Source of the DNA: Coprobacillaceae bacterium
GTDB lineage: Bacteria > Bacillota_I > Bacilli_A > Erysipelotrichales > Coprobacillaceae
Direction: 5' to 3'
Assembly: GCA_963675515.1 (NCBI GenBank)
Contig: OY776328.1
Span: 2,610,001-2,642,000 of the forward strand
Length of the DNA: 32,000 bases
Shown: piece by piece, positions 1-32,000 of the stretch
Numbering within the stretch: the stretch's first letter is position 1
Layout: every line of letters begins with the position of its first letter
Made by a program: the position numbers and the translations under genes
The notes under the pieces: generated by a model
What the model was told of the DNA's origin: nothing
Database searches by the model: none
The model's input: only the letters and a program-made list of their open reading frames with translations

Positions 1-849
1 AAGTCCCACTGCAAAAGGTTTGGCCTCCATCTCGACTCCAAGTCGATAAAGCAGATGGAAGCTGTCCCGGGCGCTATGTCCCAAAGCAAGAACCAGCTTG
101 TCGCATTCTTGTGTCTCCATCCCCCGGTTTGACATGGTCCTTATCGCCCTGACGCGGTTGTCCTTTGCGATTATGTCGACCATCTTCGTATTGAAAAGGA
201 TCTCGCCGCCCATTTCAAGGATGGACTTTCTCATGTTTTTGAGGATATTCACCAGCACATCCGAACCGATATGCGGTTTGGCGTCGTAAAGGATGTCTTC
301 ATGGGCTCCGTATTTCACAAACGTTTCCAGGATGAAATCCTTGCGCAAGTCCTTTACTCCGGTTGTAAGCTTCCCGTCCGAGAATGTTCCGGCCCCGCCT
401 TCGCCAAACTGGACATTGCTTGATGGATTGAGCAGACCGGTCTCCAGGAATGATTCCACGTCTTTTTGGCGTTGTTCCACCGGAGCCCCCTGTTCAATAA
501 GTAGCACCTTCTGGCCCCCGCGCGCCAGATTGTAGGCGCAAAACAAGCCCGCCGGCCCGCTGCCCACGACAATCACCCGATCTTGATTCGGTTTGATCTT
601 GGGATAATGGTAGGCTTGCACGCTTTGCAGGTTGAGCTTGCGGTTCGCCTTGATGACCTGTGGCTCGTTGTCCGTTTCAAACGTGAACGAGCAGATGAAC
701 GCCAGCTTGTTTTTCCGCCGGGCATCGACCGACTGTTTTACCAGTCTTACGTCTTTTATCTTGTTTTTTTGCAGGTTCAATAGCTGCGAAATTATCTGGC
801 GATAATTGCGGTCATCAAGACCCACTTTGACATTGTTTATTTTAAGCAT
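1..849 (-). CDS. FAD-dependent oxidoreductase, COG2509-like (partial; C-terminus runs off the left edge)
   Basis: Missing from the ORF track because it has no in-window stop. The reverse frame is open from ATG 849-847 to base 1 (283 codons). Translation: MLKINNVKVGLDD...RVIVVGSGPAGLFCAYNLARGG (GxGxxG Rossmann motif)...FGEGGAGTFSDGKLTTG. The start overlaps the upstream stop as ATGCTTAA. Confidence 0.8.
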   Translation of the reverse strand, partial: MLKINNVKVGLDDRNYRQIISQLLNLQKNKIKDVRLVKQSVDARRKNKLAFICSFTFETDNEPQVIKANRKLNLQSVQAYHYPKIKPNQDRVIVVGSGPAGLFCAYNLARGGQKVLLIEQGAPVEQRQKDVESFLETGLLNPSSNVQFGEGGAGTFSDGKLTTGVKDLRKDFILETFVKYGAHEDILYDAKPHIGSDVLVNILKNMRKSILEMGGEILFNTKMVDIIAKDNRVRAIRTMSNRGMETQECDKLVLALGHSARDSFHLLYRLGVEMEAKPFAVGL

Positions 850-1960
850 TTTTCATTGCCTCCATAATGGCCTGACACGCCTTTTTTGCCGATGTGAAGG
901 CGAAATGGAGATTATATCCGCCACAATCGCCATCCACATCCAAAGCCTCACCTATTATATAATAATTGGGCCACGATTTTAAAGAGAAATCGTCATTGAT
1001 ATCCCCGATATCGACGCCCCCCCGCATCACCTGGGCCCTGGAAAAATCCAGGGTTCCGGTTACTTGGAAACCAAAGTTCTTGTAGTCGGTGATATTCGCT
1101 GCTTTGAGCACATTGGCCAGCTTCTCGACAAAGATAAGCTTGCGGTAATCCCCGCCGAACCGTTCAAGATGTTCCTCGTGCAGCTTTATGGCCTGTTCCC
1201 GCGAAAAATTGGGGAGGAGATCGACCACGACTTCAACTTTCGAGTTTTTATATTCATTGTAATAGCGGCTCAACTCCATGATGCAGATACCCGACAGGCC
1301 GGTTTCATTGAACAGCACCTCTCCGATGCGCCACGTGATTTCCCGGTTGTCCGCTTTCAGGGTCACCTTGGCCTTGACCCGGACCCCTTTTAGCTGGGGA
1401 TAGACCGGACTGGTTTTTAACATGACAAGTACCGGCTGCCACGGAATGATATGCACCGGCAACGAGGCGTTGAGACTTTCGACAATCGGATTGTATCCGC
1501 CGGCAATCGAACCCGTCGCATTGATCACGAAATCGCAAACCAGGACACCCTTGTTGGTTTCGACAAGGAATGCCTCGTTTTTTTTCACCGCAAATACCTG
1601 GGTTTCAAGCATTACTTCGACATTGTCCATATTCATCAAAAAGGCTTCAAGCACGGTCTTGGCGCTTGAAGAATATGGGTAGACCAGGTTGTTGTCGAAA
1701 CGCACCGGCATTCCCAGCCGGTCGAATTCTTCCACAACCTTAAATGAGCTAAGATCCTTCAAAAAACGCTCCCCATTGTAATATCTGGTCTGGTCAATTG
1801 CCATATTGGATATGTTGCCCCGGCCGTTCCCGGTCGCCAGGAGTTTTTTTCCCAGCTTGTTGTTCTGTTCGATCAAGATCACGCGACAGCCACTTGAATT
1901 GAGCTGGCTGGCCGCAAAAAGTCCGGCTGCCCCACCGCCGATTATTATTATTGTTTTCAT
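842..1960 (-). CDS. NAD(P)/FAD-dependent oxidoreductase, HI0933/YhiN-like flavoprotein
   Basis: ORF 842..1972. The N-terminus MKTIIIIGGGAAGLFAAS is a dinucleotide-binding motif. The track start at 1972 is TTG. ATG at 1960 is preferred because GAGGAG lies just upstream. Confidence 0.85.
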   Translation of the reverse strand: MKTIIIIGGGAAGLFAASQLNSSGCRVILIEQNNKLGKKLLATGNGRGNISNMAIDQTRYYNGERFLKDLSSFKVVEEFDRLGMPVRFDNNLVYPYSSSAKTVLEAFLMNMDNVEVMLETQVFAVKKNEAFLVETNKGVLVCDFVINATGSIAGGYNPIVESLNASLPVHIIPWQPVLVMLKTSPVYPQLKGVRVKAKVTLKADNREITWRIGEVLFNETGLSGICIMELSRYYNEYKNSKVEVVVDLLPNFSREQAIKLHEEHLERFGGDYRKLIFVEKLANVLKAANITDYKNFGFQVTGTLDFSRAQVMRGGVDIGDINDDFSLKSWPNYYIIGEALDVDGDCGGYNLHFAFTSAKKACQAIMEAMKNA

Positions 1961-1985
1961 AAGACTCCTCAATTGCTACCCATAT

Positions 1986-1994
1986 ATTTTACCA
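1986..1994 (-). promoter_or_regulatory. Candidate extended -10 promoter element (TGGTAAAAT) for the flavoprotein operon
   Basis: The minus strand reads TGTGGTAAAATATATG about 20 nt upstream of the start codon. The same 16-mer recurs at 5279-5294 upstream of the EamA gene. Confidence 0.35.
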
Positions 1995-2138
1995 CATTCA
2001 ACAACATATTTACATAATTTGCCTTCAGAAGCAACAGTAAAATTGCTCGAAGCGCCACTTCCGTGGCCAGTTGGTTGCACCGCGACCATTTTGACGCCAC
2101 CGATGGCTGGTTAATTGACCGCAAATTTCCAAGTTTCC

Positions 2139-2167
2139 TTGCAATGAATTTGTTTTTTTTATATAAT
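2139..2167 (+). promoter_or_regulatory. Sigma-A type promoter for yebC
   Basis: TTGCAA, a 17-nt spacer, then TATAAT (2162-2167). It lies about 35 nt upstream of ATG 2201, which is preceded by the RBS ACAGGAGGA. Confidence 0.6.
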
Positions 2168-2200
2168 TATGTGGAATTCGAAAACAGGAGGAATTAGACT

Positions 2201-2935
2201 ATGGGTAGAGCACATGAAGTGCGCAAAGTTGCAATGGCCAAGACAGCAGCCGCAAAATCAAAATTATATTCAAGTTACGGTAAAGAAATTTACCTGCTTG
2301 CGAAAGCTGGTGGTCCTGACCCGGATTCTAACTTATCGTTAAGACGAATTATCGACAAAGCGAAAAAAAATCAGGTTCCCGCTGACGTCATCAAAAGAGC
2401 CTTGGACAAGGTCAAACAAGGGGTCACCGAAGACTATCAGGAAAAAGTGTTCGAGGGGTACGGCCCTAACGGTTCAACCGTTATCGTCAAGTGTCTTACC
2501 GACAATATGAACCGGACTATTTCATTTGTCCGCCCGGCTTTCACCAAATCAAAATCAAAACTGGGAAACGAAGGATCGGTTTCTTTCAACTATGACACTT
2601 TTTCACTTTTGACTTTCAAAGGCCTGAATGAAGAAGAAACATTGGAAGCATTGATGGAAGGCGATGTTGACTGCCGTGATATCGAGATGAACGATGAAGG
2701 TTTCATTGAAATCACCGGAGAACCGACTGATCTTTACAAAATCAAAGGTGCGATCGAACAGGCATGTCCGAGCGCGGAATTTGACATCGAGGAGATCATC
2801 ACCGAACCAAACGAGTATGTGACTCTTGAAGGTGAGGACATGGAGCTTTTCGAACGATTGATGCGTCTGTTAAACGAGTGTGAGGATGTCGACACGATTT
2901 ACCACAACGTTGAAAACTACGAAGAAGCAGAATAA
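2201..2935 (+). CDS. yebC: YebC/PmpR family DNA-binding transcriptional regulator
   Basis: 244 aa. The N-terminus MGRAHEVRKVAMAKTAAAKSKLYSSYGKEIYLLAKAGGPDPDSNLSLRRIIDKAKKNQVPADVIKRAL is characteristic of the YebC/TACO1 family. Strong RBS. Confidence 0.9.
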   Translation: MGRAHEVRKVAMAKTAAAKSKLYSSYGKEIYLLAKAGGPDPDSNLSLRRIIDKAKKNQVPADVIKRALDKVKQGVTEDYQEKVFEGYGPNGSTVIVKCLTDNMNRTISFVRPAFTKSKSKLGNEGSVSFNYDTFSLLTFKGLNEEETLEALMEGDVDCRDIEMNDEGFIEITGEPTDLYKIKGAIEQACPSAEFDIEEIITEPNEYVTLEGEDMELFERLMRLLNECEDVDTIYHNVENYEEAE

Positions 2936-2938
2936 GGA

Positions 2939-2965
2939 AATCACCTGAGAGGGTGATTTTTTATT
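2939..2965 (+). terminator. Intrinsic terminator of yebC
   Basis: Stem AATCACC / GGTGATT with loop TGAGAG, followed by TTTTATT, starting 4 nt after the stop codon. Confidence 0.7.
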
Positions 2966-3021
2966 AAACATATTACAGACAGGTTATTCCTGATTTAATT
3001 GTGGGTCCCTCTGGATTCTTG

Positions 3022-3137
3022 CGTTTTACACCTGACAGACCTGAAAACAGGCCAAAGTCCCTATGGATAAGGGACTTTGGCCTGTTTTTTCAATATTTCA
3101 TTTTCGTACTATTTCTTGATCTTACATTTCGGGCAGT
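3022..3137 (-). mobile_element. Solo right-end remnant of an IS1634-family element (no transposase gene)
   Basis: 3095-3119 is identical (25/25) to the reverse complement of 17594-17618, the 3' end of the IS1634-type transposase gene. It is followed by an equivalently placed long hairpin, and the outer end reads CGTTTTACAC, the same terminal repeat core as both ends of the intact element. Confidence 0.7.
3044..3090. terminator. 19-bp perfect hairpin, bidirectional terminator candidate (part of the IS remnant)
   Basis: AAAACAGGCCAAAGTCCCT / loop ATGGATA / AGGGACTTTGGCCTGTTTT. It is followed by a T6 run on the plus strand and TTTTC on the minus strand. It lies 50 nt downstream of the carboxypeptidase stop codon. 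Confidence 0.6.
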
Positions 3138-3139
3138 TT

Positions 3140-4384
3140 TCATTTTCGCCTCTTTTTGAGCTTATGTGACACGAGCCATAAAAGCATGAAGGCAAAACTC
3201 AAGATCAAAGCCGTAAGATATGGAAAGACCAGTTCAAGAGGATGATGGAAGAAATAAGCCACCTGGTCTCTTGGAACGTCATCCCTGACAACGAGTTCGA
3301 GTTCGTCGATCATGATCCCATCATAACTGATGACAACTTTCCCGGCTATCTGAGAAGCGCTAAGTGGCGCCTCGAGAGTATCGATCTGGTAGTCAAACTC
3401 CAGATTATCCTGGTAGTTTCCAGGCAAAAAGGCAACGGCTTCATCCTTGGCAATGAGTGCCACCTGGTCAGATGATCCATCCAGCACATCACCGGTGGTA
3501 AGCTGCTCAAGGGCGCCGATCATGGTGACATCGCCATAGTTGGCGGCAACATATTTTGTCAGGGTCATCGTGTCGGCCATGGTCGGTGAATGCTGGGTGT
3601 CGGTCTTGTCCGCTTTGGCGACCACGACTGCGATCTTGTGATTGTTCGCGGTGGTCAAAGAAGCCAGGGTGTGGCTTGACATTGAAGTGTAACCCGACTT
3701 GCACCCGATCAGGCTGCTTGTGTCGATGCCGCCGTTGTTCGCATTGTAGACAACCCGCTTGTACCAGGTATGCAGATTGTCTGAACTGGTCGCCTTGTTT
3801 TGCGATAGAAGCTCATCAAAACCTTCGAGGGAACTCGCATAGCTAAGCAGCATTGCCATGTCGTAGGCGGTGGTGTAGTGATTGTCATCATGGATTCCTG
3901 TAGTATTGGTGAAATGGGTTCCGGTAAGATTCAAACTGGCCACCAGCTCATTCATCTTGGCGACTATCGCCTCTTGCGAACCGAAAAGATTGAACCCAAG
4001 CGCCCGGCAGGCATCGGCTCCCGAAGGAATCAGCGCCCCCATGATAAGATCACGGTAAGTGACCGTCTCACCCACGGTGAAATTGGCCGACGAAGCGCCT
4101 GTCTCGTATAAGGTCTCGAGATCCCGGTCGGTGATGACTGTCGCGGCATCAAGATCATCGATCAATGGCAGGCTTACCGCTACGGTTACGATCTTGGTTA
4201 TGCTTGCGGGAAACATTTTTTCATAGGCGTTTTTCTGGGCCAGGACCATCCCGGTTTGCGTGTCCAGGGCGACTGCATAATTGGCATAGAGATTAAGGTT
4301 CGTATTCGCACTGGCAGCTTCGACCTGGATAATATCGACAAATCCGATAAGCAAACATATAATTATAGCGATTAACTTTTTCAT
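3140..4384 (-). CDS. D-alanyl-D-alanine carboxypeptidase (peptidase S11, low-molecular-weight PBP)
   Basis: 414 aa with an N-terminal signal peptide (MKKLIAIIICLLIGF). It has SxxK as SITK, a KTG-like KSG(YT) motif, and a C-terminal hydrophobic anchor followed by KLKKRRK. The start overlaps the EamA stop as ATGA. Confidence 0.85.
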   Translation of the reverse strand: MKKLIAIIICLLIGFVDIIQVEAASANTNLNLYANYAVALDTQTGMVLAQKNAYEKMFPASITKIVTVAVSLPLIDDLDAATVITDRDLETLYETGASSANFTVGETVTYRDLIMGALIPSGADACRALGFNLFGSQEAIVAKMNELVASLNLTGTHFTNTTGIHDDNHYTTAYDMAMLLSYASSLEGFDELLSQNKATSSDNLHTWYKRVVYNANNGGIDTSSLIGCKSGYTSMSSHTLASLTTANNHKIAVVVAKADKTDTQHSPTMADTMTLTKYVAANYGDVTMIGALEQLTTGDVLDGSSDQVALIAKDEAVAFLPGNYQDNLEFDYQIDTLEAPLSASQIAGKVVISYDGIMIDELELVVRDDVPRDQVAYFFHHPLELVFPYLTALILSFAFMLLWLVSHKLKKRRK

Positions 4385-5265
4385 AATTCCCCCTTGAACG
4401 ATTTTAGAAATTTAAGCTTGGTTGTGGAAATGACGATGGCACCGAATATCATGGCGAATCCGGCGACAAGGCGGATGGTTACTGGCTCGCCATAGAGAAT
4501 CGAGAAAAAGACACTGAAGACGCTTTCGAGTGAAAGCAGGAGACTCCCGGTCAGGGCATTGGCCTTTTCCAGGCCGATGTTCTGGAAAAGCAGGGCCAGG
4601 GCTGAGCAAAACACCGCCAGGTATCCGAGTACGAAAACCATCTTCAAATCGATGTTCGCCAGACTTGACCAGCCTTCAAACAGGCTGGCATAAACCCCCG
4701 CTAGAAAAGACGTGGTCGCAAAAGATACAAAGGCCATTTCATAGGGATTGACACTACGGGCAAACCAGCTGATGGCAAGGATGTGGCAGGCAAAGAAAAA
4801 ACCCGCCAGCACCGACAATCCATCACCAAGACCGACGGCGAATGTTCCGGTAAGGCTGATCAGACCAACCCCGCCAAGACACATTAGCGCACACAGGAAA
4901 TTGTATCCGTCCGGTCTCTTCCTATAGGCCAGCCAATGCAAAAAAGGCAGGAAGGCCACATAAACCGCAGTCAAAAAGGCGTTCTTGGCCGAAGTTGTGG
5001 TCATCAGACCCAATGTCTGCACCAGAAATGCCCCAAACAACAAAACCCCGATCAGGGCTCCCTTTAACGTTTTGGCAAGATCCAGACTTCTCAGTTTTTT
5101 GGAAAAAAGAATGTATATGACCAGACTGGCAACAAAAAAACGGACCGCCAGCAGGACTCCGGTCGACAGGCTGTTGAGTGACTCTTTCATTATGACAAAG
5201 GAACTCCCCCAGATCAATGCCGCCAGGATCAGAAGCATTTCTGCTTGATACTTGAAAACTCTCAT
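4381..5265 (-). CDS. EamA/DMT superfamily transporter
   Basis: 294 aa with about 10 predicted TM segments in two repeated halves, typical of EamA domains. RBS GCAGGAG upstream. Confidence 0.8.
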   Translation of the reverse strand: MRVFKYQAEMLLILAALIWGSSFVIMKESLNSLSTGVLLAVRFFVASLVIYILFSKKLRSLDLAKTLKGALIGVLLFGAFLVQTLGLMTTTSAKNAFLTAVYVAFLPFLHWLAYRKRPDGYNFLCALMCLGGVGLISLTGTFAVGLGDGLSVLAGFFFACHILAISWFARSVNPYEMAFVSFATTSFLAGVYASLFEGWSSLANIDLKMVFVLGYLAVFCSALALLFQNIGLEKANALTGSLLLSLESVFSVFFSILYGEPVTIRLVAGFAMIFGAIVISTTKLKFLKSFKGEL

Positions 5266-5283
5266 TTAATCACTCCTGCATAT

Positions 5284-5311
5284 ATTTTACCACACTTAAG
5301 AGTGTACATAA
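5284..5311 (-). promoter_or_regulatory. Candidate promoter of the EamA-carboxypeptidase operon
   Basis: The minus strand reads TTATGT, a 16-nt spacer, then (TGG)TAAAAT. It shares the 16-mer CATATATTTTACCACA with 1981-1996. Confidence 0.4.
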
Positions 5312-5312
5312 A

Positions 5313-5339
5313 CAAAAAAATCAGGGTCTTACCCTGATC
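5313..5339 (-). terminator. Intrinsic terminator of the ABC transporter operon
   Basis: The minus strand reads ATCAGGGT-AAGA-CCCTGAT followed by T7. The hairpin overlaps the permease stop codon. Confidence 0.7.
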
Positions 5340-6144
5340 AGATATTGAAATCGCGTTTATTGTAGACCAGACCGCCCAAAAAGATCACTGCGAACATGGC
5401 GACAATGAAAACCCCGAACAGAAAAAACACATCGCTGTTTAGATTCATGGCATTCGCCGCTTCAAAGACCTTGAAAGGGGAAATGTTTGTCATCAGTTCG
5501 TTTTCCAGCAGGCTGCCCAGATACCCCAGCATGTAGAATGTGATAACCCCCCCGCTGGCGACAAGACCGGTCGGCACTCTGGCGGTAAGGCCGCCGACAA
5601 AAAGCGCAATTGCCATGAAGAAAAAAGGAACGATTCCAGTTATCTTCATTATCGTCAAAGCGTCCATCGCCACGAAAGTCTCGCCCCCGTTGATGAACCC
5701 GCAAAGCAGGGCGGAAACATCCATGGCCAGTGAAACAACCAATACAGCGACAAAGCTGGTCAGGATCTTGGAGATGAATATCTCCATCCTGGAAACCGGC
5801 AGGCCGTAGAGGAATTCAATCGACTTGATTTTCTCCTCATTGTAGATCAGGGTCCCCGCGAATGTAGCGGCAAAGAAAGAGACAACCAGGGTGAAAAGAG
5901 AGAAGATCATCCCGTAATAGGAGATCCAGTTGGTCATGACCGCGAACGATTCCACTCCCATGAACTCAAGAATCTCCTTGGGCATGGCATCGAATTTTAC
6001 CTGTCCTAGATCCTTCATCGATTCGAAAAGGATCATGTACAAAAACATCATCGAAAACACCCCGATGGACCAGCCCATGATATAGTTCTTCTTATTGTTG
6101 AGCTGGAACTTCGTCAGCTTGAGAACATTCATTGCCATAATCAT
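5338..6144 (-). CDS. ABC-2 type transporter permease
   Basis: 268 aa and polytopic (about 6 TM segments). The start overlaps the ATPase stop as ATGA, and GGGGAAGGTG lies upstream. Confidence 0.8.
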   Translation of the reverse strand: MIMAMNVLKLTKFQLNNKKNYIMGWSIGVFSMMFLYMILFESMKDLGQVKFDAMPKEILEFMGVESFAVMTNWISYYGMIFSLFTLVVSFFAATFAGTLIYNEEKIKSIEFLYGLPVSRMEIFISKILTSFVAVLVVSLAMDVSALLCGFINGGETFVAMDALTIMKITGIVPFFFMAIALFVGGLTARVPTGLVASGGVITFYMLGYLGSLLENELMTNISPFKVFEAANAMNLNSDVFFLFGVFIVAMFAVIFLGGLVYNKRDFNI

Positions 6145-6965
6145 TCACCTTCCCCTTCATAAAATCCGATAAACTCGGATTCGACGCTCTTGTTTTTGAT
6201 TTCCAGGTACTCAAGATCCATCTTGGCGAGTTCCCTGACAAGTTCATTGATGTCGCCGTTTAAATCGTGGCGGACTTCCTGGCCATCACTGGTCTTGTAC
6301 TCGACGACCTGCTGATGCTTGATGGAAACCTTGTCAAGGTCCACCACATCGACAATCTTGCCATCCTTGATTATTGCCACCTCGTCACAATACCGCTCGA
6401 TTTCAAGCAGGTTGTGGGATGACAGGAAAACGGTGGCCCCTGCTTCCTTTTGTTGCAGGATCAGATCGAAGAACTTCTTTTGCATCAGCGGATCCAGTCC
6501 GCTGGTCGGTTCATCGAGGATCAAAACGTCACTATCCTTGAGCAGCATGGCGATAATCGAAACCTTCTTCTTGTTGCCAAGCGACAGCTCGGCGATTTTC
6601 TTGTTCAAATCAAGCTCGAAATACTTGGCCAGAGCCACCATATCCTCTTTCGACTTTCCTGAAAACTCCAGGTTGAAATCGAAGAATTTGGAAACCTTGA
6701 GATTGTCATAGTACGTTATATCGCTGGGCATGTAGCTGGTGAATCCCTTGATCTGCTTGGATTCTTTTATCGCATCGAGATTGTTGATGAATACCTGCCC
6801 ACTTGTAGGCATAAGCATATTCATCATAACCCTGATGGTAGTCGATTTACCCGCTCCGTTCTTTCCTACGAAACCGTAAATCCTGCCTTTTTCAATCTTC
6901 AGGGAAATATCGTCAACCGCGGTGAAATCCCCGAACTTCTTGGTCAAATCATTGATTTCTATCAT
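6141..6965 (-). CDS. ABC transporter ATP-binding protein
   Basis: 274 aa. Walker A is GKNGAGKST, the signature motif is LSLGNKKK, and Walker B is LILDEPTSGLD. RBS GAAGGAG. Confidence 0.92.
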   Translation of the reverse strand: MIEINDLTKKFGDFTAVDDISLKIEKGRIYGFVGKNGAGKSTTIRVMMNMLMPTSGQVFINNLDAIKESKQIKGFTSYMPSDITYYDNLKVSKFFDFNLEFSGKSKEDMVALAKYFELDLNKKIAELSLGNKKKVSIIAMLLKDSDVLILDEPTSGLDPLMQKKFFDLILQQKEAGATVFLSSHNLLEIERYCDEVAIIKDGKIVDVVDLDKVSIKHQQVVEYKTSDGQEVRHDLNGDINELVRELAKMDLEYLEIKNKSVESEFIGFYEGEGE

Positions 6966-7000
6966 TTTAAGACTCCTTCAATTTGTGTCTTCATACCTAA

Positions 7001-7029
7001 ATTATACACTTGCGAACCTGTTTGGTCAA
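7001..7029 (-). promoter_or_regulatory. Sigma-A type promoter of the ABC operon
   Basis: The minus strand reads TTGACC, a 17-nt spacer, then TATAAT, located between the ileS terminator and the ATPase RBS. Confidence 0.65.
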
Positions 7030-7040
7030 ACTTGGCGTCT

Positions 7041-7070
7041 AAAAAAAGGTTTTTACCGAAGTAAAAACCT
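7041..7070 (-). terminator. Intrinsic terminator of ileS
   Basis: 10-bp stem AGGTTTTTAC / GTAAAAACCT with a 4-nt loop, followed by T7 on the minus strand, 9 nt after the ileS stop. Confidence 0.8.
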
Positions 7071-7078
7071 TGAGGTTA

Positions 7079-9805
7079 TTATTTGTTTACGACGCTGTCG
7101 CAACGGATGCAAAGTTCCCCTTCAAGCTCGTCTGCCTCGAAGTAGTTCCAGCATCTTGGACATTGATGTCCCTGGAATTTCTCCACTTTCACATAAGCGG
7201 CATCGAACTCTTCGTAGTCGGTCGCATCGGTTACTTCCACCTTAGCCACGATGAAAAGCTGGTTAAGATCTTTCATTTTGGCGATTTGCTTGTAACCTTC
7301 TTTCAGGCTCAGGTAAACCTTGGCTTCCATGTTCGATTTGATGACTTTTTCATTGCGCAGGTTTTCGAGCGCCTTCAACACGTCCTTGCGGACATCGAGG
7401 AACTTGTCGAAGAATTCCTTAAGTTCCCCCTCGCCATCGATCGCGAACGCTTCTGGCATCGCTTCAAGGAAAATCGATTCCTCTTTTTCCCTGTCGCAGT
7501 TGAAATGGTCATGAAGTTCTTCGGCTGTGAAAACCAAAGTCGGTGAAAGAAGCTTCATCAGCACTTTGCCATGATGGTAAAGGACTGTCTGGACCTGCCG
7601 GCGCCGCATACTGTCGGCTTTTTCGAGATAAAGGATATCCTTGGTGAAGTCCATATAGAATGAAGACAGGGTGTTGGTGAAGTAGTTGAGAATCTCGTGG
7701 TTGGCCTCGGCGAAATCGTAGTTTCTAAAAGCCTCATGATAATTTTCAATCAGATCATTCAGCTTTGAAAGCATGTATTGGTCGACCTGGGCAAGTTTGT
7801 CATTTGCCACAATGTCGCTGTCCTTGAAATCGTCAATGTTTCCAAGAATGAAACGCATCGTGTTGCGGATCTTGCGGTATGATTCCGCAACTTGCTTGAT
7901 GATGTCATCGGAGATTCGGACATCCTGGGTGTAGGCAACGCTGGTCGCCCACAACCGGACAATGTCAGCACCGTACTGGTTCATCAGCTTCATCGGATCG
8001 ACGGTATTGCCCAGCGATTTAGACATCTTGTTGCCTTTTCCATCGAGTACGAATCCATGGGACAGGACGGTTTTGTAAGGAGCCTGTCCATGGGCTGCGG
8101 TCCCGATGATCAGTGACGAGTTGAACCACCCGCGATATTGGTCCGAACCTTCAAAATAAAGGTCAACCGGATAACGGTATCCCCTTTCCTTGATGACACC
8201 GGTATGTGATGAACCCGAATCGAACCAGACATCCATGATGTCCGTCTCTTTCTTGAAGATTCCATTAGGTGAGTGTTCGTTGGCATAGCCTTCAGGCAGG
8301 AGGAAATGCTCGTCCTTTTCGAACCAGATGTTCGACCCGTTTTCCCGGAAAAGCTTTGAGATATGGTCGAATACCGCCTTTTCCATGATCGGCGAACCAT
8401 CTTCGCAATAGATGATCGGAATCGGAACACCCCATGAACGTTGGCGGGAAATGCACCAGTCGCCGCGGTCCCTGATCATGTTGTGGATCCGGATCTGACC
8501 CCATTCGTTGAGCCAGTTGACTTTGGCGATTTCATCAAGCAGTTTCGCGCGGATCTTGTCTACCGAGCAGAACCATTGGTCGGTCGCCCTGAAGATGATC
8601 GGTTTCTTGGTCCGCCAGTCATGGGGATAGCTGTGCTTAATGAATTCCAGTTTCAACAGCACACCCAGCTCATCGAGTCTTTGGGTAACTGTCTTGTTGG
8701 CGTCATCGACATACTGACCTTCGAGCCATTCACCGGCGCTGGCCATCATTTTCCCATGAGCATCGACATTGCACAATGTTTCCAGCCCGTATTTTTGACC
8801 GACGATGAAATCGTCCGCCCCGAATCCCGGCGCAGTGTGGACACATCCGGTTCCGGCCTCTTCGGTTACGTGGTCACCCAGGATGACCAGTGATTCGCGG
8901 TCATATAAAGGATGGGCACAGGTGATGAATTCAAGCTGCTTTCCTTGGTAGACGGCCTCGATTTCGTATTCATCGATCCCGAATTTTTCCATCAGTGAAG
9001 AAACAAGCTGTTCCAAGACAACAAGCTTGCCTTTAGGTGTATTGACCACGGCATACGCCATGACCGGATTGAGACAGATACCCAGGTTCGCCGGGATTGT
9101 CCAAGGGGTTGTCGTCCAGATCACAAATGAGACATCACTGTTCAGAATCCCTTTGCCGTATTTGACTGGGAACTTGACGAAGATTGTCGGTGACTTGATG
9201 TCATGGTACTCGATTTCCGCTTCGGCAAGTGCCGATTCCGAAGAAGGCGACCAGTAGACCGGCTTCAACCCTTTGAAAATCAGGCCGTCAAGAGCCATCT
9301 TGGCGAACACGTCAATCTGGTTGGCTTCATATTCCTTCATCAATGTCAGATATGGATGCTCGTAATCGGCAAAAGTTCCCATGCGGATGAGCTGTTCCAT
9401 CTGGTTGTTGACCTGTTTGTAGGCATACTCTTCGCACTTTTTGCGGAATTCGACAACCGGCATCTTTTTGCGGTTGACACCTAGCTTCTGGATCGCATTC
9501 TCGATTGGAAGACCATGGGTGTCCCACCCGGGAATGAAAGGTGTGTAGTTGCCGATCATGTTGTTGTAACGGCAGATGACATCCTTCAATACTTTGTTCA
9601 ACATATGCCCGGCATGGAGGTTTCCATTGGCATAGGGCGGTCCATCATGGAAGATGAAGCTTTCATTGCCTTCATTTCGGGCGATGACTTTGTCATACAT
9701 TTTGGCATCCTGCCAGCGTTTGACATAGTTGGGCTCCTTTTTGGGCAGATTTCCTCGCATTTCGAATGCGGTTTTTGGCATTAACAGGGTATCTTTGTAA
9801 TTCAT
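7079..9805 (-). CDS. ileS: Isoleucine--tRNA ligase
   Basis: 908 aa. HIGH motif as PPYANGNLHAGH, KMSKS present, and a C-terminal CPRCW...CIRC zinc motif. An Ile T-box leader lies upstream. Confidence 0.97.
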   Translation of the reverse strand: MNYKDTLLMPKTAFEMRGNLPKKEPNYVKRWQDAKMYDKVIARNEGNESFIFHDGPPYANGNLHAGHMLNKVLKDVICRYNNMIGNYTPFIPGWDTHGLPIENAIQKLGVNRKKMPVVEFRKKCEEYAYKQVNNQMEQLIRMGTFADYEHPYLTLMKEYEANQIDVFAKMALDGLIFKGLKPVYWSPSSESALAEAEIEYHDIKSPTIFVKFPVKYGKGILNSDVSFVIWTTTPWTIPANLGICLNPVMAYAVVNTPKGKLVVLEQLVSSLMEKFGIDEYEIEAVYQGKQLEFITCAHPLYDRESLVILGDHVTEEAGTGCVHTAPGFGADDFIVGQKYGLETLCNVDAHGKMMASAGEWLEGQYVDDANKTVTQRLDELGVLLKLEFIKHSYPHDWRTKKPIIFRATDQWFCSVDKIRAKLLDEIAKVNWLNEWGQIRIHNMIRDRGDWCISRQRSWGVPIPIIYCEDGSPIMEKAVFDHISKLFRENGSNIWFEKDEHFLLPEGYANEHSPNGIFKKETDIMDVWFDSGSSHTGVIKERGYRYPVDLYFEGSDQYRGWFNSSLIIGTAAHGQAPYKTVLSHGFVLDGKGNKMSKSLGNTVDPMKLMNQYGADIVRLWATSVAYTQDVRISDDIIKQVAESYRKIRNTMRFILGNIDDFKDSDIVANDKLAQVDQYMLSKLNDLIENYHEAFRNYDFAEANHEILNYFTNTLSSFYMDFTKDILYLEKADSMRRRQVQTVLYHHGKVLMKLLSPTLVFTAEELHDHFNCDREKEESIFLEAMPEAFAIDGEGELKEFFDKFLDVRKDVLKALENLRNEKVIKSNMEAKVYLSLKEGYKQIAKMKDLNQLFIVAKVEVTDATDYEEFDAAYVKVEKFQGHQCPRCWNYFEADELEGELCIRCDSVVNK

Positions 9806-9821
9806 TTGTTTCTCCTCTCCA

Positions 9822-10033
9822 ATAAAAAAAGTCCTTAAAAATTAAGGACGAATTATCGCGGTACCACCTTAGTTAGTGTGCAGGCACACTCGCTTGAAGT
9901 CTTAACGGGACCAGCGGCTCCTCCTACTGAATTTCAAAGGGCTGCTCAAGAGTGATTCATCGCTAGTTTAACCCCTAGTTTTCACCGGCCACTAGGTCTC
10001 TGTTGACGCCACTAACGAACTGTCTCTATCAAA
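9822..10033 (-). promoter_or_regulatory. T-box riboswitch leader, Ile specifier (AUC)
   Basis: The minus strand carries the conserved T-box AAGGTGGTACCGCG (9857-9870). It also has the terminator GTCCTTAA-AAA-TTAAGGAC plus T7 (9824-9849), a stem I start TGATAGAGACAGT, and a distal GGTGAAA. The specifier context GA-AUC-ACUCUUGAGCA has its codon at 9956-9954. Confidence 0.88.
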
Positions 10034-10037
10034 GCAT

Positions 10038-10490
10038 TTAGTTTTTTGTTTTTTCTTCTTCGATGATTGTGAAAAGCTCGGAACCATCAATGGTGTCCAG
10101 GATATCCTGTGACATCTTGACCACCGCCTTGCGAAACGAAGTCGCCTTTTCCTTGAAATCATCCATTTCTCCCGAAAGAGAGCGCACATACTTAAGCGAC
10201 TCGCCTAAAATCAGGTTCGCATTATGCTTGGCTTTGTTTATCAGCGTCGACGCTTCCTTCAAAGCCATCCGGGCAATCTGCTCCTGGGTCTTTTCAAGCA
10301 CATCGACCCGGTTCATCGCCTTTTCAAGCTGCGCATTGACCTGTTCGAGTTCGCTCTGTTTTCTTTGCAGGGAGGTTTCGAGTGTTTCTATCTGGCTTTG
10401 ATAATCGCTGATCTGATCGGTCAAAGATTTGAATTTTTGATTTACTTCGCTTTTGGAATAGCCAAAAAGCGCGCTGCGAAACTCTTTCAT
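10038..10490 (-). CDS. divIVA: DivIVA-domain coiled-coil protein (short)
   Basis: MKEFRSALFGYSKSEVNQKF resembles the DivIVA N-terminal domain (K.F......GY...EV..F) and is followed by a long coiled coil. ATG 10490 has AAGGAAGAG upstream. The track start at 10523 overlaps ylmH, has no SD, and remains an alternative. The position between ylmH and ileS is the canonical one. Confidence 0.75.
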   Translation of the reverse strand: MKEFRSALFGYSKSEVNQKFKSLTDQISDYQSQIETLETSLQRKQSELEQVNAQLEKAMNRVDVLEKTQEQIARMALKEASTLINKAKHNANLILGESLKYVRSLSGEMDDFKEKATSFRKAVVKMSQDILDTIDGSELFTIIEEEKTKN

Positions 10491-10503
10491 CCCACTCTTC
10501 CTT

Positions 10504-11259
10504 TCAGGTATAAAAATATCCATCGATCACAAAATTGTTCGATTTTGTGGTCCGCCCGGTGAAATTCAACCGAACTTTGCCGTGCTTTTTAAAGGATATT
10601 ATATCGTTATTATTGCATAAAAAACTGATTTGTTCAACGGTTTTGTAATTAACTTTGACCATCCCGGATTCGATGGCCTCGACCGCCAGGGCGCGGTTGA
10701 TCTTGAATAGCGTGGCGATTATTTTATCAAGGCGGTAGGACGAGACAAAGAAGACTTCCTTTTTGAATTCGACTGTCGCATCGATGATCTGGTCCACAGG
10801 AGTGATTCTGACATTGAAAATCGCGATCTTCTTGAGGTTGCCGGTCACATATTCAACCTGCCGAGCGTCAACAGCGACAAAGAAGTCGCCATCCAGCTCG
10901 TAAATATCGCCAAAAAGTTCCCGCTTGAGTCCCAGTGACATCAAGGCCCCAAGAACATCCCGATGCTCGAGTTTCCTGAAGCGATCGGGATAGGAAATTT
11001 TTAGCACCTGCACCTGGTAATCATCCTGTTCGAGTTCGTAAAAGCTCGGGGCAATCACCATCCGGGCATACTCTCCACCCGCAAAGCCGCTAGAGGAAGA
11101 TACCTGCAACGAGGGATTTCCACCGACGAGCTGCTTTACGATTTCTATATGATAGGGATCAAGAAACGCTGTCCTGACAATTTTCATTTTGTCCATCGCC
11201 TGATTTTTTAGATCAATTATCTGGGAGATGAACAGCTCCTCGCCTTTGAAATACGCCAA
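10504..11259 (-). CDS. ylmH: YlmH family RNA-binding protein (S4 domain)
   Basis: 251 aa with FLDP...HRDVLGALMSLGLKRELFGDI and a C-terminal S4-like VKVNYKTVE motif, matching B. subtilis YlmH as recalled. It uses a TTG start 3 nt after the preceding stop. Confidence 0.85.
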   Translation of the reverse strand: MAYFKGEELFISQIIDLKNQAMDKMKIVRTAFLDPYHIEIVKQLVGGNPSLQVSSSSGFAGGEYARMVIAPSFYELEQDDYQVQVLKISYPDRFRKLEHRDVLGALMSLGLKRELFGDIYELDGDFFVAVDARQVEYVTGNLKKIAIFNVRITPVDQIIDATVEFKKEVFFVSSYRLDKIIATLFKINRALAVEAIESGMVKVNYKTVEQISFLCNNNDIISFKKHGKVRLNFTGRTTKSNNFVIDGYFYT

Positions 11260-11262
11260 AGG

Positions 11263-11541
11263 CTAAAACCCGCCAACCGTAATCGATCTGGGCGTGCAAA
11301 GATAGGTCTTAACTCCGAGATTGTGGATCTCGCCATCGATGCCGTAGATCACGCCGCTCAAAAAGTGGATCAGGTATGTCGAAGTCTGGTCATCGATCAG
11401 CTCCAGGTTGACGATAACGCTTTGGGCGTTTTTGAGATAGTCGGAGATGACCATCACTTCGTCATAGTTTCTGGGCTGATAGATGATATAGTCGCCATTT
11501 AAAAGAGTAGCGTCACTGCTTCCTGTAATATTAGTTTCCAT
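11263..11541 (-). CDS. SepF-domain protein, core only (no N-terminal membrane helix or linker)
   Basis: 92 aa. YIIYQPRNYDEVMVISDYLKNAQSVIVNLELID...IHFLSGVIYGIDGEIHNLGVKTYLCTP aligns along the SepF/DUF552 core. Own SD AAGGAG. Confidence 0.8.
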   Translation of the reverse strand: METNITGSSDATLLNGDYIIYQPRNYDEVMVISDYLKNAQSVIVNLELIDDQTSTYLIHFLSGVIYGIDGEIHNLGVKTYLCTPRSITVGGF

Positions 11542-11552
11542 AGCTCGCTCCT

Positions 11553-11915
11553 TTAATCTCCACCTAGCTGCCTTGCCACTTCAATATGGGCGGGCGTGCA
11601 CAAATAAATATCAACCCCGACTTCGAACATCTGTCCTTCCAGCACCAACAAGGCTCCCTGGACAAAGGTCAGCGTTTCGCTTTTGGCTTCGGTTGTAAGG
11701 TTGGTGATGTTTACTATTATCGAACGTCGGGCTTTCAGGTAATCGACAAACCTGCGCGTACCATTCGAATCCTCCGGTTTGAAAAAGACAATATCCCCAT
11801 CAACGGCCGCATCTATCTTATCTTCATAAGCCTGATTATCTAAGAGATTTCTTGAATTTGTTTCTTCTTCCTGGTCGTCGCCGCCTAGAAAGAAGTTGAT
11901 AATTGGATTTGCCAT
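11553..11915 (-). CDS. Divergent SepF paralog
   Basis: 120 aa with N-terminal MANPIINFFL, an acidic linker, and the core IVFFKPEDS...YLKARRSIIVNITNL...TFVQGALLVLEGQMFEVGVDIYLCTP. Own SD AGGAG. Confidence 0.75.
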   Translation of the reverse strand: MANPIINFFLGGDDQEEETNSRNLLDNQAYEDKIDAAVDGDIVFFKPEDSNGTRRFVDYLKARRSIIVNITNLTTEAKSETLTFVQGALLVLEGQMFEVGVDIYLCTPAHIEVARQLGGD

Positions 11916-11924
11916 ACTGGACTC

Positions 11925-12359
11925 CTACTCTTCGTCAAGGACGATTTCGCCGGTTACATTCATATTGTTTGGAGTGCAAAGGTAAGTTTTCTCACCCACA
12001 ACCTGGATTGTCCCGTCAATCGCGTAAATCACACCGCTCAAGAAGATGGTGACGCGTTTGGCCTCATCTTTGGAAAGCCGGTGCAGGTTGATAACAGCCG
12101 AACGGCTGTCTTTGAGCAACTTGGCGATAGTCTGGGTTTCATCAAAAGAACGCGGTTCGAACAGGACAAGATGCCCGTCACGGGTCGGATCGATGCTCTG
12201 GATCTTACGCGAATTATTGGTGGATTTAGGTTGTTCGAATTCATTTTGCACTGTTTTTTTCACTTCAACCGGTTCTTTTTTTTCCTCGTATACTCCGCCA
12301 AATTCATCTTCTTCATCTGGCTCGACAAAAAAATCCCGGATGCGATCATTTATTCCCAT
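11925..12359 (-). CDS. sepF: Cell division protein SepF (canonical-looking paralog)
   Basis: 144 aa with an N-terminal amphipathic MGINDRIRDFF (compare B. subtilis MSMKNKLKNFF), a charged linker, and the core LVLFEPRSFDETQTIAKLLKDSRSAVINLHRLSKDEAKRVTIFLSGVIYAIDGTIQVVGEKTYLCTP. SD TAGGAGGAA. Confidence 0.9.
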   Translation of the reverse strand: MGINDRIRDFFVEPDEEDEFGGVYEEKKEPVEVKKTVQNEFEQPKSTNNSRKIQSIDPTRDGHLVLFEPRSFDETQTIAKLLKDSRSAVINLHRLSKDEAKRVTIFLSGVIYAIDGTIQVVGEKTYLCTPNNMNVTGEIVLDEE

Positions 12360-12370
12360 TTTTATTCCTC

Positions 12371-13159
12371 CTACTTGCCGCTTGATGCCTTAACTCCCTC
12401 AATCAAAGCGTTTCTTAAACCGTTTTTCTCCAAGGCGTTTATGCCTTTTATAGTAATCCCCCCAGGCGAACACACCTGATCTTTCAGGATGCCCGGGTGA
12501 AGTTTTGTTTCCTTTTGCATCATCGCCCCGCCAAGAACGGTCTGGCTGACAAGCTCGTATGCCAGATCCCGGGGAACACCCAATTCGACGACACCGTCGC
12601 TTAAGGCCTCGATGATCTGGTAGACATATGCCGGTCCGCATCCCGTCAAAACGCTGGCTCCCTTGTAGACACTTGCAGGCAGAACCTTGACCGTGGCGAC
12701 TTTTGAGAACATGGCAACAATCGCCTCAAGTTCCTCCTGTTCAAGGTTGTTTTCCTGTTCGAAAAGGATCACACCTTGCGACACCTTGACCGGGGTGTTG
12801 GGCATCATTGTCACATGAGCGACTGAATCATCAAGAAGCGCGTGCAGGCGCTCAAAACTGTAACCAAGAACCATCGAAACGATTGTCTTGCCTGTTGTGG
12901 CATCCTTGATCTTTTTGATTACCGATTCAAGCTTGTCGGGTTTTACTCCCATTATGATTATGTCCGCTCCCCTGGCCACGTCCATCTCGCTGGAAGCCTT
13001 TGCCATCCCGTATTTGTCGGCGAAATAACCGACCTGGTTTTCCATGATGTCATAACCTATCGTCCTGGCAGGATCGATGGCGTCTGCTAGGATCAGCCCT
13101 TCAAACAGGGCCGAAGCCATGTTTCCAAGTCCGACAAATCCGATTGTCTTGTCAATCAT
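12371..13159 (-). CDS. proC: Pyrroline-5-carboxylate reductase
   Basis: 262 aa with the N-terminal IGFVGLGNMASAL NADP-binding motif and a C-terminal SPGGITI motif. The start overlaps the ftsZ stop as TAATG. Confidence 0.9.
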   Translation of the reverse strand: MIDKTIGFVGLGNMASALFEGLILADAIDPARTIGYDIMENQVGYFADKYGMAKASSEMDVARGADIIIMGVKPDKLESVIKKIKDATTGKTIVSMVLGYSFERLHALLDDSVAHVTMMPNTPVKVSQGVILFEQENNLEQEELEAIVAMFSKVATVKVLPASVYKGASVLTGCGPAYVYQIIEALSDGVVELGVPRDLAYELVSQTVLGGAMMQKETKLHPGILKDQVCSPGGITIKGINALEKNGLRNALIEGVKASSGK

Positions 13160-14223
13160 TATAAGCGTCTCATTCTGATGAATCCTGGCAGTTCATCTTC
13201 GTCTTCTTCCGGTTTCACGCTGCGCACCGGTTCGATATCGGTTTCGAATTTCACCGTCTTCTTGCTTGCCGGTTCTTCCTTGAACTGTTCGAATCCGGTT
13301 GCGATGACAGTCACGATAACCTCGTCGTCAAGATTTTCATTGATTGCAACACCCAGGTATGTATTGATGTCGTCTCCGACTTCTTCGGTGATCGTCTCCA
13401 AGGCGATATTCGCATCGAAAAGGGAAATATTCGGTCCCCCGGTGATGTTGATTATCGCATCGCGGGCACCTGCAACTGAAACATCAAGCAAAGGCGATGC
13501 GATTGCAGCCTGAGCGGCATCACGGGCCTTGTTATCACCTGAAGCCATCCCGATTCCAATCAGGGCATTTCCTTTGTCTTTCATAACCGAACATACGTCG
13601 GCGAAATCCAGGTTCATGAATGCCGGAATCGCGATAAGGTCAGTGATTGTCTGCACCCCTTGGCGCAGGACATTGTCGGCTTCTCCGAAGGCTTCCGACA
13701 TCGGACGGCCACCGATAAGCTGCAGGAGCCGGTCATTGGCAACGACGATGATCGAATCGACGTTCTTGCGCAACTCCTCGATACCTTCCATTGCCAGCTG
13801 GTTGCGGCGTTTCCCTTCGAACTTGAATGGACGGGTAATGATCCCCACGGTCAAAGCACCCATCTCTTTGGCGATTTTAGCGAACACCGGAGCCGCACCG
13901 GTTCCAGTACCGCCTCCCATTCCTGCAGCGATGAACACCATGTCGGCTCCATCAAGCACTTCGCGGATGTCATTTTCGGATTCCATGGCGGCTTTTTTAC
14001 CGACCTCGGGATTCCCGCCCGCACCAAGACCTTTGGTGATCTTGCCACCTAGAGCGATCTTGTTGTCCACTTTGGAACGTCTTAAAACCTGAACATCGGT
14101 ATTCGCAACAAAGAACTCAACCCCTTGAACCCCGTTTTCAACCATCCGGTTTACGGCGTTGTTACCGCCACCACCGACACCAATAACTTTTATCTTCGCA
14201 ACTTGTTCGTAATTTTCTTCCAT
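13159..14223 (-). CDS. ftsZ: Cell division GTPase FtsZ
   Basis: [17 protein letters not shown] and the tubulin signature [10 protein letters not shown] are present, along with the C-terminal peptide [12 protein letters not shown]. The start is set to ATG 14223 (SD GCGAGGA upstream) rather than the track start at 14250, which overlaps ftsA. Confidence 0.96.
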
Positions 14224-14239
14224 TTTAGTATCCTCGCTT

Positions 14240-15496
14240 TTATTCATCATTAAATAAATTTTCCAGTATTTTGTTCACTCCCCTTTGGGGAATCGGATTC
14301 GACCTAGTCAGTCCCTTCAAGCGGACAGCCATCGTATTGGTTATCTCTTCCATGACCAGCGACGGAGTGTAGCCCCCTTGATATTTCGCTTTGTTGATCA
14401 TAAAATAAATCATCCCCAGACACGAGACATAGGCCATGTCCCTGACTCCGATGGTTTCTGGCCGATATAGGCGCACCGGGGCATTGAGGACTTGACTGGC
14501 CACTTCGGGAATCAGCTTGAGCTCGCTCCCTCCGCCAACCAGAATGATCTCATAGTTGTTGCCCTTGTCGATCAATTCGACTTTCTCCTTGATCTTCGCG
14601 AATACCGCCTTGGCGATTTCCCGATCAAGATGATGGAGATCCGCCAGAGTGTAATCCTTTTTTTCTTCGTCATAAACCACAGTATGGACGATGTCATCTT
14701 TGGAATGGCGGTCGAATATGCTGCCATACTTGATCTTGTACGTCTCACCCTGTTCGGGTGATATCTGAAAATTCTGATAAATGTTCCGGGTAAAATCATT
14801 CCCTCCATAAGGAACCACCGAAAGATACTTGAGATAGCCTTCCTTATAGAAAGAAACCGTCGAGGTTTTGAAACCCACATCTACCAGTATCGCCCCCTCG
14901 TTCATGTAGGCATCGTCGAACGCCTCCAGAGCGCAGGCATAGGCGCTGATGGAAACATCGAGGATTTCAAGCCCCGCATTTTCCACCACCCGCAAAAACG
15001 GGTAAAGCAATTTTTTGGGGCTGGTCACCACCAGGGAGTCGACCGCCAGGTTTCTTGATTTGACATCAAGAGGGACCTTGGAATTGGACCCCTGGTCGTG
15101 ATGGAAGCGTATCGGAATGACCGAGACCAGCTCCTCGTCTGCTTCCTTTTTGAAACGGGCCGATAAATCCAATATCCGCCTTATATCGTTACCAGTGATC
15201 TTGCTGCCCGAATCGGACAGGGATATCGAACTGTCGCTTTGGTAGATTCTTGACCCGATGGTCGGGATGATCAGCGCGATACTTCCGATCGTCGTCCCCA
15301 GGTAATCATTCGCCCTTGCGATTATCTTTTTGACATCTTCACTGGCTATTTCTTCATTTGCCACATAACCTTTACTAATGCCGTGACTTGCGGTCTTGTC
15401 CGCGTATAAAACATTGACATTAGTGTCTAGAACTTCGGCTACAACTAACTTTATTGTTGCGCTACCTATGTCTAATAATGCATAGATATTTCTCAT
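14240..15496 (-). CDS. ftsA: Cell division protein FtsA
   Basis: 418 aa with an actin-like ATPase N-terminus ([16 protein letters not shown]). It lies immediately upstream of ftsZ. Confidence 0.93.
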
Positions 15497-15554
15497 TTAT
15501 TCCACCCCTGACAAAGCTTATTTGGATAATGTTGTTCCTAGAACTGCGAAACGT

Positions 15555-15596
15555 ATTATACTATTTAATTCTAGCATAATTTTATTCGGTTTTAAA
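15555..15596 (-). promoter_or_regulatory. Candidate ftsA-ftsZ promoter(s)
   Basis: The minus strand reads TTTAAA, a 17-nt spacer, then (TGC)TAGAAT (extended -10, 15568-15576), plus a second TATAAT at 15560-15555. The -35 lies inside direct-repeat copy 1. Confidence 0.35.
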
Positions 15597-15741
15597 CACT
15601 TTTAAGACACTTATGCCCTTAAAATCACAAATTTTAGATATCCGTAAAAGCCAATGGTAACCGCTTGTATTTTTAGTGTTTGAAATCGATTTGGAAATGT
15701 AATACAATTGACTTGAATATGATTGGCTGTCTTGAATGACA
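15578..15741. repeat. Direct repeat copy 1 (164 bp) flanking the IS1634-family element
   Basis: Matches 17695-17775 plus 19151-19234 base for base, except for one extra C in copy 2 (17759-17761 versus 15642-15643). Confidence 0.95.
15680..15708 (+). promoter_or_regulatory. Duplicated copy of the riboswitch-gene promoter, now facing into the IS1634 element
   Basis: TTGAAA, a 17-nt spacer, then TACAAT. It is identical to 19173-19201. Confidence 0.45.
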
Positions 15742-17694
15742 CGGACGTTTTACACTTGCACAACCTTATAAACTCGGTAACGCCCTAAGGTAGGCGCTTT
15801 TTTTGTCAAATTTTATCAAATTTATATTCGTACTATTGGGTACTATATGGTATAATATACATGAGGTGATATTCCCATGGCTAAACGCATAAAAATTTCC
15901 AAGTCAAAGAACTCTGAATCATTTTCTGTTATCGATGATTTTACCGATCCTAAAACAAAAAAACGATCGACTTTTGTTGTCGAACGTCTCGGTTCTCTGG
16001 ATTCGCTATTGAAGAAATAAGGAAAACAAAGCTCCAATCCCCATCCAATTTTCCCCGTCTAAGCTGATTCCTCTAGATGAAGAAAGGTTGTTCAATCTTG
16101 GCTATCTCTATCCTAAAAATATTATTTCATCACTTGGAATAAAAGATATCTGTAATAAAATCCAGAATGATCGGAAGTTCAAGTTTGATCTCTATCGGAT
16201 TGTTTGTGATTTGGTTTGCACCCGCATAATATACCCAGGGTCTAAACGTTCCTCTTTCAGGGATGCCCATCACTTTTTTGATGCTCCGCAATATCAGCTG
16301 GAGGATGTGTATCGATCTTTACCAGTTTTAGCGGAAGAACGATATTTTTTTGAAAGTGAATTATACAAGAACAGCACCAATGTCATGGAAAGAAACAACA
16401 GTATTCTCTACTATGATTGCACCAACTTCTATTTTGAAGTTGAGGAAGAAGACGATTATAAAAAATACGGGAAAAGTAAGGAAAACCGGCCAAACCCCAT
16501 TGTTCAATACGGCTTATTTATGGATGCGGATGGGATCCCGATTGCGGACATCACTTTTGAAGGCAATAAGAACGAACAATTTTCCTTAAGAGAGCTAGAG
16601 CAGCAGATTGAAAAAGACTTCGAGTTCAGCAAGTTTATTGTGTGTGCTGATGCCGGACTTAATGGTTGGGAAAACAAGGTCTATAACGATAGAAAAGCTC
16701 ATGGTGCTTATATAGTTACCCAGCCGATAAAAAAATTGAATAAAACTTTGAAGAAATGGGCCACAGACCCCAAAGGATGGAAAATCATTGGTCAGCCGGG
16801 ATTATTCGATATAAGCAAGCTCGATGACACTATAATAATAGATGGCAAAGAACACAATATTAGAGATGTGGTGTTCTACAAGGATAGATGGGTAAAGACA
16901 ACCAAAAAATCAGAACAAACCGAAGACAAATACACCCTGGAAGAACACTTGATTGTTTCGTTCAGCTACAAATTCAAACAATATCAAAGTTATATCCGAG
17001 AAAAGAAATTGGAAAGAGCGCGGAAGCTATTGAAAAATCCCGGGAAAATTAAAACCAGTAATCCACGGGATCCAAAATATTATATCAAGAAGATAGAGGC
17101 AACAGAAAATGGTGAAGTGGCAGATAAGACTTACTATTCAATTGACGAAAGCAAAGTTGAAGAGGATGCCAAATACGACGGATTTTATGCGGTCACAACC
17201 GACTTGACAGATGATAATATGTCCTTAATCATTAGCGCGAATAAGCGCCGTTGGGAGATAGAAGAGAGCTTCGAAATAATGAAGAGCGAACTTAAAACCA
17301 GACCAATCTATGTATCAAGAAAAGATGCAATCAACAGTCACCTGCTTATCTGCTTTATGGCATTACTGGTATACCGTATATTGGAAAAGGAATATTTGAA
17401 AAGCAAATACACATGTAGCGAAATCATAGAGACACTAAGAAAATTAAACGTAACCCATGTAGGTGGAAACAACTACATTCCATCATTCAAACGAACGTTG
17501 GCAATTGATGAATTGGGTGAAGTATTTGGCTTCCAACCATCTAGAGAAATATTGACGCAAAAATATTTAAAAAAATTTACACGAATAGCAAATTCAAGAA
17601 ATAGTACGAAAATGAAATAGCAAAAAAACAGGCAGAAACCCCTTATTTGTAGGGGCTTTTGCCTGTTTCCACGTCTTTAAACTGTAAAACGAGA
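15742..17694 (+). mobile_element. IS1634-family insertion sequence (1,953 bp)
   Basis: Bounded exactly by the 164-bp direct repeats. The imperfect terminal inverted repeats are CGGACGTTTTACAC and, as reverse complement, CTCTCGTTTTACAG. An internal TGGTATAAT extended -10 sits at 15848-15856 with SD GAGGTGA. A 17-bp hairpin at 17626-17668 follows the transposase stop. Confidence 0.85.
15877..17620 (+). pseudogene. IS1634-family (IS4-like DDE) transposase, interrupted by a +1 frameshift near 16012-16020
   Basis: The N-terminal 47 codons (MAKRIKISKSKNSESFSVIDDF...VVERLGSLDSLLKK, stop at 16018) are in frame 1. The rest is open in frame 2 from 16013 (RNKENKAPIPIQFSPSKLIPLDEERLFNLGYLY...) to 17620. 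Together they give about 580 aa, a typical family length. Confidence 0.75.
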
Positions 17695-17775
17695 GAATTT
17701 TATTCGGTTTTAAACACTTTTAAGACACTTATGCCCTTAAAATCACAAATTTTAGATATCCGTAAAAGCCAATGG
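17695..17775. repeat. Direct repeat copy 2, left part (ends with the IS256 8-bp target duplication GCCAATGG at 17768-17775)
   Basis: Matches 15578-15657 with a 1-nt C indel. Confidence 0.95.
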
Positions 17776-19142
17776 GGTAGTGTCAATATTTTTGTGTAAA
17801 TTTGTAAAATTAGTTCTTACTGATCATCTTGGTTATTCTTCTTCTAGCAGGAACCAACGTTCGTAAGATATTCCTTTGAATCCCTTATGGGTATGGTTCA
17901 TGAATTTTTGGTTATATTGTTCAAATTGCGAAACGATGTATTTCTCCACAGCTTCCTCATTTGGGAATTGTTCTTTAGCCTTGATTTTCCGCTTGAGCTG
18001 TTTATTGAAACCTTCGATCAGGTTTGTTGTATATATGCTCTTGCGTACCGATTCAGGGAACAAATAGAAAGTGAATAGATTTGAATTCTCTTCAAGTGAT
18101 TTTGCCACTTTTGGGTATTTTTGCCCCCATTTGGTGATGAACTCCTTAAGCTCTTCACTCGCCGCTTTTTCAGTTTCGCAATTGTAAACTCGCTTAAAAT
18201 CCTGTGCAATCTCACTACGGTCTTTCACTCTTGCTTTGGCTGTAATGTTTCTTGAAACATGCACCAGGCAACGTTGGATTTTGGCCATCGGAAAAGTGTC
18301 TTCAATGGCGTTCTCAACACCGGTTAGCCCGTCAGTACAGAATAACGCAACCGCTTCCAAACCGCGTGTTTTGAACTCTTCAAACAGTTCCCGCCATGTT
18401 GTTGCGGATTCGGTTGGCGCAATTGAATATCCTAGTATTTCCTTTGTTCCCTCTAGAGTCACTCCTATAGCGATATGAACCGCCTCTTTAGACACGGTAT
18501 CGCGCCGCAAAGGAATAACTGTAGCGTCGGTATAAACAACTGCGTATTGCTTGTTTAACGGGCGATTTTTAAAGGCTTCAACATGGGCAACTATTTCCTT
18601 AGTAATATTGGAAACTGTCTGTCTGGAGTATTTCTTGCCGTAGATTGATTCAACAGTTTTTACAATGTCGCTGTTGGTCATCCCTGAATTAAATAGATCG
18701 ATGACAGTGTTGGTGGTAGCTAGATCGTTTCGCTGATATTTAGGGACCAGCGGTGAATCAAAGTCCCCTTGACGGTCACGTGGTATGCGCAGGTTCAACA
18801 CACCATATTTAGTGTTGTAATCGCGGTTGTAATAGCCATTTCTTGAATTCGAATTCTCAGATCGGTCATATTTCTCATAATCAAGAAAAACGGTAAGTTC
18901 GGACTTCAAAATATCGTTGATGGCATTCTCCAATTCGCTCCGGAAAAGTTCTGAGACTACTTGCTCAAAAGCTGGCAGATTATTATCATTTGATATTAGA
19001 CTTCTAAGTAAAGTTGTTGTAAAATAGTTCATGGGTGTAATCCTCTCGTAAATTGTTTTCGTCGAACTAATTTTACAAGGGTTGCACCCTTTTTTCTACT
19101 TAAAAGTTGAAATCCTATTTACACAAAATATTTTACACTATC
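17776..19142 (-). mobile_element. IS256-family insertion sequence (1,367 bp)
   Basis: The imperfect ~26-bp terminal inverted repeats are GGTAGTGTCAATATTTTTGTGTAAAT and, as reverse complement of the right end, GATAGTGTAAAATATTTTGTGTAAAT (21/26). It is flanked by the 8-bp direct duplication GCCAATGG (17768-17775 and 19143-19150), which occurs once in uninterrupted copy 1 (15650-15657). Confidence 0.92.
17833..19032 (-). CDS. IS256-family (Mutator-like) transposase, intact
   Basis: 399 aa with characteristic blocks NGYYNRDYNTKYG.L.L.IPRDR.G.F, VVYTDAT, FCTDGL, QRCLVH and TTNLIEGFN. Confidence 0.93.
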   Translation of the reverse strand: MNYFTTTLLRSLISNDNNLPAFEQVVSELFRSELENAINDILKSELTVFLDYEKYDRSENSNSRNGYYNRDYNTKYGVLNLRIPRDRQGDFDSPLVPKYQRNDLATTNTVIDLFNSGMTNSDIVKTVESIYGKKYSRQTVSNITKEIVAHVEAFKNRPLNKQYAVVYTDATVIPLRRDTVSKEAVHIAIGVTLEGTKEILGYSIAPTESATTWRELFEEFKTRGLEAVALFCTDGLTGVENAIEDTFPMAKIQRCLVHVSRNITAKARVKDRSEIAQDFKRVYNCETEKAASEELKEFITKWGQKYPKVAKSLEENSNLFTFYLFPESVRKSIYTTNLIEGFNKQLKRKIKAKEQFPNEEAVEKYIVSQFEQYNQKFMNHTHKGFKGISYERWFLLEEE

Positions 19143-19234
19143 GCCAATGGTAACCGCTTGTATTTTTAGTGTTTGAAATCGATTTGGAAATGTAATACAA
19201 TTGACTTGAATATGATTGGCTGTCTTGAATGACA
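19143..19234. repeat. Direct repeat copy 2, right part (starts with the IS256 target duplication GCCAATGG)
   Basis: 19151-19234 is identical to 15658-15741 (84/84). Confidence 0.95.
19173..19201 (+). promoter_or_regulatory. Sigma-A type promoter of the cobalamin-riboswitch transcript
   Basis: TTGAAA, a 17-nt spacer, then TACAAT, about 25-30 nt upstream of the riboswitch core. Confidence 0.5.
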
Positions 19235-19330
19235 AAAAGGAATCCGGTGGAAACCCGGAACAGCTCACACTACTGTTAGAGGCCAGGCCTCAAGTCAGGA
19301 ACTTTGCCGATTCGACGTCTTTTGGTGGTG
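19222..19330 (+). promoter_or_regulatory. Cobalamin riboswitch (compact form without the long P6 extension)
   Basis: The core AAAAAGGAAUCCGGUGGAAACCCGGAACAGCUCACACUACUGUUAGAGG parallels the conserved AAAAGGGAA..GGUGA.AA.CC...CAGC.C.CGCUACUGU.AGGG block. The B12 box AAGUCAGGAACUUUGCC is at 19292-19308. A short hairpin GAGGCC-A-GGCCUC replaces the GCCACUG-containing extension. Confidence 0.78.
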
Positions 19331-19381
19331 AAAGGGCGGCTGATTTTTTGGCGCCTCTACAATAACGAAAAGGAGCTAAAA

Positions 19382-19924
19382 ATGTCAACGAGATATCTTA
19401 CAACAAAAAAGATGGCCCTGATAGCCATCCTGGGGTGCGTCCAGTACGTCAGCTTCATGTCCCTGTCCTTTATCCCCTACCTGGAGGTGATAACGAGTGT
19501 GACCGTATGTTTCGCCATGGTTTTTTCAACCCGCGACGCAATCCTGGGTTCTTTTATCTTCGGGAGCATCTATCTTCTTACCAATGGAATCACCCCTTGG
19601 GGATCGATGTATTTTTTCATATACCCGACCTATTCACTGATAATCTCGATGGGCCGGCCGTTTTTTGGACGCCACCTGATCATTCTTTGCCTGGTGGCCG
19701 GCTTGCTTTCCTTTGCCACCGGCCAGCTGTTGCAGTTGCCGTTTCTCATGTTTTCCAAGCAGGTCACCCTGCTCTACATGCTTATGGGCCTGCAGGTGTC
19801 TTTAGGACAGTTTGTGCTGACCTTCGCATTCATGTTTTTGACATATCGCCGTTTCGAAGCGGTATTGACATTCTTGAACCGCAAGCTTTTCCCCAATTGC
19901 ATGAGCGCAAAAAAAATCCTCTGA
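19382..19924 (+). CDS. Small 6-TM membrane protein, putative ECF-type S component for a corrinoid or B12 precursor (CbrT/CblT-like by context)
   Basis: 180 aa from ATG 19382 (SD AAAAGGAGC). The track start at 19304 is a TTG inside the riboswitch. About six hydrophobic segments fit S-component size and topology. The function is inferred only from the upstream cobalamin riboswitch. Confidence 0.6.
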   Translation: MSTRYLTTKKMALIAILGCVQYVSFMSLSFIPYLEVITSVTVCFAMVFSTRDAILGSFIFGSIYLLTNGITPWGSMYFFIYPTYSLIISMGRPFFGRHLIILCLVAGLLSFATGQLLQLPFLMFSKQVTLLYMLMGLQVSLGQFVLTFAFMFLTYRRFEAVLTFLNRKLFPNCMSAKKIL

Positions 19925-19939
19925 AAATGAGGATTTTCA
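19909..19939. terminator. Convergent terminator between the riboswitch-controlled gene and divIB
   Basis: Stem AAAATCCTC / GAGGATTTT with loop TGAAAAT. The U-run is better on the minus strand (TTTTTTGC), so it mainly terminates divIB. Confidence 0.55.
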
Positions 19940-20692
19940 TTTGCTTCGATATACGTATCCGCCCAAAAAATCGAAATATTTGTAATCGCTGTAATTCACG
20001 ACCAGAATGATGTAATTGTTGCCGGAAAGCTGGGATGCCATTTCATCGATGCGCAGGTACAATATCTTGCCGTCATCCATATTGAACTGGCAGCGCAAAT
20101 CGTCTCCAGCAGCCGGTCTGAAATATATGTCCGAAACTTCAAGGAGCACCTGGGAGGGGATTTTGGCATATTCGATTGCGAAAGCCGCCAGGGTCTTTTC
20201 ATCAAAATCGTGGATCGCCGGCAATGGTGCGACCAGACTTGAAAATTCCCCTCCAACCTGGCATACCTTGCCGGATTCGTTGATCGCTAAATAACCCTGC
20301 TCATTGGTGCTGTAGGCGATAAGTTTCGTTGGCGTCACTGTGACATTCAACGATCCGTCAAATCCCTTGGCTACCGATACGCTGTCGAAATAGCCGCTGG
20401 CCATCAGGTTTTTTTCAACCTGGCCACTCTGGGTGAAAAGCACGAAACTCTTTGAGACACTGACCTGGGTCAACTCGACTATTTTTTCCTGGGTGATGAA
20501 CTCATTGTTTGCAACCGTGACCTTGTTGATTTTCGAATAGCCTGAGCCAAAGTAAACCGCAGTCAATACAATCAGACTTAACCCAAGCAACCGTCTGACC
20601 ATGCGTTTGCGTCTTTTGGCTTTCTGTTTTTTTGCCAGAAGCAGACTTTGATTCTCATCATATTCGTTGAAGACAACTGTTTTTTTAGCCAT
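19937..20692 (-). CDS. divIB: Cell division protein DivIB/FtsQ (POTRA domain)
   Basis: 251 aa with a basic cytoplasmic N-terminus (KKQKAKRRKRMVRR), a single TM segment, then KINKVTVANNEFITQEKIVELTQV, which is POTRA-like. It sits in the canonical slot after murB. Confidence 0.85.
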   Translation of the reverse strand: MAKKTVVFNEYDENQSLLLAKKQKAKRRKRMVRRLLGLSLIVLTAVYFGSGYSKINKVTVANNEFITQEKIVELTQVSVSKSFVLFTQSGQVEKNLMASGYFDSVSVAKGFDGSLNVTVTPTKLIAYSTNEQGYLAINESGKVCQVGGEFSSLVAPLPAIHDFDEKTLAAFAIEYAKIPSQVLLEVSDIYFRPAAGDDLRCQFNMDDGKILYLRIDEMASQLSGNNYIILVVNYSDYKYFDFLGGYVYRSK

Positions 20693-20696
20693 ATGC

Positions 20697-21611
20697 CTAC
20701 TCCCAATTCACGTATTTGACTTCCTGATGCAGCTCGATATTGTGCTGTTTTTTTACTTCCTCTTTGACTAGTTCGATCAGATCGTAGATATCCTTGGCCG
20801 AAGCATAGCCGTTGTTGACGATGAAGTTGCAATGCTTGAGACTGACCTGGGCGCCACCGATTTCCCTGCCCCGCAGATCGCAATCCTCGATAAGCTTCCA
20901 AGCCGGAGCCGCTTCGGGATTCTGGAAAATCGATCCCGCGCTTGGCTTGTTCCAGGGCTGAGATGTCATCCTTTTTTCCTTGCGCTTGTCGATCACCTCA
21001 TTGATGAATTCGGGATTTGAAGGTGAAAGCTCGAAGACAACCTCGAGGACCACCCAGCGAGGCTGATCCATAAGCAGTGATTTCCGGTAGCCAAACTCCA
21101 TCTGTTCGTTGGTCAATGTGATGACCTGATATTTTTCATTTAGAATCTTGACACTCCTTACAACCGAGGCCATGTCGTACTTGTAGGCACCCGCATTCAT
21201 GTAGACGCCCCCGCCGATTGTCCCGGGAATCCCCGACATGAATTCAAATCCGCTCAGTCCGGCATTCGCCGCCTGATAGGCAAGCTTGATCATGGAAACG
21301 CCCGCTCCCGCGGTCACGGTGCAGCCGTTGTAATGGGTGTAATTGAACCCTTCTGCCAGGGTGATGATGACCCCCTGATAGGGACCATCGCTAAAAAGAA
21401 GATTGCTCCCCTTGCCGATCACCATCGACTTGATATGATGCTTGTTGACATATTTCAAGGCCGCAATCAGGCCATCCTGGGTGTTGACATTGATGAAAAT
21501 GGCACACGGTCCGCCGACTCTAAGGGTTGTGTGCTTGTACATCGGTTCATCCCTGATCACCTGGCCGACATTCAATTTTACTAAATCCTGGTATATTTGG
21601 TTGAAATCCAT
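20697..21611 (-). CDS. murB: UDP-N-acetylenolpyruvoylglucosamine reductase
   Basis: 304 aa with MYKHTTLRVGGPCAIFI and GKGSNLLFSD FAD-binding motifs. Confidence 0.95.
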   Translation of the reverse strand: MDFNQIYQDLVKLNVGQVIRDEPMYKHTTLRVGGPCAIFINVNTQDGLIAALKYVNKHHIKSMVIGKGSNLLFSDGPYQGVIITLAEGFNYTHYNGCTVTAGAGVSMIKLAYQAANAGLSGFEFMSGIPGTIGGGVYMNAGAYKYDMASVVRSVKILNEKYQVITLTNEQMEFGYRKSLLMDQPRWVVLEVVFELSPSNPEFINEVIDKRKEKRMTSQPWNKPSAGSIFQNPEAAPAWKLIEDCDLRGREIGGAQVSLKHCNFIVNNGYASAKDIYDLIELVKEEVKKQHNIELHQEVKYVNWE

Positions 21612-21620
21612 ATTTTCCCC

Positions 21621-22697
21621 TTAAATCATTGTTTTTATCAATTGGTAAATGTTTTTGGATGCATCGCTCTGGCTCAGTTTCAGACTGGCCTCATGCATCG
21701 CTTCAAGCTGTTCTGGTGTGTCCACAAGCCTTTCGATTCGCTCAAGCAGACCGGCTCCGTCCAGGTCAGCTTCCCTGATCATCACCGCCGCATTCCTGCT
21801 TGAAAGTTCCAAGGCGTTATATTCCTGATGATTCTTCACAACATATGGGCTGGGGATGATTATCGCCGGTTTTCCCAGCGCCGTCAGTTCAGCCAGGGTG
21901 CTCGCCCCGCCGCGGCTGACCATCAGGGTAGAACTTTGCATAAGCGAAGCCATGTCATCGACATAGGGAACGATCTTGAGATTATCCGGACAGTTTGCCA
22001 ACTCGGTTTTCACCTGGTCGTAAAAATTCTTGCCGGTCACATAGACAAGCGAATAATCATCGAAACTCGCCGTCTTCAAAGCAGCAACCATTTTGTCGTT
22101 GATTGTCTTTGACCCAAGAGAGCCCATGACCATGGTGACCACCGGCAAAGCGCGATCAAGCCCGTATTTTCCATACACATCACCGGCCACCTGGCTGGAA
22201 ATCACACTAGCCCGGGGATTCCCGTACAGGTATGTCTTTTCTTTGGGAAAGCTGTCGTAAGCTCCCTGGTAGCAGGCGATGATCTTGTCCACCTTTTTGA
22301 TGAGGATCCTGTTTGTCAGCCCGATGATCGAATTCTGCTCATGGATCATTGTCGGAATCTTTAACTGACTGGCAGCCATGACAATGCTTGCCGAGGGATA
22401 GCCCCCAAAGCCTATAACGATGTCAGGTTTGAATTCCCTTATAATCTTTTTCGCCTTCGAGATCGACCGGACAAAAAGCAGGATGTTTTTGAGCTTGTTG
22501 ATCGGGCTTCCGACCAGGCCTTTGACATCGAGGCCGCGATACTCGTAGCCCATCTTGGGAACGACCTGGGATTCGATCCGGTCCTTGGTTCCGACAAACA
22601 GCACCTCGGTCTGTTCCTGGGACTCAATATATTGTATTAAAGCCAAAGCGGGGTACAGATGTCCCCCCGTTCCGCCACTTCCTATGATAATTCGCAT
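21621..22697 (-). CDS. murG: Undecaprenyldiphospho-muramoylpentapeptide beta-N-acetylglucosaminyltransferase
   Basis: 358 aa with MRIIIGSGGTGGHLYPALAL at the N-terminus and a C-terminal SRGGASTLAEL motif. Confidence 0.95.
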   Translation of the reverse strand: MRIIIGSGGTGGHLYPALALIQYIESQEQTEVLFVGTKDRIESQVVPKMGYEYRGLDVKGLVGSPINKLKNILLFVRSISKAKKIIREFKPDIVIGFGGYPSASIVMAASQLKIPTMIHEQNSIIGLTNRILIKKVDKIIACYQGAYDSFPKEKTYLYGNPRASVISSQVAGDVYGKYGLDRALPVVTMVMGSLGSKTINDKMVAALKTASFDDYSLVYVTGKNFYDQVKTELANCPDNLKIVPYVDDMASLMQSSTLMVSRGGASTLAELTALGKPAIIIPSPYVVKNHQEYNALELSSRNAAVMIREADLDGAGLLERIERLVDTPEQLEAMHEASLKLSQSDASKNIYQLIKTMI

Positions 22698-22698
22698 T

Positions 22699-24045
22699 TT
22701 ATTCTCCTAATTCATTCACAACCTGTTTGAAATATTCGCCCCGCTTGATGTAGCTGGAGAATTCGTCAAATGAGCTTGTCGATGGCGAAAGCAGGACGAT
22801 GTCCCCTTCCCTGGCCAGGCTGGCCGCCTTTAGCACGGCCCCTTTGAGATCATCCTGAATATAAGTATCCGGATGGTTCATATCCCTGGCGAACCGCTCC
22901 CGGGTCGCACCATAACAGATCAGTGTCCTGATTCTGTCATTGAGAGCTGACATTTCGCTTAGATCGAGATTTTTCTCGAAACCGCCGATAAGCAGGATGA
23001 CCGGCTGGTCAAACGCCCTGATCGCCGTTATCGTCGCATCCGTATTGGTACCTTTGGAATCGTTGTAATACCTGACTCCGCCGATCGTCGCCACGTATTC
23101 GATGCGGTGGGCGACGCCCTTGAAAGACTCGATCCCTTGGGCGATAACCGCCGGCTCAAGTCCCGCCTGCAAGGCGAAGCCTGTCGCAATCATCACGTTC
23201 TGGATATTGTGTCTTCCCACGAGGTTGATCTTGTCGAGTCCGACAATCCTTGTTCCATAGGCGAAGATGGCCCCATCGTCAATCATGATGTCACCCTTCT
23301 GGTTGAGACTGAATGTCACAACTTTGGATTTTGGTGGATTCTGTTCGCAGTAGCCCTCGATCACCGCGTCATCTTTGTTCAGGTAGAAAACATCATTTTC
23401 ATCCTGGTTTTGATAGATGTTCAGTTTGGATCTGTAGTACTCGTCCAAAGAGACCATGTAGTCAAGATGGTCCGGGGTCAGGTTGATGATGCTGGCCCCC
23501 GCCGGGTGGAATGTCGCCATATCCAGCAGCTGGAAGTTGGAAAGTTCCAGCACCACATGGCAACCGCTCCTTTCCATCAGATCATGATCGACAACCAGAT
23601 CGCAATACGGGGTTCCCACATTGCCGGCCAGAAAGACATCGTCATACCGACCTTTCAATATGTGCTCGAGCAAAGACACAGTGGTGGTCTTGCCGTTGGT
23701 TCCGGTTATGGCATAGTAATTCTGTTTGGCGCTGTAGCGGTAGCCAAGTTCGACCTCGTTGAGGATCTCGACGCCACGCTGTTTGAGACGCAATATGAAT
23801 TCCTTCTGGTAATTGATGCCCGGGTTCTTCACGACAAAAGCGAAGTCCCGCTCGAACAGTTCGACGGGGTGGCCATTGGCCACTATTTCAACACCCTGGT
23901 CGAGATATTCCTGATAGTTCTCGATCTGACTTAGAGGCTTGGCCTCATTGAGGACGATTTCCGCATTCAATTTTTGCAGCAGCCGGATTGCCGCCTTGCC
24001 CGAACGGGCCAGCCCGATTACCAGGACTTTTTTTCCTTTAAGCAT
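22699..24045 (-). CDS. murD: UDP-N-acetylmuramoylalanine--D-glutamate ligase
   Basis: 448 aa with VLVIGLARSGKAA and the ITGTNGKTTT P-loop. Confidence 0.95.
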   Translation of the reverse strand: MLKGKKVLVIGLARSGKAAIRLLQKLNAEIVLNEAKPLSQIENYQEYLDQGVEIVANGHPVELFERDFAFVVKNPGINYQKEFILRLKQRGVEILNEVELGYRYSAKQNYYAITGTNGKTTTVSLLEHILKGRYDDVFLAGNVGTPYCDLVVDHDLMERSGCHVVLELSNFQLLDMATFHPAGASIINLTPDHLDYMVSLDEYYRSKLNIYQNQDENDVFYLNKDDAVIEGYCEQNPPKSKVVTFSLNQKGDIMIDDGAIFAYGTRIVGLDKINLVGRHNIQNVMIATGFALQAGLEPAVIAQGIESFKGVAHRIEYVATIGGVRYYNDSKGTNTDATITAIRAFDQPVILLIGGFEKNLDLSEMSALNDRIRTLICYGATRERFARDMNHPDTYIQDDLKGAVLKAASLAREGDIVLLSPSTSSFDEFSSYIKRGEYFKQVVNELGE

Positions 24046-24046
24046 G

Positions 24047-25015
24047 TTACATTACTCCCAACAGGATGCCGATGATGCCAAAGACAAACCCGGCAACCCA
24101 GAACATCATGACAACCTGGGTTTCCTGGAAACCGATCATCTCGAAATGATGATGGATTGGCGCCATCTTGAAGACCCGTTTGCCTCTTGTCTTGAACGAG
24201 ACAACCTGGATTATCACCGACAGCGTCTCGATCAAAAAAACCATCCCGATGACCACAAGAAGCAACTCCTGATTTGTCAACACGGCGATCATCGCCAGAA
24301 ATCCTCCAAGGCCCAAAGAGCCCACATCGCCCATGAAGATCTGGGCCGGGTGGTAGTTGAACATCATGAAACCCACCAAAGCGCCGATCAGGGCGATTGA
24401 ATAAATGGTCAAGGTGGTATCCCGGTTCATATAGGCAAAAATGATGAAAGGAGCGATGGCAATCATGGTCAGACCAGTCGCCAGACCGTCCAGTCCGTCC
24501 GAAAGATTGACCCCGTTGGAAGCACCCGTGAACATCACAAAAAACATGACCGGATAAAACCAGCCCAGGTCAAATTCCAACTTCAACAAAGGCACTTCGA
24601 TCACATGGTCGAAGCCCGGAATGAAATTCCGGCACAGGAAATACAGCACGATTGCAAGTACCGCCTGCAGGGAGAACTTCGCCCAGGCCGGAAGACCTTT
24701 GTTAGATTTCTTGATGACAATCAAAGCGTCATCCACCAGGCCGATGGCTCCAAAACCGCCCAGGGTCAAGGTCAATATCCAAAGTTTTGGAGACGCCAGG
24801 TTGGCATAGTTGAAGATAAGAGACGAGATTATCGCCACCACAATAAACACGGCACCGCCCATCGTCGGGGTTCCGCCCTTGACCTTATGCGATTCAGGCC
24901 CCTCCTCGCGCTGGACCTGCCCGAACTTGAAGCGGTGGAAAACCGGGATGATTCTAGGCATCAAAACAAGCATCAATATATAACTTAATATGAAAGTTCC
25001 AATCATTTTCAACAT
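24047..25015 (-). CDS. mraY: Phospho-N-acetylmuramoyl-pentapeptide-transferase
   Basis: 322 aa polytopic membrane protein with KGGTPTMGG, NLSDGLDGLA and PIHHHFE motifs. SD AAAAGGAG. Confidence 0.95.
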   Translation of the reverse strand: MLKMIGTFILSYILMLVLMPRIIPVFHRFKFGQVQREEGPESHKVKGGTPTMGGAVFIVVAIISSLIFNYANLASPKLWILTLTLGGFGAIGLVDDALIVIKKSNKGLPAWAKFSLQAVLAIVLYFLCRNFIPGFDHVIEVPLLKLEFDLGWFYPVMFFVMFTGASNGVNLSDGLDGLATGLTMIAIAPFIIFAYMNRDTTLTIYSIALIGALVGFMMFNYHPAQIFMGDVGSLGLGGFLAMIAVLTNQELLLVVIGMVFLIETLSVIIQVVSFKTRGKRVFKMAPIHHHFEMIGFQETQVVMMFWVAGFVFGIIGILLGVM

Positions 25016-25044
25016 AATATACTCCTTTTATTTACAGTACCTAA

Positions 25045-25073
25045 AATATAGCATATTGACCACTTTTCATCAA
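25045..25073 (-). promoter_or_regulatory. Sigma-A type promoter of mraY-murD-murG-murB-divIB
   Basis: The minus strand reads TTGATG, a 17-nt spacer, then TATATT, directly after the HPr-like gene terminator. Confidence 0.55.
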
Positions 25074-25103
25074 GAAAAAAAGACAAGCCGGACAGCCCGA
25101 CTT
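25074..25103 (-). terminator. Intrinsic terminator after the HPr-like gene
   Basis: The minus strand reads AAGTCGG-GCTGT-CCGGCTT (7 bp including one G-U pair) followed by GTCTTTTTTT. Confidence 0.5.
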
Positions 25104-25377
25104 ATCTTATTTCCTTACCGATTTCCAGCTGTTCAAGCAGCCCTAAAATATCGTCACGGGCGGCTTTTTCATCATGCCCTTTGATATCGATTTGAATCTT
25201 CGCCTTTTCTGGAATCCCCAATGATAGCACTCCCATGATTGATTTCATGTTCAGTGTTTTCCCCTCATAAGTAATCGAAATGTTCGATTCGTAAATCTTC
25301 ACCGCTTCGACAAGTTTAGTTGCTGAAGTAGCGTACAATCCTACCGGACTCGTCACTATGGCATCTATTCTCTCCAT
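25102..25377 (-). CDS. HPr-family protein lacking the His15 phosphorylation site (Crh-like)
   Basis: 91 aa that aligns position for position with B. subtilis HPr. GIHARPAT is replaced by GLYATSAT (H15Y, R17T, P18S), while K45-S46-IMG is conserved. SD TAAGGAGGGG. Confidence 0.85.
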   Translation of the reverse strand: MERIDAIVTSPVGLYATSATKLVEAVKIYESNISITYEGKTLNMKSIMGVLSLGIPEKAKIQIDIKGHDEKAARDDILGLLEQLEIGKEIR

Positions 25378-25441
25378 AAAAACCCCTCCTTACATATAAC
25401 ATGATATCATTTTTGAAACCGTTATACTAGTTTATTCTAAG

Positions 25442-25975
25442 CTATTTTATTTTTTCGATCATGATGACGTAAGGAGCTTTTTGTCTGTTCAACATTTGGT
25501 AACAACTTACATTGAAATCATTATCTAAATCCGCGCAGAACGACTTGAGCCCCGCACCTTCTACCCCCTGGTCATGACCCACATAGACACCGATCAGGAT
25601 GATCCCCCCGACTTCAAGGGCGCAAAGTGCCTTGGACAAAGTCGCAACCGTGTTTTCAAGATGGGTCGTGATGCGATGGTCGCCTTTGGGCAGGTATCCC
25701 AGATTGAACACCCCGACATCGAACCGGTCGAAATAAAGGTCGAAGTTGCGATGGTCATCCTTGATCAGTTCGATCATTGAAAGGTCGACACCGTTTTTTT
25801 CGAGAAGTTTTTTCGTGTTCTCGAGGGCAACCGACTGGATGTCGAAACCGTAGACCTTGTCGCTTATTCTGGCAAGCTTCAATGTGTCAAAGCCGTTGCC
25901 CATGGTAAAATCGACGGCAACCGCCACCTTCAAGGCGGCGATTTCCCGGCCGATATAGTCGATTACGGTTTTCAA
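25442..25975 (-). CDS. mnmM: Class I SAM-dependent methyltransferase, YtqB/MnmM family (tRNA mnm5s2U34 methyltransferase)
   Basis: 177 aa. DFTMGNGFDT, VYGFDIQSVALENTKKLL, VFNLGYLPKGDHRITT and ILIGVYVGHDQG match B. subtilis YtqB blocks as recalled. It uses a TTG start overlapping the trpA stop as TTGA. Confidence 0.8.
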   Translation of the reverse strand: MKTVIDYIGREIAALKVAVAVDFTMGNGFDTLKLARISDKVYGFDIQSVALENTKKLLEKNGVDLSMIELIKDDHRNFDLYFDRFDVGVFNLGYLPKGDHRITTHLENTVATLSKALCALEVGGIILIGVYVGHDQGVEGAGLKSFCADLDNDFNVSCYQMLNRQKAPYVIMIEKIK

Positions 25976-26739
25976 CTTAAGGCCGCGACCATTTCTTTGA
26001 CATATTCATACACATGCTTCGGCGCGTCCGGCCCATGTTTTTCGATGATCTTGACAATTGCCGAACCGACAATCACCCCGTCACAATACTGCGAAAACTC
26101 CCTGACCTGATCAGGCGTGTTGATCCCAAAACCGATGGCAACAGGCGTATTTGTTTCCTGCTTGATCAATTGGACCAGCTCTTCGAGTCCGCCTGCGAAA
26201 CTTGAGCGGGTTCCGGTAACCCCCATTGATGAAACAAGGTAGATGAAGCCTTTCGCCTGTCGGGCGATCATCTTGACCCGGTTCGAAGAAGTCGGCGCCA
26301 CGAAACTTATCAGTTCCAGGTCGTATTTTTCCTTGAACTGGTTCACCTCATCGCTTTCCTCGAATGAAAGGTCAGGCAGGATCAGTCCGTCGATTCCGAC
26401 TTCCTGGCATCTTGCCATGAATTTTTCAACCCCGTAGTGGAAAACGACATTGTAGTAGGTCATGAAACAAAGCGGAATCTGGCTTACCTGACGCACTTTT
26501 TCAACCAGCTCGAACACTTTCGAGGTGTTCACACCCCCGTTGAGCGCCCGGATATTGGCCCCCTGGATTACCGGCCCTTCAGCCACCGGATCGGAAAATG
26601 GAATCCCGATTTCGATCAGGCTGGCCCCGGCTTTTTCCATTTCAAGGATGCACTGATATGTCGTTTCGAGATCCGGATCACCGGCAGTGATGAAGGCGAT
26701 AAAGGCTTTTTTGTTGAAGGCATTCTTCATTCTATTCAT
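25972..26739 (-). CDS. trpA: Tryptophan synthase alpha chain
   Basis: The start is set to ATG 26739 ([32 protein letters not shown]), overlapping the trpB stop. [17 protein letters not shown] motif present. Confidence 0.93.
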
Positions 26740-28501
26740 AGATTTCAACCCCCTTGTAGCGGGCAATTGCCGCCACATCTTTGTCGCCCCGGCCTGAAAG
26801 ACAGCAGATAATTATGTCATCAGGAGAGTATTTTGGCGCATCCTTGATGATCTGGGCCACGGCATGGGCGCTTTCGATGGCGCAGATGATACCCTCGGTT
26901 TTGGCGATGTACTCGAACGCCTCAACCGCCTCGTCATCGGTAATCGGGAGGTAGCTCGCTCTTTTGATGTCATTCAAATGGGCATGCTCCGGTCCGATTC
27001 CCGGATAGTCCAAACCGGCCGAAATCGAATAGACCGGTGCGATCTGTCCGTACTCGTCCTGGCAGAAATATGACTTCATGCCATGGAAAACGCCCAGGCT
27101 TCCGGTGTTGATGGTCGCCGCGGTATAAGGGGTGTCGACCCCTTTTCCGGCCGCTTCACAACCGATCAGTTTGACATCCTTGTCCTCGATGAAATTGTAG
27201 AACATCCCCATCGCGTTCGATCCGCCCCCGACACAGGCATAAACCGCGCTTGGCAGTCTGTTTTCGACTTCAAGAATCTGGGCCCGGGCTTCCTTGGAAA
27301 TGACCGCCTGGAAATCCCTTACCATTGCCGGATAAGGGTGAGGCCCCATGACCGATCCCAACACATAGAACGTGTCTTCGATTCTTCCGGTCCAGACCCG
27401 AAGCGTCTCGTTGACCGCATCTTTGAGTGTCATCGTCCCTGAAGTTACCGGGATGACTTTCGCCCCCAGAAGTTCCATCCGGTATACATTGAGGATCTGG
27501 CGATCCGTATCTTCCTTGCCCATGTAAATTTCACATTCCATATCCAAAAGCGCGGCGGCCGTGGCTGTCGCAACCCCGTGCTGTCCGGCCCCGGTTTCGG
27601 CGATCACCCGGGTTTTCCCCATCTTTTTGGCCAACAGAATCTGACCCAGGACGTTGTTGATCTTGTGAGAGCCGGTGTGATTCAAGTCTTCCCGCTTGAG
27701 ATAGATTTTGGGACCCTTGAGATCCTCGCTCATTTTCTTGGCGTAATACAAAAGCGACGGACGACCCGCATACTCGTCAAGCAATTTTTTAAGTTCCGAG
27801 TTGAACTCGGGATCGTTCTTATAGTGTTCATAAGCCGCGTCGATCTTATGAAGTTCTTCCATCAATGTTTCGGGGATATACTGCCCCCCATGGATTCCAA
27901 ATCTGCCTTTTTTCATCTTAACCCTCCTTACCAGAGTCGCAATTTTGTTTTCATCTTTAATTTTGTGGGTTTCCACCCCGGACGAGACATCGATCCCGTA
28001 ACACCCGATCGCCAAAGCGGCGTCGAGGTTGTCAAGATTGATTCCCCCGGCCAAAAAATACGGTTTTGGGATCTGTTTGATATGCGTCCAATCGAACGTC
28101 TCACCCGATCCCGGTGCCGGGCCGTCGAGAAGATAATAGTCGACATCGAAGTTCAAATCCTGCAGATCGGTGTCTTTTTGCACCTTGATCGCCTTGATCA
28201 AAGGCAGATCCACCTTTTTTCTTAGCTTTGCGATATATTCGTTGTCCTCAGCTCCGTGGAGCTGGATCAGATCGATCACCTTGTTTGTTGCAAGTCTTTC
28301 GATCAGACCGATGTCGCTATTGACAAACACCCCGACTTTTCTTATCCCCGGATTGACCAGGCTTGCAAGCTTTCTGGCAGTGTCAAAATCGACCCGGCGA
28401 GAAGACTTGGCAAACACAAACCCGATGTAATCGGGTTGTTCCCGGTTTATCGCTGCGATGTCCTCTTCCCTGAACAGACCGCAGATTTTAACCCTGGCCA
28501 T
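26732..28501 (-). CDS. trpF-trpB: Bifunctional phosphoribosylanthranilate isomerase / tryptophan synthase beta chain (in-frame TrpF-TrpB)
   Basis: The start is ATG 28501 (MARVKICGL..., the TrpF N-terminus). There is no stop before the TrpB part ([18 protein letters not shown]..., HTGSHKINN with the PLP lysine). An internal SD AAGGAGG (27929-27923) and ATG (27916) are retained at the junction. Confidence 0.9.
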
Positions 28502-29288
28502 CTTTGCCTCTGAGCATGTCGAAGTATTCCTGACGGTCATTGGCTTTGACGATGCTTTCACCGATAAGCACGCCGTTGAAATCATTCTGTTCCAAAACAG
28601 CGATATCTCCCCGGTCGAAGATCCCCGACTCGGAGATGAAAACACCCTTGTAACCGGCTTCCAGCGCCTTCTTTTGGTATTTTAGCGAATTGTTCAGATC
28701 AATCGTGAAATCATCGAGATTGCGGTTGTTGACCCCGATGATCCGGGCCTTGGTCGCCAATGCCTTGTCGAGGTCGTCCTGGTCATGGATTTCAAAAAGG
28801 CAAGACAACCCCAGAGAGTCTGCGATCTTGAAATACCTTTTCAATGTTTCCAGATCAAGAATCCGGCAAATAAGCAGGATGGCATCGGCATTGAGCAATC
28901 TGGCCTGGTAGATCATGTACTCATCGACGATGAAATCCTTGCGCAATATCGGCAGTTCGACCGCGCTTGCAATCGCACTGAGATACTCGTCGGACCCCTT
29001 GAAGTAATCGGGTTCGGTCAGCACCGAAAGGCAGCTCGCCCCGATCTTCTGGTAATCCCTGGCGATGGCCAGGTAATCGAAATCCGGCATGATCAGCCCT
29101 TTCGATGGCGACGCCTTCTTGACTTCGAGGATATAATTGAGGCCCGGTTTTGCCAATGCCTGTTCGAAGCGATAATCATTTGACACCGGAAGCTTTTCGC
29201 ATTCGCTCATCAGCTCTTCAAGTGAAGCTTTTTCCTTTTGATGCGCTATTCTTTTTTTTGTCGCATCCACTAATTTGTCTAATATCAT
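28488..29288 (-). CDS. trpC: Indole-3-glycerol phosphate synthase
   Basis: 266 aa with the [10 protein letters not shown] motif, positioned between trpD and trpF. Confidence 0.93.
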
Positions 29289-29291
29289 ATT

Positions 29292-30299
29292 CTACCTGTT
29301 TGTCGTTACAATGAATTTTTCGAGAATCTCGAGCGGTTTTTCCGATTCGATAACCTCACGGGCATAGAGGATCCCAAGCTGGTAGCTTGGAGCCTTGCCA
29401 GAAAGATAGAAGCCCATTCCCGCATTGAGCAGGACGATATCGAGGTGTGGTCCGGTTTTGCAATGAAGCACATCCAATGTGATATTCGCATTGTCTTCAG
29501 GAGTGCCCCCCACAATGGCTTCCTTGGGCGCCATCTTGAAGCCGTAATCGGCCGGATTTATTTCATATCTGGTGAACTTGCCGTTGTCGATTTCCAGAAC
29601 TGTCGTTTTGGCACTCAGGGATATCTCGTCCATCCCGTCTTGACCATAGACAACCGCCCCGCGGGTCACGCCCAGATTGGAAAGGACATGGGCCATCGGT
29701 TCAACCAGGTCTTCGCTGTATACGCCCATTACCTGGGTTCTAGCATGGGCCGGATTGGTCAGCGGTCCCAGGATATTGAAGATGGTGCGGATCTTGAGTT
29801 CCTGGCGGATCGGTCCCACAAAGCGCATTGCCGGATGATAGATCGGCGCAAAAAGAAAACATATTCCGTTCTCCCGCAGCGATTTTTCCGAAACCGCCAC
29901 ATCGCAGTCGACTTTGACGCCAAGCTGTTCGTACACGTCCCCGGCTCCCGATTTCGAGCTGGCTGCCCGGTTGCCATGCTTGGCAACCTTCACTCCTCCC
30001 CCCGCAAGAACCAAAGCGCTAGTCGAGGAAATGTTGAAGCTGTTAGAACCGTCTCCGCCGGTACCGACAATCTCCAATACGTCGCCGTCGCTTTCAAAAG
30101 CCCGGCAGTGTTCCCTCATGCTTTTGGCGCTGCCGGTTATCTCATCGACTGTCTCGCCCAACATGTTCAAGGCGGTAAGGTAGGCCGCCTTTTGGACATC
30201 GCTGGCAACCCCGTCCATGATTTCATTCATGCACTCATACGCCTGATCTGCGCTGAGATTTTGCCTGTTTGTAAGCTGGATTATCGCTTCTTTAATCAT
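29292..30299 (-). CDS. trpD: Anthranilate phosphoribosyltransferase
   Basis: 335 aa with GTGGDGSNSFNIS and KHGNRAASSKSGAGDV motifs. The start overlaps the trpG stop as ATGATTAA. Confidence 0.95.
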   Translation of the reverse strand: MIKEAIIQLTNRQNLSADQAYECMNEIMDGVASDVQKAAYLTALNMLGETVDEITGSAKSMREHCRAFESDGDVLEIVGTGGDGSNSFNISSTSALVLAGGGVKVAKHGNRAASSKSGAGDVYEQLGVKVDCDVAVSEKSLRENGICFLFAPIYHPAMRFVGPIRQELKIRTIFNILGPLTNPAHARTQVMGVYSEDLVEPMAHVLSNLGVTRGAVVYGQDGMDEISLSAKTTVLEIDNGKFTRYEINPADYGFKMAPKEAIVGGTPEDNANITLDVLHCKTGPHLDIVLLNAGMGFYLSGKAPSYQLGILYAREVIESEKPLEILEKFIVTTNR

Positions 30300-30861
30300 T
30301 TGTGACCTCCAAAAAATTCTGAATCATCCTTTTGCCGTCAATCGTCAGGATTGATTCGGGATGGAACTGCACTCCATAGACAGGATAGTCTTTATGCTTG
30401 ATCGCCATGATGCATCCGTCGTCACTGGTGCCGATGACATCAAGGTCGCTCTTGGCTTCCTTTGCCACCAGCGAGTGGTAGCGGGCAACGATGGTCGGTG
30501 TCTTGATTCCTTCAGTCAACGGCGTGTCCTTGAGGATATGCATTAGGCTTGATTTTCCATGCATCAATGCGGGAGCGTAGGTCACTTCATGACCGAAAAC
30601 CTCGCAGATCGCCTGATGTCCCAGGCACACACCCAGAATCGGTTTCTTGTCGTAGAAATAGGCTATCGCCTCCTCGATGATTCCAGCCTGATCGGGCCGG
30701 CCCGGTCCTGGCGAGATCACCATCGCATCGAAGTCGATTTGTTTGATCTGCTCGAGGGTCAGCTCGTCGTTGCGGATCACCTTGATGTCCGGATTGAACT
30801 CGCCGATATATTGATACAAGTTGTAGACAAAACTGTCATAATTGTCGATTAGTAATATCAT
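30292..30861 (-). CDS. trpG: Anthranilate synthase component II (glutamine amidotransferase)
   Basis: The start is ATG 30861 (MILLIDNYDSFVYNLYQY), overlapping the trpE stop as ATGA. GVCLGHQ catalytic Cys and the HPES motif are present. The track's longer N-terminus overlaps trpE. Confidence 0.93.
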   Translation of the reverse strand: MILLIDNYDSFVYNLYQYIGEFNPDIKVIRNDELTLEQIKQIDFDAMVISPGPGRPDQAGIIEEAIAYFYDKKPILGVCLGHQAICEVFGHEVTYAPALMHGKSSLMHILKDTPLTEGIKTPTIVARYHSLVAKEAKSDLDVIGTSDDGCIMAIKHKDYPVYGVQFHPESILTIDGKRMIQNFLEVTND

Positions 30862-32000
30862 TCTAAACCTCCCTGGGCCGTCTCGATGGCCTGGATCACC
30901 GCTTTTGCCTTGTTGATGCATTCCTGATACTCGGTTTCAGGCACGGAATCGTAGACAATTCCCGCTCCCGAACATACGTAAAGATCGTTGTTTTGCTTGT
31001 ATGCCAGACGGATCGAGATGCACATATCCATATTCCCGGTAAAATCGAGATAGCCGATCGCTCCCCCGTAAACCCCGCGCCGCGTCTTTTCAAGTTCGTC
31101 GATAATCTGGGCTGCCCGGAATTTGGGCGCTCCCGACAGGGTTCCTGCCGGCAGGACCGCCTGGATAGCATCGAGGGCATCATATTTGTCATCGATGTTG
31201 GCCAATATCGTCGAACCCAGATGCATAACATGGGAGAACTTGATGACCTCAAGATAATGGTACAGCCGCACTGTGTTGAACTTGGCGATTTTCCCCAGGT
31301 CGTTGCGGCCCAGATCGACAAGCATGTTGTGTTCCGCCAGCTCTTTTTCGTCGTTTTTCAGGCTTTCTTCCAGCTTGGCGTCCTCGGCTTCGTCTTTTCC
31401 CCTTGGCCTTGTTCCAGCCAGCGGGAAGGTCGAAACCTGCCCGTTTTCTAGCTTGACCAGGGTTTCTGGCGAGGCCCCTGCAAGCTCCAGCGAAGCCGAA
31501 CCGAAATAGAACATGTATGGCGAAGGATTGGTCGTCCTTAACACCCGATAGGTGTCGAAAAGCGATCCGGTCGCCTGCGCTTTTAGCTGGTTGGCCAGAA
31601 CAACCTGGAAGATGTCGCCTTCGGAGATGTAGTGTTTTGCCTTTTTGACCATGTCGCAATATTCATTCTGCTTGAAGACCGGTTTGAAAGCCGATTTTAC
31701 CTGCAGGTTAGGAATTTTGGCTTTCTTGTTCGAACGGATAAGGTCCTCGATCGCATTGATGTTTTTCACCACCCGATGGTATGAATGGTCGATATCGCAG
31801 GCCTTCACATTCCCGATGATGATGATCTTGTTTTTATAATTGTCGAAAACGATGACTTCATCAAAAAGCATCAAATCGACATCGTTGAAACCTTCGGCCC
31901 CGGTCTTGGTCAGCTCGAGATTCTTTTCATAATAGCTGAAGTAATCATAGGCGAAATAGCCGACCAACCCACCCGTGAAGGTCGGAAAATCCTTGAATGT
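30858..32000 (-). CDS. trpE: Anthranilate synthase component I (partial; N-terminus off the right edge)
   Basis: The frame stays open from 31967 to base 32000 (TFKDFPTFTGGLVGYFAYDY). C-terminal LSGAPKFRAAQIIDELE and RGVYGGAIGY motifs are present. Confidence 0.93.
   Translation of the reverse strand, partial: TFKDFPTFTGGLVGYFAYDYFSYYEKNLELTKTGAEGFNDVDLMLFDEVIVFDNYKNKIIIIGNVKACDIDHSYHRVVKNINAIEDLIRSNKKAKIPNLQVKSAFKPVFKQNEYCDMVKKAKHYISEGDIFQVVLANQLKAQATGSLFDTYRVLRTTNPSPYMFYFGSASLELAGASPETLVKLENGQVSTFPLAGTRPRGKDEAEDAKLEESLKNDEKELAEHNMLVDLGRNDLGKIAKFNTVRLYHYLEVIKFSHVMHLGSTILANIDDKYDALDAIQAVLPAGTLSGAPKFRAAQIIDELEKTRRGVYGGAIGYLDFTGNMDMCISIRLAYKQNNDLYVCSGAGIVYDSVPETEYQECINKAKAVIQAIETAQGGLE

Follow-up and report, generated by a model that had tools for sequence, protein, structure and literature searches.

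Three tandem sepF paralogs of graded architecture in the division gene cluster of a narrow Erysipelotrichales clade

The 32,000 nt window, the whole stretch of DNA analyzed here, carries three consecutive sepF genes in its division gene cluster, encoding a canonical SepF1, a divergent SepF2 and a bare-core SepF3. The three proteins belong to the SepF family, are conserved under purifying selection and are restricted to one lineage. With a probability of about one half, we consider them to be three functional paralogs that arose when the resident sepF was duplicated in tandem long ago, in the ancestor of a narrow clade, and that co-assemble; this co-assembly, like any influence on the Z-ring, is what we infer from sequence.

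A first-pass annotation of this DNA had described three consecutive minus-strand ORFs of 144, 120 and 92 aa, each with its own Shine-Dalgarno sequence. Coordinates, sizes and ribosome-binding sites were all reproduced, and each ORF starts with ATG. The features of the locus are listed in the order of transcription.

14240..15496, minus strand: ftsA, overlapping ftsZ by 11 nt
13159..14250, minus strand: ftsZ, assigned from its ORF and FtsZ relatives; its C-terminal peptide is the expected SepF ligand
12371..13159, minus strand: proC (pyrroline-5-carboxylate reductase; TIGR00112, 221.9 bits; Pfam P5CR_dimer)
12367..12372, minus strand: Shine-Dalgarno sequence AGGAGG of sepF1, overlapping the proC stop codon, read from the sequence
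11925..12359, minus strand: sepF1, 144 aa, canonical SepF
11922..11926, minus strand: Shine-Dalgarno sequence AGGAG of sepF2, overlapping the sepF1 stop codon, read from the sequence
11553..11915, minus strand: sepF2, 120 aa, divergent SepF
11548..11553, minus strand: Shine-Dalgarno sequence AAGGAG of sepF3, directly 3′ of the sepF2 stop codon, read from the sequence
11263..11541, minus strand: sepF3, 92 aa, bare SepF core
10504..11259, minus strand: ylmH (S4-domain RNA-binding protein; Pfam YlmH_RBD, S4, YlmH_1st)
10038..10523, minus strand: divIVA (Pfam DivIVA, 55.1 bits), overlapping ylmH by 20 nt

The Shine-Dalgarno sequence of each sepF gene lies 6-7 nt from the start codon. The gene order ftsA-ftsZ-proC-sepF1-sepF2-sepF3-ylmH-divIVA-ileS is that of a dcw/ylm cluster, with intergenic gaps of 11 nt (proC/sepF1), 9 nt (sepF1/sepF2), 11 nt (sepF2/sepF3) and 3 nt (sepF3/ylmH). 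The tightly packed run begins with ftsA, which encodes a second membrane anchor of FtsZ, and ends with divIVA. The coding strand of this run has no strong terminator-like site, and two weak matches to the terminator consensus fall within the ftsZ and ylmH coding sequences. Because these genes are packed as one run, the three sepF genes are probably co-transcribed, and co-expressed, with FtsZ.

As at canonical sepF loci, ftsZ lies upstream and ylmH-divIVA-ileS downstream. In contrast to the canonical locus, there is no ylmD, ylmE or ylmG, and the usual place of ylmD/ylmE behind ftsZ is taken by proC. The proposal that the extra sepF copies occupy the ylmG slot is not supported, since Kandleria and two other lineages with a single sepF also have the order sepF-ylmH-divIVA-ileS without ylmG; the absence of ylmG thus most simply predates the duplication.

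SepF1, SepF2 and SepF3 are true SepF-domain proteins. Against the Pfam SepF model PF04472 (DUF552; 72 positions, gathering score 27 bits), they scored 82.4, 51.0 and 71.9 bits, respectively, all above the threshold, with E-values far beyond chance (2.8e-23, 1.8e-13 and 5.1e-20) and matches spanning positions 2-72, 1-72 and 3-72 of the profile. The SepF core had been assigned to all three on the strength of short motifs. Every string quoted at that time is present (MGINDRIRDFF, MANPIINFFL, TFVQGALLVLEG, FLSGVIYAIDG, YLCTP three times and the FtsZ tail), with a minor correction for VNL: the corresponding strings are VINL in SepF1, VNITNL in SepF2 and VNLEL in SepF3. The models of SepF3 and SepF2 show the SepF core fold, β-α-β-α-β-β, in the same element order, and domain and fold of SepF1-3 are those of canonical SepF (YlmF; B. 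subtilis O31728, C. glutamicum Cg2363).

The graded architecture noted at the outset was borne out: SepF1 has a helix, linker and core, SepF2 a hydrophobic helix and a short linker, and SepF3 is a bare core. The complete canonical layout is found in SepF1: an N-terminal amphipathic helix, MGINDRIRDFF, which has a hydrophobic moment of 0.71 and aligns with its B. subtilis counterpart, is followed by an acidic linker of ~50 aa, the core (65-135) and a short acidic tail. By sequence only, SepF1 matches the B. subtilis SepF structure 3zih with E=2.4e-20. The SepF1 core shares 62% identity with the SepF of other, single-copy Erysipelotrichales, against 42% with the SepF3 core and 32% with the SepF2 core. 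Judged from these sequences, SepF1 is the ortholog of the single-copy SepF of other Erysipelotrichales.

SepF2 comprises a hydrophobic N-helix, an acidic linker of ~30 aa and a diverged core. The N-helix is conserved and uncharged (M-A/P-NPI-I/V-N/S-FFLG; MANPIINFFL in the window copy), with a moment of 0.56, a mean hydrophobicity of 0.55 and no basic residue, whereas characterized SepF membrane helices have basic residues. Where SepF1 has FLSGVIYAIDG, the SepF2 core reads TFVQGALLVLEG, and only 4/11 residues of α2 (positions 106-116) are identical between the two. The core changes include R102E/D, which reverses the charge, Y112L and G137R in B. subtilis numbering, and R137 is present in 6/6 SepF2 sequences. 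The AlphaFold2 model of SepF2 contains a helix at 4-10 and the SepF fold (Foldseek TM 0.90-0.91 against 3zih). Compared with canonical SepF, SepF2 is distinguished by its uncharged N-helix and a remodelled α2/β3 surface, and its ability to form pairs with SepF1 or to bind FtsZ may have been lost.

SepF3 is reduced to the core. It has ~17 disordered N-terminal residues (hydrophobic moment 0.20) but neither membrane helix nor linker, and the C-terminal tail of canonical SepF is missing too, the protein terminating with ...TVGGF straight after the last strand. The AlphaFold2 model of the core (pLDDT ~90; E18-21, H26-37, E41-45, H51-67, E71-76, E79-83) superimposes on 3zih with a TM of 0.89-0.90 and an rmsd of 0.8-1.2 Å (Foldseek). 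The C-terminal half of its α2, FLSGVIYGIDG, differs from that of SepF1 at 1/11 positions.

The boundaries of SepF3 are essentially those of an engineered C. glutamicum SepF (residues 63-137) devoid of membrane helix, linker and α3, which retains binding of the FtsZ C-terminal peptide and forms linear polymers via the uncovered β-sheet (PMC7118173). The two cores are 12-14% identical in the structural alignment, and SepF3, unlike the construct, is a natural and selectively maintained gene. SepF3 is not the only SepF with a bare N-terminus, because the natural SepF of Fusobacteriota (~105 aa; Fusobacterium, Cetobacterium, Ilyobacter) also has no helix and linker; it carries, however, a conserved acidic C-terminal tail with a terminal I-P-x-F-like motif that is absent in SepF3, and it is not known to occur in a tandem set of this kind. 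Short helix-less SepF-like proteins that had been candidates for extra paralogs beside a canonical sepF were rejected, as they turned out to be ordinary Fusobacteriota SepFs.

C. glutamicum G114, described as 'crucial', is buried at the α-α dimer interface of bacterial SepF (PMC8178401), and this Gly (B. subtilis G109) is present in 6/6 SepF1, 6/6 SepF2 and 7/7 SepF3 sequences (19/19). In the FtsZ-tail pocket, all three paralogs have Tyr at the position of C. glutamicum F131, sharing with canonical SepF an aromatic residue as well as the interface Gly. The equivalent of C. glutamicum K125 is non-basic (V, E and N in the paralogs), which says little either way because 93% of single-copy Erysipelotrichales SepFs have Gln there. 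The Asp conserved in canonical SepF (B. subtilis D105) is missing from all three.

Since SepF1, SepF2 and SepF3 all keep the interface Gly and the pocket aromatic, we propose that they would co-assemble as heterodimers or mixed polymers. SepF1 would be the conventional FtsZ-to-membrane tether, SepF3 a natural minimal core like the engineered C. glutamicum construct without helix, linker and C-terminal helix, and SepF2 an anchor-bearing variant with a remodelled α2/β3 face. [quoted passage not shown] Co-assembly would determine how densely the anchors are placed, how curved or stable the polymers are, and how FtsZ is bundled at the septum. A more specific version, which we hold only tentatively, is that the three proteins form a single hetero-oligomeric scaffold whose properties are set by the subunit mix. 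In such a scaffold, SepF1 would supply charged anchors, SepF3, anchor-less and tail-less, would expose the β-sheet polymer face and dilute the anchors, and SepF2 with R137 and its uncharged helix would alter polymer curvature and hence septum geometry.

Alternatively, the paralogs might divide the roles of SepF without co-assembly, each forming homodimers only: SepF1 as the membrane tether, SepF3 as a soluble ZapA-like FtsZ bundler and SepF2 as an alternative anchor suited to one membrane state or one kind of septum. The C. glutamicum SepF core alone is able to bind and bundle FtsZ (PMC7118173), the α2 face of SepF2 is far from that of SepF1, which favors self-pairing, and each paralog group is tightly conserved by itself. 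In contrast, the α2 dimer helix of SepF3 is almost identical to that of SepF1, so that nothing obvious bars SepF1-SepF3 mixed dimers, and the packing into one operon suggests joint, stoichiometric production. We regard this division of labor as possible, if rather improbable.

The closest precedent is found in Streptomyces, where one canonical SepF is likewise accompanied by two shorter paralogs, SflA (SCO1749) and SflB (SCO5967). SflA and SflB interact with SepF, SepF alone contacts FtsZ, and SflB has no N-terminal helix (bioRxiv 10.1101/2020.12.26.424426). One paralog without the membrane helix, SflB or SepF3, thus occurs in each system, and in both cases modulation of SepF polymers is the role proposed for the paralogs. 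[quoted passage not shown] Moreover, Streptomyces is a filamentous sporulating actinomycete, whereas the present hosts are unicellular Firmicutes, which have FtsA as well.

By analogy, SepF2 and/or SepF3 could be antagonists of the SflA/SflB type, which bind SepF1 rather than FtsZ and limit or dismantle SepF1 polymers. Besides the Streptomyces interactions and the helix-less SflB, the missing anchor of SepF3 and the loss of K101, R102 and D105 on α2 in both SepF2 and SepF3 are compatible with such a role. Loss of D105 is, however, not specific to the putative antagonists, because SepF1 has lost it too, and the pocket for the FtsZ tail keeps its aromatic residue in both proteins. The Sfl genes lie apart in the genome, and SflA/SflB foci appear mainly before and after division and not with the septum, whereas the sepF genes, 9-11 nt apart and downstream of ftsZ, point to simultaneous, not opposed, expression. 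We therefore consider antagonism unlikely. Judged from the shared residues and the SepF2 profile described below, and as no relatives turned up outside this clade, SepF2 and SepF3 are not of common descent with SflA/SflB and have an independent origin.

The nine-gene order from ftsA to ileS, including the three sepF genes, recurs unchanged in six lineages that are distinct in sequence but belong to one narrow clade. The FtsZ proteins of these lineages are 89-97% identical where compared. The hosts are a small group of uncultured gut-type Erysipelotrichales, which public records list under Erysipelotrichaceae or Coprobacillaceae. In a synteny survey seeded with FtsZ (one genome per species), sepF was found ≤8 kb from ftsZ in the two closest genomes only; this survey could not count the SepFs of other Erysipelotrichales because their ylm segment lies elsewhere than ftsZ, and single-copy relatives were assessed via the contigs of SepF homologs. 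A single sepF was present in three sampled relatives and at 85 other SepF loci. When 1.84 billion representatives were searched exhaustively, SepF2 orthologs were recovered in one 50%-identity cluster only. No SepF3 ortholog was found when JGI metagenomes were scanned with a SepF3 profile (best 36% identity), and the matches, ordinary single-copy SepF loci, served as a negative sample. The arrangement, for which a synteny comparison had been suggested, is conserved in a small clade, and we found no description of it in the literature searched; a Firmicutes-wide survey handles SepF as a single-gene family (PMC8136486).

The YLCTP codons are not alike between the three copies, and DNA similarity among the paralogs survives only in one stretch of 75 nt (69%) shared by sepF1 and sepF3; the duplication is therefore old, in agreement with the earlier view that it was not recent. 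The phylogeny called for at that stage, an NJ tree of 76 columns, did not resolve the branching of SepF2 and SepF3 (support of 0.01 for a SepF1+2+3 group), so that the case for origin within the lineage depends on three derived residues that the paralogs have in common: G62, S87 and Y126 (B. subtilis numbering) occur in each of SepF1-3, and the combination occurs in 0/248 other SepFs. These residues, together with the joint loss of the family-conserved D105, point to duplication within the lineage. Horizontal acquisition of SepF2 and/or SepF3 beside a resident sepF might account for a tree that does not unite the three proteins and for the identity of only 31-42% of each to anything else. We rejected this explanation as very improbable, given the shared residues, the absence of any foreign SepF above 63 bits when the SepF2 profile was run against the 1.84 billion representatives, where it recovered its own clade only, the GC and GC3 of sepF1-3, which resemble those of neighboring genes, and the lack of mobile-element genes flanking the sepF genes.

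All three genes are under purifying selection, with Ka/Ks values of 0.018 (sepF1), 0.090 (sepF2) and 0.048 (sepF3) at Ks of 0.8-1.2; the neighboring genes range from 0.02 to 0.11. Of the comparisons made, only the closest one (window versus L003) is unsaturated. Although both ORFs are small and SepF2 has the lowest Pfam score, the notion that sepF2 and sepF3 have no distinct function, being superfluous or decaying copies, wrongly called ORFs or products of misassembly, is hardly credible and was rejected, being contradicted by intact ORFs and Shine-Dalgarno sites in six independently assembled lineages, by Ka/Ks of 0.05-0.09 despite near-saturated synonymous sites, by invariance at 65/120 positions of SepF2 (5 orthologs) and 57/92 of SepF3 (7 orthologs), and by confident fold predictions.

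Work on SepF has treated it as a homopolymer, in which the core governs ring curvature and septum thickness and the N-helix fixes FtsZ to the membrane; to our knowledge it is a homopolymer in every studied bacterium. The triple tandem sepF is a real but narrow variant of the dispersed actinobacterial situation; SepF paralogs as an idea, including a helix-less one, are already published, and the importance of the present case is limited by its uncultured hosts and very narrow clade. If the hetero-oligomer reading is true, these bacteria would possess a natural multi-subunit version of a homopolymer machine. A single operon keeps full-length, altered-helix/core and core-only forms of SepF, which resemble the series built by hand in the laboratory (without helix and linker, without α3, G137N) and provide a ready set to probe anchor density, the α3 cap and the G137 region in SepF assembly, and to ask whether mixed SepF polymers exist. 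As this case is independent of the actinobacterial Sfl proteins, it also raises the question of whether SepF paralogs repeatedly become regulators.

The dcw operon of the window carries three tandem SepF genes, followed downstream by the regulatory leader of ileS.

11925-12359, minus strand: sepF1, ORF of 144 aa
11553-11915, minus strand: sepF2, ORF of 120 aa
11263-11541, minus strand: sepF3, ORF of 92 aa
9841-10041, minus strand: T-box leader of ileS (Rfam RF00230, 114 bits), between divIVA and ileS

The ORF sizes and peptide strings quoted in the first-pass annotation were recovered exactly in the ORF list of the window, and each gene has its own Shine-Dalgarno sequence (AGGAGG for sepF1, AGGAG for sepF2 and AAGGAG for sepF3) located 6-7 nt upstream of the ATG. 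The sites of sepF1 and sepF2 overlap the stop codon of the preceding gene, and that of sepF3 lies directly downstream of the sepF2 stop codon. The intergenic gaps are 11 nt for proC/sepF1, 9 nt for sepF1/sepF2, 11 nt for sepF2/sepF3 and 3 nt for sepF3/ylmH, and the pairs ftsA/ftsZ, ftsZ/proC and ylmH/divIVA overlap. No strong terminator-like site was found on the coding strand from ftsA through divIVA; this stretch has two weak consensus matches, both internal to genes (the ftsZ and ylmH coding sequences). A clear terminator-like site first appears within the T-box leader (hairpin at 9849-9831), which is an ordinary ileS regulator.

All three proteins exceeded the 27-bit threshold of the Pfam SepF model over nearly all of its 72 positions (82.4, 51.0 and 71.9 bits for SepF1, SepF2 and SepF3, respectively), while no NCBIfam model matched them. 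SepF1 matched the sequence of the B. subtilis SepF crystal structure with E=2.4e-20, and a profile built from the paralogs retrieved only SepF structures among structure sequences. The AlphaFold2 models of SepF2 and SepF3, with core pLDDT of 80-90 and about 90, superimpose on B. subtilis SepF with TM of 0.89-0.91 and rmsd of 0.8-1.9 Å, followed by C. glutamicum and archaeal SepF as the next-best matches.

The graded architecture proposed from the sequence was borne out: SepF1 comprises a helix, linker and core, SepF2 a hydrophobic N-terminal helix, linker and core, and SepF3 the core alone. SepF1 aligns to canonical SepF from residue 1; its helix MGINDRIRDFF has a hydrophobic moment of 0.71 versus 0.53 in B. 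subtilis. An acidic linker of ~50 aa connects this helix to the core, and the protein closes with an acidic tail of 7 residues. The SepF2 N-terminus, MANPIINFFLG, is a homologous motif in which both Arg residues are substituted (mean hydrophobicity 0.55, net charge 0); 9 of these 11 residues, including FFLG, are identical across five orthologs, and the model places a helix at residues 4-10 before a low-confidence linker of ~30 aa. SepF3 starts with ~17 disordered residues and ends with ...TVGGF directly after the last strand, and thus lacks the helix, the linker and the C-terminal α3-type tail.

Residues at key SepF positions (B. subtilis numbering; Cg, C. glutamicum), in the order SepF1, SepF2, SepF3
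G109, buried Gly of the α-α dimer interface: G, G, G
Cg F131 equivalent, aromatic of the FtsZ-tail pocket: Y, Y, Y
Cg K125 equivalent (93% Gln among the SepFs of single-copy Erysipelotrichales): V, E, N
R102 (invariant R, 101/101 Erysipelotrichales): R, E/D, Y
Y112 (usually aromatic across SepFs): Y, L, Y
G137, the position of B. subtilis G137N: G, R, G
D105 (D in 100/101 Erysipelotrichales and 128/147 diverse SepFs): I/V, T, H

G109, a position termed 'crucial' (PMC8178401), is present in 19/19 paralog sequences. The C-terminal half of α2 is nearly identical between SepF3 (FLSGVIYGIDG) and SepF1 (FLSGVIYAIDG). SepF2 has substitutions at positions tied to polymer curvature and on the α2/β3 face; G137N converts B. 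subtilis SepF rings into straight fibrils (PMC13507996). The Cg K125-equivalent position is little informative because single-copy relatives are also non-basic there. None of the paralogs keeps the Asp at D105, not even SepF1, which is canonical in other respects.

In a neighbor-joining tree of 76 columns, each paralog group was monophyletic (bootstrap 1.0, 0.93 and 1.0), with the branching among the groups left without resolution. The core of SepF1 is 62% identical to single-copy Erysipelotrichales SepF, whereas identities between paralogs are 42% (SepF1/SepF3), 32% (SepF1/SepF2) and 31% (SepF2/SepF3). Thus, SepF1 is the conserved ortholog, and SepF2 and SepF3 are fast-evolving derivatives. 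G62, S87 and Y126 are common to the three paralogs but occur in combination in 0/248 other SepFs, and the GC content of sepF1-3 is like that of neighboring genes, which points to in-lineage duplication and against acquisition. When the window was compared with the JAQVDW-type lineage (locus L003), Ka/Ks was 0.018 for sepF1, 0.090 for sepF2 and 0.048 for sepF3 at Ks of 0.8-1.2; comparisons with the more distant MAG were saturated at synonymous sites. The corresponding values of ftsZ, proC, ylmH and divIVA lie within 0.02-0.11. All three sepF genes are thus under purifying selection.

The order ftsA-ftsZ-proC-sepF1-sepF2-sepF3-ylmH-divIVA(-ileS) is identical in five sequence-distinct lineages besides the window, namely the MAGs JAQVDW01 ('Erysipelotrichaceae', FtsZ 97% identical) and OY780959 ('Coprobacillaceae', FtsZ 89% identical) and three further metagenome contigs. 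The next-nearest FtsZ, from Thomasclavelia spiroformis, is 73% identical, and no sepF is found downstream of its gene within the 2.8 kb of sequence present. The other SepF loci retrieved each contain a single SepF ORF (85/85, with 4-5 kb examined on either side). When 1.84 billion representative proteins were searched exhaustively with HMMER, a SepF2 profile returned one SepF2-type cluster (232 bits), the second-best match being a generic SepF at 63 bits, and homolog searches found SepF3-type proteins only in contigs carrying the triple-sepF order.

Firmicutes typically carry ylmD/ylmE after ftsZ. This order, used as the reference in the first-pass annotation, applies here only in part: the place of ylmD and ylmE is taken by proC (pyrroline-5-carboxylate reductase), which directly follows and overlaps ftsZ (12371-13159, minus strand), and the same ftsZ-proC pairing occurs in T. 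spiroformis (locus L009, 9131-9910). The suggestion that the extra copies fill a ylmG slot is contradicted by Kandleria vitulina and two further lineages of Erysipelotrichales, in which one sepF lies directly upstream of ylmH-divIVA-ileS, likewise without ylmG between sepF and ylmH. Downstream of ftsZ-proC in T. spiroformis (L009 9962-11415) are an ORF for a membrane protein and a single sigma-like ORF, which we read as spoIIGA-sigE. Just upstream of sepF in two single-sepF relatives (L089 2430-4665 and L091 2407-4910) are an uncharacterised gene of 240-250 aa and then two sigma-70-type factor genes, read as spoIIGA-sigE-sigG; L091 has an additional 79-aa PRC-barrel gene. No genes of the spoIIGA/sigE/sigG type occur at the sepF locus of the triple-SepF clade.

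Three further features lie upstream of ftsA in the window.

16088-17620, plus strand: transposase gene, DDE_Tnp_1
17833-19032, minus strand: transposase gene, Mutator/IS256 family (386 bits)
26732-28645, minus strand: 637-aa ORF with TrpF (PRA isomerase) and PALP (TrpB-like) domains, within the trp operon that precedes the dcw genes

The transposase genes sit between ftsQ/divIB (19937-20692) and ftsA in a region of low GC (0.36-0.42). As this insertion is absent from the sister MAG loci, the dcw cluster of this genome has been split just upstream of ftsA. The 637-aa ORF is either a trpF-trpB fusion or the product of an over-extended GTG start overlapping adjacent ORFs.

Our searches also retrieved other SepF variants. 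Fusobacteriota SepFs (P0187, P0248, P0255 and relatives from Fusobacterium, Cetobacterium and Ilyobacter) are ~105 aa long without N-terminal helix or linker, and their conserved C-terminal tail, ...DEEEEI(I/K)P(I/S)(F/Y), resembles the IPxF core found in the C-terminal peptide of bacterial FtsZ; we know of no description of this tail. The 265-aa protein P0125 begins with an N-terminal helix of SepF type, MDFLKKFFYKF, continues with two tandem SepF cores (residues 56-147 and 150-239), and is a fused form of SepF duplication in another lineage.

Multiple SepF-like genes, one without the N-terminal helix, are present in Streptomyces and reportedly common in Actinobacteria (bioRxiv 10.1101/2020.12.26.424426). 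The published description agrees with the first-pass annotation that these homologs are dispersed in the genome, unlike the tandem, operon-embedded set described here. A survey of Firmicutes cell-division genes entered SepF as a single-gene family (PMC8136486). The arrangement occurs in a narrow clade, and our full-text literature search found no description of tandem SepF sets. Thus, the triplet is an independent, tandem, operon-embedded form of a known paralogy, confined to a narrow uncultured clade.

The functional unit of bacterial SepF is an α-α dimer with two FtsZ tails bound; the core by itself retains FtsZ binding and bundling, and removal of α3 exposes the β-sheet and yields linear polymers (PMC7118173). 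SepF3 is the natural equivalent of the C. glutamicum SepF engineered without helix, linker and α3 in the same study. Ring diameter and septum thickness are set by the SepF core (bioRxiv 10.1101/771139). The main rival explanations are that the paralogs antagonize in an Sfl-like manner or that each has a separate homomeric role. In view of how tightly these genes are packed with ftsZ in the operon, we propose a mixed SepF system as the most economical reading, with all three explanations fitting the observations. In such a system, SepF1 would serve as the membrane anchor, SepF2 and SepF3 would co-assemble or compete with it, and the three proteins may jointly adjust the density of anchors, the shape of the polymers and the bundling of FtsZ.
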